Shown here in pieces: positions 1 through 64,000 of a DNA stretch of 64,000 nt. The notes under the pieces are model-generated. The model had not been told where the DNA came from and did not search any database. It was given only the letters and a program-made list of their open reading frames with translations. The stretch's first letter is position 1, and the number at the start of each line of letters is the position of its first letter. Position numbers and translations under genes: made by a program. Source of the stretch: Candidatus Helarchaeota archaeon (lineage in GTDB: Archaea > Asgardarchaeota > Lokiarchaeia > Helarchaeales > RDOG01); assembly GCA_019058315.1 (NCBI GenBank), contig JAHPZH010000002.1, positions 512,001 through 576,000 on the forward strand, in the 5' to 3' direction.

Positions 1-2
1 TA

Positions 3-1154
3 AGTGACCCGACCACCCCCTCTGAAATCGGCTCTTGTTCTACCTCAGGAAATGTACATGGTGTGGTAGTATCGGGAGATATGGCATATATTGCCAATAA
101 TGTATATTTGCGGTGTATCAAAATCAGACAATGTGGGAGAGATGATTTAGATTCAGATGGCCTAACTTTCATTCAAGAAGTCTGGGAATACAATACAGAT
201 CCATCAGATGGAGACATGGATGATGATGGGTTGAATGATGGTGATGAGATTATGGTGTATCAGACGAATGTAACTAATAATGACACGGATTTTGATGGGT
301 TGAATGATGGTGATGAGATTATGGTGTATCGGACGAATGCAACTAATAATGACACGGATTTTGATGGGTTGAACGATTATGATGAGATTATGGTGTATCA
401 GACGAATGCAACTAATAATGACACGGATGGAGAGGGCTTAAATGATTATATTGAGATCATGGTTTATTATACAAACGCGACAAATCCAGATACGGATGGA
501 GAAGGTTTGACCGACTACGATGAAATCATAATGTATCAAACTAATGCATCAGATTCTGATACTGATAATGATTTGATAGATGATTATAATGAAGTAGTAA
601 TATATCACAGTAATGGTTCTAACGTAGATACTGATTATGATGGTGTAAATGATTACAATGAAGTTTTTATTTTTCCAACAAATATCACGAAGTATGATAC
701 GGATGATGATGGGTTAAATGATTATGAAGAATTATTTATTTATCCAACAGACCCTAATAACAGTGATACAGATAATGATGGGTTGAATGACTCCAGTGAA
801 TTACAGATTTATAATACCAACCCATGTAGTAATGATACAGATGGAGATGGGGTTAGTGACTACGATGAAATATTTGTATTTGGTACTGATCCGAACAATC
901 CGGGTTCAGATATGGGAGAAGGTAATATTCCATTTGTACCACTCATGAGCACCATGAATGTAATGGATTTCTTGTTGTCTCCAATCGGTTTGGGAATTTT
1001 AGCAGTCATTGGAGTAGCGTTTGCCATGGCGATTATCGCAGTAAGATCCAACGCAAGTAATAAGAGAACCATCAAGGAATTATCAGAAAAAATTAGCAAG
1101 AAACAGCTTTCAAAAACAGGCTTGAAAGATTCCATCAAAAAGGAAGAATTATGA
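3..1154 (+). CDS. 5'-truncated membrane-anchored surface protein: LVIVD-like repeat, Ca-binding DxDxDG (thrombospondin type 3-like) repeats, C-terminal TM helix and basic tail
   Basis: The frame is open from nt 3 (SDPTTPSEIGSCSTSGNVHGVVVSGDMAYIA, LVIVD-like), so the true start lies outside the window. About 11 repeats of D(T)DxDGLND..E....T(N/D)P follow, then hydrophobic LGILAVIGVAFAMAIIAV and a Lys-rich tail. Confidence 0.85.
   Translation, partial: SDPTTPSEIGSCSTSGNVHGVVVSGDMAYIANNVYLRCIKIRQCGRDDLDSDGLTFIQEVWEYNTDPSDGDMDDDGLNDGDEIMVYQTNVTNNDTDFDGLNDGDEIMVYRTNATNNDTDFDGLNDYDEIMVYQTNATNNDTDGEGLNDYIEIMVYYTNATNPDTDGEGLTDYDEIIMYQTNASDSDTDNDLIDDYNEVVIYHSNGSNVDTDYDGVNDYNEVFIFPTNITKYDTDDDGLNDYEELFIYPTDPNNSDTDNDGLNDSSELQIYNTNPCSNDTDGDGVSDYDEIFVFGTDPNNPGSDMGEGNIPFVPLMSTMNVMDFLLSPIGLGILAVIGVAFAMAIIAVRSNASNKRTIKELSEKISKKQLSKTGLKDSIKKEEL
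224..428 (+). repeat. Three near-identical 69-bp (23-aa) coding tandem repeats
   Basis: tgatgggttgaa...gatgagattatggtgtatc...aactaataatgacacggat recurs at 224, 293 and 362. Confidence 0.9.
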
Positions 1155-1401
1155 GGCAGTTAATTCTCCATCCTCTATTTTTTTTTATATAATTAAATAT
1201 TTAATCAATTTATTCATGAAGTATATCATTATAATAAATTCTTATTCACTTTATCAGGTTCTTGAAGACTTTTGACCAAGCATCTTGCATGATATAGGCT
1301 TTCATGTTATGTGAGATGAAACCTAATAGTCCACTATTTAAAATGCTTTGATTCAAACTTTTTTAAATCATAAAAATAAAGAAAATTTTCTAAAATATAA
1401 A

Positions 1402-1578
1402 TTAACGACTTTTTGTCGCGCTACATTGCCTTTTTTCTTTTATAAGATGCCCACAAGTTAAAAAAGTTGTCAGACAATTCATACAGACGAATTTTTCGTT
1501 GTTATTTTTACAATCATTACACCAATCCTCTCCAAGCTTCTCTAATTCCTCTACGCCACATTTTGGACATTTAATCAT
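1402..1578 (-). CDS. Small Cys-rich zinc-finger protein (58 aa), not in ORF track
   Basis: Translated by hand: MIKCPKCGVEELEKLGEDWCNDCKNNNEKFVCMNCLTTFLTCGHLIKEKRQCSATKSR*, with CPKC, CNDC, CMNC and CGH motifs. Confidence 0.7.
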   Translation of the reverse strand: MIKCPKCGVEELEKLGEDWCNDCKNNNEKFVCMNCLTTFLTCGHLIKEKRQCSATKSR

Positions 1579-1776
1579 CAAATTTCACTTTATTTTCATT
1601 AATAAATTATGAAGTTTTAATTACTTTAATAAAAGTCTACGAAAAAATTCAAATAAAACTTTCTAAATCTAAATGTTTTGGAATGAACAAGATATTCCAG
1701 AAATTTGGGATAGTAAAACACAAACTATAAAAAATTTTATTTGAATTTGACTAATTCTGTTTGAACAATTAAATCG

Positions 1777-3300
1777 GTGAAAATCATGAAACCGTGGTCT
1801 GGTAGATTCTCAAAAGAGACTGATAAGCTAGTAGAAGAGTATACTGCTGCTGAGGATATTACATTAGATAAAAAATTAATCATCTACGATATTATAGGAA
1901 CAGAAGTTCATAATATAATGTTAAATCGGGTAGGAATTTTAGAAACTGCAACACTAAATAAAATTTTATCTACGTTAGACGAATTAAAGAACTTATGGGA
2001 AGCGGGAAAATTTGCATTAAAGATTGACTATGAAGACGTCCATATGAATGTAGAAAAGTTTGTAATTGATAAAATTGGAGAAGAGACTGGAGGAATGATG
2101 CATCTAGCTCGATCTAGAAACGATCAAGTTCTTTTAGATTTAAGATTATATATTAGGGATGAAATTTGTGAAATCTTTGATCTCATTTTAGAGTTAATTA
2201 ATGTATTCATGGAAAAAGTAGAAAAAAACAGCGAAACTGTCATGCCCGCATATACTCATTTCCAACCAGCTCAGCCAATAACATTTGCATTTTGGTGTAT
2301 GGCACATGTTGATGCATTTATTAGAGATCTAACAAGGTTAAATGAGATCTTCAAGAGGATAAATACAAATCCTTTAGGAGCGGGCGCAATTGCAGGAGTT
2401 AGTTGGTCAATAGATAGAAGCATAACTATGGATCTTCTCAATTTTGATGGAATACAAGAGAATGCCTTGGATGTGATATCTTCAAGGGGTGAATTTACAT
2501 CTGAATTACTCGCAATTTTCAGTATAATAATGACTCATTTAGGCAAAATAAGTACTGATCTGATACTTTGGTCAAGCAAAGAATTCAATTTAATTGAATT
2601 AGATGATGCTTTTACTACTGGAAGCTCAATTATGCCACAAAAAAAGAATCCAGATGCTGCAGAGTTGGTAAGAGCTAAAGCTAATAAAATTATTGGATAT
2701 TTATCACAGAATCTTGGAATTTTACAAGGTTTACCTTCTGGTTATAATCGAGATTTTCAAGAAACAAAAGGACCCTTAATGTATTCTATTGATATTATAA
2801 AAGGATCTGTAAAAATAGTTTCAGGAATGATTAAGACTGTTAAAATTAATAAAGATCGGATGTTATCCCTAGCAAATAGTAACTTTATAACTGCTACAGA
2901 ATTAATAGATTTGCTGATGAAAAAAGGGAATATTTCATTTAGAACAGCTCATAAAATTGTTGGCAAATTAGTTGGTGTACTAATTTCTAAGGATTTAGAC
3001 CTTAATAACCTCAAAGCTACTATGATTGAAGAAACAATTAAAAATAGTATTAATAAAGAAATTGAAATTACTGATGATGATATCCAAAAAGCTATCAATC
3101 CATGGAAAACGGTTCAAAGAAGAGAACACATTGGAGGCCCCTCCAAGAAAGAAGTCTTACGAATGTATAAAGATAGAAAAAATATAATAAAAGAAATTAC
3201 TGAAAAAAATTTAGATAGGAAAAATAATATTAAAAAAAGTTATGAGTCATTAGAAAAACTTGTTCAAACTTTAATATCAAATAAAAAAACAAAAGAGTAG
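1777..3300 (+). CDS. argH: Argininosuccinate lyase
   Basis: N-terminal WSGRF, EDVH, ARSRNDQ, MPAYTH, and the fumarate-lyase signature GSSIMPQKKNPD. Confidence 0.97.
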   Translation: MKIMKPWSGRFSKETDKLVEEYTAAEDITLDKKLIIYDIIGTEVHNIMLNRVGILETATLNKILSTLDELKNLWEAGKFALKIDYEDVHMNVEKFVIDKIGEETGGMMHLARSRNDQVLLDLRLYIRDEICEIFDLILELINVFMEKVEKNSETVMPAYTHFQPAQPITFAFWCMAHVDAFIRDLTRLNEIFKRINTNPLGAGAIAGVSWSIDRSITMDLLNFDGIQENALDVISSRGEFTSELLAIFSIIMTHLGKISTDLILWSSKEFNLIELDDAFTTGSSIMPQKKNPDAAELVRAKANKIIGYLSQNLGILQGLPSGYNRDFQETKGPLMYSIDIIKGSVKIVSGMIKTVKINKDRMLSLANSNFITATELIDLLMKKGNISFRTAHKIVGKLVGVLISKDLDLNNLKATMIEETIKNSINKEIEITDDDIQKAINPWKTVQRREHIGGPSKKEVLRMYKDRKNIIKEITEKNLDRKNNIKKSYESLEKLVQTLISNKKTKE

Positions 3301-3309
3301 GCGGTAGAA

Positions 3310-3489
3310 TTGAGTAAGAAAGCAATCTGTCCAGAATGTTATTTCGAATTTGAAGTTGATGAAGGCGTAATTATGGGCGAAGTCTTAACTTGCGAAGATT
3401 GTGGAGTAGATTTAGAAATTATTGAAATTGGAGATAAAGAAGTTAAATTACAGTTAGCTGACGTCGAAGAAGAGGATTGGGGAGAGTAG
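3310..3489 (+). CDS. lysW: Amino-group carrier protein LysW (59 aa, TTG start), not in ORF track
   Basis: MSKKAICPECYFEFEVDEGVIMGEVLTCEDCGVDLEIIEIGDKEVKLQLADVEEEDWGE*: two CxxC motifs and the diagnostic C-terminal EDWGE. It lies between argH and lysX. Confidence 0.97.
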   Translation: MSKKAICPECYFEFEVDEGVIMGEVLTCEDCGVDLEIIEIGDKEVKLQLADVEEEDWGE

Positions 3490-3526
3490 AGGGGAGAATA
3501 ACTAAATTAATTAAACAGGAATACAA

Positions 3527-4414
3527 ATGCTCATCACTATTATATTCAATCGAATTAGTTGGGAAGAAAAACAATTAATTACTGAAGGTAAACGAAAAGG
3601 AGTAAATGTTGAAACACTAGATAATCGAAATATATTCTTTGATTTAGAAAAAAAGAAGTTTGAATCTGATGTATTTTTACAAAGATCGTTAAGTTATTTA
3701 AGAGGTTTATATTCTACTGCTATTCTGGAAAATCAAGGCAATTCTGTCGTTAACTCATATACAACGACAAGAATTTGTGGTGATAAACTAATAACTTCTC
3801 TAGAACTAATTAAAGCGGGCATTCCCGTGCCTAAAACATATTGTGCATTTACCAAAGAGAGTGCCTTAGAAGCTTTAGAAGAGGTCGGATATCCCGCTAT
3901 TATAAAACCAGTAATTGGAAGTTGGGGTCGATTAGTTGCATTACTAAAGGAGCCAGAGACTGCAATAGCAGTATTAGAGGATCGAGAAACTCTTGGACAA
4001 CTTTACCAAAAAATTTTCTATATACAAGAATATGTAAAAATGCCCCCTAGGGATAGACAAAAATATTTGAATCGAAAATCTGTTGCAAGAGATATTAGAT
4101 CATTTGTCGTAGGGGATGAGGTAGTAGAAGCTATGAACCGATATCCTATACCTGGAGATTGGCGAAGTGCTGCAACTCGAGGTGCAAAAGCCGAAACTTG
4201 CAAAATTACACCGGAAATTGAGGAATTATCCCTAAAAGCAGCAAAAGTGGTAAAAGGTGAGATTTTAGGGATAGATTTAATGGAAAATGAAAAAAATGAA
4301 TTAATGGTACAAGAAATTAATCATGGTCCAGGTTTTAAAGCCATTAGTCTTTCAACAGGTAGAAATATCGCTGGTAAAATAATTGATTATTTAATTCAAA
4401 AATATAAGAAATAA
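3527..4414 (+). CDS. lysX: ATP-grasp [LysW]-glutamate/aminoadipate ligase (LysX/ArgX)
   Basis: RimK-family motifs GDKLIT, IKPVIGSWGR, IQEYV, RDIR and EIN, directly downstream of lysW. Confidence 0.92.
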   Translation: MLITIIFNRISWEEKQLITEGKRKGVNVETLDNRNIFFDLEKKKFESDVFLQRSLSYLRGLYSTAILENQGNSVVNSYTTTRICGDKLITSLELIKAGIPVPKTYCAFTKESALEALEEVGYPAIIKPVIGSWGRLVALLKEPETAIAVLEDRETLGQLYQKIFYIQEYVKMPPRDRQKYLNRKSVARDIRSFVVGDEVVEAMNRYPIPGDWRSAATRGAKAETCKITPEIEELSLKAAKVVKGEILGIDLMENEKNELMVQEINHGPGFKAISLSTGRNIAGKIIDYLIQKYKK

Positions 4415-4450
4415 TTTTTTCTATTTTATGTAATTTAAAAGATGAGATAA

Positions 4451-5275
4451 GTGAATGTAATCGTTGTTAAAATTGGAGGAAAATTAATTTCTCAAGAGAA
4501 CGAAGTTTCAAAAGTTTTAGACGATATAGCAACCTTACATAAAGATAATAAAATAATTCTCGTTCATGGAGGAGGTCCTCAAATCAATAATTTATTAGAA
4601 AGATTGGGGAAAACTCCAATTATGGTTAAATCTCCATCTGGAATGACAAGTCGATTTACCGATAATGAGACCTTAAATGTTGCTGAAATGGTCATGGGTG
4701 GAAAAATTAACAAAGATCTAGTCGCATTACTACAAAGTCGGGGCGTTTCTGCAGTAGGGCTCTCCGGAATAGATGGAGCAACAGTACAAGCAAAGAAAAA
4801 AGATAAATTAATGACAATTGATGAAAAAACAGGGAAGAAAAGAATACTTCATGGTGATTGCAGTGGTAAAATCGAAAAAGTCGATATTAAATTACTACAA
4901 CTACTATTGGAAAATGGATATGTTCCAGTAATTTCTGCACTAGCTATTAGTGAAAATAATGAACCATTAAATGTAGATGGAGATAGATCCGCTCTAAATA
5001 TCGGAAGTGCATTTAAGGCAGATAAATTAATACTATTGACAGATGTGAAAGGTATTATATTAGATAATGAAGTCGTAAAAACGGTAGGAAGGGAAGAAAT
5101 TGATAACTTAATGCAAAAAATCGAAGGTGGGATGAGGAAAAAACTTTTTGCAGCAAAAGAAGCTTTGAATAAAGGATTAAAAGAAATTATAATTGCTTCT
5201 GGATTAATTGATAATCCAGTTATTTCTGCTTTATCAGGAAAAATAGGAACTTCAATTGCGTGGAAATACTTCTAA
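4451..5275 (+). CDS. lysZ: [LysW]-aminoadipate/glutamate kinase (LysZ/ArgB)
   Basis: Amino-acid kinase motifs VVKIGG, VHGGG, SR.TD, NVDGD, LTDVKG and GGMRKK, in operon context. Confidence 0.93.
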   Translation: MNVIVVKIGGKLISQENEVSKVLDDIATLHKDNKIILVHGGGPQINNLLERLGKTPIMVKSPSGMTSRFTDNETLNVAEMVMGGKINKDLVALLQSRGVSAVGLSGIDGATVQAKKKDKLMTIDEKTGKKRILHGDCSGKIEKVDIKLLQLLLENGYVPVISALAISENNEPLNVDGDRSALNIGSAFKADKLILLTDVKGIILDNEVVKTVGREEIDNLMQKIEGGMRKKLFAAKEALNKGLKEIIIASGLIDNPVISALSGKIGTSIAWKYF

Positions 5276-5282
5276 TTAAATC

Positions 5283-6452
5283 TTAAATAAATAAATTTAA
5301 ATCAAAATTGAATTTATTGAATAATTTTTGATAATATATTATTAATACTTGGATTGCAGCTAATGGTGCACCCCCATTAATATGAGGTAAAGTTATTTCA
5401 TTTTCTTTCATCTGAAAATATAGACCATTTTTCATTTTTGGATTTCCTTTTCTGCACTGATATTGCAATAATCTTTTAATTGCTCTATTTAAATCTCCAT
5501 TTTCAAATTTATAACCAGTAAAAAGATCATGCAATAACCATAGACGAAGTGTTTGTATAAGTTCATATATACTTTCTTCAGGGATTACTTTTCCATCTAT
5601 AAACTGACGTGGAAAGGCACCATTTTGGAATTGAAGAGAAAGTATCCATTCAGTAGCTTTTTGCGAGCTTTTTAAATATTGTTTATTCTGGTATTTTAAA
5701 CCTGTATATAATAAGGCTTCCGCTGCATAAAGGTGAGCATGAACTTGCGTATTTTCTATTTTTTGAAATGTAGGAAATCGTCCATTATTTTGTTGTTTTT
5801 TTAATGCCCAATCGCAGATTTTTAGTGCTTTCTCCTTTAATAAACTGTTTTTAGTGATTTCATATAAATTCAATAGACCAATCGCAATTTTCGCATGGTG
5901 TGGTTCGCTATGTAAGGACCAAGCAGAAATATCTTCTATTATTTTCCCTTTTTCATAATCATATGCGGCATGGAAAGACCCATCAGGCTTTTGCATATTA
6001 TTAATTAGCCAATTCGCAATTTTTTCAGCAATTTCGAGATATTTTTTCTCATTTGTATATCTATAAAGGTTTACTAGACCATTGAGACATATCCCGTTAT
6101 CAAATGAAAATAACCATGGTCGCATTGTTTTACTATCATAGAAAAATCTATCATCAATTGCCCCATAGATGTTTTTTTCTGCTAGATTAATTATATAATC
6201 TGCAGCTAGTTTCGCACGTTCAATTAACAGTGGATCAGGTTCAAATTCATTTATATACAGAAAACTAGTGATAGCATACCCAGTAAGCTCGGAATATGCA
6301 AAGGCATAAGAATCTGTTTTAAAATTGTAATAAATTCTCATAGAACCCTTAGTAAAATCGTCATCCATGCTCTGGATTCCAGAATTTAACAACCAATTTT
6401 TTAGTTCACAAATTATTTTGTAAATTTTGCTTTTTTCATTATTTCTATGCAT
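5283..6452 (-). CDS. Putative (alpha/alpha)6-barrel enzyme (terpene-cyclase/AGE/glycosidase-like); function unknown
   Basis: Repeated helix-W-L...Q..DG.F motifs (ANWLINNMQKPDGSF, CDWALKKQQNNGRF, TEWILSLQFQNGAF), plus YSELTGY and FDNG. Confidence 0.65.
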   Translation of the reverse strand: MHRNNEKSKIYKIICELKNWLLNSGIQSMDDDFTKGSMRIYYNFKTDSYAFAYSELTGYAITSFLYINEFEPDPLLIERAKLAADYIINLAEKNIYGAIDDRFFYDSKTMRPWLFSFDNGICLNGLVNLYRYTNEKKYLEIAEKIANWLINNMQKPDGSFHAAYDYEKGKIIEDISAWSLHSEPHHAKIAIGLLNLYEITKNSLLKEKALKICDWALKKQQNNGRFPTFQKIENTQVHAHLYAAEALLYTGLKYQNKQYLKSSQKATEWILSLQFQNGAFPRQFIDGKVIPEESIYELIQTLRLWLLHDLFTGYKFENGDLNRAIKRLLQYQCRKGNPKMKNGLYFQMKENEITLPHINGGAPLAAIQVLIIYYQKLFNKFNFDLNLFI

Positions 6453-6499
6453 TAAAAAAGAAACTAATAATAATTCTATATATTATTTTTCATTGTAGG

Positions 6500-7291
6500 T
6501 TGTGTTTTATGAGTTATAAAATTAAATATGTTCCTAAAAATGGATTCATTTCCCTTATAGATAAGAAGAATAAATTCTTGAAAAATATTCAATTTGGAAT
6601 ATTAAACCTCAAAAAGTCTTCGTATTCTGAAAAAAGTCTAGATTTCGAAACAGTATTGGTTATTTTAAGCGGAAAATGTTCCGTAAGAGTAGACGGGAAT
6701 AAATGGGATTCGATAGGGGAAAGAGATGATGTATTTGGAGGAAAAGCATATGCTGTATACATTCCTCCAAATTCTGATTTTACAGTCGAAGCTATAGAGA
6801 AAGTGGAAATCGCGGTTTGCAAAGCCCATACTTCATTTAAAGGGGAACCAAAATTAATTATTCCTTCTGAAGTCAAACTCAACATAGTAGGAAAAGATAA
6901 TTGGCAACGAAATGTTTATGATATAGTCCGAGATAACGTAAATGCACAAAAACTTGTAGTTGGAGAAACAATAAATCCTTCTGGTAATTGGAGTTCATAT
7001 CCTCCTCATAAACATGATGAAACTTCTGAAAATGAAGTTAAAATGGAAGAAATATATTTTTTTAAGATCAAACCCGAACAGGGATTTGGATTTCAAAGAC
7101 TTTATAATCCCGATAGATCGCTTGATGAGACTTATACCATTGAAAATAACGACCTTGTAATTATCCCGAAAGGTTATCATCCTGTAGTAGCAGCACCAGG
7201 TTATAAATTATATTATTTATGGGTGTTAGCAGGAGAAACAAGAACTTTAAAACCAAATGATGATCCAAATCATACTTGGATAAAAGATTAG
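6500..7291 (+). CDS. iolB: 5-deoxy-glucuronate isomerase (IolB/KduI cupin); likely start ATG 6509
   Basis: GNWSSYPPHKHD, EEIYFF, GFQRLY, PKGYHPVVAAPGY.LYYLWVLAG. Confidence 0.93.
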   Translation: MCFMSYKIKYVPKNGFISLIDKKNKFLKNIQFGILNLKKSSYSEKSLDFETVLVILSGKCSVRVDGNKWDSIGERDDVFGGKAYAVYIPPNSDFTVEAIEKVEIAVCKAHTSFKGEPKLIIPSEVKLNIVGKDNWQRNVYDIVRDNVNAQKLVVGETINPSGNWSSYPPHKHDETSENEVKMEEIYFFKIKPEQGFGFQRLYNPDRSLDETYTIENNDLVIIPKGYHPVVAAPGYKLYYLWVLAGETRTLKPNDDPNHTWIKD

Positions 7292-7292
7292 A

Positions 7293-8324
7293 TTATTTAA
7301 AATAGGGTAACACTTTTTCTGAAAAATCAGTAATAAACGTTCTAGCCCCTGGCATTAATTCTGGGCTTAAGATAAAATGAGTATTTCCAACTTTAACAAA
7401 TTCTTCAATTTTTTCGATAATATCCTCTGCTGATCCAAAAGCAAAGCATTTTTCAAGAATTTCATTTGGGATCTTCTTTGCTGTCTCAAGTAATTTCTGA
7501 TAATTTTTCGGTGTAGGAATAAATTCAGAAGGAGAAAAATCAGATGTAATTTCAAATCCTAACCGCTTAGTTTGCTCAGGAGAATAGGATAATATAATTT
7601 TCGCCGGCATTTTAATTTTTTCAAATACTTCGTCTCTATTTTTTCCTAGACCAAGGAAAAGAAAATTACTATAAATCATTTCGTCTAATTTACGACCATT
7701 TTTTTTCATAATTTCCTCGATTATTTTTTTATTTTTTGAATATAATTCTGGTGATAATCGTACAGGAATCCAACCATCAGCAAGTTCTCCAGTAAGTTGT
7801 AAAGTTCTCATATTATTAGCGGCAAGCCATATTGGTGGATATTTTTGGATTGGTTTTGGACGAATCATCGCCTTATTTAGATTATAAAATTGCCCATGAT
7901 AAGTTACAGGTCTTCCTTTCCATAATAACTTAATAATTTCTATAAATTCTCTTAATTTGGATATAGGGTTTTTCCAATCGATCCCATATGGATTTAAATT
8001 CATTGCAGCACCTGCACCTAAACCTAGAATTATTCTTCCTTTAGTAAAAGAATCAAGAGTCACAATTGTTTGCGCAAGAGATGCAGGATGCCTGATATGG
8101 GGATTGGTTACGCATGTTCCTAATTTGGTTGAAATGTTTTTTTTTGTTCCTAAAATGGATAGAATACACCAAGGGTCCAATGAATCTGGCACTCCAATAC
8201 CCATTAAGTGGTCGGGCATCCAAATTGAGTCAAAACCTGCTCCATCAGCCTCTATTGATAATTTTATAACTGTATTTGGATTATGAAGGGGCAGAACATA
8301 TCCAAATTTAACCTTTTTATCCAA
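7293..8324 (-). CDS. LLM-class flavin/F420-dependent oxidoreductase
   Basis: GFDSIWMPDH, LGTCVTNP..RHPA.LAQ, GRIILGLGAG, PPIWLAA, ELADGW. Confidence 0.92.
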   Translation of the reverse strand: MDKKVKFGYVLPLHNPNTVIKLSIEADGAGFDSIWMPDHLMGIGVPDSLDPWCILSILGTKKNISTKLGTCVTNPHIRHPASLAQTIVTLDSFTKGRIILGLGAGAAMNLNPYGIDWKNPISKLREFIEIIKLLWKGRPVTYHGQFYNLNKAMIRPKPIQKYPPIWLAANNMRTLQLTGELADGWIPVRLSPELYSKNKKIIEEIMKKNGRKLDEMIYSNFLFLGLGKNRDEVFEKIKMPAKIILSYSPEQTKRLGFEITSDFSPSEFIPTPKNYQKLLETAKKIPNEILEKCFAFGSAEDIIEKIEEFVKVGNTHFILSPELMPGARTFITDFSEKVLPYFK

Positions 8325-8337
8325 ATTAATTACCTGA

Positions 8338-9375
8338 TCAATTGAAATGGGGTAAAATCTTTTCTGAAACTTCGTCTAAGAACAATTTTGCGTCAGGCAT
8401 TATGTAAGGACATAAAATGAAATATCGACAATTACCAATCTTAATGTATTCTTCTATTTTATCAATAATATCGTCAGCAGAGCCAAATGCAAAACATTTT
8501 TCAAGGATCTCATTAGGAATTTTCTTTATTTGTTCAATGATTTTACCATATTTTTCTGCTGATGGCACAAATCGGGAATGTGAAAATTCTGAAGTCGGAA
8601 TCTCATATCCAAGTCTTTCAATCCTTTCTGGAGACATCATTAATAATATTTTTGCAGGGATTTCAATTTTTTTCAAGGCATCTTCTTTGTTTTTTCCAAT
8701 TCCAACATAAAAAAAGTAACTATACTCTATTTTTTTAGGGTCTCGACCATTTTTCTTTGCACTTTCCTCGATTATTTTTCTATCTTCAGAAAATAATTTG
8801 GGAGATAATCTAAATGGAATCCATCCATCAGCTAATTCACCAGTAAGCTTTAAAGTCCTTGGTTTATTGCCAGCGATCCAAATTGGAGGATTTTTCTGAA
8901 TTGGTTTTGGACGAATCATAGCTTTATTCAGATTAAAAAATTCCCCTTCATATGTAATTGGTCTTCCTTTCCATAATAATCGTATAACTTCAATAAATTC
9001 CTTTAATTTAGATACTGGTTTTTTCCAATTTATCCCATATGCATTTAAATTCATTGCTTCGCCAGCTCCTATTCCTAAAATGATCTTTCCTTTTGAAAAT
9101 GCATCAATTGTAGCAATTGTTTGAGCCAGGCACGCAGGATGTCTACGATGAGGATCGGTAACACTTGTCCCTAAACGTGTGGTTATTTTTTCATTCGTCC
9201 CTAAAACTGATAACGTACACCATGGATCTAAACAATCCGGAGCCCCAACACCCATTAAGTGATCTGCCATCCAGATTGAATCAAATCCGACTTCACTTGC
9301 TTTTATTGATAATTTCATTATTAAATCTGTATTGTGCATTGGAAGAACGAAGCCAAACTTAATTTTTTTTTCCAT
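8338..9375 (-). CDS. LLM-class flavin/F420-dependent oxidoreductase (tandem paralogue)
   Basis: Same motif set, and collinear along its full length with 7293-8324. Confidence 0.92.
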   Translation of the reverse strand: MEKKIKFGFVLPMHNTDLIMKLSIKASEVGFDSIWMADHLMGVGAPDCLDPWCTLSVLGTNEKITTRLGTSVTDPHRRHPACLAQTIATIDAFSKGKIILGIGAGEAMNLNAYGINWKKPVSKLKEFIEVIRLLWKGRPITYEGEFFNLNKAMIRPKPIQKNPPIWIAGNKPRTLKLTGELADGWIPFRLSPKLFSEDRKIIEESAKKNGRDPKKIEYSYFFYVGIGKNKEDALKKIEIPAKILLMMSPERIERLGYEIPTSEFSHSRFVPSAEKYGKIIEQIKKIPNEILEKCFAFGSADDIIDKIEEYIKIGNCRYFILCPYIMPDAKLFLDEVSEKILPHFN

Positions 9376-9396
9376 TTTTAACTCCTATTAAGTTTA

Positions 9397-10956
9397 TTAT
9401 TCATTTGAAAAGTTATTGCTTCCAAGAATTTTCTTTAAAGCAAAATAAACATTATTATTTAATATGTATAACAAATTTTCAATAACAAGGTCTTTAAAAT
9501 TTCCTAATGTTGTTAGATCTACTTGCCAAAAATCCTTATTTTTACAAATTTTAGTAACAAATTTCTCAATGGTCTCTGGTTTTTTACTATCTACATTTTG
9601 CCATTCAGAATTATAATATCTTATTACTTCTTCATCATCTTTTATTTCATAATGTTCTTTATCTCTTATCCCATAAAATTTGCCCTCTGATTCTTTGTTT
9701 ATTTTCATAAAATATAGAAAGGATGCAAAACTTAAAGGGATTAATTTTGGAATTTTTTTAAATTTCTCATAAAATTCAATTAGGGTAGGGAGAATTCTAT
9801 ATCTAATTTTTGAATTAGAATTGAGTGTTATGTTTATTAGACGATGTTCAATATAGGGATTTTCAAATCTCTCTAAAATGATATTTGTATAATTAATTAA
9901 TTCTCCTTTAGATATTTCCATGCTTGGGATAACTTCATCAAATAAAAAATTCCTTAAAAATTTATTTACTAATGGTTGTTCTATCGATTCTTTAACTAAA
10001 TTATTTCCCATTAAATAGGATAAATGGACCATTGAGGTATGTGCTCCGTTTAAAATCCTAACTTTTTTTAAATAATAAGGGGTTAAATCGGGAACAAATA
10101 AGACATTAAGATCTGCTTCATCTAAAGGAATCTTTTTTCGAACATTTTCTCCCCCCTCAATAACCCATATATGATATAATTCTGCAGTATTTAGCATTTT
10201 ATCCTCATATTTCAAAATTTTCCGAAATTGCTCCATTTCATCCCTTGGATAACCAGTAACAATCCGATCAACTAGTGTATTGCAAAAAATATTAGCTTTT
10301 TCTAGCCAATTCATAAATTTATTTTCCAGATTCCAATTTTTTATGAGTTTTTTAACAATCTTCTTTAAAGCATCACCATTATTTTCTACTAATTCTAAGG
10401 GAAGAATTATAAGACCAGCATCAGTTGAGGAGTCAAAATTTTCATACCTGTTGTATAAAAATGATGTTAATTTTCCAGGATAAGATATTGGAGGATTTAA
10501 GTCCATATTATCTTCTGAATTATAAGAAATGCCTGCTTCGGTCGTATTTGAAGTAATAATTTCTAATTCTGGACTCTTTGAAAATTTTAATATATCAATC
10601 CAATCAAGTTTAGCAGCATAAGCCTTGCTAATTGAAGATATTATGGAATAATTTTCTTGTTTTTGACCGTTTTTTAGCCCCCTTGAGCATAATGTAAATA
10701 AACAATCTTGATCATTTAATATTTTTGCTTTTTCAACATGAACTGGTTGAATAACAATTGCTCTGCCATTAAAAATGTTTCTTGAGTTGGCAATTTCAAG
10801 AAAATAATTAAAAAAAGCTCGGATAAAAACCCCCTCTCCAAATTGAATTACTTTTTCTGGTAATTCGAATTTTTTGCTCTCTGGTAATTGTATTTCAATT
10901 TCTGGTTGATAATTTGAAAGAAATTTTCTATTTAATAAAGGAATATCAGATACCAT
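9397..10956 (-). CDS. uxaB: Tagaturonate reductase / altronate oxidoreductase (mannitol dehydrogenase family)
   Basis: QFGEGVFIRAF, SNTTEAG, YPGKLT, ELVENNG, NTLVDRIVTG, KVRILNGAHT, RFENPYIEH. Confidence 0.92.
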   Translation of the reverse strand: MVSDIPLLNRKFLSNYQPEIEIQLPESKKFELPEKVIQFGEGVFIRAFFNYFLEIANSRNIFNGRAIVIQPVHVEKAKILNDQDCLFTLCSRGLKNGQKQENYSIISSISKAYAAKLDWIDILKFSKSPELEIITSNTTEAGISYNSEDNMDLNPPISYPGKLTSFLYNRYENFDSSTDAGLIILPLELVENNGDALKKIVKKLIKNWNLENKFMNWLEKANIFCNTLVDRIVTGYPRDEMEQFRKILKYEDKMLNTAELYHIWVIEGGENVRKKIPLDEADLNVLFVPDLTPYYLKKVRILNGAHTSMVHLSYLMGNNLVKESIEQPLVNKFLRNFLFDEVIPSMEISKGELINYTNIILERFENPYIEHRLINITLNSNSKIRYRILPTLIEFYEKFKKIPKLIPLSFASFLYFMKINKESEGKFYGIRDKEHYEIKDDEEVIRYYNSEWQNVDSKKPETIEKFVTKICKNKDFWQVDLTTLGNFKDLVIENLLYILNNNVYFALKKILGSNNFSNE

Positions 10957-11052
10957 TATTTTTTCACAAATGAATCTTATTTAAAAATTAAAAAAATTAT
11001 TTGAGTTTATAAATACAAGAATAACTCTAGGTTATTAGAAGAGGTCTATTAA

Positions 11053-12273
11053 TTGGATGATAACAACATCACAACTAAGTTATTTGAACACATTACAAAC
11101 ATGGACTATCCTAGGAAATCGGGGTCAGAAGGAGAAAAAAAAGCAGCAAGTTATATAAGCTCAATTTTCTCAAGATATGGATATGAACCAACGCATGAAA
11201 AATTTGGTTATTTTTCATCATCACCTATTCGTTCTGTCCTCTTTTTAATTATATTTACAAGTTATTTAATTCTTAGTTTGATTAATTTAGCGTATTTAGA
11301 TAATATCATTATTTCAATTTTTACAATAACAGTGCCTATTCTTATCATAATTCTATTTGTCAGGATTGATATTATTTTCAAAAGAATGATAAAAGGTCAT
11401 TCAAAGCGATTTTCAAAGTTAGAAAAAATGGATATTTCAAAAAAAATGAACGATAAATCATATCATGAATGTGAAAATATTATTGCAGAATATAGTCACC
11501 CTAATTATACAAAGCACTTATATATTACATCCCATTATGACACAATTTCTTTAAAATTACCGATGAAAGCTTTTTTTCCAATAATAATAATCGGATTTCT
11601 TTCATATCTTGGGTATATTGTCTTGTATATAGTAGAATTTGTCTTAAAATTTTTTAATTTGGAATTATTTACCTCCAATTGGTATATTTTTCTAATATTA
11701 TGCCTTCTAGCAATAATTTTTCTTGATTTTTTGTTAATTGTCCGTGGATTTCGCACGAATGTTTCACATGGCTCAATAGATGATGCGACAGGGATTTCAA
11801 TTATTTTAGAGCTATCTAATATTGTAAAGGAGATAAATCCTAGATTAAAAATAACTTTTATTATATTTAGTTCTGAAGAAGTTGGGTTCTATGGTTCTAG
11901 TTATCATTATTATAAAAATAAAAATTCATTTGATAAGGAAACGCAAATTATTTCTATTGATATGATTGGTGAAGTGCCACCGCTTTGTTATGTAAAATCA
12001 ATAAATCCTATTAAAAAAATTAAAACAGATAATGATTTTAATCAAGAAATAAAAAAGATAGCAAATGCTAAAAAAATACGTTTGAAAAGGATCAAATTTT
12101 TTTATCCTGGTTCGGATTTTGCTGTTTGGTTATTAAATGGTTATAAAGCAAATTGGATATATTCAAAAAGTAGATATATCCACTCAAAAAATGATAAACC
12201 TTCAAATGTGAATAAGAAACTATTAACAGAATGTTTTAAAATATTTGTTGAATTTTTTAAACATCATATTTAG
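11053..12273 (+). CDS. Membrane-embedded M28 family metallopeptidase
   Basis: PR.SGS.GE, SHYDT, GSIDDATG, SEEVG..GS, SIDMIG, SDF and IH...D, with four hydrophobic segments inserted. Confidence 0.85.
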   Translation: MDDNNITTKLFEHITNMDYPRKSGSEGEKKAASYISSIFSRYGYEPTHEKFGYFSSSPIRSVLFLIIFTSYLILSLINLAYLDNIIISIFTITVPILIIILFVRIDIIFKRMIKGHSKRFSKLEKMDISKKMNDKSYHECENIIAEYSHPNYTKHLYITSHYDTISLKLPMKAFFPIIIIGFLSYLGYIVLYIVEFVLKFFNLELFTSNWYIFLILCLLAIIFLDFLLIVRGFRTNVSHGSIDDATGISIILELSNIVKEINPRLKITFIIFSSEEVGFYGSSYHYYKNKNSFDKETQIISIDMIGEVPPLCYVKSINPIKKIKTDNDFNQEIKKIANAKKIRLKRIKFFYPGSDFAVWLLNGYKANWIYSKSRYIHSKNDKPSNVNKKLLTECFKIFVEFFKHHI

Positions 12274-12295
12274 ATTTTATGACCACTTAAAATCT

Positions 12296-12823
12296 CTATT
12301 TTTTGACATATTCAGAAAAAAGATTTCTTAGAACTTTGCATCCTTCTTCATAATCTGCTAATTCAGCCTTTTCTTCTGGAAAATACGGAATAGAATTGCT
12401 AACTTGTTGAAAGGTCTCAATATTTTCTTTTGTGGTTTGTTCTTGTGGAGTTAATTCTTCTCCTTCTTTCTTTGGTTTAACTTTCTCTAAAATATTAGAA
12501 GCTATCTTAGAAACCCCTAATATTACATTTAAAGCTCTTTGTGTCGGTACACTTCCTGCGATAGCACCCTTTAAGTGAAATAAAGGATCAGATAATGGCT
12601 TGGGTTCCGTATGTCCATAACAAGCAAATTTGCCTTCTTCTTCAAAAATTCTAACATGTAACCGCGTTTTAAGACCTAAACTATAGGTGAAACTTCTAAC
12701 TGCTCCCCTTAAAAAGTAAGTCTCTTGAACAAATCCTTTTTTTAAAAATTTATTAGTAATTTTTTCAATATCACCAATAAACATGATACAAGGCTTTCTT
12801 TTTAATTCAGATTCTTTTTCCAA
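12296..12823 (-). CDS. Hypothetical protein
   Basis: 175-aa ORF with host-like composition and a RLHVRIF...GHTEP motif; no family recognised. Confidence 0.7.
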   Translation of the reverse strand: MEKESELKRKPCIMFIGDIEKITNKFLKKGFVQETYFLRGAVRSFTYSLGLKTRLHVRIFEEEGKFACYGHTEPKPLSDPLFHLKGAIAGSVPTQRALNVILGVSKIASNILEKVKPKKEGEELTPQEQTTKENIETFQQVSNSIPYFPEEKAELADYEEGCKVLRNLFSEYVKK

Positions 12824-13011
12824 ATCAATCCACTATAAACCAATTTTAAAATTTCATAATAATATGCTTAATCTAATTTTAAAAATATATCCAACGAGAT
12901 TTTTTTCCAAAACATCAAAAAATTGAAGGAAATATGTCATGTCAATATTTTTGATTGGTTATTGCATAAAAAAAGTATTTCATTTCATATATTTAAAAAA
13001 TTATAGGGAGC

Positions 13012-13080
13012 TTATTTGCGTTGTTTTCTCCTTTTTGAACGCATTTTTCTTTTTCTTTTTTTCTTCCATTTTTCTCGCAT
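13012..13080 (-). CDS. rpl41e: Ribosomal protein eL41 (eS32), 22 aa, not in ORF track
   Basis: MREKWKKKRKRKMRSKRRKQRK*, matching the eukaryotic eL41 pattern [21 protein letters not shown]. Confidence 0.88.
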   Translation of the reverse strand: MREKWKKKRKRKMRSKRRKQRK

Positions 13081-13604
13081 AAAAAAACCAGCGTAATAAG
13101 CGCCTTTTATTTATTTCCTAATTATATTTTTTTTTAGGATTTATCAATCTTATTCTTTTTATTTCTAAAATAAATTTTCAAAGTTGACAAAATTTTTAAA
13201 TTAATTAAGAAGGAAATAAACCTCTTTTTCTCATATTGGAGTCTTTATTTATAATAAATATAGAAAATAAAAATAAAATTAGTTCTAGATATCATATATT
13301 AAAAGAATCTTGATAAAAATAATAGATTTATTTAGCATTTCTTAATATATTTTCAATTTTGGTTAAATTCTTTAAAAAATGGTTTTTTATGCTTTTTAAA
13401 ATTTATTATATTATTGAGACATTATTACAAAATTCTCGAAATTTATTAATATGCATTGAAAATTTTTGACTTAATGACAATATTTATTACGAATTTCATA
13501 ATCAAGTATTATTGAGTTGTAATTTAGTACTGGAGTGATAACTCAAAAAGACCGAAAAAAAATAAAATAAAACTAATAAATCAGAAAACGGGGCGTTAAA
13601 AAGA

Positions 13605-14192
13605 ATGACTAACACTATAATAAGAAATCAGGAGAATAAAAAGGGGAAAGAGGAATTATTAAACGATATCATTGATGATTTAATGGATGTATGTGATAGT
13701 ATACTGGCTACATATATTGCCGATTGGGAGGGGCTCTCGTTTGCCAGCAAGCTACCGCTAGATGTTAATGATGAAATTATCTCAGCAACTACTCTATTTA
13801 CATTAGAAGGTGCAGAGGCAACACGAAAGGAACTTGAAAAATCACTTCTTGGAAAAAATATTTCATATCTTATAATGATGACTGAGACTCAACTAGGGCC
13901 TGCCTATATGATAGTATTTCCAATCGAAACCTTGGGATATATTGCTTGTGTTTCTAAAAAAAGAGAAGACATGGGGATTATTATTCAAAACATGAAAACT
14001 GCATCAAAAAGTGTGAAAGATATACTTTTTGGCATATCAAGCGAAAAAATTGAAGATAGTGGACCAAGCCCACCAAAAGAATCAATTGAAACTAAAGAAG
14101 ATTACATAAAACAATTTGCAGGCGAAAAATACGATAATCTATGGAAAAAATTAAAAACTTTGAAAGATATGGCAGAAGAAAATAAATATTAG
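13605..14192 (+). CDS. Roadblock/LC7 (MglB/LAMTOR-like) domain protein with C-terminal extension
   Basis: Helix followed by ILATYIADWEGLSFASKLP...EIISA, the typical roadblock pattern. Confidence 0.75.
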   Translation: MTNTIIRNQENKKGKEELLNDIIDDLMDVCDSILATYIADWEGLSFASKLPLDVNDEIISATTLFTLEGAEATRKELEKSLLGKNISYLIMMTETQLGPAYMIVFPIETLGYIACVSKKREDMGIIIQNMKTASKSVKDILFGISSEKIEDSGPSPPKESIETKEDYIKQFAGEKYDNLWKKLKTLKDMAEENKY

Positions 14193-14304
14193 TAATAAAT
14201 TTAAAAATTATAATACTCAATCCCCTCTACTTTTTATTTTAGGATTGGTCCGATAATATTTTATACTTATTTTAAAGATTTTAATTAAAATTTTAATCTA
14301 ATTT

Positions 14305-14721
14305 TTGATAGAAATGAAAATTAAAATTAAAGAAAAAGATGAAGATCGGCTTATATCTTCTTTAAGAATTCATTGGGATTCAAGGACAAACCAGTATGTA
14401 GGTGATATGATTAATTTTTTGGATGAAATTTTCATGCAGTCTGGTTATAGTGTAATATGTTATCATTATGATGGTTTAGGGTGCCCACTTTCTATTATGA
14501 AAAATAAAAAATATGAAAAAGAAGATGATGAAATAATTAAAATAACAGAGCTGGAAATTGAAGATAAGGTTGATGAACAGTTAGCCGTTGCAAAAGAAGA
14601 CGGAAGTCTTACAAATATTTGGTATGGTAAATATTCACATGAAAGTGTTTTAATAAAATTTATTAAACAGAGATATAAATATTATTTTAGATTGGGGTCA
14701 GAAGAGTTAGAGCAATCTTAA
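14305..14721 (+). CDS. Hypothetical protein
   Basis: 138-aa ORF, co-oriented with its neighbours. Confidence 0.7.
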   Translation: MIEMKIKIKEKDEDRLISSLRIHWDSRTNQYVGDMINFLDEIFMQSGYSVICYHYDGLGCPLSIMKNKKYEKEDDEIIKITELEIEDKVDEQLAVAKEDGSLTNIWYGKYSHESVLIKFIKQRYKYYFRLGSEELEQS

Positions 14722-14748
14722 ATATATGTTTATCTAATATATTTTTGT

Positions 14749-15372
14749 ATGTCTGAAGATGAAGAAAAGAATTCTGACAAAGATGATGATTTACTATCTA
14801 TGGTCGATTCATTAATAGACTCAGAAGATGAAACTCCAAAATCTAAAATGAAAGATAATTTGGATGGAACTCCTAAAAAAACAAAAGTTGTTCCAGTAAT
14901 TGTTCGGCCCCCTAAGAAATTTAAACCAAGACCAATTAAAATTCAACCCAAAACCCGTGTAGAAACTGCGTTGGAATCCATTAAACAAATAAAACCAGTA
15001 TCTATCGATAAAAAATCTGAAATCCCACTTAAAAAGGAATCAACTCCCGAATTAACTTTAGATGAGTTAGCCGATACAGTTTTAGAAGAATTAGATACCG
15101 AATTAACCACTCCAGAGGTAAAGAGCTCCCAAAAAGACACTATAAAATTTGAATACAAAGTTAAAACAACTACACCAAGCTATGAAATAGAAGAACCTAA
15201 AAAGAGCATACCTTCCTCTTATAAGATTAAATTTGGTACTGCTCAAAAAATAAAATCAGTAAATTTAGATAGAGATATGTATGTAACTTGTCCGAAATGT
15301 AAACATTACTTTGAATCTATTGAAACCCAAGATATTATTTGTCCAAAATGTCGCCATGAATTTTCAATATAA
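14749..15372 (+). CDS. Low-complexity protein with C-terminal zinc ribbon
   Basis: Acidic and K/P/T-rich body, ending in CPKC-x12-CPKC. Confidence 0.75.
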   Translation: MSEDEEKNSDKDDDLLSMVDSLIDSEDETPKSKMKDNLDGTPKKTKVVPVIVRPPKKFKPRPIKIQPKTRVETALESIKQIKPVSIDKKSEIPLKKESTPELTLDELADTVLEELDTELTTPEVKSSQKDTIKFEYKVKTTTPSYEIEEPKKSIPSSYKIKFGTAQKIKSVNLDRDMYVTCPKCKHYFESIETQDIICPKCRHEFSI

Positions 15373-15504
15373 ATTTAATCTATAAAGGCAGTAGTAGTTA
15401 ATTAAAATTTCAACTTTTTAATATTAATAATTGCTAAAAATCTAACGATTGAGACACGTTCAAATAAAACTTTTAAGCATCTTATTGTTTAATACTATTA
15501 GTAG

Positions 15505-15900
15505 GTGATTCAAATTTCAATTGAAGAAAAAATTGATGAATACATCAACCGCAATAAAGGAAAAAAGACTAAGAAATCAATTATTGAACCCATAAACGAA
15601 AATATCTCGGTTCCAAGCGGTTATACAGGAAAGATGTTTAAAGAATTAGAAGATATCGGGTTCAGCATAAAGCCTTATAATTTACAGGATGCAAAAACTC
15701 AAGAATCAAAACTGCCACAAGGTGGTATATCTTTGAAAAATTTATTAAATACTTTGAGCCAAATTACTGATCCTGAAACCATGGCCGAGTATGAAAATAT
15801 GAGACGATTGCAAAATCCACTATTATTTGGTAAAATGAAGTGGATTCTTTTAGCTTTCTTGCTTTTTTCGATGATAAGCTTATTAATTATTTGGATGTAA
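15505..15900 (+). CDS. Hypothetical tail-anchored membrane protein
   Basis: Soluble N-terminal region, with a single hydrophobic helix at the extreme C-terminus (WILLAFLLFSMISLLIIWM). Confidence 0.7.
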   Translation: MIQISIEEKIDEYINRNKGKKTKKSIIEPINENISVPSGYTGKMFKELEDIGFSIKPYNLQDAKTQESKLPQGGISLKNLLNTLSQITDPETMAEYENMRRLQNPLLFGKMKWILLAFLLFSMISLLIIWM

Positions 15901-15917
15901 CTAATTTTTACTTAAGA

Positions 15918-16175
15918 TTATACAGGTGTTTTTTTAATTTCTTGAATCGCTATGAGAGCATCAATAGCAATTGATAAGTCATCCTCAGATTTTGTCTTTT
16001 TATATCTATTTCTTGCTAATTCATGAACGTCAAAAATTGCATTTTGAAAAGAACAAATATCATCTAAAGAAAAGCCAGAATTCGCTTTCGATTCCACTGT
16101 GAAAGTAAGATCATTTAATTTAAAATGTTTTTGATTCTCTTTATTTGCTTTCGCAATTTTTTTAAATAGACTCAA
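15918..16175 (-). CDS. Small hypothetical protein
   Basis: 85-aa ORF with a TTG start preceded by GGAG. Confidence 0.55.
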   Translation of the reverse strand: MSLFKKIAKANKENQKHFKLNDLTFTVESKANSGFSLDDICSFQNAIFDVHELARNRYKKTKSEDDLSIAIDALIAIQEIKKTPV

Positions 16176-16458
16176 TTAGATCTCCATCTACTATCTTTAA
16201 TTTGGAGATCATATTGAAATCATTAAAAAACGAGTAAAATCTAGAAAATATTAGGATAATATATGGATAAATTATAGGGAATATTCATTTAAATAACGAA
16301 AAATTATGAAAAAGGTTATAGAAGATATCAAAAGGATTTAGTTCAAAATTTTAAATTTTATTACTTATAAATAAAAACATAAAAAAAAATATGTCCACAT
16401 TGAGAGTATTAATAACAAATGCGATTGGCTTAAATCCTTTGCTTCTGAAAAATATCGT

Positions 16459-17397
16459 ATGAGTGTTAACTCCAATATAGATTCAGAAACAAAAGAAAAT
16501 AAAAATAAGATAGTAGACCAATCTCTAACTAAGTGTCCGGAATGTGGGTGCGAGGAAATTATTAGAGATTATATTCAAGCCGAACTTATATGTAGTAATT
16601 GTGGTTTGGTAATTTCAGAACATATGATAGAGTTCAAAACTAGAAGAGCATTTTCCCCAGAGGAGAGGAAGGAAAGAGAACATACAGGATCCCCTCTATC
16701 AAATATTCTTCCAGATCTTGGGCTTTCAACTTGTATTGATAAAAATAATCCAGAAGGTGCTAGTTCAAAAGAAATTCAAAAATTCAACCGTATTCGAAAA
16801 TGGAATACTCGAATGGACTGGCATCATCGAAATTTATCAATTGCTACAAATGAAATAAGACGAATATGCTCTCATTTAGAGCTTCCTGCCAGGGTTTCAA
16901 ATAGAGCTGCTACTTTATACCGTAAAGTCTACAAAAAAAACCTTTTAAAAGGAAGAAGCATTAAATCAATGGTTTGTGCATGTGTATATATCGCCTGTAG
17001 AGAACACAAAATCCCAAGAACTCTAACTGAAGTTTGTGGTCTTTCTACTGAAAATAAAAAAACAATTCGAAGATGTTATAAGATAATCCTTCAAAATTTG
17101 AAAATTAAAGTTCCAAATTTAAAAGCAAAAGAATTACTTGCAAAAATGGCAAGTAGTCTCAAAATTTCAAAAGAAATTGAAAATAGAGCTTCAGAAATTA
17201 TTCAAATTGCTAAAAAGAACCGTAACCTTACCGGTAAAGATCCAAAAGGTATTGCTGCTGCGGCTATTTATTTGGCTTCGTTAGAAATGAATAATAGAAA
17301 ATCACAAAGTGAAGTTTCCAAAGTAGCAGAAATCACTGAAGTTACCTTAAGAAACCGTTATAAAGAATTATTAAAAATCATAAGTGAGGAAACTTAA
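16459..17397 (+). CDS. tfb: Transcription initiation factor IIB (TFB)
   Basis: Zn ribbon CPECG...CSNCG, B-reader RAF, two cyclin repeats, GKDPKGIAAAAIY and VTLRNRYKEL. Confidence 0.97.
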   Translation: MSVNSNIDSETKENKNKIVDQSLTKCPECGCEEIIRDYIQAELICSNCGLVISEHMIEFKTRRAFSPEERKEREHTGSPLSNILPDLGLSTCIDKNNPEGASSKEIQKFNRIRKWNTRMDWHHRNLSIATNEIRRICSHLELPARVSNRAATLYRKVYKKNLLKGRSIKSMVCACVYIACREHKIPRTLTEVCGLSTENKKTIRRCYKIILQNLKIKVPNLKAKELLAKMASSLKISKEIENRASEIIQIAKKNRNLTGKDPKGIAAAAIYLASLEMNNRKSQSEVSKVAEITEVTLRNRYKELLKIISEET

Positions 17398-18012
17398 GAA
17401 AAGTCATAAAATTTCTATTTTTTTTATTTTTCATCAATTCTCCCCCTTTTTTTTAAATAATTGGTTAATAATTTTAAATTTTTTATCAAAAGTAGTCTAT
17501 AAAAAAAAGGGAAGTTAATTTTATAGGCTGGATATTACCAAGGGAAATTATAAAATGAACCATGATATTTTTTGTAATTTTGCGCTTAAGAGAAATAATT
17601 GAATGGTCTTTGTTTTTTTAATGTTTTAAAGAATTTAGACCATAGATTCACATGAACTTTCTATTTCTTTGCAACTTTTGAATCTTTAAAAAATTAAGCG
17701 CTTTGTAAATAAGTGAAATTAATGAATCCCCGATTATCAAAGAAATAATGAATCTTGAATATTTTTGATATTTGGAATTATTTACTAGATTACCGAAATC
17801 GTTTTTCCAATTACCTAAATTAACTTCCTAATTAAATATACGAAGACAATAATTTAAACTTTTATTGTTTTTCATCGCTCTTTTTTTCTTCTTATTATAA
17901 AAATTTAAATTTAAAAAATAAAGCCCGCTATTTTTTATATCTTATTTTCATTCCGAATATAAAGGTATAAAGATTAAATTGTTATTTAAATTTAATAGGA
18001 ATTGAAACAAAA

Positions 18013-18477
18013 ATGAATAGCAATCCGGACAAAGAAACTAAAACTGAGATTTTCAGTCAATTTATAATTTATTCACTCTTTGCTGTTATTACAACTATCA
18101 TTAATTTGGGCGGACAAGTCCTTTTTACTAATATTCTACTATTAGATTATGTTTTAGGTGCAATAATTGCATTAGCTATAGGTTACACAATTAAATTCTT
18201 TTTAGATTGCTTTATAACTTTTAAAAGCCAAAGAAAGGATGAGGTTGATATTCGAAAACATTATTTAGTATATATGATGACAGCAGTCATTTTTTATTTA
18301 TTGAACTTAGTTATTCAAATTTATATTTGTACTCCCATTGTTGAAAGTCTGATTTCGGATCCTCTTTGGGTTACTCTGTTATCCGCAGGGTCTGCTGTAG
18401 CAGTTGTATTTTTAATCAAATTTCCCTTTGATAAATATATAATTTTTAAATTATTACCTGAAAAAATGGTTAAATAA
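18013..18477 (+). CDS. GtrA-like four-TM protein (putative lipid-linked sugar flippase)
   Basis: Four hydrophobic helices, with KFFLDCFITF and KFPFDKYIIF motifs. Confidence 0.75.
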   Translation: MNSNPDKETKTEIFSQFIIYSLFAVITTIINLGGQVLFTNILLLDYVLGAIIALAIGYTIKFFLDCFITFKSQRKDEVDIRKHYLVYMMTAVIFYLLNLVIQIYICTPIVESLISDPLWVTLLSAGSAVAVVFLIKFPFDKYIIFKLLPEKMVK

Positions 18478-18484
18478 GCTAAAA

Positions 18485-20299
18485 TTAATCGTTTGATTTC
18501 AAAGAGATGTAATAATAATCTCCGGTTTTTTTCTGTTTTCTATCTAACTCAGAATTTAATTTGTTTACTCTTGGTCTACCTGTACGTGGGTCTCGACGAA
18601 AAGTAATATTAACATTTTTTAAAAATAGGTTCATCCCACTTTTTAGATCGATTGGGGGAGTGGAAAAACCTTTCTTTCCCGATTCTCCTGAAAATACAAT
18701 TAATGAATCACTTAAAAAATCAACAGCCAAAATATCATGTTCAACTATAAAGGCGGCTGCTTTTTTATTTTCTATAAACCTTTTTATTGTTTTTGTAATT
18801 GTTAAACGTGCATAGCTATCAAGGTAAGCTGAAGGTTCATCAAATAGATAAACATCGGCTTCTTTAGAAAGAGTATTAGCAATTGCAAGTTTTTGAAGTT
18901 CTCCTCCTGATAATTCTGTAATATATCTTTCTTCTAATTCAGATAAATTAAATGGTTTTAGAATTTGAGATTTGTAAATTGCGGTATCAAAATTTTTACC
19001 AGCTGATTCTCTTAGAAGCATTTCAACTGTGCCATCAAATTCAATATTCAAATATTGTGGTTTTAATGCTATTTTAAGTTCTTTTTCTAATGGTTCACCT
19101 ACATCAGGGGGTAATTCACCACCCAACAATTTAATAAATGTAGATTTTCCCAATCCATTTTTACCAACTATCCCTATAATTTCTCCTTTGTGAATAACTC
19201 CTTCATTAATCTTAAGATAAAAATCTCCCAGTTGCTTTTCCATTTTATTATAACTTGTTATCACTTCTGTACTTTCCCATCCTCCTGAACCTAGTGGATT
19301 TAAATGAAATCTTATAGGTTCTGTTCGAAATCGAATATTTTCATCTGGCAAAAAGCCATCCAAATAAAGGTTTATACCCTCTCTAACACCATGAATATGG
19401 GAAACAATTCCATAAACTGCTGGTTGCCCATATAGGATATGGACATAATCGCTAAGATAATCGCAAATTATTAAATCATGTTCTACAATAATTACCGTCT
19501 TTCCCAATGTTGCTAATTGATGGAGGACTTTAGTAACTTCTAACCGCTCTTTGACATCTAAATAACTGGATGGTTCATCAAAAAAGTATACATCTGCATC
19601 TCGTGCAATAACTGCTGCTATTGCAGTTCTTTGCAATTCTCCTCCTGACAAAATATTTAAGTTTCTATTCCAAAATTCTTTCAAATTTAAGGATTCTTTT
19701 AATTCATTAATTACTCCTCGCTCATTCACCTTCTCTAAAAGCTCTGATACAACACCTTTTGTAATTTCTGGTATCTTGGTTACATATTGGGGTTTATGTA
19801 CTAATTTTACTTGATTTTCTGAAATATCTTTAAAATAATTTTGAAGTTCTGAACCCCGAAAATTACGAATAATTTCATTCCATTCTGGCGGTTCTTCTGG
19901 ATGCCCTAAATTTGGCTTGATTTCTCCTGCTAGAATTTTTATGGCCGTAGTTTTGCCAGAACCATTAGGTCCTATTAACCCAATTATTTTTCCAGCTTTA
20001 ACAATTGGAAGGCGGAAAAGTACAAAACCTCCTAAATCAAATCTATGAACAAAATCACTCTTTAATTCCTCTGCTATATTTGCAATAGTAATTGCGTGAA
20101 ATGGACATTTTTTAACACATATACCACAGCCAGTACAAACATTTTCAATAATTCTCGCCTTATTAATATCCTCATCCAAAATGATTGCTTCTGCCCCAGA
20201 ACGAACTACAGGACAAAAACGTATACAAGGGACTTTTTGAGTCGGAGGAGCACATTTCTCGGGTCTGCAGCGATCTGGTTCAATTACGCCTACTCTCAA
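18485..20299 (-). CDS. rli: Ribosome recycling ATPase ABCE1 (RLI)
   Basis: N-terminal 2x[4Fe-4S] domain (CTGCGICVKKCPF), two ABC domains (GPNGSGKTT, GKNGLGKST, LSGGELQ, DEPS) and TFRRDP..GRPRVNK. Confidence 0.98.
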   Translation of the reverse strand: MRVGVIEPDRCRPEKCAPPTQKVPCIRFCPVVRSGAEAIILDEDINKARIIENVCTGCGICVKKCPFHAITIANIAEELKSDFVHRFDLGGFVLFRLPIVKAGKIIGLIGPNGSGKTTAIKILAGEIKPNLGHPEEPPEWNEIIRNFRGSELQNYFKDISENQVKLVHKPQYVTKIPEITKGVVSELLEKVNERGVINELKESLNLKEFWNRNLNILSGGELQRTAIAAVIARDADVYFFDEPSSYLDVKERLEVTKVLHQLATLGKTVIIVEHDLIICDYLSDYVHILYGQPAVYGIVSHIHGVREGINLYLDGFLPDENIRFRTEPIRFHLNPLGSGGWESTEVITSYNKMEKQLGDFYLKINEGVIHKGEIIGIVGKNGLGKSTFIKLLGGELPPDVGEPLEKELKIALKPQYLNIEFDGTVEMLLRESAGKNFDTAIYKSQILKPFNLSELEERYITELSGGELQKLAIANTLSKEADVYLFDEPSAYLDSYARLTITKTIKRFIENKKAAAFIVEHDILAVDFLSDSLIVFSGESGKKGFSTPPIDLKSGMNLFLKNVNITFRRDPRTGRPRVNKLNSELDRKQKKTGDYYYISLKSND

Positions 20300-20360
20300 T
20301 TATTAACACCATAAAAAGTAAAAGAAATATCAAAATAAGATATAAATTTTATAAAAAGGG

Positions 20361-20434
20361 TGAGAGAAATTGTCAGAACTCATAAAGATACCATCACAAA
20401 TCAGGTTGCTCCAAGTCGTCATTCATTTCTCTCA
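20361..20434 (-). ncRNA. Box C/D guide sRNA (candidate tRNA-Met C34 2'-O-methylation guide)
   Basis: Minus strand reads C box ATGACGA, guide CTTGGAGCAAC, D' CTGA, ttt, C' GTGATGG, guide TATCTTTATGAGTT, D CTGA. It is enclosed by a perfect 10-bp terminal inverted repeat (tgagagaaat 20361-70 / atttctctca 20425-34). Confidence 0.88.
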
Positions 20435-20526
20435 TATAATGATTTCAAATATAACTTATTAAATGTATTGAATCAAATAAATCAGTAGAAAAGATAATAA
20501 TAAGATGTGTGAATAAAAATAGAAGA

Positions 20527-20928
20527 TTAAGAGCCTTTTACATTCATAATTTTCTTTTTATTGAGAATTGTCCAATACTCGGCAGTAGCTCCTTCGACAA
20601 GTTTACTTTTGATTTCCTCATCAGTTGGCATATCCACTTCAAACGTTTCATATGTGCTATTATCCATAAGTTGAACAGTATCGGGTGTTATTGATGTAAT
20701 TATACCGGTACTTTTATCTATCAGTGGAACCTCAACATTTGAATGAGATGGAAAAGTAAGGCTCCTTTTATTACGATCAAATAAACCTACACATACTACT
20801 CGAACTTTTGCGTGACCATGTTTACCTGATTTTGAAACATCAACTGAAATTATTCTGCAAGGTTCATCATTGATTAATACAAATCGATTTGCTTTTAATG
20901 ACCCTGCTGATTGTTGTTTTTTAGACAT
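20527..20928 (-). CDS. eif5a: Translation factor aIF5A/eIF5A
   Basis: Hypusine motif SKSGKHGHAK and VQLMD..TYETFE. Confidence 0.98.
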   Translation of the reverse strand: MSKKQQSAGSLKANRFVLINDEPCRIISVDVSKSGKHGHAKVRVVCVGLFDRNKRSLTFPSHSNVEVPLIDKSTGIITSITPDTVQLMDNSTYETFEVDMPTDEEIKSKLVEGATAEYWTILNKKKIMNVKGS

Positions 20929-21032
20929 TGTAATCCTTCTTTTAACTTTATTTTATTAATATTCCCTACACTTTTTAAAATGTTTTTTATTTTAAATAAA
21001 GTAATAATTTTAAGACAATTAAAAAAAAAAAT

Positions 21033-22481
21033 TTGACGCTACGCCAGCACGAAAAAGGTATTCTCGCGATGGAAAAAGATGAATTGATAAAATTAATCAT
21101 TAAAAATGAAAAAATTTATAATAAAATAGGTAAAAAATTCCAAATAACTTTAATAGATGACAAAATTAACCAAGTTTTTCAAATCAACAATACAAATAAT
21201 ATAATATATGCAAAAGTCAGTAGGCGAGGTTGGAGTAGATATGAATGGAACTCATTAAACTCTTTATATAATAAAGGATATTACGTTCCAGAACCAATTT
21301 ATTATATACCAATAGAGACTCCTATTTCTCTCGGTTGGTCATTTGGAGATTTAACACAAGAAAATGGTATTATTTTCTATTATCCAATTACAGGTAACAG
21401 TTTAAAAAAAAGTTATAGTATGGATAAATTAATTTCAGTTCTAAATTTATTACATAATTTTCACAAAGAAAATATCAAATCAAGCAGTCCTATTCAAAAA
21501 TATCAAGAAACTGAAGTTAAACGAGGATTAAAATATGTCAAAGATCTAATATTGGGTGATAACACAAGATTAATAAGAATAATAAAAAGTTATTCAAACT
21601 TACGAATTGATTTTGGGTTAATTCATGGAGATGCTCGCCCAGAACATTTTATTTTTCATAACAACAGAATCGGAATGATTGATTTAGAAGGAACATGTAT
21701 TGGGGACCCGTTTAAGGATTTTGGTATTTTATTAGCTGAACTCTATATCTATAATAAAGACATAAATCTGTTCGATTATAAATTAATGAAAAAATTGTTT
21801 GGTCGTGATCTTTCTGATAACGAGATTCTAAGATTAAATTTCTTTTTAATTAGAAGAATTTTAGTAAAAATGAAATATGGAAAATTAGTAAGAAGTAAAG
21901 AGAATATTATAAAAACACTTAAAACCCTTAGCGAATATGAAAATGAAATTTTGGATAAAAAAGAAAAGAAAATTCTAATTTTAGATACATCTGCTTTTTT
22001 AGGAGGATACAATCCTAATATTATTACTATTAAACAGCATACTATTCCTGAAGTTTTTGATGAAGTAAAAACTCCAATGGTTAAATCTTTAATAGAAATT
22101 TCAGTAGAAACTGGAAAACTCAAGTTAAATTCACCATCATCTCAATTTATCGATGAAGTTAAGTCCATTAGTGAAAAATCTGGGGATAGTTTCGTACTTT
22201 CAGATGTAGATGTAAAGATATTGGCTCTTGCATTAGAAATGGAAAGAAAAGAGGGACTTATTCCTACTCTTATTACTGATGATTATGCAATGCAGAATAT
22301 TGCCGGAAAATTAAATATTAAATTTAAGCCAATACTCGAAAAAGAAATACAAGATTTAATAAAATGGAAGATTTATTGTCCAGGTTGCAAAAAATCATTT
22401 AATAATATTCCAAAAACAAAAATTTGCCCCAATTGTGGAACGAGTTTGAAAAGATTTTCATATAAAAAATCAAAAAGATAG
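21033..22481 (+). CDS. nob1: Fusion of an APH/RIO-like kinase domain and a Nob1 PIN endonuclease with Zn ribbon (likely start ATG 21069)
   Basis: Kinase half: YAK..E, VPEP, HGDARPEH, IDLE, GDPFKD. Nob1 half: ILDTSAFL, EV..EVK, LS..D..ILALA, TDDYAMQN, CPGC...CPNCG. Confidence 0.88.
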   Translation: MTLRQHEKGILAMEKDELIKLIIKNEKIYNKIGKKFQITLIDDKINQVFQINNTNNIIYAKVSRRGWSRYEWNSLNSLYNKGYYVPEPIYYIPIETPISLGWSFGDLTQENGIIFYYPITGNSLKKSYSMDKLISVLNLLHNFHKENIKSSSPIQKYQETEVKRGLKYVKDLILGDNTRLIRIIKSYSNLRIDFGLIHGDARPEHFIFHNNRIGMIDLEGTCIGDPFKDFGILLAELYIYNKDINLFDYKLMKKLFGRDLSDNEILRLNFFLIRRILVKMKYGKLVRSKENIIKTLKTLSEYENEILDKKEKKILILDTSAFLGGYNPNIITIKQHTIPEVFDEVKTPMVKSLIEISVETGKLKLNSPSSQFIDEVKSISEKSGDSFVLSDVDVKILALALEMERKEGLIPTLITDDYAMQNIAGKLNIKFKPILEKEIQDLIKWKIYCPGCKKSFNNIPKTKICPNCGTSLKRFSYKKSKR

Positions 22482-22661
22482 CTACAGCTTAATTTTTATC
22501 TAAAAATATTACATCTCTTTATGAATGACAGTAATAGTGATTAACACAAATTTCTAAAAAACTCGAATTTTACATAAAAAAATTTACATAAATAACTATT
22601 TTTGTTGGTCTAAAAGTCTAAATTCTATTACTCCAATTATTATATTAGAGAATATGAGTAG

Positions 22662-22814
22662 GTGTTTAATTTCTTAGTTAAAATTGAATGTAAAAAATGT
22701 GGAAATGAATTTCATGCAAGTTTGGAACAATTAGAAAATTATTTCTATTGTCCAATTTGTGAATGTCTTGGAAATATCAATCAATTATTTAAAATTATAT
22801 CCATTGAAGCTTGA
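22662..22814 (+). CDS. Small zinc-ribbon protein (50 aa, GTG start), not in ORF track
   Basis: MFNFLVKIECKKCGNEFHASLEQLENYFYCPICECLGNINQLFKIISIEA*, with CKKC...CPIC. Confidence 0.6.
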   Translation: MFNFLVKIECKKCGNEFHASLEQLENYFYCPICECLGNINQLFKIISIEA

Positions 22815-22905
22815 ATCTTTTTTTTTAAATATTATATTCTTTAATTATTTTCATTTTCCGATTAGATAATTTAATTTTTATATCAGTAATATCAAATTTA
22901 GTTAT

Positions 22906-23931
22906 ATGGGAATTACAAATCTTGGGAAAATAATTGAAATAAAGCATATTCAAATGAAAGACTTGCATAAGAAAAGAATAGCGATTGATTCAAATAATAT
23001 TTTATATCAATTTTTGGCTAGAATACGTCAACCGGATGGAACTCCTCTTAAAGATTCCCAAGAGAGGATTACTTCACATTTATCTGGTCTCTTTTTTAGG
23101 ACAATTAATTTATTAGAAAATTCTGTCGAACCAGTCTATGTTTATGATGGTAAACCTACAACTCTAAAGATGCAAGTTCTAGAAGTTAGAAGAGAAAAAA
23201 GGGAAGAAGCAAAAAAAGAATGGAAATCTGCAATAGAAAGAGGAGATCTTGTAGCGGCTAGAAAATATGCCCAAGCTGCTTTATTCTTAACTAGAGATAT
23301 GATTTCAGAAAGTAAAAAATTGTTAGATGCTATGGGAATTCCCTATGTTCAAGCTGTTTCAGAAGGTGAATCACAAGCTGCATATATTGCATCAAAAGGG
23401 GATGTGTGGGCTTCCGCATCTCAAGATTGGGATTCATTGTTGTTTGGAACTCCGCAATTAATAAGAAATCTTACAATAACTGGAAGAAGAAAAATACCTG
23501 GTACTGATAGAACTATAGAAATAAATATTGAAGAAATAAATCTAAAAGATGCTTTGAATGCCCTTTCAATAACTCGTGAACAATTAATTGATATCGGATT
23601 ATTGATTGGTACGGATTTTAATGAAGGAATAAGTGGAATTGGTCCAAAGAAAGCTCTTAAAAATATTCTCGATTATAAAAATATTGAAGGGGTAATAAAA
23701 CAAGGAAAAATTAAAATAGATTTTCCTTATGAAGAAATTCGCGAAATTTTTCTAAATCCAGATGTGACAGATGATTATATTATTAAGTTTAAAGATTATG
23801 ATGACCAAAATATATTAAACCTACTAGTTGATGAGCACAGTTTTAGTGAATCTCGAGTCAACACTGCGATAAAACGTTTAAAAAAGGTAAAAGAAAAAAA
23901 GAAGCAAAAAAGTCTCGATAAATGGTTTTAA
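22906..23931 (+). CDS. fen: Flap endonuclease 1
   Basis: MGI, YQFL..IRQPDG, TSHLSG, YDG, EGESQA, SQDWD, GTDFN.GI.GIGPKKA and the C-terminal PIP box QKSLDKWF. Confidence 0.98.
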   Translation: MGITNLGKIIEIKHIQMKDLHKKRIAIDSNNILYQFLARIRQPDGTPLKDSQERITSHLSGLFFRTINLLENSVEPVYVYDGKPTTLKMQVLEVRREKREEAKKEWKSAIERGDLVAARKYAQAALFLTRDMISESKKLLDAMGIPYVQAVSEGESQAAYIASKGDVWASASQDWDSLLFGTPQLIRNLTITGRRKIPGTDRTIEINIEEINLKDALNALSITREQLIDIGLLIGTDFNEGISGIGPKKALKNILDYKNIEGVIKQGKIKIDFPYEEIREIFLNPDVTDDYIIKFKDYDDQNILNLLVDEHSFSESRVNTAIKRLKKVKEKKKQKSLDKWF

Positions 23932-23955
23932 ATTAAATAATACTTTGAAATATCT

Positions 23956-26900
23956 CTATTTTTTCTTCGTTTTACTTATCTTTTCTTCCATTATTTGCCT
24001 CATTTTCATAGAACGTATTTGTATTCTCCTTATTAGAATATGTAAAAGTATACCTGCTCCAAAAGCTGATACAAAGACGATTATATATGGAAGATAATCC
24101 TCATATTGAGTAGAATATGGAGCATTATAGGATAAAATCAATTCATGTTCAGCAAATCGGTATTTATCTGCTATAAGTAAATATGTTTCTATCGATTTTG
24201 CTGAAATATTTAAATAAACATCAAAGTATCCAGGGAATGGACCTAAAGAATAATAATCATAACCATATATTAAAAATTCTATGGTCATACTTTCATTTGG
24301 AGCAAGCCATGTTTTTTTACCGACATCTCCTATCTGAATTATTGAAAACCAACCTATCTCTAAACCTAATAATGGTTTATCCAGAAAATAAAAGTGGAGG
24401 TTTGAATCAAAATTAAAAAGAGTACAATTTCCAGTATTTGTTACTTCAAAACTTAAATATAGGAAACTTTGAACATATGGAAGAGCACTTAAACCTATTA
24501 GTTCTATCTTTAGGTTTGCTTCAAAATAGGTTTTATTTATAAATATTGTATAATTAGCCGAATTCCCCATTATATCGTATGCTATTAAGGTCAAATTATG
24601 CCTTGAACCCAATTGATATGTTGAAGCATTCCAATAATATGTAAAAGTTCCATCTTCATACCATGTCGCATTCTGCTGAACATAGATTACATTTCCAAAT
24701 GCATCATATTCAATAACCTGCCCTTCTTGCCCCGGAAGGACTTCGCCTATAGTCTCATTAATGTACAACTCGACTTTTTCAATAGATGTAATATTATCTA
24801 ATGCAAAAAAGGTTATAGGAATGATAAAATTCCAACTTCCACTCGATGAAAATACGCTATTATTTTCATATGAAGTAAAATTAATTTCTGGTTTTACATT
24901 ATCAATTCTTGTGTTAAAAGTGGTTGAATTTGAATTTCCTGCTTTATCAAAAACGGTTAATTGTAATGTAACATCCCCATTTGGAAGTTCCGAACTATTG
25001 AAATTAATGTAATTCTCGGTACCTATAGATGCATTTGCCTTAGTTCCATCTGCTGTAACATTCCACATAAAGATTCTTTTAGAATTAGCATAGAGAAAAT
25101 ATTTATTTATTGTAAAGTTAAACTGATCAAAACCTCCAAATCGCATTACTAAACTTTTATTTTCAAGATGATCTGAATACACATCCAATGTTTCATAATA
25201 TTTAACCTTATAGCTAATAAAATCAACACTTATATTAATTGGATTAGAACTATTCACTTTAACGAAAAATTCAATGCGGGAATTATTATTTTCATCAATT
25301 AGGCTTGAGATTTCATTTCTTGTAATATTAAACCATGTTGAAACTGGAGATGTACTATTAAATACTGAATTATTTATAGTTTGAATAGAGTTTGCTGTCC
25401 AATTCCAAATTTGTAACCCTGCAAATTTGATACTGGAATTTGCATAGCTAATATTTGCTACAACACTAATATTTACAGAATAAACATTATCTACAATACT
25501 TAGATTATAATCGCTTAATTCTACTGCGTAAGCCATTAATATTCCTGCACTTTCATTTGAATAACTGTGAGAATAGTTATCTAAGAAATAAGTCGCAGAA
25601 AAAGAATTACGAAAATCGGTAGCATTTAAAATAGTTCCAGTTATTGTGGCATTTTCTAAACATGTCGCGTTGAGTTCAAGAGTATTATTTGTCCGCAAAT
25701 TAAGATATGCACCGAATGGATCCTCATTATCAATATATATGGGATTAATTAAGATGGTTTGATTTAGACCCTCTCTATTTAAAATTATTAAACTAATATT
25801 ATGAGTGTTATTTTGTGTCTCTGTTCCGTTATAATTCTCAAATGCTGTAACATTCCAATCATGATATACAGATATATTTTGTAAGAAAGGATCTATAGCT
25901 TTTAAATCACCTATATCGTCCCATTTCACTGCATCAGTTGCATTATTATCAATTATCATGGTTATATTAGATATTCCACTTCCAAAATCTAATGCGTTTA
26001 TTTCTATCCTCGCCATTCCACCAACATAACTTCCATTTGATATTGAAGTATTATATTGAGGGGGCGTTACATCGATTATCGAAAATGAGGACTTATTTAA
26101 ACTTGTATTTGTATTTTTACCACTTATATCATAACTTTCAAACCAGAATTCTACATTATCACTTTTATACGTCCACTTTGAACCATCCCAAGCAATACGT
26201 TGCCATGGAAATATTGGAAAATTAGCAGTATAATTATCAGAACCAAAGGCTACTTCAAATCCGATATAATCTACAGATATATTAACTGGATTTGTTGAAG
26301 TTATATTGAGAAATATTTCAATTCGTGAATCATTAGTTTCATCAATATAAGTGGATAAATTATCACCATAAAGAATAATATAATCAGTTGCATTTGTTGT
26401 TGTATTTAAAATTGTCCCATCTATGTCATCTAACTGTTTTGTATTATTATTCCAGATTTGCCATCCTGCCCAAGTTACTCCCGTTGTATTGCTAATGTAT
26501 GCTCGTATGCTGATATTGACAAAATAAGCATATGTGAATATGGATGTATTATATTTACTTAAATTCAAGGAATATGCCATTAGTATCCCACTGGTCCCGT
26601 TTGCATAGCTATGATAAACTCCATCATTAGTTGTGTTAGTTGCATTCACATCATTGATGAAATTCGTAGCATTTAATGTAATATTATTAATCGTATTGTT
26701 TTCTTCAGCATGTAGGGTCTTATTAAGTTGTTCTGGAACCATTATGATATATTCGGGTCCAGCATGAAAATTTAATTCTGTATCATACCAAAGAGTGACA
26801 TTTTTAACTCTAGTGTCATCAGTAACTGTCACGGTAACATTAGCTGATTCATTAACAACACAAAATAGTGGATCAGAAAGGTTAAAGGGATTATTATTAA

Positions 26901-27102
26901 ATTTCCAATTTGAAATATTAGGTGGTGTAGCATCTAAAATTTTAATATCATCAATGGGAGAATGTTCCCTGTTCTGATTTAAATTTAGCCCAGAAAACAG
27001 ATTAAAGTTATTTAATTGAAGTGTATTACTTATAAAAATACCCCCGAATATAATTAATACTAAAAAGAATGCTTTTGATGATATTTTAGTCACTTTAATC
27101 AT
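23956..27102 (-). CDS. Large single-pass surface glycoprotein with Ig-like beta-sandwich domains
   Basis: N-terminal signal/TM segment, many N-x-S/T sequons, an internally duplicated module (HSY.N...GILMAY...L..YN; NPV/INISVD), D..P/GN Ig-like motifs, C-terminal TM and basic tail. Confidence 0.85.
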   Translation of the reverse strand: MIKVTKISSKAFFLVLIIFGGIFISNTLQLNNFNLFSGLNLNQNREHSPIDDIKILDATPPNISNWKFNNNPFNLSDPLFCVVNESANVTVTVTDDTRVKNVTLWYDTELNFHAGPEYIIMVPEQLNKTLHAEENNTINNITLNATNFINDVNATNTTNDGVYHSYANGTSGILMAYSLNLSKYNTSIFTYAYFVNISIRAYISNTTGVTWAGWQIWNNNTKQLDDIDGTILNTTTNATDYIILYGDNLSTYIDETNDSRIEIFLNITSTNPVNISVDYIGFEVAFGSDNYTANFPIFPWQRIAWDGSKWTYKSDNVEFWFESYDISGKNTNTSLNKSSFSIIDVTPPQYNTSISNGSYVGGMARIEINALDFGSGISNITMIIDNNATDAVKWDDIGDLKAIDPFLQNISVYHDWNVTAFENYNGTETQNNTHNISLIILNREGLNQTILINPIYIDNEDPFGAYLNLRTNNTLELNATCLENATITGTILNATDFRNSFSATYFLDNYSHSYSNESAGILMAYAVELSDYNLSIVDNVYSVNISVVANISYANSSIKFAGLQIWNWTANSIQTINNSVFNSTSPVSTWFNITRNEISSLIDENNNSRIEFFVKVNSSNPINISVDFISYKVKYYETLDVYSDHLENKSLVMRFGGFDQFNFTINKYFLYANSKRIFMWNVTADGTKANASIGTENYINFNSSELPNGDVTLQLTVFDKAGNSNSTTFNTRIDNVKPEINFTSYENNSVFSSSGSWNFIIPITFFALDNITSIEKVELYINETIGEVLPGQEGQVIEYDAFGNVIYVQQNATWYEDGTFTYYWNASTYQLGSRHNLTLIAYDIMGNSANYTIFINKTYFEANLKIELIGLSALPYVQSFLYLSFEVTNTGNCTLFNFDSNLHFYFLDKPLLGLEIGWFSIIQIGDVGKKTWLAPNESMTIEFLIYGYDYYSLGPFPGYFDVYLNISAKSIETYLLIADKYRFAEHELILSYNAPYSTQYEDYLPYIIVFVSAFGAGILLHILIRRIQIRSMKMRQIMEEKISKTKKK

Positions 27103-27242
27103 TCCGGGAGTAAAAATTTTTTCGATTGATAATATTGAACTTGTTTTTACAGTTTTTATTAATTAAACAATTAATAATATTTCCTATTTTCAAGTTAATG
27201 TAAAATCTTAAAAGATGTTTGGTACAAAACGATTAGAAAAGA

Positions 27243-28331
27243 TTAATCTATATCTTCATCAGGGGCACGAACAAAGGCAACTAAGAACACGAATAGAAAA
27301 ATAATTCCTGTTGCTAACATTATTATTGTCATAAGATCAATAGGAGTAGTTTTTAAACCTCCAATTAATGTTGGATACATTCGAAATGCTTCTAATCCTA
27401 AAAATAGAATCATTACAAAATATCCAAAAAAAGGTCTTTTATCATCACCACGTCCAAGACCTTTGAAGAAGCAAATAAACATGACCAAAGTCCCAATTAT
27501 TAAACAAGTCCAATTTATAATTGTCATGATTAATTTTAAAGTGGTTGCAGCAGGAGGTAAGGAATAAATCCAAATAGTTAAAAAAGCTACAAATAGAATT
27601 AATTCTAAAACTTTAATTTCATTTTCGGGAACTTCAGTCATTGCCATCCCACTAAAAGATTCTTTTTCGAATTCTGCCGCACCAGCATATATCATCCAAA
27701 AAAGGGAACCAATAGCTAAAGCGTTTGCAATGATTATAGAAAATTCATAAAAAAATGGAAGGAAATTATTCCAAATTTCCATAATTTGATTAAAAATTAT
27801 AACATATTTTGTGACAAATTCAAAAAGAATTAGAATTGGCATTGCTAGGAATAATCCAAAAATAATTAATGAATAAAATGCTAAGAATGCTTTACCTCGA
27901 TCCCAAGCAAACTCAGAATTTCTAATAATAGCCCACGCAAAACTTGCAAATGCGATAATAACGAAAAATGGTGTAATATATGGGACAATGAACGTTAATA
28001 TCGTGAAAATTCCATTAAATCCATAAAATATCATCCAACGGATAGGAATAACACTTGTAGTTTGTCTAATTTCTGAAAAGGAGTTGGCAAATTTATTTTT
28101 ATAAGCTAGTATAAACATCCACCATACTATAATGAAAAAAATAGGTGTTATAATGGTTCGAATAATAGTTTCAACATCTTTACCGAAATAATACTCAATT
28201 ATATAATAAGTAAAAGGATTGAATGGATCTTGATTTATTAGACCCATTAAAAGGAAGAAATAAACTGGTGTAAGTATAAAAATTATAACAACAGAAAGAC
28301 GTGCAAGATCAATTCCTTTCCATTCTGGCAT
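27243..28331 (-). CDS. Polytopic membrane protein of unknown function
   Basis: About 9-10 hydrophobic segments; no motif recognised. Confidence 0.8.
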   Translation of the reverse strand: MPEWKGIDLARLSVVIIFILTPVYFFLLMGLINQDPFNPFTYYIIEYYFGKDVETIIRTIITPIFFIIVWWMFILAYKNKFANSFSEIRQTTSVIPIRWMIFYGFNGIFTILTFIVPYITPFFVIIAFASFAWAIIRNSEFAWDRGKAFLAFYSLIIFGLFLAMPILILFEFVTKYVIIFNQIMEIWNNFLPFFYEFSIIIANALAIGSLFWMIYAGAAEFEKESFSGMAMTEVPENEIKVLELILFVAFLTIWIYSLPPAATTLKLIMTIINWTCLIIGTLVMFICFFKGLGRGDDKRPFFGYFVMILFLGLEAFRMYPTLIGGLKTTPIDLMTIIMLATGIIFLFVFLVAFVRAPDEDID

Positions 28332-28413
28332 ATTAATCTCCTTTTTTGAATTTTGCTATTATCATAAGTTTTTCAACGTATTAATCTAAAATTTGCATAT
28401 AAATTTATTTTAC

Positions 28414-29226
28414 TTATAATTTGTAATGCTTTTGAACATTTTCTTTAAATCTTTTTGCTGTTGAACTACAAGCATTTGGGAATGATTCTTTAGAATTTAA
28501 CCAAGCATAAATTATCTCCCTTCCATTAGCTGGGAGAGGAATAATATTCTTATATGCATTAAATAGTTTTAAAACCGGATAATTGCCTCTTTGTGCTCCA
28601 AAACCTGGTAAAAGAATAAAATATTTTTTGTTTTTTGGAAATTTCTCTAAAATATCTTTCATTATTTTATTTTTTACTGTGGCACCAATGACGAATCCAT
28701 CAATTCCCCAACTAATACCATCTTCAATAATTTTTTGATATAATTTCCTCCCATCAAATAATTCAATATTAAAATAATCGTCTGCTCCCTTATGAGACAT
28801 AAAAGCTAGGGAAATTACAGTCATTTTATATTTTTTAGCATCATCTAAAATATTTTTAACTCCTTCTTCATATCCTATTATTTGATGGATTGTTATGCCT
28901 TCGAAACCCATTTTATTAAGGTTATATAGTGCATGTTTATTAGATGACCCTATATCTCCAAGTTTATAGTCAACCCAAGGAATACAATCTTTTTCTTTTA
29001 TATATCTTACTAGTTTTTTTATTGTTTCTTCAGCAAAATCAGCTATAAATTGATAATTAATTTTAATTATAGAAAAATATTCAGAAGTAGCATCAATTAC
29101 TTTTTTCGTAAAAGATTCTCGGCTTTCTCCCGAAGGAAAAGGAAATTCATTTGGAAGAAATTCTCCTCGGCGGATATCTAAATTAAGAACTAAATTAGTT
29201 CCTTTTTTCATAATAGTTTTGTACAT
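28414..29226 (-). CDS. pyrF: Orotidine-5'-phosphate decarboxylase
   Basis: NLD, KINYQF, DYKLGDIG (DxKxxDI), VIGAT, LLPGFGAQ, GREII. Confidence 0.9.
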   Translation of the reverse strand: MYKTIMKKGTNLVLNLDIRRGEFLPNEFPFPSGESRESFTKKVIDATSEYFSIIKINYQFIADFAEETIKKLVRYIKEKDCIPWVDYKLGDIGSSNKHALYNLNKMGFEGITIHQIIGYEEGVKNILDDAKKYKMTVISLAFMSHKGADDYFNIELFDGRKLYQKIIEDGISWGIDGFVIGATVKNKIMKDILEKFPKNKKYFILLPGFGAQRGNYPVLKLFNAYKNIIPLPANGREIIYAWLNSKESFPNACSSTAKRFKENVQKHYKL

Positions 29227-29435
29227 TATAAAGAAAATGTTTGCTATTGTATTTATTGTTTTTCATTTATTGAGAGGTAATTTTTAATTAAATAAGACTT
29301 TATATCAAATTATTTGTTCATTTAATTGCTGAAATTTCTTCATACTATTGAAAAGTTAAATTTTTAAGATAGATTTTTATTTTTTTGAGTTAAATATGTT
29401 GTTTATTATAATAAGAAAATTTAGGCGAAATTAAA

Positions 29436-30518
29436 ATGGCGAAAGAAATTCGAGTTGCCATAAGTGGTCTTGGTAATTGTGCAGCTAGTTTAATTCAAGG
29501 TGTTTATTATTATCAGAATGCACCCGAAGATAAAGAGATTCCCGGATTAATGCATGTAAATTTTGGTGGATATCATGTAAACAGTATTAAATTTGTTGCA
29601 GCATTTGAAGTAAATAAATTGAAAATTGGACAAGATTTGAGTGAAGCAATAAATGCAGACCCTAATTGTACTGCTAGATTTTTTGAAGTTCCTAAACAAG
29701 GAGTTACAGTTTTACCAGGACCCATTAGTGATGGTGTAGCATCCCATATGATCGAACCTTTTCATTGCTATGATCCTAAAGAAACCGAACCTGTTGATCT
29801 TGTGGAAGCACTTCATGCTGCAAAGGCTGATATGTTAGTAAATTATTTACCAGTAGGTAGTCATGAGGGGGCAAAAACATATGCCCAGGCAGCATTAGAT
29901 GCAGGAATTGCTTATGTAAATTGTATTCCAGAATTTATCGCATCAGATGCGACTTGGAGTAAGAAATTTGAAGATGCTGGAATACCTGTAGCTGGTGATG
30001 ATATTAAATCTCAAGTGGGGGCTACCATAGTTCATAGAACTTTAGCTGACCTACTTGTAAAGCGTGGTGTTAAATTAGAAGAGACTTATCAACTGAACAT
30101 TGGCGGCAATACTGATTTTTTAAACATGACCGAAGAAGCTAGGCTTATATCAAAACGTATAAGTAAAACTAAAGCAGTTACTAGTCTAGTTCCTTATGAA
30201 GTTCCAGTGAGAATTGGCCCTTCGGATTATGTTGAATTTCTTGGAGATAAAAAAATATGTTATATTCATATGAAGGGAAGAAAATTTGGAGACCAACCTA
30301 TAACTCTAAATGTAAAATTATCAGTTGAGGATTCGCCTAACTCTGCTGGTGTTGTTATTGATGCCGTTAGAGCCGTAAAACTGGCGCTTGACAGAAAAAT
30401 TGGAGGAGCTTTATTGGGAATTTCATCATATTCATTTAAACATCCCCCAATTCAAGTTCCGGATAGTGAAGCTTATCTCTGGGTCGAGGATTTCATCCAA
30501 GGTAAGCGAGAAAGATAA
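29436..30518 (+). CDS. ino1: myo-Inositol-1-phosphate synthase
   Basis: GLGNCA, NYLPVGS, GDDIKSQVGAT, QLNIGGNTDF, DSPNSAG. Confidence 0.96.
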   Translation: MAKEIRVAISGLGNCAASLIQGVYYYQNAPEDKEIPGLMHVNFGGYHVNSIKFVAAFEVNKLKIGQDLSEAINADPNCTARFFEVPKQGVTVLPGPISDGVASHMIEPFHCYDPKETEPVDLVEALHAAKADMLVNYLPVGSHEGAKTYAQAALDAGIAYVNCIPEFIASDATWSKKFEDAGIPVAGDDIKSQVGATIVHRTLADLLVKRGVKLEETYQLNIGGNTDFLNMTEEARLISKRISKTKAVTSLVPYEVPVRIGPSDYVEFLGDKKICYIHMKGRKFGDQPITLNVKLSVEDSPNSAGVVIDAVRAVKLALDRKIGGALLGISSYSFKHPPIQVPDSEAYLWVEDFIQGKRER

Positions 30519-30544
30519 TTACTAATGAAAATCATTAAAATAAA

Positions 30545-31255
30545 ATGATACAAATAGCTGCTTGTGCTGATATTCATTCTCCAAAATATATAGAAGAATT
30601 CGAAAATTCTCTTAAAAAAATCAAAATACAAATTGATCTCTTTTTATTTGCAGGGGATTTAATTCTAAAGGGAAAATATGAAGAAATATATAAATTAATA
30701 GGCATTTTAGATAAATATGAAATAACAAATATCTATTCTGTCTTTGGTAATGAAGAATATGATACGCTTTATGACAAGATCCTTGAATTAGCTGCTGATA
30801 AAATTACTTTTTTAAAAGATCAAACAAAATTATTAAAGATAAAAAATAAAAGTGTCGGTATTGTCGGAACAAAGGGGTCATTAGATCGACCTACGTTTTG
30901 GCAAGCAAAGAATATCCCTGATATTTCTAAAACTTACACTGATAGAATTTTTAAAATAGAAGAGCTTTTAAAAAATTTAAAGACTGATTTTAAAATATTT
31001 CTCTCACATTATGCTCCTACTTTCTTGACTTTAAGTGGTGAGAAAAAATCTGCATTTCCTTCTATTGGATCTAAACGATTTGAACCTATTTTAAAAAAAT
31101 ATCCCCCTGATATTGTTATTCATGGTCATTCTCATATTGGAAGGAAATTTGCTTATTTGGGTTCGATTCCTATTTATAATGTAGCATTTCCACTTAGAAG
31201 AGCAGTAACTATGATTAAATTACCCACAAGAGGTTCGTTATTAAGCTATTTTTAG
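30545..31255 (+). CDS. Calcineurin-like metallophosphoesterase
   Basis: ADIH, AGDL, FGNEE, SHYAP, HGHSH. Confidence 0.9.
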   Translation: MIQIAACADIHSPKYIEEFENSLKKIKIQIDLFLFAGDLILKGKYEEIYKLIGILDKYEITNIYSVFGNEEYDTLYDKILELAADKITFLKDQTKLLKIKNKSVGIVGTKGSLDRPTFWQAKNIPDISKTYTDRIFKIEELLKNLKTDFKIFLSHYAPTFLTLSGEKKSAFPSIGSKRFEPILKKYPPDIVIHGHSHIGRKFAYLGSIPIYNVAFPLRRAVTMIKLPTRGSLLSYF

Positions 31256-32224
31256 TTAATTTTGTAACGTTCTTCTTTCAATTAATTTTTGTCCCACGTG
31301 TCTAAACAAATTTGTTACATTATCCCCTGTTTTTGCGGAAGTTTCAAAATATTCAAAACCTAATTCATCAGCCTTTTGTTTTCCTTCTTCTGGAGAAATA
31401 TTTCTTTCGGTTTGTAAATCTTTTTTATTTCCAACTAGTAAAAATACACCATTTTTATTCCCATATTGATGTATCTCATCTAACCAGTAGTCAACTTTTC
31501 GAAATGAATCTCTATCCGAAAGATCGAATAAAATTAAGAAGGATTGAGTATTTGGATAATAAACCTTACGAAGGCTTTTAAAAGAATTTTGTCCTGAAAC
31601 ATCCCAAGCAGTAAATGAAAAGTTAGTATGAGAATTATATTCAAAAGTATATCTTTTTATGTCGACACCTAAAGTAGGTTTATAATTCGATTCAAATCTA
31701 TCTTCAACAAATCTATTTAATAAGGAGGTCTTTCCTACTCCTGAACTTCCAACAATTACAGTTTTATAAAGAAATTTCTTTCTAGGTTTTATTTTTTCTT
31801 TTATCTCTTTTTTTGATAGTTCAGGTGTTTGATATTTTATCCAGTCTTCGTATTTGAACTCCATATCTAATATACCTGAAAATGGTTGAAATCTATCGAT
31901 ATCTAAATCCCAGTTTTCAAGATTTCCAAAAATTTTAAGAAATTTATTACCAACTGCACTCATATATTCTCTCATTTGACTAATTTCATCCGATCGTTCA
32001 CAACCAGCCACGATCAAAATTTCTCCAAAGTTCATGTAAATAAATTTTGCATCCTTTAAAGAAATACTGTCAATTTCACCCTTTCCACTTTCTTTAGCAA
32101 ACGTATCAAGTGCAATAAAAAATCCAGAAATTAAATCTTCTCCCATTTGAATAGTAGAGTTTCCAAAATTTTTATGGAATAAATTTTCCCCGCTATTTTT
32201 AATAATCCATATATTGTTAATCAT
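31256..32224 (-). CDS. Longin domain fused to a Rab-like small GTPase
   Basis: N-terminal NIWII..SG..LF...LISGFF.AL..FA (longin). GTPase motifs: G1 GSSGVGKT, G2 PTLGVD, G3 WDVSGQ, G4 GNKKD, G5 ETSAK. Confidence 0.9.
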   Translation of the reverse strand: MINNIWIIKNSGENLFHKNFGNSTIQMGEDLISGFFIALDTFAKESGKGEIDSISLKDAKFIYMNFGEILIVAGCERSDEISQMREYMSAVGNKFLKIFGNLENWDLDIDRFQPFSGILDMEFKYEDWIKYQTPELSKKEIKEKIKPRKKFLYKTVIVGSSGVGKTSLLNRFVEDRFESNYKPTLGVDIKRYTFEYNSHTNFSFTAWDVSGQNSFKSLRKVYYPNTQSFLILFDLSDRDSFRKVDYWLDEIHQYGNKNGVFLLVGNKKDLQTERNISPEEGKQKADELGFEYFETSAKTGDNVTNLFRHVGQKLIERRTLQN

Positions 32225-32854
32225 TTCAAATTGTCCCTTCTAATGAATAAAAATCGGAGCCATTTATGTCATATTTAGGATTTTATGATAATTAAGGTTA
32301 CTAATTTCACATAATACCCGTTTCATTTAAAAAACTATTGTGGGAAAATTAGAAATAAATACAAAAAATATTGTGAAATTCTTAAATATTTAATAAAAAC
32401 ATTGTAAATTTTAAATAGACCATTAGAGAATCTTAAAAATTGATAAATATTTTTGTGAATTTCGAAAAAAAAGCTTGATATTAAAAAAAAAATCTACTTA
32501 AATATTTTTATTTCTATTCCTTTCAAATAAGCCTATTCATCTTTTTAATTCAAATTTGGGAGAAAAGATATATAAGACCATATATAATTAAAGCTTGAAT
32601 ATTATTCTCATATTTAAATGATAATAATAAATTAAATCAACAAGATTGGAAATTTTTATATGAAAATATCAATGTAGAAAACTATTTTAATAACAAAAGA
32701 TTATGAGATATTTAGAGGAATGATAAATAAAATTTTTTAAATAACCCCGAATTAATTATCAAATCTTTTATAATTCAGAATTAATTTCAAAATTTTTTTA
32801 ATTAATGAAAAATATCATTCTATATTTGACGAATTATCTTACATTGGTGTTTAA

Positions 32855-34759
32855 ATGAAGGAGGAATCGAAAGAAAATTCATTAAAATTAACTTCAGAAG
32901 AGACTTTAAAATCATATGGTTTAGATGCGAATAGTATTAATACGTATTTCAACTTAACTGGGAGAGGTCCCGTTGCTATAGGGGAAATTAACATTTTAAC
33001 TGGATTATCGACTGAAGAGGTCCAGAAAATTATCGATGTATTGCTCGAGAAGGGTCTAGTTAGAAGTATTCCTTCTATTGTTCCTAGATATGAAGCACTT
33101 CCCCCATATATGGTGCTATTACAACAGTTAAATGATTTTCAGGATTTCGTTAGAAATCTTCAATCAGGTTCATCAAGTTCATTAGGCATTCAATTAAAGA
33201 AAGTACAGGATAGTATTGATAAAATTAAACAATTAAAAGATTTTCAAAACTCTCTAAATGAAGTTAGAGATAGTGTACCTAAATCTATAAATGATCAATT
33301 AAAGAAATTTGAAGATCAAATTAGTGAATTTACACATTTAGAGAAAATTCGTTCTTTTATTCATCAAACCGAATCCGATATGACAAAATCGTTAGAAGAA
33401 CAATTTGGCGATTTTGAAGAAAAGTCAGATACACAAATACTGAAACAATTTACAGAATTTGAAAATTTTATGAATGAAATAAAAATGAAATTTATGCAAG
33501 ATTTGCAGATTCAATTTGGTAATTTTATGGGACAATTTGGTAGATTAATGGATAGTTTCATGAGCTTTTCTCAATTTATCGTTAATACTAGTGAAATGAC
33601 ACCTGATCTTCTACGAAAGGAATTTAAAAAATTTGAAGACCAAGTTCAAGGTTTAAAATCAAAAATATCTCAGGAATTTGAAACTCGATTCAAAATGAAG
33701 GCCTTTAAGCAATTTATAGAAAATTTTGTTCAGGATATTGTAATCAAAGAATTTAATTCCATTCGTGAAAGTTTTCAAGATGATGTTATTAAAGTAACTG
33801 CTTCAACTTTTTCAAGAATTGAAGAACAAACTGAAAATATTTCAGGAAATATGTTAACAGAAATTGATAATTTAAAATCATTATTTAGTGAAAAAATTGT
33901 CCAAGGTGTAGAAAATAATGTTAATAATATAGATAGTCAAATGAAAAGCATATCAAATGCTGTTAAAACTCAACTTATAACTCTTGAAGAACTATTTAGA
34001 AAGGGAATTATTAACAAATTACAAGAAAATATGCAAGAAGCAGAAAAAAAGATTGATGGCTCAACTCAAAGCATTACCGACGATCTTAAAGTTTGGCTAA
34101 CAGAAAGTCTTGGCAAAAATATCCGCGAAAATTTAATTCACACTCTTAATAATCTTGATAAACAATTAAGTACATCATCAAGTGATATTTTAGATATTTT
34201 TACAAATTTAGAGAATATTTTTAGAGAAAATATAATTAACTCCCTTCAAGAAGTATTAAAGTCAATTGAGCAAAGAATTGAACTTTCAGAGAAGACTATG
34301 AAAGATTTTTGGCAAATTGCTAAAGAAAAAGCTGTCTTTAAATTTGAAGATATTTGGTTTGTTCGTGGCAGGGAAGGAATGATCGCTCAAATAAATGAAT
34401 TAATAAATCATACAAAAGCAAGAATTCTAATTGTAGCACCAAATTTAGAGGACATTGATGTGACTTCTCTTAAGAATTTATCATCACATATAAATGTCCG
34501 AATAGCTGCAAAAATAAATTTGGACAAACCTACATGTAAAGATATATTGAACCAACTCCAAAAATTTTCAAATATTGAGTTAAGAAACTATATTAAAAAA
34601 GATCTTTGGGGAGCAGTAAAAGATGGAGAGGAAATCGTTATAGGAGTAGCCTCTGAGAAAGAAGTTGCTGGAATGGCTTCTATTTTAATAGATCATGTCC
34701 GTATGTTTCTAAATCCTCTCGAAAATGCTTGGCTAATTGGAAAAAAACAATGGCAGTGA
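32855..34759 (+). CDS. TrmB-type wHTH, long helical/coiled-coil insert, TrmB C-terminal (PLD-like fold) domain
   Basis: LKSYGL...Y..L...G...EI...GL....V..L.EKGLV.....P.YEALPP, then roughly 400 aa of amphipathic helical sequence, then IWFVRGREG...ILIVAP...DGEEIV. Confidence 0.8.
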   Translation: MKEESKENSLKLTSEETLKSYGLDANSINTYFNLTGRGPVAIGEINILTGLSTEEVQKIIDVLLEKGLVRSIPSIVPRYEALPPYMVLLQQLNDFQDFVRNLQSGSSSSLGIQLKKVQDSIDKIKQLKDFQNSLNEVRDSVPKSINDQLKKFEDQISEFTHLEKIRSFIHQTESDMTKSLEEQFGDFEEKSDTQILKQFTEFENFMNEIKMKFMQDLQIQFGNFMGQFGRLMDSFMSFSQFIVNTSEMTPDLLRKEFKKFEDQVQGLKSKISQEFETRFKMKAFKQFIENFVQDIVIKEFNSIRESFQDDVIKVTASTFSRIEEQTENISGNMLTEIDNLKSLFSEKIVQGVENNVNNIDSQMKSISNAVKTQLITLEELFRKGIINKLQENMQEAEKKIDGSTQSITDDLKVWLTESLGKNIRENLIHTLNNLDKQLSTSSSDILDIFTNLENIFRENIINSLQEVLKSIEQRIELSEKTMKDFWQIAKEKAVFKFEDIWFVRGREGMIAQINELINHTKARILIVAPNLEDIDVTSLKNLSSHINVRIAAKINLDKPTCKDILNQLQKFSNIELRNYIKKDLWGAVKDGEEIVIGVASEKEVAGMASILIDHVRMFLNPLENAWLIGKKQWQ

Positions 34760-34808
34760 AGCCTATCCCAATTTAAAGTTCTCGATTTCAGAATAAGTCT
34801 TATTGAAC

Positions 34809-35900
34809 TTAGCTATAATTTTTTTCCAATAGTTCAAAGTGCTTTACAGCAAGAGGTCTATCTAATTTTCGAAGTCTAAGTAAATTTCTGATATTTTCAA
34901 GTAAATAACTTGGAAAAAAGGTTTGGAACTTAATATCACTTGTTAATAATGTCCATTTTTTTAATTTATGGTCTTTAAACTCAGCAAAAATGTTCATTCT
35001 CAATAAATTTTGGTATACATCTTCAATTTCTTCTTTATCAAAATCTGAATGCTTTGAAATTTCTTCAGTGAGTATTGGTTGTTTTCGTAGTATTGAAATT
35101 AAATCATAATATATAGGATTTGTAATAATTTCAGCTAACCTTTCGATGTCTCTTGAGGAAGGTGTATATGCTTTAAAATATTCTATAAGATATTGAATGT
35201 AATCATTAGCCATAACAGAGGAAAATTTTTTTGACTGAACTTTTGAGATAATATCATATGGCGGAAACCGAGTCCCATAAAAATCGCGAATTAAGAAGAC
35301 ATTTTCAACTCTTCCTTTCTTAATAAAATCTCTAATAATTAAATTGCCTCTTATCAAATGGGATAATAAACTATCCATATTGGAAATGGTCTCTCCAAGT
35401 TCTTTTTCTAGTCTATCTTTTAGATCCATTATTGTTAATGGCCCTTCTTTAAGGATTTCAAAAAGCTTATTCAATTTATAATCTTTTAGAATAAATGCAT
35501 AAATTTGTTCCTGAGTTAATTTACTGGATTTAACTATATACAAGAAAGTTTTTGACAAAATATCTTTAAATTTCTCTGTTCCAACATTTGAAATAATATT
35601 ATTCACTGATTCTAATAGTGGATCTTCAAACCAATTTGTATCTTCATCAATATCTAATAAAATAGCAATTGCATATTGAGTTTGGACATCAATTCCTGTA
35701 AAATAACTCAAAACATTATCTGCACCTGATAATTTAATGGATAATAATCCTGGTCTTCCTTCTCCCATTGCATGTGATGTATAGATTCTCATAATTTCAT
35801 CTTGTTCAATTTTAAGATCTTCGGGATATTTTGAATCTAATATAACTCCTTCTTTATCGTCCCATTTTATAACTGCTATTCCTTTAGGGATTTTAATCAC
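34809..35900 (-). CDS. uDENN/longin-like N-terminal domain with winged-helix-like C-terminal regions
   Basis: GIAVIKWDDKEGVILDSKYP resembles the hhhh.F/WD...GP.....P start of DENN/NPRL-type longins. Later segments LFEILKEGPLTI.DL and LISILRKQPI..EEI are wHTH-like. Confidence 0.6.
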   Translation of the reverse strand: MIKIPKGIAVIKWDDKEGVILDSKYPEDLKIEQDEIMRIYTSHAMGEGRPGLLSIKLSGADNVLSYFTGIDVQTQYAIAILLDIDEDTNWFEDPLLESVNNIISNVGTEKFKDILSKTFLYIVKSSKLTQEQIYAFILKDYKLNKLFEILKEGPLTIMDLKDRLEKELGETISNMDSLLSHLIRGNLIIRDFIKKGRVENVFLIRDFYGTRFPPYDIISKVQSKKFSSVMANDYIQYLIEYFKAYTPSSRDIERLAEIITNPIYYDLISILRKQPILTEEISKHSDFDKEEIEDVYQNLLRMNIFAEFKDHKLKKWTLLTSDIKFQTFFPSYLLENIRNLLRLRKLDRPLAVKHFELLEKNYS

Positions 35901-35918
35901 TTCCTTAATTTAATTAAT

Positions 35919-38900
35919 TTATTTCTTTTTACCTGCTTTTTTTTCCATTTTTCCAAAACCTTTTTTCTTACCAGTTAAAGGTATTAAAATTTCATTCTGG
36001 AATTTTTCAAAATCTTTTTCGACTAACCCAGAAATTAGATCTGTTCTGGAGCCAACTTCAAATGGTTTAACGGTCTTTTTCTTTTTAATATTCTTAATTG
36101 CCTTTCGCATTCTCCTTACAATCACCGGATATCTAAAATGTCTATACCAAGCCATATATACCGATAATCCTGCAATTGCGCCTACCATAGGAATTATTAT
36201 CATTGCTAATAATGGCCTAATATCTTCTGGTGGGAAAAATAGTGGTGGCTGTTCTTTTCCAGGTTCTTGTGGTGGAAGTTGAACAACAAGATAAATTATT
36301 ATATTTAAAGCTGTATAATTTTCTTTGAATGCTGAAATAGTAATATCATATGTTTTTGTTGTCATAGGGGCATCCATTGTAAATTCATATGTCCCATCTA
36401 GATTATCGGTTAAATTTCCTTCTCCTCTTACCCAATAGTATGTTACTGTGGCGTTCTTTATGAACTCTATCCAACCCGTTGAAGAATTATCAACCTCAAA
36501 AGTAACTCTAATCGTGAAACTACTTCCAGGTGTAACATTTAATATATTATATTCAGCTGTCAGAATGGTTGGTATGTTAAAAATTTTTAATAAAAATGTA
36601 TCAGTTTTTATTTTATAACCTAAATTAGAACCGTTAGCTTTAACAAATATATAATAAACACCAATACCAAGATTACTTGTATTTAAATTTAAATAGTAGA
36701 AACCAGAGCTATTATAATTAAAACCACCAGCACCTAATGAATCCTCACTATAGGTAATATTTGCGTTTTCAATTGGTTTGCCACTTGAATCATTATAATA
36801 TAATTTCAATGTAATATTTTGTTTTAAATAAGTGTCATCAAGATCTTCTAATATAAGAGTTGCATCTATAAGTTCAATAAATATACTAATAGGGATTGAA
36901 GCATTTGCATAATTTGACTTATTTGCGGTAATATAAATCAAAAATGTTCCTACTCGACCAAAGATCGAAGTATTAAAGGTAAGATTATAAATTCCAGATG
37001 AAGAAATCTCAAAGTAAGAATAATTACTTAAAGACCAGTATTGTGCTCCAAACTCGAAGCTAACAGATAGATTTGCATCAGAAATTAATGTATTATTATC
37101 AGTATCACCATATGAAATTAGAATTGAAATATTAGATCTAAATTCAACAGGATCTGGTTGAATATAACTGAGATTTGTAAATATATTGTGAATATTTATT
37201 GATATGTAAATTTCTCTTGTTTCATATTTCGACTTACTTGCATTAATTTTCAAAGTGTAGGTTCCAATTGTTTTTGATGTCGAATTTAAAGTTATTGTAT
37301 ATTTTCCTGATCCCACCTCTTGAATTGTATAATAACCCAAGTCCCAATTACATTGAATAGTAGCATTTGAAATCCCTTGTGTTGAAGTTTCATTATAAAA
37401 TATTTCTATAGTTTCATTTCTTCCCCAAGGAACAAATACTCCACCTACTTGAGGGGATGTGAGCGTTGTACTTCTATCGACAACAAAAATACTAATGGGA
37501 TTTGTAGCATTAGCATAATTTGCTTTATATGCGGTTACATAGATCACATATGTTCCTCCACCTCCAAAAATGGAAGTATTAAAGGTAAGATTATAAGTTC
37601 CAGATGGAGAAATCTCAAAGTAAGAATAATTATTTAAAGGCCAATATTGAGCACCCAGTTCAAAGCTAACCGTAATATTTGCATTTGATATTAATGTACC
37701 ATTATCTATATCTCCATATTCAAGTTGAATAGTAATATTTCTATCTATTCCAACGGGACTGGGTTGAATGTAAGTTAAATTTGTATATATATTACGGATA
37801 TTTATTGAAATAAAAATTTCCTTTGTTTCATATTTTGCCTTACTTGCATTAATTTTTAACGTATAAGTCCCAATCGTTTTTATTGTTGTATTTAAAGTTA
37901 TATTATATTGACCAAAACCCACTTCTTGAATGGTATAATAACCCGAGTTCCAATTACATTTTACAGTTGCATTCGAAATCCCTGGTCCAAGTGATTCATT
38001 ATAATAAACATCTATAGTTACATTTCTTCCCGAAGGAACGAATAGACCCCCTATCTGAGGAGAGGTGAGCGTTGAAGTTCTATCGCCAACAAAGATACTA
38101 ATAGGGGTTGTAGCGTTCGCATAATTTGATTTATTTGCTGTGACATAAATCACATAAGTCCCTCCACCACCAAAAACCGAGGTATTAAACGTGAGGTTAT
38201 AAGTTCCTGGGGAAATCTCTTGATAGGAGAAATTATTTAGAGGCCAATATTGGGCATCAAAATCAGAGCTGACAGTGATGTTTGCACCTGAAATTAACGT
38301 GCCGTTATCAATATCTCCATATGTAAGTTGAATAGTAACGTTTCTATCTATTCCTATAGGGCTGGGCTGAACATATGTGATATTTGTATATATATTGCGG
38401 ATATTTATTGATATGAAAATTTCTTGACCTATATATTTCAACTTACTTGCATTAATTTTTAACGTGTAGGTTCCAATCGTCTTTACTGTTGTATTTAAAA
38501 TTATTCTATATTGCCCTGAGCCCATCTCTTGAATGATGTAGTAGCCTGCGTCCCAATCACATTTTACCGTTGCATTAGAAATCCCTAAGCCAAGTGATTC
38601 ATTATAATTAACATCTATGGTAATATTTTTTCCCCAAGGAACGAACAGCCCACCTATCTGAGGAGAAGTGAGAGTCGTACTCCTATCGCTAACAAAGATA
38701 CTAATAGGGGTTGTAGCGTTCGCATAATTTGATTTATTTGCTGTGACATAGATCACATAAGTCCCTCCACCACCAAAAACCGAGGTGTTAAACGTGAGGT
38801 TATAAGTTCCTAGGGAAATCTCTTGATAGGAGAAATTATTTAAAGACCAATATTGAGCACCAAGATCAGAGCTGACAGTGATGTTTGCACCTGAAATTAA

Positions 38901-41360
38901 TGTGCCGTTATCTATATCTCCATACTTTATTTGAACAGTAACATTTCTATCTATTCCTACTGGACTGGGTTGAATGAAAGTGAGATTTGTGTAGATATTG
39001 CGGATATTAATAGATATATAAATTTCTTGATTGACATGCCCAGTTTTACTTGCATTTATTTTTATTGGATAAATTCCTATCGGTTTTATAGATGTATTTA
39101 AAATTATTTGATAATGACCTGAACCAATTTCTTGAATAGTATAATAACCTAAGTCCCAATCACATTTTATAGTTGCATTAGTGATGCCTTGATTTAAGGA
39201 ATCATTATAGTTGACGTCTATGGTCACATTTGTTCCCCAAGGAACGAATAGTCCACCGATTTGTGGAGATGTTAGATTCGTAGTTTGTGTAACTTCAAGC
39301 TGAATTAAATCTTGTTTATATTGGGATTTATAATATGTCTTATTTGCGGAAACCGATACATTATATAACCCATATTGCCAACCAGCGGTATCAATTTCTT
39401 CAATATAGATCCCACCACCGTAATATTGCATAGAACCTTTTATTTCTGTCGCATTATCAATTGTATAATTCACAGTTGCCCCAATAATACCCTCTTCTTC
39501 ATTTATATCTGTATAATTTACTTTAATAAGCACTGTATCCCCAGTAAAAATAGGAGTAACTAAAGCATCTTGATCCTCAGCCCGATCTAAAGTTGTATCG
39601 TGAGTTACATCAAAATTTAAAACGATTAAGCCGACTTGGGATGCATTTCCACCATTCCATCGAATATTAACTGTATATTTGCCTGCACTTGCATTTTTAG
39701 CTCCTAAAGTAAAGGTATCAAACTCAACATATCCAGAAGAATCGGGTGATTTATTTTGAGATACTTGTTTCCATGTAGTGCCGTTTGGATAAAAAACAAG
39801 CAATGAAGCGTTTGTTTGGGTTAGATCAGGAATTAATTGATCATTTATTGTTGCATTAATTTTCATAGTATCGGAAATTTCAAAGCTAGTATTTTTTTCC
39901 CATGTGGAAATAGCCCATTTCCAAATTGTCGCGTTTAACACATAATTAGGAGCCTCGGCTATAAATTTCCATCTACCGTTAATGGCAATACTATTTGGGA
40001 TAATTAAAGTAGAATTTCCGGGACCTGAAGTCGGTAAAACATCATTAATTTTGTCATTACCGTAAGGATCAATCACTTGAGTTATATTCCAATTCACAGG
40101 CTTCGAAACATTAAAATAATAATCTATTTCATAAGTTCCTGGTATAGAAACCCCAAAATACATTGTCCATTCCGCTCTTGTTTCATTTCCTACTTTAAAT
40201 TTACTTCCTTGTAATCCAAGATCTGTGGTTGTAAAAGTAGAAGATGTAGCATTAATGAAGATATCAGTATCAATATAAACCAAACCTGATGAATTTGATG
40301 AAAAAGAAAAGTTATACTCAGAACCTCCTGCAGTTCCCAGCCAAGTATCATTAAAAGAAGAAGAACCTGTACCAGGATCACCTAAGTCTGAAATTTCTAC
40401 TGTTGTTCCATGTTCATTATCGGTTAAGTTAAGCGCAATTTGAGATGGTTTTGGAATACTTGACATTTTTAAGGTAATATTATCAAAATAAATCGATATA
40501 TTTGCAGCTGGACTAAATAAACCATTACCAAATGCAACACCAAATCGAACACTTATATTTCCTGGTGGATTAAAACCATAAAGTTCTGGATTAAATGGAA
40601 CTATTATATCTGAATACCAAGTATCATTTTCTATATCGTTTCTTAGAGAAACCAATTTGAATGCTGTTTCTACTCCATTTAAACCTATACTACAATAAAG
40701 GGAGGTACCTCCTGGTGCGTCTCTATTAACGATCCAATCAGTATCATTTGTTATTAATCTATAATTAAAATCAATAATCCAATCTTCAAATGGAATTTCA
40801 TTTCTATCAAAATTAAAAGTATAATTCCAATAAGAATCTGTATTTTGCCAGTTATTTGAGGCATTTGCGATAAATTTAAGATATATGGAGTCGTTTGAAT
40901 CAAGAGGCTCATCTAACCAGCCAAATTCCGCTAATTCTGGGTCTGAACTCGTAGTATAATTAGTCCAAGAGGTGCTATCATATCCAAAATCAAAAGTATC
41001 ATTTATCCATAACCTATCATATTCATAAATATCTGTGATGTTAAATCGAATTTTATTTGCTTCCCAATTCTCAGGAACAATTATAGATGCATTTCCAGAT
41101 TTTGATAAATTAAGCCCATTTTCTTGGAAAATTCCTCGTCCAAACTCCGTCACATTTTGATGAATTCCAACTCCCGAATATTCCGCTGAATTGGATTGAA
41201 TAGAAATAATTGGGAACTCAATATTAGATTCGGATCTATTGATAAATTGAGAGTACAAATTGTCATCATTAGATAAATTATAGGTATTTAAATTAGTAAA
41301 AATCATTATTGAGAGAAACATGAGTGTTAAAAAAAATGATTTTAATCTTTTTGTTGGCAT
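35919..41360 (-). CDS. Giant single-pass surface glycoprotein with tandem Ig-like repeats
   Basis: Signal/TM at the N-terminus, repeated LTSPQIGG...I.NAT...G.Y.I.LNT units, a Pro-rich linker, TM (LLAMIIIPMVGAIAGLSVY) and a basic cytoplasmic tail. Confidence 0.88.
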   Translation of the reverse strand: MPTKRLKSFFLTLMFLSIMIFTNLNTYNLSNDDNLYSQFINRSESNIEFPIISIQSNSAEYSGVGIHQNVTEFGRGIFQENGLNLSKSGNASIIVPENWEANKIRFNITDIYEYDRLWINDTFDFGYDSTSWTNYTTSSDPELAEFGWLDEPLDSNDSIYLKFIANASNNWQNTDSYWNYTFNFDRNEIPFEDWIIDFNYRLITNDTDWIVNRDAPGGTSLYCSIGLNGVETAFKLVSLRNDIENDTWYSDIIVPFNPELYGFNPPGNISVRFGVAFGNGLFSPAANISIYFDNITLKMSSIPKPSQIALNLTDNEHGTTVEISDLGDPGTGSSSFNDTWLGTAGGSEYNFSFSSNSSGLVYIDTDIFINATSSTFTTTDLGLQGSKFKVGNETRAEWTMYFGVSIPGTYEIDYYFNVSKPVNWNITQVIDPYGNDKINDVLPTSGPGNSTLIIPNSIAINGRWKFIAEAPNYVLNATIWKWAISTWEKNTSFEISDTMKINATINDQLIPDLTQTNASLLVFYPNGTTWKQVSQNKSPDSSGYVEFDTFTLGAKNASAGKYTVNIRWNGGNASQVGLIVLNFDVTHDTTLDRAEDQDALVTPIFTGDTVLIKVNYTDINEEEGIIGATVNYTIDNATEIKGSMQYYGGGIYIEEIDTAGWQYGLYNVSVSANKTYYKSQYKQDLIQLEVTQTTNLTSPQIGGLFVPWGTNVTIDVNYNDSLNQGITNATIKCDWDLGYYTIQEIGSGHYQIILNTSIKPIGIYPIKINASKTGHVNQEIYISINIRNIYTNLTFIQPSPVGIDRNVTVQIKYGDIDNGTLISGANITVSSDLGAQYWSLNNFSYQEISLGTYNLTFNTSVFGGGGTYVIYVTANKSNYANATTPISIFVSDRSTTLTSPQIGGLFVPWGKNITIDVNYNESLGLGISNATVKCDWDAGYYIIQEMGSGQYRIILNTTVKTIGTYTLKINASKLKYIGQEIFISINIRNIYTNITYVQPSPIGIDRNVTIQLTYGDIDNGTLISGANITVSSDFDAQYWPLNNFSYQEISPGTYNLTFNTSVFGGGGTYVIYVTANKSNYANATTPISIFVGDRTSTLTSPQIGGLFVPSGRNVTIDVYYNESLGPGISNATVKCNWNSGYYTIQEVGFGQYNITLNTTIKTIGTYTLKINASKAKYETKEIFISINIRNIYTNLTYIQPSPVGIDRNITIQLEYGDIDNGTLISNANITVSFELGAQYWPLNNYSYFEISPSGTYNLTFNTSIFGGGGTYVIYVTAYKANYANATNPISIFVVDRSTTLTSPQVGGVFVPWGRNETIEIFYNETSTQGISNATIQCNWDLGYYTIQEVGSGKYTITLNSTSKTIGTYTLKINASKSKYETREIYISINIHNIFTNLSYIQPDPVEFRSNISILISYGDTDNNTLISDANLSVSFEFGAQYWSLSNYSYFEISSSGIYNLTFNTSIFGRVGTFLIYITANKSNYANASIPISIFIELIDATLILEDLDDTYLKQNITLKLYYNDSSGKPIENANITYSEDSLGAGGFNYNSSGFYYLNLNTSNLGIGVYYIFVKANGSNLGYKIKTDTFLLKIFNIPTILTAEYNILNVTPGSSFTIRVTFEVDNSSTGWIEFIKNATVTYYWVRGEGNLTDNLDGTYEFTMDAPMTTKTYDITISAFKENYTALNIIIYLVVQLPPQEPGKEQPPLFFPPEDIRPLLAMIIIPMVGAIAGLSVYMAWYRHFRYPVIVRRMRKAIKNIKKKKTVKPFEVGSRTDLISGLVEKDFEKFQNEILIPLTGKKKGFGKMEKKAGKKK
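36880..39290 (-). repeat. Four tandem copies of a ~603-bp (~201-aa, two Ig-like domain) coding unit
   Basis: For example ataggggttgtagcgttcgcataatttgatttatttgctgtgacata occurs at 38101 and 38704, and LTSPQ(I/V)GG occurs four times. Boundaries are approximate. Confidence 0.85.
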
Positions 41361-41628
41361 TTATTTCCTTCCTTAATAAATTTTGATAATACCCACATAT
41401 TTAATGTAATTTGGGAAGAGTTTCCCCATATTTGAATTTTTAATCAGCAATTAAATTATTTATAAATGTTATAATATCTTATCAATACTAATATATAGTT
41501 TTAACGTTAAATTTTAGTTCAGAGTAAGAAAAATAAAGTTCCTCAAAAATTCTTTATTAATTATTAGAAGTGAATATATAGAGGGATTCCCGCTGCCCGA
41601 TTTAATAAGACCCGACGAAATAAATAAG

Positions 41629-42576
41629 TTGCTCGAGAATTATCTTAATATAATTGATGATATAAAAGCAACTGTCGTTGTAGACAATGATGGGCTAGTA
41701 TTTGCTTCTACTTTAAAGTCAGATTTAGAAGACTTAGTAATGAGTGCATTGACTGCACATATGCAAACACTTTCAGAAAGAATAAAACAAGAATCTGATT
41801 CCGGTTATTTTAAAAATTTGACATTAGAGATGGAAAAGCAAAAATTCATTTTTAATGAAGCAGGTCCTGAACATCTATTGCTAACTGTTGTAGATAAAGA
41901 TGCTGGAACAGATACAATTATAAAATACGCCCAAATTGTGGCAGAAAAAATTGCTAAAATATTGAATGGTGAACCAACCTCACTAAAACTTGAAAAAATT
42001 CACGAAAAACCTGTTGCAGTTGAAAAAGAAGAGCCTAAACCAATAAAAAAGTGTGTTTTTAAAGTTGTTATAGTAGGAGAACCTAGAGTAGGTAAAACTT
42101 CTTTAGTAGTCAAATTCGCAAAGGGTCGATTCGAATCAGTATATAAACCAACTTTAGGTGTTGATGTAATAAAACATTCCTATGAATATAATCCCAATGT
42201 CCATCTTATCTTTACAGCATGGGATATATCGGGACAAGCATCCTTTAAAAAACTTAGAAGGTCGTATTATCCTAATACTGAAGGATTTTTTGTTATTTAT
42301 GACACAACAGATAAAGAAAGTTTTGATAGAGTCAATGATTGGATAGAGGAAATACAACAATACGATACAAAAAATAGCATTTTTGTATTAGTTGGAAACA
42401 AAATTGATTTAGAAGACGAAAGAGTTATTTCTAAAGAGAAAGGAGATAAGAAAGCAAAAGATTTAGGAGTCTATTTTTATGAAACTTCAGCAAAAACTGG
42501 ACGAAATGTTAATGATCTTTTTTATTACTTAGGAGAAAAAATTGTTGAAAAAAGGAAAATAAAAGGTTCTGATTGA
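41629..42576 (+). CDS. Roadblock domain fused to a Rab-like small GTPase (start may be CTG 41593)
   Basis: IKATVVVDNDGLVFAS...MSAL (roadblock), then GEPRVGKT, PTLGVD, WDISGQ, GNKID and ETSAKTG. Confidence 0.9.
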   Translation: MLENYLNIIDDIKATVVVDNDGLVFASTLKSDLEDLVMSALTAHMQTLSERIKQESDSGYFKNLTLEMEKQKFIFNEAGPEHLLLTVVDKDAGTDTIIKYAQIVAEKIAKILNGEPTSLKLEKIHEKPVAVEKEEPKPIKKCVFKVVIVGEPRVGKTSLVVKFAKGRFESVYKPTLGVDVIKHSYEYNPNVHLIFTAWDISGQASFKKLRRSYYPNTEGFFVIYDTTDKESFDRVNDWIEEIQQYDTKNSIFVLVGNKIDLEDERVISKEKGDKKAKDLGVYFYETSAKTGRNVNDLFYYLGEKIVEKRKIKGSD

Positions 42577-42590
42577 TGTAGGAAAGGAAA

Positions 42591-43673
42591 TTGAATAAGC
42601 CTTATTTTTTGTATATTCTTAAAGCTTCAGGTTTATGTTTATTTTCTTATAATCTAAAAGGATACATGAGAGAATTCGAAGAATTTCTTATTACTGGATT
42701 TATTAGTGCAATTTCTACATTTTCTAGAGAATTAAATAAACAATTTGGTTATTCTGAAGAATATGGGCGATTATCTTCTATACCAATAAATGAAAATTTT
42801 GAAATTATGATTTCATATAAGCATCCATTGATTGGTGCTTTAATTGTTGGGAAGAAGGATATAGATGAGGATATGAAAAATTTTCTTGAAGAAATTATGA
42901 ACGAATTTCATTTGAAATATGAAGATAAATTTATGAAATTTGAAGGTGATATTTCAATATTTGATCCTTTTAAAGATGAAGTTGAAAGAATTTATGGAAA
43001 AATGGGCATTTTCTCATTTCAAATTCCAAAATTACAAAAGGATTATAGAAAAAGAATTGATTTTAATAAAAATGAATTTGAGCTAATTAAATTTATTGAT
43101 GGTAAAAATGATATAAAAGAAATTTCATTAAAAATGGGAAAAGAAATTGATGAAATAAAAAAACTAATTTCAACTCTATTATGGAATGAAAAGATAACAT
43201 TAAGTGAAAAGGTTTATGACGAAGATATTTATGAGCCAAAAATTAATCTATTTCATCTTATAAGAACTAAAGTTTTTACTCATGAAAAGGAAGAAATAAC
43301 AAGTTCTGAAAAAAGATCTATAGAATTTGAGGTACTTAAAACCATAGATGGATTTAAAACTGTGCATGAAATCTCGGAAGAATTTCAAAATCTATCAATT
43401 AGTGATATTAAACGAATAATTTCATTTTATTTCTCACAAGGCTATTTAGAGAAAGTGGAATTATATCCACAAATAATAAAATTGGATGATAATTTTTTAA
43501 AGAATTTTCAAAATCAAAACCTGGTTTTATGTTATAGCTTGGAAAATACTTGTAATGGGGAATTATCTCTTTTAGAAATATCAAATAGAATTGATATTCC
43601 TATTAAAGAAATTAAGAAAATGTTAGTTAATATGGGAAAGCAAGTTACTTATAAGAAAAAATATATTAAATAA
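42591..43673 (+). CDS. Longin domain with three winged-helix repeats (NPRL2-like architecture)
   Basis: LYIL..SG.CLF...LITGFISAI.TF (longin), then repeats IDGKNDIKEIS, IDGFKTVHEIS and CNGELSLLEIS. Confidence 0.75.
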   Translation: MNKPYFLYILKASGLCLFSYNLKGYMREFEEFLITGFISAISTFSRELNKQFGYSEEYGRLSSIPINENFEIMISYKHPLIGALIVGKKDIDEDMKNFLEEIMNEFHLKYEDKFMKFEGDISIFDPFKDEVERIYGKMGIFSFQIPKLQKDYRKRIDFNKNEFELIKFIDGKNDIKEISLKMGKEIDEIKKLISTLLWNEKITLSEKVYDEDIYEPKINLFHLIRTKVFTHEKEEITSSEKRSIEFEVLKTIDGFKTVHEISEEFQNLSISDIKRIISFYFSQGYLEKVELYPQIIKLDDNFLKNFQNQNLVLCYSLENTCNGELSLLEISNRIDIPIKEIKKMLVNMGKQVTYKKKYIK

Positions 43674-43872
43674 GGTTTAACATTCTAAAATTTTTATATT
43701 TGACTGCTAATTTAATAAAAATAATCAAGAAAAAGCTTAGAGAAGAACCCAATCCTTACCTTTGCAATATAATAATCTACCAGTATCCTACAATAACACA
43801 TGGGTATTACTCATTTTTATAATGAATACTTAACCACTCTTATTTAATAAGTACGCTTCATGAGGTGCCTAT

Positions 43873-45540
43873 TTGTTAAATAATGAATCAGCAATAACCT
43901 GCAATTTCTGTGGAAGTTTAAATCCAATTTATTATTGTAATAAATGTAATGTGGTTTTTTGCAGTAAGTGTAAAAAGGAAGAATTAAACAATCTGGTATT
44001 CTGCGCATATTGCGGAATTACTATTGCAAAAATCCAAAATAATGATCTAATGTCCGAACAAAAATATAAATGTCATAAATGCAGATCCAACAAATTTGTT
44101 ATTGGTCAAAAAAGGGTTAGACTATGTCCAGGTTGTAATCAAAGTAATATTTCAACTATTGCTGAGAAAAAACGTAATTTAATTGAGTCATCACGTAAAC
44201 TAATTTTTAGGTTCAGAGATGGTTACAAAGAATTATACACTTTTCTGACAAAATTAAGCCGTGTTAGAAATAAATTAATTGAACTCAGAACAAGCGGGTT
44301 TTTCCATGACCCTAAAATTGAATCATTTATCTTAAAATTGATCAGATCTATTCCACTTACAAAAAAACAAATTATGTTTAGGGTTGAACAAGATTATAAA
44401 ATTCTCAAATTACCTCTACAGAAATTTTTAGATCCATCGAAATGGACTCCTGATAAATTTTTCTTGCTTGAGGCATCTCTAAATCAAATTAAAGAGACCA
44501 TGGATGATTTTAGAAGATTTATTGACGAATTAATTGAGACTTCGAATAAGTTTTTAATAATCGCTACGAAAAAAATTAAAGCTGTGTCTTATTATAAAAA
44601 TATATATGATAAATTTGAAGGACTATTAGAAATATTACCAGGAGAATTACCTATATGCGCATTTAAAAATGTCAAATTTAAAAAATGTTCGTTTCAAGAT
44701 TTGAAAAGAAGTAAAGGTAATTTATTTTTGACTGATCGTCGTATGATTTTTCTTCGAAGGAAAGGATTAATCTTCAGAAAATACATACATCTGTTTGATT
44801 TCTTCTTAGAAGGATTTGAAAAGGTTGAATTAGTTGGAAGAGTATTTAAAAAATTGAAATTTTCATTAGAAGAGGGTAATATTAAATTTGCTGCACCTAA
44901 AAAAGTGATGCGAGCTATAAAGAATTATTTCACTATTTCCATTAATTTTGAGAAATATCGTGTAGAAGGTGAAATACCGACAGAAATTCTAGAACCTATA
45001 GATTTGAATTTATTGGATTTAAAACAAAAAATTGAATTAATCATTACTTCTTTATTAAGTTTAACACCAACTAGTTACCAAATAACAAACCCAAATCAAA
45101 TTAGTATTACATCACCAAGTGTTCAATTTAATAACTTTGAAAGAAATGATAATAACGAAAATCCTAGCAATAATATTGTATTATTTTTGCATAAAATTCA
45201 AGGGGAAGAGTTTTCATTAAGTAATACTCTTCAAAATCTAGAAGATAAATTTAATCAAGGGATCATCTCTTCTGAAGAATATTTAAAACAATTTCGTCAT
45301 TTACAATCTGAATTATTTTCAATAAGAAAAAGAATTGACCAGATCCAAAGACAAATTAATAATGATTTACCTTATAATCCAATATCGAGACCAATTAGTC
45401 AAAATTTAAGAATAGACCAAAATCCAATACAAATTAATTCAAATTTGAGAAATGTAGAAAATACAAGATGTAACAATGATGATTCTGATGAAAAAAATAA
45501 ATCTAAACCAGTTCCAATAAATATCTTCGATATGTATTGA
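43873..45540 (+). CDS. Multi-Zn-finger, coiled-coil, PH/GRAM-like and steadiness-box (Vps23/TSG101 core-like) protein
   Basis: Six CxxC motifs at the N-terminus, GNLFLTDRRMIF (GRAM/GLUE-like), and EEFSLSNTLQNLEDKFNQGIISSEEYLKQFRHLQSELFSIR. Confidence 0.7.
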   Translation: MLNNESAITCNFCGSLNPIYYCNKCNVVFCSKCKKEELNNLVFCAYCGITIAKIQNNDLMSEQKYKCHKCRSNKFVIGQKRVRLCPGCNQSNISTIAEKKRNLIESSRKLIFRFRDGYKELYTFLTKLSRVRNKLIELRTSGFFHDPKIESFILKLIRSIPLTKKQIMFRVEQDYKILKLPLQKFLDPSKWTPDKFFLLEASLNQIKETMDDFRRFIDELIETSNKFLIIATKKIKAVSYYKNIYDKFEGLLEILPGELPICAFKNVKFKKCSFQDLKRSKGNLFLTDRRMIFLRRKGLIFRKYIHLFDFFLEGFEKVELVGRVFKKLKFSLEEGNIKFAAPKKVMRAIKNYFTISINFEKYRVEGEIPTEILEPIDLNLLDLKQKIELIITSLLSLTPTSYQITNPNQISITSPSVQFNNFERNDNNENPSNNIVLFLHKIQGEEFSLSNTLQNLEDKFNQGIISSEEYLKQFRHLQSELFSIRKRIDQIQRQINNDLPYNPISRPISQNLRIDQNPIQINSNLRNVENTRCNNDDSDEKNKSKPVPINIFDMY

Positions 45541-45760
45541 TTTTATTAATTTTTTATTTTTTAAGATCCCTTTATTAGGGTTTTATCTAACTAATAGACG
45601 ATTTTTTCACCAAAACATTTTTAAATTTTCTATATTTATTCAAGGTCAATTTCTATTTAATAAAAAATAAAAATAATTTGCACCAAAATTTCTTATAATG
45701 TATTATAATTTATTGAATATTAATTAAAGATTTAGAATGAATTAGGATCCTAATCGAAAA

Positions 45761-47545
45761 ATGAGAAAAAAAATAATACTAATTTGTTTATTTTTAGGGT
45801 TTTTTTCTTTGCTATTCGTTGCAAGTTGTATTAAGAACCCATATCAGCCATTAATGAATTTTGGAATATCTTCTAATTTAGATTCTGAGGATATGAAAAC
45901 AACAGATGAACCATTACCCTATGAACCGCCGGATGCTCTTATAAATTTGGAAGTAATAAGAACGGTTTATTTTAAGCAAAGTCTAGTACATATCAACGAT
46001 TATTTTGTTGTGAAAAATAATAAAACTAATTCAAAGGACTTTATTCAAGTCGGACTTCCATATAATTTTAGGGGACAATTATATGATATTTCCGCTTCTG
46101 GAGAAAATATTGGAAAATTGCGAATAGTTGAGTTGCCATATGATGGAAGCGGATTCTCTAAATGGAATATATATTTAGATGATCCAATAAAACCTTATGA
46201 AATATTTAATTTTACGGTATCAATGATATGTTCTGATGTTGTTAACTTTAAAACCCCAACAAGCTTTTCTGGTAGTGATCCAATATATTCATACAGGTTT
46301 TATAAATATCCTTCTTCTCCTTACACTTCTTTATCAGTAGAATCAACATTTTATGCTGATAATAATGCACCAGATATAGCTAATGATTTACCATCATGGG
46401 ATTTTCAAACAAAAACAGGAACACTAACAGTAACAAATCCAATACTTGAATGCGAAATATTTAACCGAGTAATTGAGATAGATAGATGGGGATATATTTA
46501 CGTCCGAGAATATTATCAGTTAAGAAATTTAGTTTATAATAATAAAGTATCAACATTTAGTATCTTACTTCCTATTGATATAATGGAATATAAGGTATTT
46601 GACTTTTTTACTGATCTTATAGTGACTCCAATTCCAGAACCTCAAAATATGGCAATAAATATGACCATAAATTGGGATATCTCACGGTATTCTCTAGATA
46701 AAGGACAAGTCGCATACTTTTGGGTTGAATACAGAAGACCACTAGAATTGCACCATTTTGAATCAGGTTCTATAGGAAGATTTTTTTATCAATTCGAACC
46801 TGAAAGATTACCCTGGAAAACAGATCGCTTCTTAACTAGTTTTAAATTACCACCTGGTTGTTCTATCTTGTCTCATGTTCCCACTGCAACTTCTGTCTTA
46901 ACTTTAAATGGTGATATATATCTAAACTATTTAACAATTAATTCTACTCAAAACCACTATAAAGTATTCATATTTGATTATGTTATATTAGAAACTCTTC
47001 CATTTGATTTCTTTAGACCCCTACTAATAGCAGGGTTAATTTCTATTCCACTAATCTCTTTTATAATATTGAAACGAGAATTACCTCGAAAAAAAGAATT
47101 ACGGTTACGACCTACAGAAGTTCCATCTCATATAATTAGAGAATTTATTACTTTATATTCGGAAAAGAATGCTTTGTATATTGAAATAGAAAATCTTGAA
47201 GAAAACATGGCGAGAAGAAAAATTAAAAAACGTGAATACCGTAATCAACTGAAAACAATCGAGAGGAAACTATCTGATTTAAATAAAGAATTAAAGAAAT
47301 TTTCGGATGAAATTTCCGAAGCAGGAGGGCGTTATGAAAAAATTATTGAGGAACTAGAGCTTCGAGAAGCAGATTATGACATGGCTAGAGAAGCTTTAGA
47401 AGCAATAGAAAGAAGATATAGGGTTAGTCGAAGAATTAGTACTACTACTTATAGAAAATTGAAAAAGGAAGAAGAAAAAGCTCTCCAAAAATCCAAAAAA
47501 GATAAAGAAAAACTTATACAAGAACTTAGAGAACTTATGGGTTAA
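45761..47545 (+). CDS. Ribophorin I (OST1/RPN1) homologue
   Basis: Signal peptide, two beta-sandwich domains including RVIEIDRWGYIYVREYYQLRN (compare RPN1 RVIEVSHWGNIAVEE), a single TM and a cytoplasmic coiled-coil tail. Confidence 0.75.
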   Translation: MRKKIILICLFLGFFSLLFVASCIKNPYQPLMNFGISSNLDSEDMKTTDEPLPYEPPDALINLEVIRTVYFKQSLVHINDYFVVKNNKTNSKDFIQVGLPYNFRGQLYDISASGENIGKLRIVELPYDGSGFSKWNIYLDDPIKPYEIFNFTVSMICSDVVNFKTPTSFSGSDPIYSYRFYKYPSSPYTSLSVESTFYADNNAPDIANDLPSWDFQTKTGTLTVTNPILECEIFNRVIEIDRWGYIYVREYYQLRNLVYNNKVSTFSILLPIDIMEYKVFDFFTDLIVTPIPEPQNMAINMTINWDISRYSLDKGQVAYFWVEYRRPLELHHFESGSIGRFFYQFEPERLPWKTDRFLTSFKLPPGCSILSHVPTATSVLTLNGDIYLNYLTINSTQNHYKVFIFDYVILETLPFDFFRPLLIAGLISIPLISFIILKRELPRKKELRLRPTEVPSHIIREFITLYSEKNALYIEIENLEENMARRKIKKREYRNQLKTIERKLSDLNKELKKFSDEISEAGGRYEKIIEELELREADYDMAREALEAIERRYRVSRRISTTTYRKLKKEEEKALQKSKKDKEKLIQELRELMG

Positions 47546-48608
47546 TTTCCATACGTTTAATTAGATTTTCCAGAATTATTTTTGGATTTTCTAAATTTTT
47601 TAATAAATTTCTAGTATTTTTTTTATATTTTTTAGGATTATTTAATATATTTTGGATTAATTCAAACATATCATTAAAATTTTTTAAATGCCAAATGGGG
47701 AAGTCTCTTTCTTTTAGAAATATTTCAATGTCAAGAGTCAGAGGAAAATAAGAAATTGCCGGAATTCCTAATAATGCTGCTTCCCTTTCCATCGTTGCAC
47801 CACCACTAATAACAAGATCTGCAAAAGATATTAGGTTAGGACCATCAATCGCTTTAGTTGGAATAATTATTTGTTCTTTAAATTTTTCATTTAATAATTC
47901 AAATTGAATTGGATATCTTGTAAAGACTATAATTTGTGAATGTTCAAATTTTTCAAGAATAAATTCAATAATTCTAGAGGAGAGGGTTTGGTTTTTTGTC
48001 TCACTCAATAAATATGCCGCATGAGTTTCCCTTGGTCTTAATATAATTATTTTTTTATCTTTTTCCAAATTAAGAGTTTTTAAAATTGATTCATCTTGTT
48101 CTAAATCTGTTATCCATGCTATTTCATCAATACCGTTGAATTGAATTATATTTTCTGCTTCTACCCCAAACTTTAAAAATTTATCTTTAGGAACACAAGA
48201 AGGTGTAATAATGAATTTTGATAGTGGAATTACTAACTTGTTAACTGCAGTTGCATGGGGTGCATCATCGAAGCAGATATGCGGAATTCCAAGACCAAAA
48301 GCTACTCTTGAAGCTTCTACCGAACATAAGGAAATGCAAACATCTGGTATTGAAGATAGAGACAATATAAAATCTGTTAATTCCAATATTCTTTTTGTAC
48401 TAGCTTTTAATTTTCCCTCGAGAGTTCCGCCTCCGTGTTCACCTATTGGAACGAAATCTATCTCTCTTAATTGAAGTAATTCAATATTTTTATCATAATT
48501 TCGTGCAGTTATGATAACATCAAAACCTTTATTCTTCAAATATTTCTGGATAGAACCTAAAAGCCACACCTCTTTAGGTGTCATTATATCAAACCAAAGT
48601 AAAGTCAT
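47535..48608 (-). CDS. DUF354 family GT-B fold protein
   Basis: WFDI.TPK, ITAR, IGEHGG.....KL, EASRVAFGLGIP, GGATM.REAALLG.P.IS. Confidence 0.85.
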   Translation of the reverse strand: MTLLWFDIMTPKEVWLLGSIQKYLKNKGFDVIITARNYDKNIELLQLREIDFVPIGEHGGGTLEGKLKASTKRILELTDFILSLSSIPDVCISLCSVEASRVAFGLGIPHICFDDAPHATAVNKLVIPLSKFIITPSCVPKDKFLKFGVEAENIIQFNGIDEIAWITDLEQDESILKTLNLEKDKKIIILRPRETHAAYLLSETKNQTLSSRIIEFILEKFEHSQIIVFTRYPIQFELLNEKFKEQIIIPTKAIDGPNLISFADLVISGGATMEREAALLGIPAISYFPLTLDIEIFLKERDFPIWHLKNFNDMFELIQNILNNPKKYKKNTRNLLKNLENPKIILENLIKRMEINP

Positions 48609-48612
48609 GAAA

Positions 48613-48888
48613 TCACGATTTATTTTGTTTATTTCGATTTTTTACTCGCTTTTTTCTATTAGATTCATAATAAAATGTGGCTAATCTATCCCAAAGATAA
48701 AGAAACGCAAGAACTAAAATTACACTTATAAAGACTTTTAAAAAATCGTTAATAAAGCCACCTATTCCAACTGGAAGCGTTAAATCAATCGGTACAATAA
48801 ATAAATCAATGAATAAAAAACCTCCTATAATTACAAACCATATTGCTATTATCAAAACAAGTAATTCATTATATTTTTTTGATTCCAT
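48613..48888 (-). CDS. Small two-TM membrane protein
   Basis: Two hydrophobic helices and a basic tail, tightly packed in the operon. Confidence 0.75.
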   Translation of the reverse strand: MESKKYNELLVLIIAIWFVIIGGFLFIDLFIVPIDLTLPVGIGGFINDFLKVFISVILVLAFLYLWDRLATFYYESNRKKRVKNRNKQNKS

Positions 48889-48901
48889 TTAATTCACCAA
48901 T

Positions 48902-49948
48902 TTAAAGGACAATATATGTAAGAAATGAAGTTATAAGAGCCAAAATCCCCGAATATATTGTAAGTAAATGAAATATTTTTACAATTTCTTGTTCTGTTAA
49001 GGGATCTTTTATAAGAACTAATCCTGCTAATGTAATTGGAACATTTTTTTTCATTGATACATCCAATTTACCGTCTGATAATAAAACTGTAGGCTTTATT
49101 TTAACTTCTGAATGTTCTTTAAAACCTCCAAAACTTCTTAGGGTTTGAAATGAATTCATTATGATTGGTATACATACGATTACTCCTATTAATTCAGTCT
49201 TTGAGATTATAATGGTGGCAGCAAAGGCTGCACCAATAGTTAACGAACCAACATCACCTGAAAAAACTTTGGCTGGATATTTATTGTATTGGAAATAAGC
49301 AATTAATATTCCTAAGAATATCGTAGATAAAAATACACCACTAAATGATAAGAAAATAAATGAGGCACACAATATAACTATAAAAGATATTATACTAATT
49401 CCAGGCATTGCCCCATTATATACATCAATCATATTGAAGGTATTAGCACATACTGTAGCAATAAGAAATATTAATAATGGATAGACATAACCTAATCTTG
49501 TGTTTCCTAAAAAGGGTAATGGTAGAGATGAACCATAGACTCCAAACACCCAAATAGGTAATCCTATTGATAAACATAAAATTGGTTTTGTTTTAGCTCC
49601 AAGTCCTTTTCCTTTTCTCTTTTTTAGATCATCAAATAAACCTATTAAAAATGCCATAAATAATACTCCAATCGTAGCAAATATTTTCATAAATTCCTCT
49701 TGGAAGAAAAAAAAGCTAGCAACTAATGCTGATATTAGAATTATTAAAGCAAATCCAAAAAATCCAAGACCTCCCATTTCTGGAACTCTCGGTCTTGATT
49801 GTTTATGGACATCAAAACCATAAATTCCACGTTCATCAAGTTTTTGAATTACTTTTGGCATTAACTTATAGGTAATAAAGAAACCAAATAAGAAAAGGGC
49901 GATAATTATTAGCGAGAGAATGAGAAGGTTTTCTAATGTATAATACAT
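48902..49948 (-). CDS. aglH: UDP-GlcNAc:dolichyl-phosphate GlcNAc-1-P transferase (AglH/ALG7, MraY/GT4 family)
   Basis: G.DVHK....VPEMGG, GLFDD, N.FNMIDVYNG and KYPAKVFSGDVG in a polytopic membrane protein. Confidence 0.88.
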   Translation of the reverse strand: MYYTLENLLILSLIIIALFLFGFFITYKLMPKVIQKLDERGIYGFDVHKQSRPRVPEMGGLGFFGFALIILISALVASFFFFQEEFMKIFATIGVLFMAFLIGLFDDLKKRKGKGLGAKTKPILCLSIGLPIWVFGVYGSSLPLPFLGNTRLGYVYPLLIFLIATVCANTFNMIDVYNGAMPGISIISFIVILCASFIFLSFSGVFLSTIFLGILIAYFQYNKYPAKVFSGDVGSLTIGAAFAATIIISKTELIGVIVCIPIIMNSFQTLRSFGGFKEHSEVKIKPTVLLSDGKLDVSMKKNVPITLAGLVLIKDPLTEQEIVKIFHLLTIYSGILALITSFLTYIVL

Positions 49949-50229
49949 AGTGTTATTTCCTCATGTTATTGAAAAATATGCCCTAATTTAAACTTTTTAT
50001 ATAGTAAGTAAATTGTTTATTCTCTTTAAAATCATTTCATTGTTGACAAATTCTTTTTGGTATTTTTCTATTAAAAAGTTTAGAATTAAGATCTTTATAA
50101 TAAGTACGAAATGAAAAATGAATCTTTATGGTTTTATTTTTTTAAAGCTGGGATATTACAATTTAAAAACAGACCCAGTTTATCAAAAAGAAATAGAATA
50201 ATTAAAAAAAAATAAAAATTAATAATATT

Positions 50230-52389
50230 TCAATTTTTTTTATCAAGATTAAATACTTTATTAAAAATATCTTTAGTATTTTGAAATTGCGAAATATTTC
50301 CTGCAAATGATTCGAGTCTATCCTCATATTGTCTTTCAAATTCTTTTACAAAATTGAATAAAGATCGAACTAAATATTCATTTGTTTTACCATTAATTAG
50401 GAGAAGTGCTTGAATATAATCCCCTGTTTCAACTTCTATATTATAATTTTTATATTTTAGACCTGTTACAGGTGTTTCTTTTTTAGAAATTTCAGTACCA
50501 AAACTTTGTATTGCTGTGATGAATCCACTTATTAAATCAGCATCTAATTTAATTGCACCTAATTGGTCTTGATAAATAGCTAGGCCATTATTCTTATGTA
50601 CTACGATAACATAATTAAGAATTGAAAGCGCATATATTCTTTCTATTAAAGCTAAGTTTTTATCGATATTTTCTGTTCCTATTTTAAAATCTTCCGTATA
50701 TTTATCAAAATCTTCATATGTATCTTTAAATGATGAAATATCATGAGTTGCTAGCTCCCGCAGTTCTTTTACCCATTGAATTAATTCATATTCTAATTCT
50801 ATCGCTGTATCATCATCAATGCAGCTTTCTTCCTCATACATTCCTTGAAATTTTAAAATCCATTTGTTCATGGATTCCAAAATTCTAAAATCAGGATAAT
50901 ATTTTTTCAAACCATTTTTAATTTTTGATAATGATAAAGTTATTTTTTTGATTTTTTCCTCATTACAACAAATATTAAAACATTCCTTTAATTCATTACT
51001 ACAATTAAATATTTCTGTTATCTTTGTAGCCACTTCCTCAGATTTTTCTAAGGTTTTTAAAGAATGTTGTAATGATATCGTTATTAAATTTCGTATATAA
51101 GCCAATAATCCAGTTGTTTGAGTTAAATCATTAGCCCAAACTTCAATAATTATATTAGGTTGATCCAATCTGACATTCACTACAATTTGTTGTCCTGTAA
51201 CTTTTACTTTACCAGAATAAAGTGTCGATAAATTATTTTTGTCTTCTTTAACTTTGGACAGATCCAATGCCTCAATTTGGCTAAGAGCAATATTTAATGC
51301 TTGTTTTTTGGAAATATCTCCATAATCTATTTTTGTAGTAGATTTTTTTAGCTTACTAATCCATTCATTTATCTCATACTCGGACATTGACTGTGGAATT
51401 ACCAAGGGACACTTTATCGCTATCTCTTTCGGATTTATTGTTAATGTATGGGCATTTCCATATGCATCTTGGTATGAAACTGCCCCAAAAACGGTTGATT
51501 TTCCACAAGTATTTGGAATTAATGTGAAATCTACCCCTCTTGAATTGTGTGGAGGTAAATTTGTAATTTTTTGAACAGATTCATCCCAAAAAAATTGATC
51601 TGATGGGTTTAACGTTACTAAAATATTATTTATACTCATGTCTGTATTGTTTTGTACCGCTACTTTGAATCTAATATTACCACCAAGATAATCAAATTCT
51701 CGTTTAACTGCAACCATTTCTGTAGGTACAGATATTTTTGGAGAGTAATAAATGATTTTATTTTCTACTGTGGAATCTATTAAATTGTATTCTAATAATT
51801 TCTTTAAATGTGGCTGGATTTGACCATGACTTAAACTTAAATATCTTTCAAGGTCGGATAACCTGATTTTTTCATAACGAATTATATGATCAAAAATTAA
51901 TTTTGTTCTTTCTTTCTTTAAAACTAATACTTTATCATCTTGAGTCTCATCAAATTCGAATAAAAAGTATGCCTTTTTATTCATAAATTTCTTGCTTCTA
52001 AGATATCCAAATTTTTCAAGGAATTTAAGATGTCTAAAGGCCATATACGATCCTAAATCAAAGGCTCTCTGAATTTCTCTAACATGAGAACCAGGATTAT
52101 TCTTTATATAATCGTAAATTCGAGCTCTTTTCTCGCTTTCTAACACATTAGCTTTAGTTACACTTGAACCTTCAATTAAGTAACCCTTTTGATACATATA
52201 ATTTAATGAACTTGTAATTTCATCTTCTGAATTACTAAGTTTGGAAGTACATAATTTATAAATATCATCAAAATTGAAGAATTTCTTCCTACTTCTAAGT
52301 TGTGAAGCAATTTCCAAAATTTTTTTTTCTAGCTTGCCTAAACCCTTTAACTTCGATATATAGAAAACCCCCTTATCGTTTCGGGTCAT
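50230..52389 (-). CDS. Multidomain protein: three wHTH, adaptin/COP appendage-like (Ig sandwich and platform), helical region, C-terminal longin
   Basis: wHTH RARIYDYIKNNPG...HL..LE..G; appendage-like FKVAVQNNTD...LPPH...VFGAVSYQD...IPQSMSE.E..EW; longin YVIVVHK..GL.I...LISGFITAIQSFGTE. Confidence 0.7.
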   Translation of the reverse strand: MTRNDKGVFYISKLKGLGKLEKKILEIASQLRSRKKFFNFDDIYKLCTSKLSNSEDEITSSLNYMYQKGYLIEGSSVTKANVLESEKRARIYDYIKNNPGSHVREIQRAFDLGSYMAFRHLKFLEKFGYLRSKKFMNKKAYFLFEFDETQDDKVLVLKKERTKLIFDHIIRYEKIRLSDLERYLSLSHGQIQPHLKKLLEYNLIDSTVENKIIYYSPKISVPTEMVAVKREFDYLGGNIRFKVAVQNNTDMSINNILVTLNPSDQFFWDESVQKITNLPPHNSRGVDFTLIPNTCGKSTVFGAVSYQDAYGNAHTLTINPKEIAIKCPLVIPQSMSEYEINEWISKLKKSTTKIDYGDISKKQALNIALSQIEALDLSKVKEDKNNLSTLYSGKVKVTGQQIVVNVRLDQPNIIIEVWANDLTQTTGLLAYIRNLITISLQHSLKTLEKSEEVATKITEIFNCSNELKECFNICCNEEKIKKITLSLSKIKNGLKKYYPDFRILESMNKWILKFQGMYEEESCIDDDTAIELEYELIQWVKELRELATHDISSFKDTYEDFDKYTEDFKIGTENIDKNLALIERIYALSILNYVIVVHKNNGLAIYQDQLGAIKLDADLISGFITAIQSFGTEISKKETPVTGLKYKNYNIEVETGDYIQALLLINGKTNEYLVRSLFNFVKEFERQYEDRLESFAGNISQFQNTKDIFNKVFNLDKKN

Positions 52390-52557
52390 ATCATTATTTT
52401 TGATTTTATGGATTAATAATAATTAATAATTGTTAATAATTATTTCGGTAATTGTTATCATATGATATAATATCATAATTTACATTTTTATTTAATTTAG
52501 GATGATTTAATAGCAAATTTATCCCCCATATTAAAAAATAAAAAAAGAAAAAAAATA

Positions 52558-55500
52558 TTATTTTTCTAGTTCTTCTAGTTCAGTTAACCATTCTTCTATT
52601 TCATCTTCTTCCAAAGTAACTAAATCTCTCAGTAATAATTGCTTTTCTTGCTCTGTAAGACTTTTTAGGTTTTGAACTCTTATATATACTTCTTCTGAAA
52701 TACTTGAGATTGGGCTAGTTATCATTGATTTTAGCTCTTCATAGGATACTTTTCTAAGTTTCAATGATTCGTCAGATTCTCTTAATACTTTCCGTATCTC
52801 TTCTGCACCTATACCGACTTTCTTTTTGACTTTTGTTTTCATGACCCTCTTGGTTTTTACTCTTGTGGATCTTCTCTTAACTAGTAATGTTGCTGTGACC
52901 GTTGCACTTGCTGCAATACTACCGATAATAATTATGATTATTATCGTAATGTCTTCTCCTGGTGGTATGAAGATGATAGGGTTTGGATTTTTTTTCACTT
53001 TAAATTGATAAGTTGCTGATATGTCAATTTGTCCACTTGTATCATTTACCCAAACTGAGTAATTAATTGTTTTTTTACTGGCATTCAAAGGAACATATGA
53101 AACAAAGCTCCAATAACCATCTGTGGTGCTTCCAGAAATAAAATTCATTTCAATATATTGGAATGAACCGTAGAGATTTGTATATAGAAATACATGCGAG
53201 ATTCCTTGATCGTCTGTTACATGTGCAGTTATATTAATGATGTCGAGAGGTCGTGGTTTATTATTATCAATGCTAACATCTATTATAGAAGGTGCGTCAT
53301 CCAAGATTATTTGATATTGGTAGCCACTAACACTATCCGAATTATCATTAGAATCATTTGTCCAGATGGAATAAGTAATTGTTGTACCAACAGAACCTTG
53401 AGGAATTATATAGTCCCAATAACTATCTTGAGCAGTGCCTGAGAGGAAATTCATTGAATAATCTTGAGAACTACCAGTGTAATTTGTATTGATTATAACT
53501 GAGTTAATTCCTACATTATCAGTTATATGTACAGTAATATTCACTGTGTCAAAATTATCTGGAATCAATGGGTCTTGTGAAACACCAACAATATTTGGAT
53601 CTTCATTATCTGTTATAAGATATTGGTAAGATATTGAAGTATTTGGATTATCAGAAGTATCATTAACCCAGATGGAATAATTGATTGTTGTTCCAGCCGC
53701 ACCTTGAGGAATAGTATAATTCCAATAACCATCTTGAAATGTGCCTGATAGAAAATCCATTTCGTGATCTAATGGGATTCCGGTGTGATTTGAATTGATT
53801 AAAACCGTATCAACTGCTTCATTATCCGTGATGTGGACAGTAATATTAACGGAATTCAAATTACCAGGGCTTAATGGGTCTCTTGAAACTGAAATTATAT
53901 CAGGGACTTCGTTGTCACCAATTATATATTGATATGGTCCAACGGTGTCTGAATTAGTGTTTGTATCATTCACCCAAATTGAATAAATGATTGAAGTTCC
54001 AATGGGATATGCGGGGATAGTAAAGTTCCAATAACCATCTTGAGTAGTTCCTGAAAGAAAATCCATTTCATAATTTGTTGGGGTTCCGCTGTGGTTAGAA
54101 TTGATTAAAACTGTGTCTACTTCTACATTATCAGTAACATGGACAGTAATATTTACTAAATCTAAGTCACTAGGACTATTAGGATCCCTAGAAACTATAC
54201 CTATATTAGGATCTTCGTTATCCACAACAAGATATTGGTAAGAATTTGTATTATTCGAATTGCTACTTGTATCATTTACCCAAATGGAATAATTGATTAT
54301 TGAACCAGCAGCAACTTGAGGAATTTGATATTTCCAATAACCATTTTCAACCTTACCAGATATAAAATTCATTGAGTAATTTACGAAACTTCCAGAATGA
54401 TTCGTATTAATCATTACTTTATGAACACTAACGTTATCGGTAATGTGTACTGTTATATTGACGATATCCAAATTGCCAGGTGAAGTTGGATCTTGTAAAA
54501 CCTCGAGGATATTTGGTACTTCAGTATCATTAAAGACGCATCTAGGGCCTAAAGGATTAATAGTAGGTGGATTTGCTATAAGGGTATCATATAAATCGTC
54601 AACAAAATCTTGTTTATCATTAACATTTGTCGAACCTACATCTTTATAGAATTGCCAGAACCCGAAACTGTTGGTAATCGCAGTGTTACCACTCTCTACT
54701 CCGATAGCAATAGAAATAGAAGCAAGAGGGTTACTAGGAAATTCACATTCTCTAATCCGCATGTCATTTAAATACGGATCCGGAGTCATATCCCATAAAG
54801 TAATTAAAGTATCGGAATCACCAGTATCTTCTGTAAACATTTTTCCCTCGTCTAACACTATATAATGATCTTGCCAACTAATGCCAGTATAATCAAAAGT
54901 TTCACTTGACCAAGCCCCACTTGTATAGTAATACTGTGCATCAAAGTCAATAATTTTATCTTCGGCCTGAAAACCTCCTCTAAACCAACAAGTCCCTGAA
55001 CCAGGATAATTTTGATATCTGTAAATATAAGAATTTTCGTAAAATCTAAAGTACGTCCAATAATTGTCATCCGCAATTTGCCATGCTTCAATAAAAATTG
55101 GACCATCATTGATTATTGGAGTAGCATATAAATTGCCGAAAGGATTACAAGCTACATGTCCCATTTGATAACGGGTTCCTCCACCAAGATGTTCGTTTCC
55201 ATCAGTATCGAACTGGCGAAGAACTGCCATATTATCAATATTCATTATTGCTGAACCACCATCCATAAAATTTACCGTGTAACCTGTCCTTGAAATATCC
55301 GTATAACCTGCAGGATTTGTTGGAGTACTATTATAATAAACTCTATATGATTTAGTTTCTGATGCACTTAAACTATCTATGAATGCAATATTTGCAGAAG
55401 ACACATATAAAATTTCATCTTCTTCATATCCACTTGACCATGAATTATCTGTAGCAGCTACATAGATACCTGCTTTAAAATTACCACTTGTATGAAGATA

Positions 55501-58005
55501 TTCCCTATATACAGAAGTTTGTGGAATAACAAAATCAATATTTACCCCAATCACAGACCAATTCAGACTATTCTCGTCCCAATACCAAACATTATATTTA
55601 TCAGTACCACAATCAAATGTGCATTTAAAAGTATACCACTTGTTGGTTTCGTATGCAATTCCAGTATCCTGAGCTGCACCATCACTATAATAAAAGTTTC
55701 CAGTATTATAAAAACCAAAACATACAGCATATCCACCGGATCCGACTAATGCAATAGCATGATATGTATCTATTGTAGCCATAGCAGTAATATAATATGT
55801 TCCACTTACTTGTGCAGTAAAGTCCTTTTCCATCTCACAAAAATCTCCAGTAGTACTATTGTCAATACACTCTACGACATTTTTATATCCCATAAAGCGT
55901 GGTAAAACCTGAATTTGTGTATTTGATCTTTCTGTAATCGTCCAACCGCTCGGATCTCCGAAATCAGATGAATTAGAAAATGTCTCATTCGCATTAGGTA
56001 CTATATTATAGACTTGTGAAATCAGCTCGTCTCCAGGACTATAGGGCGATTCATATATACGTAGAGAGTCTTTATAGCAGTACTTTCCTTCTTCAGTGAA
56101 AATTACAGGATCTATGATAACATCTGTTTGATTTACACCTGTATTTTCAGTAACTTGGAATTCTTTAAAAAGTATTAAAGTACCATTTCTGGAGTCTAAT
56201 GTTCCAATGGTAGGTGGATTTTCAATTAATGAATTATGTAAATTATCAACGAAATCTTGTTTATCGTTAATATTTGTCGACCCCGCATCTTTATAGAACT
56301 GCCACGCCCCCATGCTATGAGTAACTGCAGGTTCATATGTAGAATTTATTCCGATGGTTACACCAACACTTGCAGGTTCTGGAAAGTCGGCTTCTCTTAT
56401 CATTATATCATCCAAGTAAGGATCCGGTGTCATATCCCATAATGTAATTAAAATATTTGGGTCTCCAGTTTCTTCTTGAAACATTTTACCCGCATCTACT
56501 ACATTGAGATTACTTTGCCAAGATCCACCTGTATAATCAAATTCTTCATATTGCCAGCTACCAGTTTGATGAAAATAAGTTCCTTCAAAATCGAAAGTCG
56601 CTATACCACTACCTGAACCAAAAACAGCCCAAGCATAAACACCCACACCTGAATAATTATGATATTTATAGATATAAGAATTTGCATAATATCTATAAAA
56701 ACTCCATTCGCTTGCGGTATCAACGTGCCAGGCTTCGATAAAGATAGGACCATCAGATATAATTGGAGCAGCCGCTACGGAACCACCACCTCCATCATAT
56801 TCATGGGTAACAGTATTTTTATAAAAAGAATCTCCAGACATGCGCTCATCCCCATTTTTATCAAATTGGCGAATTAGTTCAAGGTCATCAACATACATCA
56901 TAACAGATCCACCATCCGTGAAATTCACTGTATAATTTGTCCTTGCGATATTAGTATATCCTGCTGGATTTGTCGGGGTGCTATTATAATATACGCGATA
57001 ATCTTTAGTTTCTGAGGCAGTTAAATTATCTATAAATGCAATATTAGCAGAAGACACATATAATATTCTATCTTCTTCGTATCCACTTGACCATGAATAA
57101 TCAAGAGCTGCTATATATAAGGCTTGTTTTATTAGTGAGCTATGAATCCAAGTTTGGTATAAAGTAGCACTATAAACATATAAATTAACATCCAATGCTA
57201 TAGAAACCCAGCTGAAAGAGGTTTCATCCCAATACCATACTGAATATTCATTTACTGAACAATCAAAGTCGATTTTAAAGGTGTACCATTTATTAGTCTC
57301 ATAATAAATTCCACTATCAAATGTTGCTCCTCCACTAGCATAGCAAATAGTTCCTGTTTGATTAAAATATAAACTAACTCCATATCCTGATGCACCATTT
57401 ATTGAAAATTCAAAGGTTGTGTTTTCTGTAGTTGTCATGAGTGTTACATAGGCTGTCCCAGAAACTTGATTTGAAAAACCATTTTTCATATCAACCATAT
57501 CACTACTTGAATTGTCAAACATTTCAACTACTTTTTTATAACCATTAAAACGTGGTAAAACCCTAATTGAAGTATTTAGAGGTTCAGTTACTGTCCAACC
57601 ACTCGGATCTCCGAAATCAGGTGATGTGGAAAATGTTTCATACGCATTGGGTACAAGGTTATAAACTTGTGAAATCAGCTCGTCTCCAGGATTATAAGGC
57701 GATTTATATACACGTAAAGAATCTTTATAACAGTATTTTCCTTCTTCAGAGAAAGTTACAGGATCTATTATAACATCTGTTTGATTTTTTCCCGTATTTT
57801 CAGTAACTTTAAATTGTCTAAAATATTCGAAGTCGGTAGCTGCTTTTATATCCATAATTGAATTGTTAGTTATCTTAGGATCTTTAGCATAAGGAAATAT
57901 TGGTAAATTATTGCTTAATAAAAAACTGCAAAATATAGCTGTGTTAAGGATTATTGCACCTATAATTAAGAAGGTAATGCCTTTATTCTTTTTAAGGTTT
58001 CCCAT
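52558..58005 (-). CDS. Giant single-pass surface protein with a duplicated lectin-like module and five Ig-like repeats
   Basis: Signal/TM, two ~551-aa modules (F.VTENTG.NQTDVIIDPV...), five D.E.P.I...(I/V)NIT.H(I/V)TD repeats, TM (IIIIIIIGSIAASA) and a ~100-aa cytoplasmic tail. Confidence 0.88.
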   Translation of the reverse strand: MGNLKKNKGITFLIIGAIILNTAIFCSFLLSNNLPIFPYAKDPKITNNSIMDIKAATDFEYFRQFKVTENTGKNQTDVIIDPVTFSEEGKYCYKDSLRVYKSPYNPGDELISQVYNLVPNAYETFSTSPDFGDPSGWTVTEPLNTSIRVLPRFNGYKKVVEMFDNSSSDMVDMKNGFSNQVSGTAYVTLMTTTENTTFEFSINGASGYGVSLYFNQTGTICYASGGATFDSGIYYETNKWYTFKIDFDCSVNEYSVWYWDETSFSWVSIALDVNLYVYSATLYQTWIHSSLIKQALYIAALDYSWSSGYEEDRILYVSSANIAFIDNLTASETKDYRVYYNSTPTNPAGYTNIARTNYTVNFTDGGSVMMYVDDLELIRQFDKNGDERMSGDSFYKNTVTHEYDGGGGSVAAAPIISDGPIFIEAWHVDTASEWSFYRYYANSYIYKYHNYSGVGVYAWAVFGSGSGIATFDFEGTYFHQTGSWQYEEFDYTGGSWQSNLNVVDAGKMFQEETGDPNILITLWDMTPDPYLDDIMIREADFPEPASVGVTIGINSTYEPAVTHSMGAWQFYKDAGSTNINDKQDFVDNLHNSLIENPPTIGTLDSRNGTLILFKEFQVTENTGVNQTDVIIDPVIFTEEGKYCYKDSLRIYESPYSPGDELISQVYNIVPNANETFSNSSDFGDPSGWTITERSNTQIQVLPRFMGYKNVVECIDNSTTGDFCEMEKDFTAQVSGTYYITAMATIDTYHAIALVGSGGYAVCFGFYNTGNFYYSDGAAQDTGIAYETNKWYTFKCTFDCGTDKYNVWYWDENSLNWSVIGVNIDFVIPQTSVYREYLHTSGNFKAGIYVAATDNSWSSGYEEDEILYVSSANIAFIDSLSASETKSYRVYYNSTPTNPAGYTDISRTGYTVNFMDGGSAIMNIDNMAVLRQFDTDGNEHLGGGTRYQMGHVACNPFGNLYATPIINDGPIFIEAWQIADDNYWTYFRFYENSYIYRYQNYPGSGTCWFRGGFQAEDKIIDFDAQYYYTSGAWSSETFDYTGISWQDHYIVLDEGKMFTEDTGDSDTLITLWDMTPDPYLNDMRIRECEFPSNPLASISIAIGVESGNTAITNSFGFWQFYKDVGSTNVNDKQDFVDDLYDTLIANPPTINPLGPRCVFNDTEVPNILEVLQDPTSPGNLDIVNITVHITDNVSVHKVMINTNHSGSFVNYSMNFISGKVENGYWKYQIPQVAAGSIINYSIWVNDTSSNSNNTNSYQYLVVDNEDPNIGIVSRDPNSPSDLDLVNITVHVTDNVEVDTVLINSNHSGTPTNYEMDFLSGTTQDGYWNFTIPAYPIGTSIIYSIWVNDTNTNSDTVGPYQYIIGDNEVPDIISVSRDPLSPGNLNSVNITVHITDNEAVDTVLINSNHTGIPLDHEMDFLSGTFQDGYWNYTIPQGAAGTTINYSIWVNDTSDNPNTSISYQYLITDNEDPNIVGVSQDPLIPDNFDTVNITVHITDNVGINSVIINTNYTGSSQDYSMNFLSGTAQDSYWDYIIPQGSVGTTITYSIWTNDSNDNSDSVSGYQYQIILDDAPSIIDVSIDNNKPRPLDIINITAHVTDDQGISHVFLYTNLYGSFQYIEMNFISGSTTDGYWSFVSYVPLNASKKTINYSVWVNDTSGQIDISATYQFKVKKNPNPIIFIPPGEDITIIIIIIIGSIAASATVTATLLVKRRSTRVKTKRVMKTKVKKKVGIGAEEIRKVLRESDESLKLRKVSYEELKSMITSPISSISEEVYIRVQNLKSLTEQEKQLLLRDLVTLEEDEIEEWLTELEELEK
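54550..57830 (-). repeat. Intragenic duplication of a ~1.65-kb module
   Basis: acttgtgaaatcagctcgtctccagga occurs at 56012 and 57665 (offset 1653 nt). Boundaries are approximate. Confidence 0.85.
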
Positions 58006-58472
58006 TTTACATTCTCCATTTTTATTTTCGATTTTAATTAGTATTTTTTAAATTTATAGAATTACTTAATTTAAGTAAAAAGAATAAAAAATTCAATTTA
58101 AATCAAGAGGGGGCAATTTTATGCAAAAAAAACAGTAAATAAAAATGATTAAAATAAAATAAATTCTTAACTTATTATCTCCTGCATTGTTCTAATTCAA
58201 AGCTCTAGTATGTTCACATAATTTTTAATATTTAAATCTATTTAATTAGATAAAATATAAAATTTATTAAGTAATTATATAAATATGTAATCGTGAGTAA
58301 TGAAATTTTAATATGTGACTTGAATTCTATTGTAATTCATCTTCATTCTCAATTTTGATTTATAAATAAAATGAAGAATACAAAATTTCCTCTAATAATT
58401 TATAATAAAATAATATCTTCTTGTTAAGAAGGGACAAAGATTTTTTAATTCTTTTAATATGAAATAAATTAA

Positions 58473-59324
58473 ATGAATTTTTTAAAGAGTCTAGTCAAAA
58501 AATTGAAATATAATATTTCAAAAATTTTAAAATCAAAAATTCTACAGTTAGTTAGATATTTTAAGAAAAAATCACCAAAATTGGAGAAGTTAATTAGTGA
58601 AATAAAATATTTCTTACGTGGTCATGGCTTATATAGCATAAATACAAATAATATGACAAGGTTCAACGGAGATTCAATTCTAGCATCACTGATTGATGAA
58701 ATAATTACCTATTTTAATATATCTTCCTTAATAGAGACTGGAACTTTTTTAGGGGCAACTTCATTAATTATGGCACAACAATATTCAAAGTTACCTATTC
58801 TAACTTGTGAAGTGGAAAAAAAAATCTATAATATCGCAATTCGAGTTCTAAAAAGGCATAAAAATGTAAGAATAGAAAATATTAGTTCAGAAAAATTTCT
58901 GAAAAAATTATTTAAATATAAAAAAAATTATCAAACTATATTTAAATTTCCTTTAATTTATCTTGACGCGCATTGGTATGATTTTTGGCCACTTCAAAGT
59001 GAAATAAAGGAAATTTCAAATGAATTAAATAAAACTATTATAGTAATTCACGATTTCGAAGTTCCAAATAATCCTGAATTTAATTATTATGTTTACTTAA
59101 GTTCAGATACAAAAAAAATTCACTGTAATTTATCTTTGATTAAAAATGAATTAAACAGTAAAAATCATTATTCCCTTTTATATCCTAAATATAATAAAAA
59201 AGAAGCAAAAGTATTAAAATTAACAGGATATATCATAATATTTCAAAATCTTAGGGAATTATTTAACAATTTTATTAATAATAAATTAGTTAAAAAGAAC
59301 TTTTTTGAATTTAAAAACGAATAA
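58473..59324 (+). CDS. Putative class I SAM-dependent methyltransferase
   Basis: LIETGTFLG, TCE, YLDAHW...PL..E, IHDF. Confidence 0.75.
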   Translation: MNFLKSLVKKLKYNISKILKSKILQLVRYFKKKSPKLEKLISEIKYFLRGHGLYSINTNNMTRFNGDSILASLIDEIITYFNISSLIETGTFLGATSLIMAQQYSKLPILTCEVEKKIYNIAIRVLKRHKNVRIENISSEKFLKKLFKYKKNYQTIFKFPLIYLDAHWYDFWPLQSEIKEISNELNKTIIVIHDFEVPNNPEFNYYVYLSSDTKKIHCNLSLIKNELNSKNHYSLLYPKYNKKEAKVLKLTGYIIIFQNLRELFNNFINNKLVKKNFFEFKNE

Positions 59325-59393
59325 ATTAAGTAATTTTTATTAAGACTGTTAAGGTTATGCATTTAAGAGAATTAAACAATAATTATTCAAGAA

Positions 59394-60461
59394 TTACTCT
59401 GAATATATTAAATCTTCATTTGAATTTATAATTTTTGTATATTTATAATGTCTATGGATATTTTTAAGAATAACATTATATTTTTTCTTAATTATGCTTA
59501 AATGTCTGAGATAATTATCTTCATTATTTATGTAATCTGGTATAGATTTATAATTTAAATTTCGTAAATCAACATAACTCCCTTTAGGTAGATAATCACT
59601 AGGGTAGGGACCCCCAAGTACTATAGGTACACAACCAGATAATATTGCATTAAATATCTTCTCTGAAAAATAGTTATTTATATTCCTATTTTCAATACAC
59701 AAACACCATCTATACTTGAATAGAGTTCCCCAAATATCATTTATGAGACCATTATAATTCTTTGTACCTTTCCATCCTGATCTCCCATAAATATCTATAA
59801 TATTTAATTTATCAAAGTATCTTACTATTTTGCTTCTAATCCCATATAATTTATTAAATTTTAGTCCAGCAACTTTAAATTTTGCATTGGGATGTCCAAT
59901 TATTTGCATTGCTAGAGAACCAAATTTCTGCAAATTATTAAAGGATGAAATTAAATTATTTGGATTAAATAGATCCCAGCGAGAATGTTCTGAGAGAATT
60001 ACTGCTATTTTATCAATTTTTTCATTAAAATTTATTAATTCAAGATTTAGAGCTTTATTATTGTGTTCTGAAATTGCGGATATATTTCCTAGAAAGAATA
60101 TATTTCTATTATTCGTCAGGGGCTTAATATAAGTATAAATTTTATTAAAAATTTTAAGAAAAAAATTTAAATTATTATAAATTCTTTTTATACCTTTCCT
60201 CCAAGGAGCTTCACCTATTAAAAGTATTTTTTGATTAAACTTAGATTCTATAATTCTTTTTATTAAATTATTTGAGAATCCTAGGGAACCAATTCTAACA
60301 ATAAGATTATCACCTTTTGTAACTTTTAAAAAAGGATTCCACTGCTCTTCGTAACTGCATTTTAAGTAAAGTTCAGATGGAAATTTACTAAAATTTTCAG
60401 TAAATTCAGGTAATGGTTTTTTTGTGATTTGATCACTATTTAACCATAGATAAGTTACCAT
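59394..60461 (-). CDS. Glycosyltransferase family 10 (alpha-1,3/4-fucosyltransferase-like)
   Basis: GT10 motif YRWCLCIEN....YFSEKIFNAILSGCVPIVLG, plus IDIYG. Confidence 0.85.
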   Translation of the reverse strand: MVTYLWLNSDQITKKPLPEFTENFSKFPSELYLKCSYEEQWNPFLKVTKGDNLIVRIGSLGFSNNLIKRIIESKFNQKILLIGEAPWRKGIKRIYNNLNFFLKIFNKIYTYIKPLTNNRNIFFLGNISAISEHNNKALNLELINFNEKIDKIAVILSEHSRWDLFNPNNLISSFNNLQKFGSLAMQIIGHPNAKFKVAGLKFNKLYGIRSKIVRYFDKLNIIDIYGRSGWKGTKNYNGLINDIWGTLFKYRWCLCIENRNINNYFSEKIFNAILSGCVPIVLGGPYPSDYLPKGSYVDLRNLNYKSIPDYINNEDNYLRHLSIIKKKYNVILKNIHRHYKYTKIINSNEDLIYSE

Positions 60462-60636
60462 GATCCTTTATTTTGATAACTTTCTTATTTATATTTTGAA
60501 TTAATTTGTTTACAATCTGGTTCTTACTTACATCACAGAATTATAAATTTAAAAAATAGGAATTGAAAATTTATAATGAAATTTTATTAAATATAAAAAT
60601 TCCATTAAATTCATTTATGATATAATAGGTGCTTAT

Positions 60637-61392
60637 ATGAAAAGGTTCAAGAAATTTATGAAACGTTGGCTATCTCAAATTATAGATATTCATAGATTGA
60701 AATATGCATTTCCAAATTATTTGAGGTACTTAAGAGATTGGAAAAAATATTCAAGGATGGAAGGAGCTGAACCAATTAGAATTCTTGATACTTTTCCTCA
60801 GATACACGATAAAACCATGACGACTAGCTTTGATATTCATTATTTCTATCAAGATATTTGGGCATTTAAAAGAATTTTTGAATCAAAGTGTGCTCATCAT
60901 ATTGATGTGGGTTCAAGGATTGACTTTATTGGTTTTTTAACAGTAATCACTAAGGTAACCTTTATCGATATTCGTCCATTATTAGCTAATTTAGAGAATT
61001 TCGAATCTAAAAGAGGAAGTATACTTGCAATGCCCTATAAAAAAAATTCAATACCATCTATATCTTGTTTACATGTTGCAGAACACATTGGATTAGGAAG
61101 ATATGGTGATCCGCTTGATCCTTTAGGTACAAAGAAAGCCGCTAAGGAGTTATCACGGATTCTCGCACCCAAAGGAAATCTTTATTTTTCATTACCAATA
61201 GGTAAACCGAGATTATGTTTTAATGGACATCGAATTCACTCGACCAAGCAAATTATTAATTATTTTTCTAGTTTATCAGTTATTGAACTTTCAGGTATTG
61301 ATGATAATGGTAATTTTATAAGAAATATTGATAGAAAAATCTTAGATTCCTGTAATTATGGATGTGGTTTATTTTGGTTTAAAAAGGAATAA
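60637..61392 (+). CDS. DUF268-like SAM-dependent methyltransferase
   Basis: HYFYQD.WA, HIDVGSRID, IDIRP, CLHVAEHIGLGRYGDPLDP, FNGHR. Confidence 0.88.
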   Translation: MKRFKKFMKRWLSQIIDIHRLKYAFPNYLRYLRDWKKYSRMEGAEPIRILDTFPQIHDKTMTTSFDIHYFYQDIWAFKRIFESKCAHHIDVGSRIDFIGFLTVITKVTFIDIRPLLANLENFESKRGSILAMPYKKNSIPSISCLHVAEHIGLGRYGDPLDPLGTKKAAKELSRILAPKGNLYFSLPIGKPRLCFNGHRIHSTKQIINYFSSLSVIELSGIDDNGNFIRNIDRKILDSCNYGCGLFWFKKE

Positions 61393-61554
61393 AGTGTTCA
61401 ATATTTAGATTTTATTAAAGCGATTAGTAAAAAATTATAAAAACAATTAAAATATATATGAAATAAATTTTATCTATGGCTTCAAGACTGTTTGAAGTTC
61501 GGATCTTGTATCATTAAATGAATCTGTTTAATTTTTTTTAAGGAAGTTATCAAA

Positions 61555-62343
61555 ATGCCTTTATTAAACCGAGCTATTTCATTAATACCTAAGAATAGGT
61601 TTTTTTATAAATTGTTTAGTCAGTTTGTAGACTCTTATAATGGTAATAACAACCATAATATAAACACAAATGGAGAATTACGCTTTATAAAGAATAACTT
61701 TAGACAAATTAGTATGATATTTGATATTGGAGCACATTTTGGTCACTGGACAACCCTTGCCCTAAAGATAAATAAAAATTTAAACATCCATTGCTTTGAA
61801 CCAAGCCCTTATACATTTAAAAGGCTAATTCATAATAAATTTCCTCCTAATGTAGTATGTAATAATTTTGGTCTAAGTTCGATTACAGGTGAGCAAAATC
61901 TCTACATATTCGAGAATGGGTCAGCACTCAATTCATTATACCAAAGGAATGGGTTGCAAGATGGTTGGGGAATACAACCACAAGAAAGACAAGAGAAAAT
62001 TCATCTTGATACATTAGAAAATTACTGTAGCAAGAGAAATATTACAGAAATAGATTTTTTAAAAGTTGATGTTGAGGGGCATGAACTTGAAGTTTTTAAG
62101 GGGGGAAAAAGTCTATTTGAAAATAGCAAGATTAAAATGATTCAATTTGAGCATGGAGGATGTGCAATTGATGCACGAATATTTCTGAAAGATTTTTTTG
62201 ATTTTTTCAAAGGAATGGAATATAATTTCTTCAAAATTCTTCCTCACCGTCTTAAGTTTGTAAAACGATATAATCAAAAATATGAAAATTTCCAATATCA
62301 AAATTGGTTAATCATTAAAAAAAATTACAAATTTATTCCTTAA
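61555..62343 (+). CDS. FkbM family methyltransferase
   Basis: NGE, FDIGAHFG, FEP, IDFLKVDVEGHE..V..G, IQFE. Confidence 0.92.
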   Translation: MPLLNRAISLIPKNRFFYKLFSQFVDSYNGNNNHNINTNGELRFIKNNFRQISMIFDIGAHFGHWTTLALKINKNLNIHCFEPSPYTFKRLIHNKFPPNVVCNNFGLSSITGEQNLYIFENGSALNSLYQRNGLQDGWGIQPQERQEKIHLDTLENYCSKRNITEIDFLKVDVEGHELEVFKGGKSLFENSKIKMIQFEHGGCAIDARIFLKDFFDFFKGMEYNFFKILPHRLKFVKRYNQKYENFQYQNWLIIKKNYKFIP

Positions 62344-62415
62344 TTATGAAATTCATTAAATACATTAAAATATTCATTTTATTCCCTTATGGAAAAGATA
62401 AAAACCCATATCATT

Positions 62416-63999
62416 TTAGTTTAAAAACCATTTTTCATACCACAAATTAAAAATTAATAGCATCCAAAGAATATTGTAAAAATTCTCACTTTTTTCTATG
62501 ATTCGTTTTATATAATTCTTATTAAATAAATTATGAGATTTATTTTCTAAAACATGTTCAATCAATAAATCTTTCAGTTCTTTTTTAAAATAATATTTAA
62601 GAGGTACACCAAAACCATGTTTCTTTCTATAAAGAATTTCATGTGGTAATATGTTTGAAAAAGCTTTTTTTAATATATATTTCGTAATGTAATTATTAAT
62701 CCTAAATCGTGCAGGAATCTTACAGACAAATTCAGTTAATTTATGATCAAGAAAGGGTACTCTTGCTTCTAAACTAACTGCCATGGATGCTCTATCTACT
62801 TTAGTTAGATTATTATATGGAAGATAAATGTGAAGATCAGCTTCTTGAAGATTATCTAAATAATGATTATATTTGAAATAAGGTTTAAAATCTTTATAAT
62901 CAATTTTAAGATTCAAATTAGAAAACTGAGTTTGTTCCTTTATTGGTGCTGTCATTTGTCCAAAAATTTCATAATCTTTATAACTAGCTTTTTTAATCAA
63001 GTTAAAACCCTTTTTATTTATAACTTTAGAAGTTAGATTAACTATGGGAGTAATTCCATATTTTTTTAAAAAATTGGGTAATAAATTGAAAATATTTAAT
63101 TTTTTGTAATCAAGATAGGTACTATATCCCCCAAATAATTCATCCCCTCCCTCCCCAGTTAACGAAACTTTAACATGCTCCCTGGCGACTTTGCTAACAA
63201 GATAAGTAGGAATCATTGCTGGATCTGAAAAAGGTTCATCATAATAATAGATAATTTCACGAATTAGTTTTCTTACATCTTTTGCTGAAAATTGAATTTC
63301 ATAATGATTAGTTCCAAATATATCTGAAACCATTTTAGCATACTTACTCTCATCAAATTCTTGATAATCAAATTTTATTGAAAAAGTGTCTAAATCCTCC
63401 TTGAATTTTGAAATAATTGCTACAACAGAAGAGCTGTCTACTCCACCAGACAAAAAAGCTCCAACAGGAACGTCAGCAATCAATCTTCTCGATATACTCT
63501 CCTCAAACAATTTTAGAATAATCTTACAATATTCATTTTCATCTAGAAAGTATTTCTTCGAAAAATCTGTGTCCCAATATTTTGAATACTGTGTTATTTT
63601 CCCATTTTTCAAGTCATAAATTAAATAATGTCCAGGTTTTATTTTATAAATATTTTTAAAAATACTATGATTCCCAATAATGTATCTAAAAGTTATATAA
63701 TCCCTAAAACCGGCGAGATTAAGTTCTCTTTTTATTCCTGCTTCTAAAATCGATTTAATTTCTGAACTAAAAATAAATTTTTTGTCTTTAAAATAATAAT
63801 AAAGCGGTTTTATTCCAAATCTATCTCGAGCTAAAAATAAAATACCCTTCTTTTTATCATAAATACAAAAACTGAATTGTCCATTGAATTCTTTTAGACA
63901 ATCTATAAAATCTTGTTCATATGAATGTATTATCACTTCAGTATCAGTATTTGAATAAAATTTATGCCCTAATTTTTCTAATTTAGTTCTTAAAGATGA
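62416..63999 (-). CDS. asnB: Glutamine-hydrolysing asparagine synthase-like amidotransferase, 5'-truncated by the window end
   Basis: The frame is open to the window end (...GHKFYSNTDTEV). Motifs ARDRFGIKPLYY, FLSGGVDSS, TGEGGDELFGGY, DRASMA.SLEARVPFLD and RKKHGF. Confidence 0.95.
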   Translation of the reverse strand, partial: SSLRTKLEKLGHKFYSNTDTEVIIHSYEQDFIDCLKEFNGQFSFCIYDKKKGILFLARDRFGIKPLYYYFKDKKFIFSSEIKSILEAGIKRELNLAGFRDYITFRYIIGNHSIFKNIYKIKPGHYLIYDLKNGKITQYSKYWDTDFSKKYFLDENEYCKIILKLFEESISRRLIADVPVGAFLSGGVDSSSVVAIISKFKEDLDTFSIKFDYQEFDESKYAKMVSDIFGTNHYEIQFSAKDVRKLIREIIYYYDEPFSDPAMIPTYLVSKVAREHVKVSLTGEGGDELFGGYSTYLDYKKLNIFNLLPNFLKKYGITPIVNLTSKVINKKGFNLIKKASYKDYEIFGQMTAPIKEQTQFSNLNLKIDYKDFKPYFKYNHYLDNLQEADLHIYLPYNNLTKVDRASMAVSLEARVPFLDHKLTEFVCKIPARFRINNYITKYILKKAFSNILPHEILYRKKHGFGVPLKYYFKKELKDLLIEHVLENKSHNLFNKNYIKRIIEKSENFYNILWMLLIFNLWYEKWFLN

Positions 64000-64000
64000 A

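Follow-up and report, generated by a model that had tools for sequence, protein, structure and literature searches.

The gap between the genes for aIF5A and ABCE1 in a Helarchaeales genome contains a conserved 74-nt sequence that quite probably specifies a separately transcribed box C/D guide RNA, the D guide of which is directed to C34 of unspliced elongator pre-tRNA-Met. The locus lies within the window, the whole stretch of 64,000 nucleotides that was analysed. In the proposed mechanism, the sRNA would assemble with L7Ae, Nop5, and fibrillarin; the D guide, CUUUAUGAGUU, would pair with nucleotides 30 to 38 of elongator tRNA-Met and with the first two nucleotides of its anticodon intron; fibrillarin would 2'-O-methylate C34 on the unspliced precursor; and the splicing endonuclease would remove the intron after methylation. 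Expression of the sRNA, assembly of the ribonucleoprotein, methylation, and the order of methylation and splicing are what we infer from sequence comparison. The evidence consists of features observed in the genomes: the anatomy of the RNA, its conservation, its complementarity to the precursor, co-variation between guide and intron, and genes for the three proteins.

Anatomy and rarity of the sRNA locus

The RNA, including its terminal stem, occupies positions 20361 to 20434 of the window on the minus strand, and the coordinates given in the preliminary description were exact. All of the elements described here are on that strand. The 5' strand of the terminal stem, UGAGAGAAAU (20425 to 20434), is followed by GA and is the perfect 10-bp complement of the 3' strand, AUUUCUCUCA (20361 to 20370), as had been claimed from the sequence. 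Box C, AUGACGA (20416 to 20422), has C in place of U at position 5 and is identical in 8 of 8 close sequences. It is followed by the 11-nt D' guide spacer CUUGGAGCAAC (20405 to 20415), with an invariant core, GGAGC, and variable flanks, and by an invariant box D', CUGA (20401 to 20404), after which comes UUU. Box C', GUGAUGG (20391 to 20397), begins 3 nt past box D' in a k-loop-like layout, and its UGAUGG is invariant. The 14-nt spacer between box C' and box D (20377 to 20390) includes the conserved 11-nt D guide (20377 to 20387), which is identical in 8 sequences and pairs with a pre-tRNA-Met encoded elsewhere in the genome (G000:C6). Box D (20373 to 20376), followed by CA, is CUGA in 7 of the 8 sequences and CGGA in the remaining one (L061).

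The preliminary description had reported four boxes at canonical spacing. The four boxes are present, and boxes D and D' both read CUGA, but boxes C and C' each differ from RUGAUGA at one position, and the spacing is 11/3/14 rather than 12/12. Archaeal C/D guide spacers are usually 12 nt, and the spacer between box C' and box D is 14 nt here, with conservation over 11 nt only. The RNA has k-turn potential: a pair is available between G(-2) and the C immediately 3' of box D, the 10-bp stem follows, and both GA dinucleotides are present. The fifth guide nucleotide counted from box D is position 20381 of the window, which faces the C of CAU, the register that had been stated at the outset.

The sRNA sits in a 227-nt gap between the genes for aIF5A (20527 to 20928) and ABCE1/RLI (18485 to 20299), and all three are on the minus strand. 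A TATA-like box, TTTAATAA (20456 to 20463), a putative promoter element, lies 21 nt upstream of the 5' strand of the stem, and a T-run (20353 to 20357), a putative oligo-T terminator that is kept in 6 of 8 sequences, comes right after the 3' strand. Together these elements suggest that the sRNA is its own transcription unit, and the spacing of the TATA-like box would fit an archaeal start at the first nucleotides of the stem.

The whole genome (5.8 Mb, 30% GC) was scanned with a strict four-box C/D pattern, and first-order Markov genomes served as the control. The number of matches by itself is at chance level, with 11 in the genome versus 9.5 in the simulations. When no more than two box mismatches were allowed, only the sRNA locus and one other site (C5:103555-103608) were left, compared with 0.5 per simulated genome, and when a stem of at least 6 bp was also required, the sRNA locus was the only match in the genome and there were no simulated matches. 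The locus is the best candidate in the genome for boxes plus stem. No match was found in Rfam at the gathering threshold, and the sRNA is therefore filed under no Rfam family. Among 11 sub-threshold matches in E-value mode, 10 were to C/D families on the strand of the sRNA. The best of them, to sR23, had an E-value of 0.004 and scored 20.6 bits versus a gathering threshold of 45.

Conservation in Helarchaeales

Relatives were sought via contigs encoding an aIF5A 77 to 96% identical to that of the window, and eight such contigs were fetched. The close aIF5A homologues carry the labels Candidatus Helarchaeota or Helarchaeales, which bears out the Asgard assignment of the preliminary description. 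The eighth contig ends at aIF5A; the other seven cover the gap, and all seven have the gene order PIN/APH gene, aIF5A, gap, ABCE1, with the sRNA inside the gap. In the alignment of eight sequences, box C, box D', the UGAUGG of box C', and the 11-nt guide are all invariant. The 3 nt on the 5' side of the guide (20388 to 20390, guide positions 12 to 14) and most of the D' spacer are variable. Across seven of the eight syntenic sequences (L057, being near-identical, was excluded), mean pairwise identity is 0.88 within the RNA versus 0.65 to 0.69 in the flanks. One strain has 27 differences over 801 bases, none of which is within the sRNA. Contigs from four other sediment runs yielded only near-identical strains and strains like L063.

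By eye, the terminal stem is kept in each of the close copies, for example as 9 bp in L058 and as a perfect 8 bp in L061, and a formal count of covariation in the terminal stem was not statistically significant. The TATA-like box reads (T/A)TTAATAA in 7 of 8 sequences, and L061 has ATATAATAA at that place. The T-run after the stem is TTTTT in five sequences and TTTT in L063, and L060 and L061 are without it. Two further conserved blocks lie beside the sRNA (20490 to 20526 and 20300 to 20352 of the window): CTTATTTTTATCTTT, just past the aIF5A stop codon, and TTATATCTTATTTTAA, ahead of ABCE1. The former is probably the terminator of aIF5A and the latter the promoter of ABCE1.

More distant homologues were found with a covariance model (R1) and with looser patterns. 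In two genomes of one family (f2; G002 and G004), the guide is ACUCUAUGAGUU or differs from it only slightly, and box D is UUGA. In both, the homologue is beside aIF5A, on its other side and on the opposite strand. Two genomes of another family (f3; G005 and G006) have the guides GCCUUAUGAGUG and AUCCUUAUGAGUU and GUGA as box D. By eye, the terminal stem is 9 bp in G004 and only 4 bp in G002. UAUGAG is kept in all of the distant homologues, in a register that places guide position 5 on C34. Box D varies among the homologues (CGGA, UUGA, or GUGA), with GA always retained; the variants were seen at L027:1993-2080, at approximately 2040-2125 of L025 and 180-260 of L282, and at L061:2143-2195. One homologue uses CGAUGA as box C. 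Consensus-based scanners miss these homologues because only the GA dinucleotides are fixed.

Several other searches returned nothing of the kind. BLAST of the locus against 40 relatives gave AT-rich noise only, a first pattern search among GTDB relatives found no homologue, and a strict C/D scan beside aIF5A in 29 relatives gave no match because the boxes differ in those relatives. The class-wide searches covered 161 genomes for each pattern and 151 for model R1. Neither two patterns nor model R1 identified a convincing homologue in the 127 to 135 genomes of family f4, and the sRNA was not found in G001 or G003. A match in G017 was rejected as a homologue because it is a bare hairpin, and pattern matches in L085, L090, and L093 were set aside because they look like gene starts. 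With its box and stem anatomy, its rarity in the genome, and its conservation in relatives, the locus bears out the earlier proposal of an unannotated box C/D sRNA.

Predicted pairing with elongator pre-tRNA-Met

Standard tools detect few tRNAs in this genome because its tRNA genes are heavily interrupted. A recent preprint describes heavily interrupted tRNA genes in Asgard archaea, and methylation guides are not mentioned in it. Three tRNAs with a CAU anticodon were located. One is initiator-like (A1:U72) and lies within a cluster of approximately 22 tRNA genes on C3. Another, the host initiator, is found on C5 and contains three introns (L111, G000:C5:113800-114040). The third is of the elongator type (G1:C72) and lies at approximately G000:C6:124873-125068 (L110, G000:C6:124850-125090), with four introns, in the D loop, D stem, anticodon loop, and T loop. 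Both L110 and L111 escaped ARAGORN, and neither was among the loci listed by the Rfam tRNA model. A search of the genome for tRNA-Ile2(CAU) found none, and from its GCCG-type acceptor stem we provisionally take the tRNA on C6 to be Met rather than Ile2(CAU).

The elongator precursor reads GACUCAUAA, followed by the anticodon intron AGUUA. A target exceeding the 9 to 10 nt of pairing required in the preliminary description is present: the guide and this precursor form exactly 11 contiguous base pairs, 10 of them Watson-Crick and 1 G-U, with C34 at position 5. The last two pairs fall on the intron nucleotides AG, and the end of the duplex coincides with the end of guide conservation. The intron reading that had been proposed for the guide stands for these two nucleotides and not for AGAUA. 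At the outer three positions, the guide differs from one relative to another. The genes for the sRNA and for its target are on different contigs of the assembly. Among 2,000 shuffled guides, 28 scored as high as the real guide at some site in the 8.7 kb of stable RNA when pairing at position 34 was not required, and requiring position 34 makes a chance match far less likely. The genome also encodes fibrillarin, with Nop5 adjacent to it, and proteins of the L7Ae family. The target and the conservation support the main proposal of the preliminary description, that of an Asgard C/D sRNA with a D guide placing C34 of a CAU tRNA in the methylation register. Within the clade, tRNA-Met shows a further complementarity: 7 nt at the end of the D-stem intron (AUAC, with GCG from the exon) could pair with the last nucleotides of the anticodon intron.

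Comparison of guides with introns across relatives suggests that the first intron nucleotides are read. The tRNA-Met orthologues in two genomes of the window's clade, one of them the assembly that carries sRNA copy L061, both carry the same target sequence as the window's genome, with AA/AGUU at the start of the intron (the slash marks the junction), and G001 has AA/AGGC, a target that also matches the guide. In family f3 (G003, G005, G006, and two JGI contigs), tRNA-Met has AA/GGUA. A metagenome scan returned only two f3-type tRNA-Met genes, a 14-mer scan of genome contigs was unspecific among the matches listed, and the regions upstream of tRNA-Met ran into contig ends in five fetched loci. 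Guide positions 10 and 11 are UC opposite intron AG in the window's clade and CC opposite intron GG in G005 and G006. The f3 guides would have a mismatch at position 10 on the window's target. In the reverse combination, a G-U pair would preserve pairing of the window's guide on the f3 target, and the co-variation is therefore partly one-sided. That guide and intron both change, as seen in two f3 sRNAs independently, argues most strongly for reading of the first intron nucleotides, and if they are read, then the unspliced precursor would be the substrate. This co-variation offers sequence-level evidence for modification before splicing in a four-intron tRNA. A tRNA-Met that matches the guide was not found in G002 or G004, for which the guide predicts a G after CUCAUA.

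It is possible that the RNA is a true C/D guide acting on the CUCAUAA loop more generally, on mature elongator tRNA-Met, initiator tRNA-Met, or tRNA-Ile2(CAU), and that contact with the intron is incidental. By sequence reading, 9 pairs remain with the spliced elongator tRNA, 10 pairs, two of them G-U, form with both initiator precursors, and the loop sequence is common to all CAU tRNAs. However, guide positions 10 and 11 are invariant in the clade, whereas positions 12 to 14 drift; the same two positions change together with the first intron nucleotides in f3; and the initiator duplexes are weaker. An agmatidine-bearing C34 in tRNA-Ile2 would be an unlikely site of methylation. For these reasons action on the loop in general seems unlikely. 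Two further explanations would remove the guide function altogether, and both are much less probable. The locus might be an L7Ae-binding k-turn through which an aIF5A-ABCE1 transcript controls translation of the two factors. The locus does sit between two translation-factor genes on the same strand, and L7Ae is known to regulate mRNAs via k-turns (PMC5539422, PMC6298567). Against this stand the invariant antisense element, which is complementary to a tRNA in the register for methylation and changes along with it, and the TATA-like box and T-run belonging to the RNA itself, and in G002 and G004 the homologue lies beyond aIF5A on the opposite strand, making this explanation very improbable. The least credible explanation is that short motifs came together by chance in an AT-rich intergenic region. 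Loose C/D scans do yield match counts at chance level in this genome, but the synteny and the co-variation with the target count against it, and the conservation pattern rules it out.

The role of the D' arm in the proposed guide RNA is less clear-cut. Its guide had been linked to tRNA-Trp, with reservation, but the only tRNA-Trp found matches 6 nt, in a register that would point at C32, and that assignment is not supported. No rRNA or tRNA site pairing with the D' guide over at least 9 bp was found among the available stable RNAs, in which 16S rRNA is represented by its 5' 828 model positions only (G000:C12:50-897, where the contig ends and the 3' half is missing). Through its core GGAGC, the D' guide shows a weak match of 6 to 7 bp to an AGCUCC block within the pre-tRNA-Met anticodon intron. 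This block is kept in the anticodon introns of three of three tRNA-Met genes of the clade, approximately 10 nt downstream of the D target, and in the single matched genome pair an A-U pair at position 2 is replaced by G-C. We take the D' arm to be an orphan guide or else a second, weak point of contact with this intron.

Tentatively, the sRNA might hold the four-intron pre-tRNA-Met with two arms, with D on the loop and the start of the intron and D' on AGCUCC, so that the intron would serve as a landing pad recruiting the methylation machinery before splicing. If true, such a landing pad would give the abundant tRNA introns of Asgard archaea a function. The two-arm reading is weakened because chance alone is estimated to give a 199-nt precursor a 6-bp match in approximately one case out of four, the covarying pair has mismatches on both sides, the intron itself contains a GGA with which the UCC of the block can pair, and the D' arms of the f3 homologues, by reading, do not match their own introns. 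The same observations bear on a non-catalytic or chaperone role, in which the sRNP would grip pre-tRNA-Met with both arms and order or assist intron removal, with methylation secondary. The conserved block facing the D' core, the A-U to G-C change, and the four introns of the target would fit that role, but the chance expectation, the flanking mismatches, the pairing within the intron, and the unmatched f3 arms all stand against it, and we consider it decidedly improbable.

Comparison with known guides, and other loci

The Helarchaeales sRNA is predicted to work like the haloarchaeal sR-tMet. Both are free-standing C/D RNAs of approximately 75 nt for Cm34 of elongator tRNA-Met, this target being a prediction for the Helarchaeales RNA. 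The haloarchaeal RNA reportedly has an unusual C'/D' motif, whereas the C'/D' of the Helarchaeales sRNA looks like an ordinary k-loop. In haloarchaea, sR-tMet guides Cm34 of elongator tRNA-Met (PMC4033218; cited in PMC6601510), and the title of Joardar et al. 2011, as listed in PMC4033218, indicates that it acts on pre-tRNA. Complementarity and register in the Helarchaeales RNA fit C34 of elongator pre-tRNA-Met and covary with the intron at the sequence level. It differs from sR-tMet in belonging to a different phylum and in having a non-consensus box C (AUGACGA), a 10-bp terminal stem, and a target with four introns. The likeness that we propose is one of function, and descent is not claimed.

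Some box C/D sRNAs of Pyrococcus are predicted to act at position 34, their targets being tRNA-Met, tRNA-Trp, and two tRNA-Leu, and sRNAs that target tRNAs usually have one orphan guide (PMC7994747). In these Pyrococcus sRNAs the spacers have the canonical length of 12 nt, and terminal stems are short or missing. The Helarchaeales RNA shares with them the arrangement of one arm on the wobble position of a single tRNA and the other arm typically an orphan. The Pyrococcus sRNAs are from hyperthermophilic Euryarchaeota, and the accessible text describes no intron reading by their Met guide (PMC7994747). In humans, SNORD97 and SCARNA97 guide Cm34 of elongator tRNA-Met (PMC6601510). Unlike the Helarchaeales sRNA, these are eukaryotic RNAs within introns of protein genes, and two guides cooperate. 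An 11-nt guide dictated by its target cannot show homology to them. In Nanoarchaeum equitans, a C/D-like RNA lies within the intron of elongator tRNA-Met (PMC3491384). As in the Helarchaeales system, that RNA and the guide in the pre-tRNA-Trp intron connect a C/D guide with both the intron and the anticodon arm of one and the same tRNA. In those cases, however, the guide is the intron, whereas here it is a separate gene that would read only the first intron nucleotides.

No description of Asgard box C/D sRNAs was found in the searchable literature. The mechanism of guiding modification to C34 is itself ordinary, and what is new is its lineage, for which no published C/D sRNA was found. Asgard archaea are the closest archaeal relatives of eukaryotes, and the same arrangement there would fill a phylogenetic gap. 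Continuity of the Cm34 guide-target pair thus becomes a testable idea.

Two other loci in the genome are worth recording. The second C/D candidate from the genome scan (L112:56-109; G000:C5:103555-103608, minus strand) has four perfect boxes and lies approximately 1.9 kb downstream of the 23S rRNA gene. No match of at least 9 bp with good Watson-Crick content was found for its guides in the available rRNA. The tRNA cluster on C3 (G000:C3:627504-631783) packs approximately 22 tRNA genes into 4.3 kb, some of them 1 nt apart. Most of these genes encode CCA, and their GC content is 40 to 51% versus up to 62% in the scattered host tRNAs. The cluster duplicates the host Asn, His, and Cys tRNAs in addition to including the initiator-like tRNA-Met. 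It may be a tRNA array of mobile or viral origin, or else the host's main set of tRNA genes.

Follow-up and report, generated by a model that had tools for sequence, protein, structure and literature searches.

Why would the only Nob1 of an archaeon be encoded in one reading frame with a kinase-like domain? Nob1 is a PIN and zinc-ribbon endonuclease that produces the 3' end of 16S rRNA, and in eukaryotes Rio kinases license its cleavage at the 3' end of the small-subunit rRNA. The locus in question lies in a 64,000-nucleotide stretch of Candidatus Helarchaeota DNA, from here on referred to as the window, where an uninterrupted ORF on the plus strand (21033..22481; 482 aa if counted from its TTG) encodes both parts. 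An initial annotation, made from the DNA letters, had read it as a single ORF joining a kinase fold to a complete Nob1, and this is borne out by the ORF itself, by Pfam and NCBIfam matches and by alignment with PDB 2lcq. The ATG at 21069 is the favoured start, since the translation of a database copy (P0002) is identical and every homologue begins at the equivalent Met; the in-frame TTG at 21033 is probably unused as a start codon. The features are collected in Table 1.

Table 1. Window coordinates of the fused gene, its domains and key residues, the contigs that bridge its junction, and its neighbours
Feature	Position	Strand	Details
Kinase-like/Nob1 fused gene	21069..22481	+	470 aa plus TAG stop; ATG start
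APH / MTR-kinase / choline-kinase-fold kinase-like domain	21069..21896	+	aa 1-276; Pfam APH, structure model
Lys49 (YAKV)	21213..21215	+	ATP-anchoring lysine; invariant in family
Glu59	21243-21245	+	Partner of Lys49; invariant in family
Catalytic loop H186-G-D188-A-R-P-E192-H193	21624..21647	+	His for the Mg-binding Asn; acidic residue adjoining
IDLEG motif	21678..21692	+	Asp205 is the DFG-equivalent metal-binding Asp; D205 and E207 invariant
Connecting helix between domains	21897..21965	+	aa 277-299; ancestral gene boundary
Nob1 PIN domain	21966..22328	+	aa 300-420; D306, E332, D381, D405; PIN_6
Nob1 zinc ribbon	22377..22436	+	CPGC aa 437-440, CPNC aa 453-456; aligns with the 2lcq zinc ribbon
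Bridging contig X2 record 10	21501-22138		
Bridging contig X3 record 19	21803-22030		
Bridging contig X5 record 24	21783-22015		
ABCE1	18485..20299	-	Fer4_RLI and two ABC domains
C/D-box-like RNA	about 20371-20426	-	Rfam matches sub-threshold only
aIF5A	20527..20928	-	Pfam IF5A-like_N and eIF-5a; divergent from the fused gene
FEN1	22906..23931	+	XPG_N/XPG_I (Pfam)

The PIN domain of the C-terminal half matches PIN_6 over residues 315-403 (482-aa numbering) with 57.2 bits against a Pfam cut-off of 27. The NCBIfam archaeal Nob1 models (PRK12496) match residues 313-480 at about 1e-33, which is below their equivalog cut-offs, and the Pfam Zn_ribbon_NOB1 match is weak and sub-threshold (17.7 versus a cut-off of 24.9). 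The reference archaeal Nob1 is that of Pyrococcus horikoshii (PhNob1, PDB 2lcq; Veith et al. 2012, as cited in PMC8339473), which aligns end to end with the C-terminal 175-178 residues or so (phmmer, E 4e-28, about 34% identity, residues 9-162 of 165). The PIN half likewise matches and aligns with yeast and human NOB1. D306, E332, D381 and D405 are unchanged across 19 Nob1 sequences, whether fused, split or stand-alone, and all four Cys of the zinc ribbon are invariant in the Nob1 alignment of 19 sequences, so that the acidic residues and ribbon by which the domain had been called complete are present in full. A PIN_6 search of the genome, which is 94% complete, returns the fused gene as its sole match and hence the only Nob1 copy. 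Given a layout shared with PhNob1, the conserved residues and the single genomic copy, the Nob1 half is presumably the endonuclease that forms the 16S 3' end.

Such an arrangement departs from the usual one. Archaeal Nob1 had been described as normally a stand-alone small protein, and in our Asgard sample this holds for 145 of the 146 genomes with a Nob1, where it is a protein of about 170-200 aa; all other Nob1 frames in the sample span 161-242 aa. This architecture was absent from the results of literature searches covering kinase-Nob1 fusions, Asgard Nob1, NAD kinase together with Nob1, and a part for APH-like kinases in ribosome biogenesis, nor did these turn up a described APH-family protein fused to a ribosome-biogenesis nuclease. 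The architecture is new and previously undescribed, although built of known parts. In the full-length structure model, the helix of residues 277-299 continues directly into the PIN strand of residues 301-305; the pTM of this model is 0.66, as opposed to 0.91 for the kinase domain modelled alone, which indicates that the relative placement of the domains is not fixed by the predictor. The linker is the least conserved segment of the fused proteins, with 40% mean pairwise identity versus about 70% in the domains (70% for the kinase domain, 68% for PIN).

The N-terminal domain had been described as an APH/RIO-like kinase fold, of which the APH part stands and the RIO part does not. Pfam APH (PF01636) matches residues 130-236 (482-aa numbering) at 45.2 bits, above the cut-off of 23.2, whereas RIO1 (PF01163) reaches 16.5 bits against a cut-off of 22, and in the N-lobe only. 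The structure model of the kinase domain (pLDDT 93.6, pTM 0.91) gives fold matches to MTR kinase, APHs, choline kinases and FN3K with Z scores of 16-20 over 230-272 of 292 residues; in VIA-align, MTR kinase (Z 19.8) precedes the APHs (Z 17-18; 230-272 aligned residues), with rows lying within 1-2 Z units being effectively tied. The best Foldseek matches are APH(3')-Ia and AmiN, at E about 1e-10. Without exception, the best 45 fold matches are small-molecule kinases of the APH / MTRK / ChoK type, aligned over 225-272 residues that include the C-terminal helical subdomain, and the additional C-terminal helices of the model (residues 214-291) align with those of APH / MTRK / ChoK structures. Pfam APH is matched in 22 of 22 members of the kinase family, which comprises 16 clusters at E<=1e-30 among 1.84 billion representatives and, judging from these searches, is very small and Asgard-restricted.

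Could the domain nonetheless be a RIO/Bud32-type kinase built into Nob1, licensing site-D cleavage as eukaryotic Rio1 does? The domain has a weak N-lobe resemblance to RIO1, 14 of the 22 family members have RIO1 matches (best 36.6 bits, with some unlinked members above the cut-off), and Rio2 and Bud32 do appear among the fold matches, as a shared kinase superfamily predicts. In every member, however, APH outscores RIO1; Rio2 and Bud32 match with Z 12.6-13.1 over 171-186 residues only (Rio2 being the 171-residue match, at Z 12.6); and the modelled domain, which carries an APH-type C-terminal substrate subdomain, is not of the compact RIO fold. The genome also encodes two canonical RIO kinases at other loci (205 and 191 bits), leaving no missing function for the window domain to replace. 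RIO identity was rejected on the Pfam scores, the fold coverage and the presence of these true RIO genes, which makes a built-in licensing kinase of this type very improbable, and the analogy to RIO licensing in the initial annotation loses its basis in homology.

The fused gene is not peculiar to one genome. Eight other assemblies (NCBI, ENA, JGI) encode the same fusion, with proteins of 470-473 aa and 64-81% identity, and the junction (about 21900-21980) is crossed gap-free by contigs of three other samples from two other studies, the bridging evidence here being assembled Logan contigs. Related genomes and independent contigs thus both support the continuous frame at the point where the initial annotation had advised a check. 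In the kinase tree, which is midpoint-rooted only and gives no direction for a passage from unlinked to linked forms, all fused proteins fall into a single clade, with split forms around it (support 88/98); on this evidence one fusion event gave rise to them, within a sub-clade of a Helarchaeales-like order of Asgard archaea. Six of the seven genomes of the order have the kinase gene immediately 5' of nob1 on the same strand, while the seventh (82% complete) shows neither. The boundary between the split genes varies, being an 11-nt overlap in the closest split relatives and elsewhere an overlapping call, a 14-nt gap or, in two genomes, a single in-frame TAA with the start codon immediately after it; the kinase stop and Nob1 start of the split relatives fall within the region of the window's connecting helix. 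Across three families of the order the linked pair is maintained, with junctions that differ and yet are always tight. A complex prediction for one split pair (P0012 and the adjoining Nob1), run with alignments and with controls absent, scored 0.00 and weighs neither way.

An assembly or frameshift artefact, or a mutation private to one genome, would agree with the presence of two separate genes in relatives outside the fused clade, a finding that the initial annotation had associated with assembly error or private stop loss. Those relatives do encode the halves separately, but the same architecture recurs in eight independent assemblies from several sources, contigs cross the junction without indels, and the fused proteins group as one clade, which together make an artefact exceedingly improbable. 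As the fusion is real and conserved and its halves are tightly coupled neighbours in relatives, the locus follows the Rosetta-stone pattern that had been proposed for it.

The active site of the kinase-like domain changes with its linkage to Nob1. Alignment of 21-22 family members shows K49, E59, D205 and E207 to be invariant in the linked and unlinked branches alike. The catalytic loop behaves differently: members of the unlinked branch, whose Nob1 is encoded on a different contig or about 80 kb off, all have the canonical HGD[YF][RS]PxN, and all Nob1-linked members have HG[DG][AP]Rx[ED]H. As the initial annotation had pointed out, the window protein reads HGDARPEH, with His in the position of Asn; set against the Brenner motif HxDxxxxN, it keeps the Asp and replaces the Asn. 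The same HGDxxxxH variant occurs in the loop of APH(2'')-IIIa (HGDLSPDH), an active enzyme, and for this reason His in place of Asn is by itself no sign of inertness. The fused clade retains the catalytic Asp except in one singleton, which has Val. In two of the three Nob1-linked families (f2 and f3), on the other hand, the loop reads HGG and the catalytic Asp is lost, which makes nucleotide binding a likelier basis than phosphotransfer for a role shared by the Nob1-linked branch.

aIF5A, ABCE1 and a C/D sRNA had been reported beside the gene and are found as stated, the RNA being C/D-box-like on sub-threshold Rfam matches only. aIF5A also adjoins the kinase-Nob1 pair in four other loci of the set (L015, L002, L003 and L006) and in the sister family, ABCE1 lies next to the pair in L015 too, and FEN1 is likewise found 3' of Nob1 in L013 and L007-L012. 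In most other Asgard archaea, the slot 5' of nob1 is filled by an NAD kinase, close to or overlapping nob1, which looks ordinary and has an intact GGDG motif in most families. The nadK-nob1 pair reportedly occurs in other archaea as well, and no nadK-nob1 fusion was seen among the 146 Nob1-bearing Asgard genomes, with their open frames of 161-242 aa. Pfam family searches found no canonical short NAD kinase in the genomes of the order. In the sister family a short NAD kinase adjoins Nob1; used as a lone query, it gave no match in five genomes of the order, a result that is weak alone and for which the Pfam searches carry the point. These genomes instead have a single long NADK-family gene of about 380 aa, located elsewhere. 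The order has thus exchanged the NAD kinase of this slot for another kinase fold, without a canonical short nadK.

This exchange raises the idea that the APH-fold enzyme stands in for the lost NAD kinase, phosphorylating NAD, a related nucleotide or a ribose hydroxyl. It occupies the exact nadK slot (aIF5A, X, then nob1, then FEN1) in an order where the short enzyme was not found, and its best fold match, effectively tied with those within 1-2 Z units, is a ribose kinase, MTR kinase. Against this, the two families that lack the catalytic Asp are also without a short nadK, such that the kinase-like gene cannot be their NAD kinase, and the long NADK-family paralogue is present with an intact GGDG motif in every genome checked. 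We know of no APH-fold NAD kinase and regard such a substitution as quite unlikely. The main rival, and a serious alternative that we hold possible but doubtful, is a neutral fusion of neighbouring genes, in which an ordinary small-molecule kinase (with a sugar, amine or antibiotic-like substrate) chanced to lie before nob1 and an indel in the stop/start overlap joined the frames, harmlessly and with the domains remaining independent. With the 11-nt overlap of the closest split relatives a one-base indel would be enough to fuse the frames, and the fusion could therefore be neutral. The fold and Pfam family of the kinase-like domain are typical of small-molecule kinases, the Lys, Glu, catalytic Asp and metal-binding Asp are retained in the fused clade, the His loop variant is that of the active enzyme APH(2'')-IIIa, the linker is poorly conserved, and family members unlinked to Nob1 exist; the fused clade, with its catalytic Asp, could be an active small-molecule kinase whose job is unrelated to Nob1. 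Moreover, nob1 is packed as tightly behind a seemingly normal NAD kinase in most Asgard families, which suggests that nob1 tends to couple with whatever lies upstream, and adjacency to or overlap with nob1 is by itself weak evidence for a functional tie. Neutrality is nevertheless hard to reconcile with several observations. The pair stays joined or adjacent in three families whose junctions vary and are always tight; the change in the active site coincides exactly with Nob1 linkage; in the two Asp-less families the gene persists in place with its nucleotide-binding residues, which is hard to fit with a plain metabolic kinase; and the fusion has survived divergence to 64% identity, its kinase domain being under no less constraint than the essential PIN domain.

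The reading that we favour, with confidence that is evenly balanced, is that the kinase-like domain is a predicted nucleotide-binding, partly pseudokinase accessory or regulatory module of Nob1; the window protein retains Asp188 with His for Asn, and its f2 and f3 orthologues have lost the Asp. The cell's only Nob1 has been joined to a directly upstream gene of the APH / MTR-kinase / choline-kinase fold, which order-wide takes the slot in front of nob1 where most other Asgard archaea carry NAD kinase. Members linked to Nob1 have kept Lys49, Glu59 and Asp205; their loop has been rebuilt, with Asn changed to His and an acidic residue newly placed beside it, and the Asp has been lost in two of three families, a loss which argues against a need for phosphotransfer in the shared role. 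Under this proposal the module would be coupled to Nob1 both physically and functionally, acting in cis in the fusion and as a subunit of its own in relatives. It might, for example, gate the approach of the pre-16S 3' end to the PIN site or, alternatively, time the release of Nob1 from the pre-30S particle, and ATP or a metabolite may control cleavage, as the initial annotation suggested. A more specific version, that the APH-fold domain is a dedicated nucleotide-sensing Nob1 cofactor that displaced a nadK-encoded partner at the same locus, appears unlikely to us. If true, the deeply conserved archaeal kinase-nob1 coupling would reflect a real and hitherto unrecognized checkpoint, tied to nucleotides or NAD(P), on the maturation of the 16S 3' end, parallel to and independent of RIO kinases.

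The fusion bears on what restrains archaeal Nob1 from cutting too early, the functional network of archaeal Rio1, Fap7, Dim1, Pno1 and Nob1 being one that 'remains to be explored' (review PMC8339473). Gene fusions that survive substantial divergence are among the few clues to a physical partner that genomes alone provide, and this one, from the archaea most closely related to eukaryotes, points to a family that nobody had connected with ribosome biogenesis; the domain is thereby a candidate for a new regulator of ribosome maturation. The lineage is narrow and uncultured. Nature supplies the forms in graded order, from unlinked through adjacent and in-frame-stop to fused, and in active-looking and Asp-less versions, as ready constructs for biochemistry. 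The occurrence of an NAD kinase before nob1 in most Asgard families, and its swap in one order, may be of wider use.

Among known systems, one of the same concept is the control of Nob1 by Rio1 and Rio2 in eukaryotic 40S maturation (PMC4231747, PMC3248900, PMC11045238), in which a nucleotide-binding protein of the kinase superfamily is likewise coupled to Nob1, at the last small-subunit step. Any regulatory effect here is putative; the window domain lies outside the RIO family in an organism that keeps its own RIO kinases, and the partners that meet transiently on the pre-40S particle there are coupled covalently or operonically here. The nadK-nob1 pair has the same order of aIF5A, a kinase gene of roughly 300 aa, a closely following or overlapping nob1, and FEN1, but the upstream gene here is APH-like, with a fold unrelated to NAD kinase, and is fused to nob1 in one clade. 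With APH, choline kinase and MTR kinase (comparators APH(2'')-IIIa, 3tdv/3tdw; MTR kinase, 2pyw; APH(3')-Ia, 4gkh), the domain shares the bilobal fold, C-terminal helical subdomain, Lys-Glu pair, HGD loop and the metal-binding Asp of IDxEG; it differs in an identity of only 9-17%, in forming a separate tiny family, whose distinctive signature is RGW behind the Lys together with ARx[ED]H, and in having Nob1-linked relatives some of which are without the catalytic Asp. PhNob1, finally, has the PIN domain and zinc ribbon in the same order with the four acidic residues and four Cys, to which the fused protein adds an N-terminal kinase-like domain of 290 aa, connected through a helix.

All homologues of the fusion protein, as well as P0002, the identical database entry for the window protein itself, begin at the same ATG within the called open frame, and the gene is therefore taken to start there and to encode 470 amino acids. 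By Pfam, an APH phosphotransferase domain (45.2 bits against a cut-off of 23.2) precedes PIN_6 (57.2 bits against 27). The C-terminal 170 residues match the NCBIfam archaeal Nob1 models (PRK12496, about 1e-33), and the C-terminal part can be aligned along its whole length with Pyrococcus horikoshii Nob1 (solved structure 2lcq, E 4e-28) and likewise with yeast and human NOB1. The PIN acidic residues D306, E332, D381 and D405 and all four cysteines of the zinc ribbon are the same in each of 19 Nob1 sequences, whether fused, split or stand-alone. No second PIN_6 match occurs in the window's genome (94% complete, 5.8 Mb), which makes the fusion protein the sole Nob1 of the cell.

The AlphaFold model of the kinase-like domain alone is of high confidence (pLDDT 93.6, pTM 0.91). 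When its structure was compared exhaustively with 48,161 PDB representatives, it matched 5-methylthioribose kinase (Z 19.8, 272 residues aligned), then numerous kinases of aminoglycosides and other antibiotics, choline/ethanolamine kinases and fructosamine-3-kinases (Z 15-18), while Bud32 (Z 13.1, 186 residues) and Rio2 (Z 12.6, 171 residues) align over fewer residues. A Foldseek search with the full-length model agrees, its C-terminal half retrieving PhNob1 and human NOB1. The RIO-like character proposed in the initial annotation does not hold up. Secondary RIO1 matches are frequent among family members, but each is weaker than the same member's APH match; that of the window protein scores 16.5 bits, below the cut-off of 22, and the two canonical RIO kinases of this genome (205 and 191 bits) are encoded elsewhere. 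The domain thus belongs to the APH/choline-kinase branch of the superfamily and is not a RIO or Bud32 kinase, a RIO-type reading being highly improbable.

The fusion itself is genuine. Eight further proteins of 470-473 amino acids share both Pfam domains and are 64-81% identical; they stem from separate assemblies in NCBI, ENA and JGI that the submitters labelled Helarchaeota, Hodarchaeota or Promethearchaeota, and contigs of three other samples, from two other studies, bridge the junction at about 96% identity without an indel. An assembly or frameshift artefact can, on these grounds, be practically dismissed. A maximum-likelihood tree built from the kinase parts groups the eight fused sequences in a single clade (support 88/98) nested within split forms; in the nearest outgroups, the database proteins P0010 and P0011 (63-66% identical), the kinase and Nob1 genes are separate and overlap, by 11 nt in one. 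The kinase gene lies directly before nob1 on the same strand in six of the seven species genomes of the order, and neither gene was found in the seventh (82% complete). In a metagenomic pair that is more distant, 14 nt separate the two genes, and aIF5A, FEN1 and ABCE1 surround the pair. In one family (loci L002 of genome G004 and L003 of G002) the two genes are in frame and parted by a single TAA with a TTG start right behind it, a boundary one substitution short of fusion that could in principle permit stop-codon read-through. The initial annotation had held that separate halves in relatives would count against the fusion; separate genes do exist, though only as expected for a Rosetta-stone fusion. 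Kinase and nob1 are a conserved, translationally coupled pair that was fused once.

The surrounding features are collected in the table. The neighbours singled out at the outset are present: aIF5A, ABCE1 and a C/D-box-like RNA, the last with only sub-threshold Rfam matches (sR23 at 20.6 bits, gathering score 45). The 50-aa ORF carries two CxxC pairs and has weak treble-clef and DUF7836 Pfam matches; because the related locus L013 has a 47-aa ORF call in the corresponding place, the ORF may encode a genuine small zinc-ribbon protein. At the position of the 1048-aa protein, L013 and a second related locus, L015, encode a protein of similar length (1038-1046 aa) without a recorded Pfam match.

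Features at the fusion locus and at compared loci (window positions unless another locus is named)
Feature	Coordinates	Strand	Remarks
C/D-box sRNA-like element	20371-20426	-	between ABCE1 and aIF5A; sub-threshold in Rfam
ABCE1			present
aIF5A			divergent to fusion gene
Open frame (ORF call)	21033..22481	+	
Fusion gene	21069-22481	+	starts at ATG 21069
50-aa ORF	22662-22814	+	between fusion gene and FEN1
FEN1			downstream of fusion gene
Predicted surface protein, 1048 aa	23956-27102	-	beside FEN1; Asn-rich, sequon-rich; C-terminal membrane anchor
nadK, related locus L009	588-1511		example among related loci L007-L012, flanked by aIF5A and FEN1
nob1, related locus L009	1492-2052		
Long NADK-family gene, L040 (genome G000, window's order)	contig C1:172430-173521		likewise in genomes G001, G002, G004 and G005

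A sister family of the same class has the order aIF5A, NAD kinase, nob1, FEN1, the NAD kinase gene extending into the start of nob1. When match coordinates were compared in 150 evenly sampled genomes, all from Asgard archaea, most families showed an NAD kinase of about 280-320 aa, its GGDG motif intact, directly before nob1, and often overlapping with it; in a few families the two genes lie apart. The nadK-nob1 arrangement looks like a deeply conserved pair. In genomes of the window's order the APH-fold gene occupies this slot and no short canonical NAD kinase was found, the sole NADK-family gene seen being a long paralogue (about 380 aa, GGDGT) away from nob1. This layout can be read in two opposite senses. 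Close packing after a kinase gene is thereby shown to be the ancestral state of nob1, from which a physical partnership need not follow; yet the upstream gene might also have a role connected with Nob1 that one kinase fold handed to another.

The kinase-like family is very small, a profile search finding only 16 clusters at E<=1e-30 among 1.84 billion cluster representatives, below which scores fall to generic kinase similarity. Clear orthologues beyond the window's order occur in only two other families (300 Asgard genomes), where nob1 lies on a different contig or some 80 kb from the gene. These unlinked members have the canonical loop HGD[YF][RS]PxN. Every Nob1-linked member, in contrast, has His for the Mg-binding Asn, preceded by an acidic residue (HGDARx[ED]H), and in two of the three linked families the catalytic Asp is also replaced by Gly (HGG[AP]R...). 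Both branches share, without exception, the ATP-anchoring Lys49-Glu59 pair and the DFG-equivalent Asp205. That orthologues without the catalytic base retain the gene, its position and the nucleotide-binding residues suggests that nucleotide binding, not phosphotransfer, is likely the feature common to the linked branch. Within the fused clade, mean pairwise identity is 70% for the kinase domain, 68% for the PIN domain and 40% for the connecting helix; being as conserved as the PIN domain, the kinase domain is under selection and not decaying. One fused homologue, P0007, known from a single contig, has Val for the catalytic Asp (HGVARPEH), and the kinase gene of genome G006 (locus L005) has an internal TGA, reflecting either sequencing errors or a relaxed need for catalysis.

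The analysis demonstrates the architecture, history, fold and motif states, while coupling to Nob1 and nucleotide control are inferred. We give about even credence to the view that the kinase-like domain serves Nob1 as a nucleotide-binding accessory module and, in part of the order, is a pseudokinase. Such a module would act on Nob1 in cis where the two are fused and in other members as a subunit of its own, and might, for instance, gate the PIN site or time release from the pre-30S particle. A neutral fusion of neighbouring genes is a possible though somewhat doubtful account: a single indel in the 11-nt overlap would have been enough, the fused clade still appears catalytically competent, and nob1 lies just as close to an ordinary NAD kinase elsewhere. 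That the kinase-like gene stands in for NAD kinase, whose slot it fills, is improbable because Asp-less orthologues sit in genomes where the short nadK is likewise missing.

The searchable literature yielded no account of a kinase fused to Nob1 or of an APH-family partner for it, and reviews of archaeal ribosome biogenesis present Nob1 as a factor on its own, with its regulation still open. The fusion, confined to a narrow uncultured lineage, is a lead with good support that lends itself to experiments, and the neutral alternative is a credible one. Both parts are of known kinds; what is new is the architecture, the Nob1-linked kinase branch with its remodelled active site, and the fact that nadK has been replaced at this locus. 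The His variant of the linked branch itself recurs in APH(2'')-IIIa, an active, GTP-using enzyme that reads HGDLSPDH at the aligned position, so the change from Asn to His alone is not proof of inactivity.

Follow-up and report, generated by a model that had tools for sequence, protein, structure and literature searches.

NPRL2 (Npr2) is a subunit of GATOR1 (SEACIT), the GAP for RagA (Gtr1), and its winged helices make protein contacts in GATOR1 structures. Longin platforms for Rab GTPases are found in Mon1-Ccz1 and in TRAPP, where the sybindin-type longin Bet5/TRAPPC1 is part of a Rab GEF. Actinobacterial conservons contain the roadblock protein CvnB, the winged-helix DUF742 protein CvnC, and the GTPase CvnD. 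Asgard genomes encode dozens of small GTPases and more than 100 roadblock or longin proteins.

Some of these families have been described in Asgards in combination. The available text of Liu et al. (2020/2021) reports NPRL2-like proteins, as well as an operon comprised of genes for a LAMTOR1-like roadblock protein, a Rab-like GTPase, and a DENN-domain protein; according to the same text, Asgards lack the TOR kinase. In Prometheoarchaeum MK-D1, fusions of GTPases with roadblock and with longin domains have been listed, and genes for roadblock or longin proteins generally do not share an operon with GTPase genes (Tran et al., 2024). NPRL2-like proteins and roadblock-GTPase fusions of Asgards are thus already published. 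That cognate pairs of GTPases and regulators cannot be read from the genome is an acknowledged problem (Tran et al., 2024).

Organization of the locus

The window analyzed here is a stretch of 64,000 nucleotides from a contig (JAHPZH010000002.1) of Candidatus Helarchaeota archaeon. Two genes, ORF1 and ORF2, are located on its forward strand with an intergenic gap of 14 nt (Table 1). The initial annotation had claimed a roadblock-GTPase fusion followed after this gap by a longin protein with three winged helices, and all these elements were found. The AT-rich block upstream of ORF1 ends with a ribosome-binding-like GAGGGA at 41581-41586 and is also kept at the orthologous loci L054 and L056; it may act as a promoter. 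The T5 run downstream of ORF2 is a possible archaeal termination signal, and 199 nt separate ORF2 from the next gene. ORF1 and ORF2 almost certainly form a single transcription unit.

The first canonical start codon of ORF1 is TTG at 41629, while the start used in the initial annotation, 41593, is a CTG. The longer reading is plausible, as this CTG stands 7 nt after the conserved GAGGGA. Furthermore, orthologues keep the 12 codons that separate 41593 from 41629 (LPDLIRPDEINK) and have a TTG at or beside the 41593 position.

Table 1. Features of the two-gene locus and of related genes in the window (coordinates of the window).
Feature	Coordinates	Strand	Remarks
Second longin and winged-helix protein, NPRL2/NPRL3-like fold, WD..G..YP-type longin	34809..35900	-	AF2 pLDDT 90.8
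Direct fusion of an ORF2-type longin with a Rab-like GTPase	31256..32224	-	322 aa; Ras E 9e-50
Conserved AT-rich upstream block	41544..41586	+	sequence; TATA-like TTTATTAATT at 41553-41562
ORF1, roadblock-Rab-like GTPase fusion	41593/41629..42576	+	327 aa from CTG 41593; 315 aa from TTG 41629
Roadblock/LC7 domain of ORF1, residues 10-87 (TTG numbering)	41656..41889	+	Pfam Robl_LC7
Rab-like G domain of ORF1, residues 145-305	42061..42543	+	Pfam Ras E 1.5e-48
Spacer with ribosome-binding-like run GGAAAGGAAA	42577..42590	+	14 nt, no room for a promoter
ORF2, NPRL2-like protein, longin and three winged helices	42591..43673	+	TTG start, 360 aa
Longin domain of ORF2, residues 1-138	42591..43004	+	VIA-align Z 10-12.7 to many longin/roadblock domains
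QIP motif, winged helix 1, linker, winged helix 2 of ORF2 (residues ~144-296)	43020..43478	+	NPRL2-homologous stretch
Winged helix 3 of ORF2, residues ~305-358	43503..43664	+	pI 9.2; Pfam HTH_47 E 2.2e-7; AF2 model
T5 run, 18 nt past the ORF2 stop codon	43691..43695	+	sequence

ORF1 carries a Rab-like GTPase domain

The roadblock domain of ORF1 scores well above the Pfam cut-off (40.4 bits against 23, E 2.4e-10). The G domain has the complete set of G1-G5 motifs, that is, the P-loop GEPRVGKT, switch I PTLGVD, DISGQ with the catalytic Gln, NKID, and ETSAK. The P-loop is unusual in having Pro and Arg at the positions of Ras G12 and G13. The C-terminal tail, EKRKIKGSD, contains no Cys and therefore no prenylation motif.

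The best 60 PDB relatives of the G domain are all Rab/Ypt proteins (E 5e-36 to 3e-31), and the Pfam Ras model yields 164.9 bits, compared with 22.6 bits for Gtr1_RagA. Moreover, Rag/Gtr proteins have an N-terminal G domain and a C-terminal roadblock, while the order in ORF1 is reversed. The Rag-like GTPase proposed initially is not supported; the caveats attached to that proposal, concerning the reversed domain order and the Rab-like G domain, were correct. The GTPase hence differs from the partner of GATOR1 in both respects, being Rab-like and bearing its roadblock at the N-terminus. ORF1 has the roadblock-GTPase architecture listed for MK-D1 (Tran et al., 2024), from which the present case differs by the unusual P-loop and by a conserved operon of GTPase and regulator.

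ORF2 is a relative of NPRL2

ORF2 is a genuine archaeal member of the NPRL2 family, both by sequence profile and by its full-length fold. When the PDB was searched with the single ORF2 sequence (HMMER), NPRL2 was the only match, at E 0.13. With a profile of the close family the E-value of human NPRL2 was 1.5e-4, and with a profile of the diverse family (A2) it was 8.5e-12, the aligned region spanning human residues 170-336; yeast Npr2 was matched by A2 at E 7e-7. The by-eye alignment to human NPRL2 in the initial annotation (QIP/DVP, IDG...I..IS, Y.P) turned out to be the one produced by HMMER, and the similarity is well beyond chance. An orthologue 84% identical to ORF2 (P0004) exceeds the cut-off of the Pfam NPR2 model (PF06218), with 31.1 bits against 27.5, while ORF2 alone is below the threshold; searched against the whole genome, the model has no match at E <= 1, so that the three paralogues in this genome are not seen by it.

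The AF2 model of ORF2 (pLDDT 85.9) has a longin domain at residues 1-138, followed by three units of a helix-turn-helix and a wing (residues ~150-217, 239-296, and 305-358). In a Foldseek search with this model, the comparison proposed earlier as a check, each of the best 14 matches was a chain of GATOR1 or SEACIT (E 9e-12 to 6e-4). In VIA, the sole full-length matches were NPRL2 (8fw5_B, 295 aligned residues, Z 11.1) and Npr2 (8adl_S, 308 residues, Z 10.5). The global TM-score with NPRL2 and Npr2 is low (~0.26), as the domains are set at different angles. Similar to NPRL2/Npr2, ORF2 thus consists of a longin followed by winged helices with a collinear fold over the full length, is of comparable size (360 aa and 380 aa, respectively), and has sequence homology over the QIP motif, the first two winged helices, and the linker. 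Another likeness to NPRL2 is that the ORF2 gene adjoins a gene for a small GTPase bearing a roadblock.

As far as the available text tells, ORF2 is one of the Asgard NPRL2-like proteins, with their domain organization and from the same lineages (Liu et al., 2020/2021). That text describes neither a conserved operon with a Rab-like GTPase nor a neighboring roadblock-GTPase gene. The operon described there resembles our locus in combining, on one strand, a roadblock or longin, a Rab-like GTPase, and a longin-containing regulator; here, by contrast, the regulator is NPRL2-like instead of a DENN protein, and the roadblock is fused to the GTPase. The published operon also suggested considering ORF2 as a DENN protein. 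We rejected this assignment, as there were no DENN, FLCN, or SMCR8 chains among the best 50 fold matches and the C-terminus is comprised of three winged helices.

The longin domain and the arginine finger

The longin domain of ORF2 contains a conserved helix alpha1, SGF..AI..F, whose residues G36, F37, A40, and F44 vary least in the whole superfamily, and a subfamily-specific loop, GYSEEYGR, with R60. By sequence, this domain is closest to TRAPP Bet5 (E 5.8e-4), and a homologue of ORF2 (P0048) passes the Pfam Sybindin threshold. Unlike ORF2, TRAPP and Mon1-Ccz1 have no winged-helix tail. Being multi-subunit complexes, they also include subunits of the Bet3 type, for which there are no genes here. 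A profile of the N-terminal part only, run against the PDB, matched Bet5, AP sigma, Mon1, and Sec22, and it did not match NPRL2. Therefore, the equivalent of the catalytic Arg78 of human NPRL2 cannot be aligned by sequence.

We take Arg78 to lie in the loop that joins the two final strands of the NPRL2 longin. The corresponding hairpin of ORF2 reads 'KHPL', the register to Arg78 being presumed and not drawn from a residue-level superposition. No longin arginine is invariant or nearly invariant across the ORF2 family, which, unlike NPRL2/Npr2, thus has no conserved Arg where the catalytic finger would be. The arginine proposed initially, R60 of EEYGR, is an Arg in 37 of 41 close family members and a Lys in the remaining four. 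It is conserved only in this close, Loki-type subfamily, as part of an insertion peculiar to it that follows helix alpha1 and precedes strand 3, and is absent from the longin-GTPase fusion (Table 1) and from more distant homologues. As there is no family-wide longin arginine and only 'HP' in the last loop, a catalytic mechanism of the GATOR1 type is not supported. Nor is the initial reading of ORF2 as a GATOR1-like GAP supported. The longin is nearer by sequence to TRAPP Bet5/sybindin than to the longin of NPRL2.

Conservation of the linkage with GTPase genes

The linkage between GTPase and NPRL2-like genes is conserved across diverged loci. A Ras-family GTPase gene adjoins the NPRL2-like gene in about 12 loci, with identity to ORF2 down to 29%; the background in this genome is 80 Ras-family matches in 5.8 Mb, or ~1.6% of genes. 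All three paralogues in this genome have a linked GTPase, one of them with a single intervening gene. Direct adjacency is seen in Loki_b32, in two tandem pairs in G225, and in L054, L055, and L056/L057, as well as in the diverged loci L084 (41% identity), L040, and L085 (both ~29%). In the orthologous locus of Loki_b32 the order is longin, GTPase, regulator; this short ORF2-type longin upstream of the GTPase is also found in G000:C1, a paralogous operon. In five genomes, the 424-aa homologues are immediately preceded by a Robl gene.

The GTPases preceding most other NPRL2-like genes are stand-alone proteins of a different subtype, with the P-loop GDYGVGK. In L055, a GTPase of this subtype is located between roadblock-GTPase genes and the NPRL2-like gene. 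Because of this order and of the frequency of the subtype elsewhere, the ancestral partner may be the GDYGVGK GTPase rather than the roadblock-GTPase. A roadblock-GTPase paralogue (44% identity) has no NPRL2-like neighbor, and the linkage with GTPases is absent in the most distant homologues (286-343-aa types). Distant homologues of two lineages are flanked by aminoacyl-tRNA synthetase genes (CysRS, LeuRS-like, and ProRS).

Related genes in the window and in the genome

Two further genes of the window, both on the reverse strand, encode related proteins. The longin of the longin-GTPase fusion is 27% identical to that of ORF2 over 146 aa (E 3e-9). The second protein, encoded at 34809-35900, has GATOR1/SEACIT chains as its best eight Foldseek matches (E 1.6e-5 to 7e-4), and its family has 15 copies in this genome. 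It is not a recognizable paralogue of ORF2, since neither BLASTP nor hhalign, applied to the proteins and their families, yielded significant similarity. Longins of its WD..G..YP type adjoin an NPRL2-like gene in G000:C1. Judging by the structural model, this protein may be an NPRL3-like counterpart. Still, unlike in GATOR1, no NPRL3 gene is linked to ORF2; the gene at 34809-35900 lies 6.7 kb upstream. The Pfam IML1 model (PF12257, DEPDC5) matched nothing in this genome (94% complete) and nothing in the control genomes.

Possible function of the operon

In our opinion, the operon probably encodes a small-GTPase switch together with its cognate regulator, a longin-type platform. We infer that the two proteins bind each other, the roadblock of ORF1 pairing edge to edge with the longin of ORF2, as in Ragulator, NPRL2-NPRL3, Mon1-Ccz1, and MglB. 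The G domain would dock to this roadblock-longin platform via the conserved surface of helix alpha1, and the platform would determine which nucleotide the GTPase carries, or respond to it. Winged helices 1 and 2, which are acidic, would bind proteins, as in NPRL2, and not DNA. Since an arginine finger of the NPRL2 style is unlikely, we lean towards ORF2 being a platform, either GEF-like or a scaffold, or else a GAP with another mechanism.

Other explanations start from the same data. The initial annotation had suggested a switch similar to Rag/GATOR1; in its strongest form, ORF2 would be an arginine-finger GAP, with R60 as the finger, switching off a Rag-like GTPase in nutrient sensing. The NPRL2 homology with the collinear fold and the conserved linkage stand, while the Rag-like G domain and the conserved arginine finger do not. 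ORF1 retains the catalytic Gln, and therefore a finger supplied in trans would be usable; R60 is Arg or Lys throughout the close family; a protein with an NPRL2/3-like fold is encoded upstream, and its type of longin adjoins an NPRL2-like gene elsewhere; and synthetase genes are found beside distant homologues. Yet the G domain is of the Rab type, R60 belongs to an insertion missing from the fusion and from distant homologues, the longin sequence resembles TRAPP Bet5/sybindin, and Asgards have no TOR kinase according to the available text of Liu et al. (2020/2021), which makes such a function improbable.

Instead of contacting proteins, the winged helices of ORF2 could bind DNA, the longin coupling this to the nucleotide that the GTPase carries, with an output as in conservons or MglA-type systems. 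Members of the family weakly match MarR, TrmB, AsnC, IclR, and HTH_47 models and solved regulators of the Lrp/AsnC, MarR, and AdcR types, and winged helix 3 is basic, with a KKKYIK tail, so a nucleic-acid role is still conceivable. However, the first two winged helices are neutral to acidic, with hydrophobic or acidic third helices, ORF2 as a whole is acidic (pI 5.8), and NPRL2, its best and only strong relative, uses such modules for protein contacts; we thus regard a GTPase-controlled transcription factor as unlikely. The MglA-MglB and conservon systems also encode a roadblock, a winged-helix protein, and a Ras-superfamily GTPase together, but ORF1 is Rab-like and not MglA-like, and no sensor kinase gene is present here. 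DUF742, the winged-helix component of conservons, was not found in ORF2 and is touched by only three of the 41 family members, at a negligible E of 0.11. Lastly, the adjacency could have no direct functional meaning, with ORF2 serving other GTPases, given the 80 Ras-family genes and many longins. The general lack, in MK-D1, of operons that join GTPase genes with roadblock or longin genes (Tran et al., 2024), the varying GTPase subtype next to NPRL2-like genes, and the loss of linkage in distant homologues would fit this. On the other hand, the excess of GTPase neighbors over the background, the short spacer, and the natural occurrence of an ORF2-type longin fused to a GTPase leave it little probability. 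A GTPase with its own longin-platform regulator is the reading that we retain.

Evolutionary implications

There is a slim chance that the longin GAP complexes of eukaryotes go back to a system of which this operon is a survivor, with an NPRL2-type protein that pairs with a second longin or roadblock module and directly regulates a Rab-like GTPase. If so, the regulatory relationship between NPRL2 and GTPases would be older than Rag GTPases and TOR. The second module would be either the ORF1 roadblock or the WD..G..YP-type longin protein encoded at 34809-35900, as an NPRL3-like partner.

As both the family and its general theme have been published before, the value of the operon is that of an experimental handle, not of a new kind of discovery. 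Together with its relatives, it offers a GTPase of the Rab type that brings its own roadblock and, matched to it, an NPRL2 homologue, and this pair can be directly expressed and assayed. The outcome would bear on the role of NPRL2-type proteins before Rag GTPases, DEPDC5, and TOR, and on whether GATOR1 inherited its arginine-finger GAP activity or gained it in eukaryotes. The synthetase genes flanking distant homologues hint at a link with the status of amino acids or tRNA charging. A link with a giant surface protein and an ESCRT-I-like gene is similarly hinted at by their conserved synteny.

A relative of NPRL2 encoded next to a Rab-like GTPase

By sequence and by predicted structure, ORF2, the downstream gene of the pair, encodes a relative of NPRL2. 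The initial annotation had aligned it with human NPRL2 by eye, and a PDB search with the single sequence gave the same alignment, the two deposited forms of the human protein being all that it matched (E 0.13). Building a profile from 41 close relatives improved the match to E 1.5e-4; with diverse homologues added, the match covered NPRL2 residues 170-336 at E 8.5e-12, and yeast Npr2 was matched at E 7e-7. The added homologues came from searching 1.84 billion representatives exhaustively, with 81 hits in total. An 84%-identical orthologue is above the Pfam NPR2 threshold (31.1 bits vs. 27.5); the ORF2 of the window itself is below it. The AF2 model (pLDDT 85.9, pTM 0.78) comprises a longin domain (residues 1-138) and three winged helices. 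Its fold agrees with that of NPRL2 over the full length: the best 14 Foldseek matches are all GATOR1 or SEACIT chains (E 9e-12 to 6e-4), whose lengths fit NPRL2 and NPRL3 (8adl_S is Npr2). In VIA-align, a search independent of Foldseek, the longin alone matched many longins and roadblocks (Z 10-12.7), and the sole full-length alignments were to NPRL2 (8fw5_B, 295 residues) and Npr2 (8adl_S, 308 residues).

The upstream gene, ORF1, is identified as a roadblock-Rab-like fusion (RB-GTPase) by its Pfam domains, Roadblock/LC7 at residues 10-87 (E 2.4e-10) and Ras at residues 145-305 (E 1.5e-48), by the best 60 solved relatives of the G domain, all Rab/Ypt (E 5e-36 to 3e-31), and by complete G motifs including the catalytic glutamine (DISGQ). 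Gtr1_RagA scores just 22.6 bits, and the domain order is indeed reversed relative to Rag, as already cautioned. The C-terminus is a basic tail without cysteine. The P-loop, GEPRVGKT, is unusual: Pro and Arg take the places of Gly12 and Gly13 in Ras; G-x-P-R is kept in close orthologues, while paralogues have GDSG or GGEGG instead.

The source genome (G000) is a Lokiarchaeia-type Asgard genome of 5.8 Mb in 12 contigs, 94% complete. The window is AT-rich (GC about 29%), and its proteins have relatives labelled as Promethearchaeota, Helarchaeota, Hodarchaeota or Lokiarchaeota. Both ORFs are present as initially annotated. ORF1 probably starts at the CTG, even though this is a rare start codon, since orthologues conserve the 12 codons upstream of the first TTG, the CTG is preceded at 7 nt by a conserved GAGGGA, and in two orthologous loci the equivalent codon is, or adjoins, a TTG. 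Another orthologous locus has only CTG at this start, and its gene caller gave a much shorter product. The 14-nt spacer between the ORFs contains a purine-rich, ribosome-binding-like run, and the ORF2 stop codon is followed by a T5 run 18 nt downstream and by a 199-nt gap to the next gene; the natural reading of this layout is a single transcription unit.

Features of the window and related loci (locations are window positions unless a contig or locus is named)
Feature	Location	Strand	Content or basis
ORF1	41629-42576	+	315 aa from first canonical start, TTG
ORF1, longer reading	41593 (start)	+	CTG
ORF1 P-loop	42076-42099	+	residues 150-157
ORF2	42591-43673	+	360 aa, TTG
Longin-GTPase fusion	31256-32224	-	322 aa; ORF2-type longin, Rab-like G domain
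Second NPRL-like protein	34809-35900	-	363 aa; longin, winged helix (AF2 model, Foldseek)
555-aa protein, then ribophorin I homologue	43873-47545	+	Vps23-core E 1e-4 (weak); ribophorin I E 1.8e-8
ORF2 paralogue locus 1	this window	+	ORF1 upstream of ORF2
ORF2 paralogue locus 2	G000:C5:729511-731135		LRR protein, GTPase, NPRL2-like gene
ORF2 paralogue locus 3	G000:C1:520744-524287 (L036:2744-6287)		five co-directional genes
Orthologous locus	Loki_b32		longin, GTPase, NPRL2-like gene
Genome G225	L039:3137-6812		GTPase-NPRL2-like pair tandemly duplicated: 179 + 361 aa, then 179 + 366 aa
Homologous locus	L055		two RB-GTPase genes, stand-alone GTPase, NPRL2-like gene
41%-identical ORF2 homologue			GTPase 3' of NPRL2-like gene
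29%-identical ORF2 homologues			two GTPases 3' of NPRL2-like gene

Linkage of GTPase and NPRL2-like genes

All three full-length ORF2 paralogues of the source genome have a Ras-family GTPase gene just upstream. The C1 locus begins with the gene for a 279-aa protein bearing an ORF2-type longin, followed by those for a 136-aa protein, the GTPase, a 214-aa protein and, last, a 361-aa NPRL2-like protein; the 214-aa protein starts with a WD..HGP (uDENN/FLCN-type) longin, so that the two longin types are adjacent there. The exact arrangement of the window, with a giant surface protein gene upstream and Vps23-core-like and ribophorin I genes downstream, is found in three MAGs. The synteny that the initial annotation proposed to look for is thus conserved: a GTPase gene adjoins an NPRL2-like gene at about 12 loci, to be read against 80 Ras-family matches in the 5.8 Mb of the source genome. 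Apart from these loci, five genomes of another family have a Roadblock gene immediately upstream of a 424-aa homologue, within a co-directional cluster of GTPase, TrmI, ProRS, Roadblock and NPRL2-like genes. A coincidental adjacency of ORF1 and ORF2 would have to contend with the recurrence of the pair; it would fit the most distant homologues (286-343 aa), near which no GTPase was found. An RB-GTPase paralogue of 44% identity has no NPRL2-like neighbour.

The stand-alone GTPases preceding most NPRL2-like genes share the P-loop GDYGVGK[ST], which differs from that of ORF1 and suggests that the RB-GTPase may be a secondary partner. Over 146 aa, which take in the terminal Q-x-P motif, the longin of the window's longin-GTPase fusion shares 27% identity with that of ORF2 (E 3e-9); the G domain of the fusion is closely related to that of ORF1. 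What recurs is a set of three: a Rab-like GTPase, an NPRL2-like protein and either a roadblock or a longin module. That the set comes in separate genes at some loci and with an RB-GTPase or a longin-GTPase fusion at others speaks for a physical module.

Possible mode of action

In the proposed module, the ORF1 roadblock would pair with the ORF2 longin to give the usual two-lobed platform. The G domain of ORF1 would dock onto this platform, with the conserved helix alpha1 as the likely contact. A proto-GATOR1, with ORF2 as an arginine-finger GAP, would agree with the kinship to NPRL2, and the initial annotation had singled out the arginine of the inserted EEYGR loop for mutation. This position (R60, in GYSEEYGR) is Arg or Lys in 41/41 close relatives, but the insertion is missing from more distant homologues and from the longin-GTPase fusion. 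The longin residues conserved across the family are G14, G36, F37, A40, F44, L99 and F106, with no arginine among them. Arg78 of NPRL2 lies, as we take it, in the hairpin between the last two longin strands, whereas the equivalent hairpin of ORF2 reads only His-Pro. Moreover, the ORF2 longin is closer in sequence to TRAPP Bet5/TRAPPC1, AP sigma, Mon1 and Sec22 than to the NPRL2 longin, and one homologue passes the Pfam Sybindin threshold. No match to IML1/DEPDC5 was found in the source genome, with a model that was silent in every control genome too. Given the TRAPP-like longin and the lack of a family-wide arginine, we favour a GEF-like or scaffold role for ORF2, or that of a GAP without the NPRL2-type finger. 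ORF2 could also be a DNA-binding protein under GTPase control, as its third winged helix is basic and matches Pfam HTH_47; the first two are neutral to acidic.

Proteins of this kind are already known. RB-GTPase fusions like ORF1 occur in Prometheoarchaeum MK-D1 (Tran et al., 2024), Lokiarchaeum ossiferum has the 'NPRL2-like longin domain' among its counted ESP classes, and a 2025 paper describes Asgard longins of the FLCN/SMCR8 type with a GP-motif and an arginine-finger. Liu et al. report many NPRL2-like longin asCOGs in Asgards, as well as an operon in which a Rab-like GTPase gene is joined by genes for a roadblock protein and a DENN protein; in the running text of these papers and of the other literature searched, we found no description of a conserved NPRL2-like-GTPase operon or of its RB-GTPase variant. 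ORF1 and ORF2 offer a ready-matched pair for biochemistry.

Other NPRL-like and neighboring genes

The second NPRL-like gene of the window lies downstream of the giant surface protein gene, itself divergent from ORF1. Its model is of high confidence (pLDDT 90.8), and the best eight Foldseek matches are GATOR1/SEACIT chains, including NPRL2/Npr2, followed by FNIP2, SMCR8 and DENN proteins; a sequence relationship to the ORF2 family was not detectable. All 81 genomes sampled from the class contain the family, which has 15 copies in the source genome; some members form part of ORFs of about 2,660 aa. Its longin is of the type (E 2.4e-10) carried by the 214-aa protein of the C1 operon, whose gene separates the GTPase from the NPRL2-like gene; the two longin types could conceivably pair in the manner of NPRL2 and NPRL3. 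Three paralogues adjoin ORFs of 528-573 aa (G000:C1:444035-445976; C11:122559-124639; C6:275614-278359); in their N-terminal parts, these ORFs match the Ras model over no more than its first ~120 positions, and they may represent another GTPase-like partner class.

The 555-aa Vps23-core (ESCRT-I)-like protein has N-terminal Cys-pair zinc ribbons, and L054 and L056, both close relatives, have its gene and the ribophorin I gene in the same position 3' of the operon. In addition, distant NPRL2-like genes of two lineages have genes for aminoacyl-tRNA synthetases and tRNA modification at their flanks (L040:3094-8913; L085:1-8044; L051:368-5427; also L042, L043, L046 and L050). One has CysRS, the NPRL2-like gene and two GTPases, close to AlaRS and to a LeuRS-like gene in convergent orientation; in the other it is the TrmI-ProRS cluster of the 424-aa homologue. 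This flanking may be due to chance or may hint at a link to amino-acid status.
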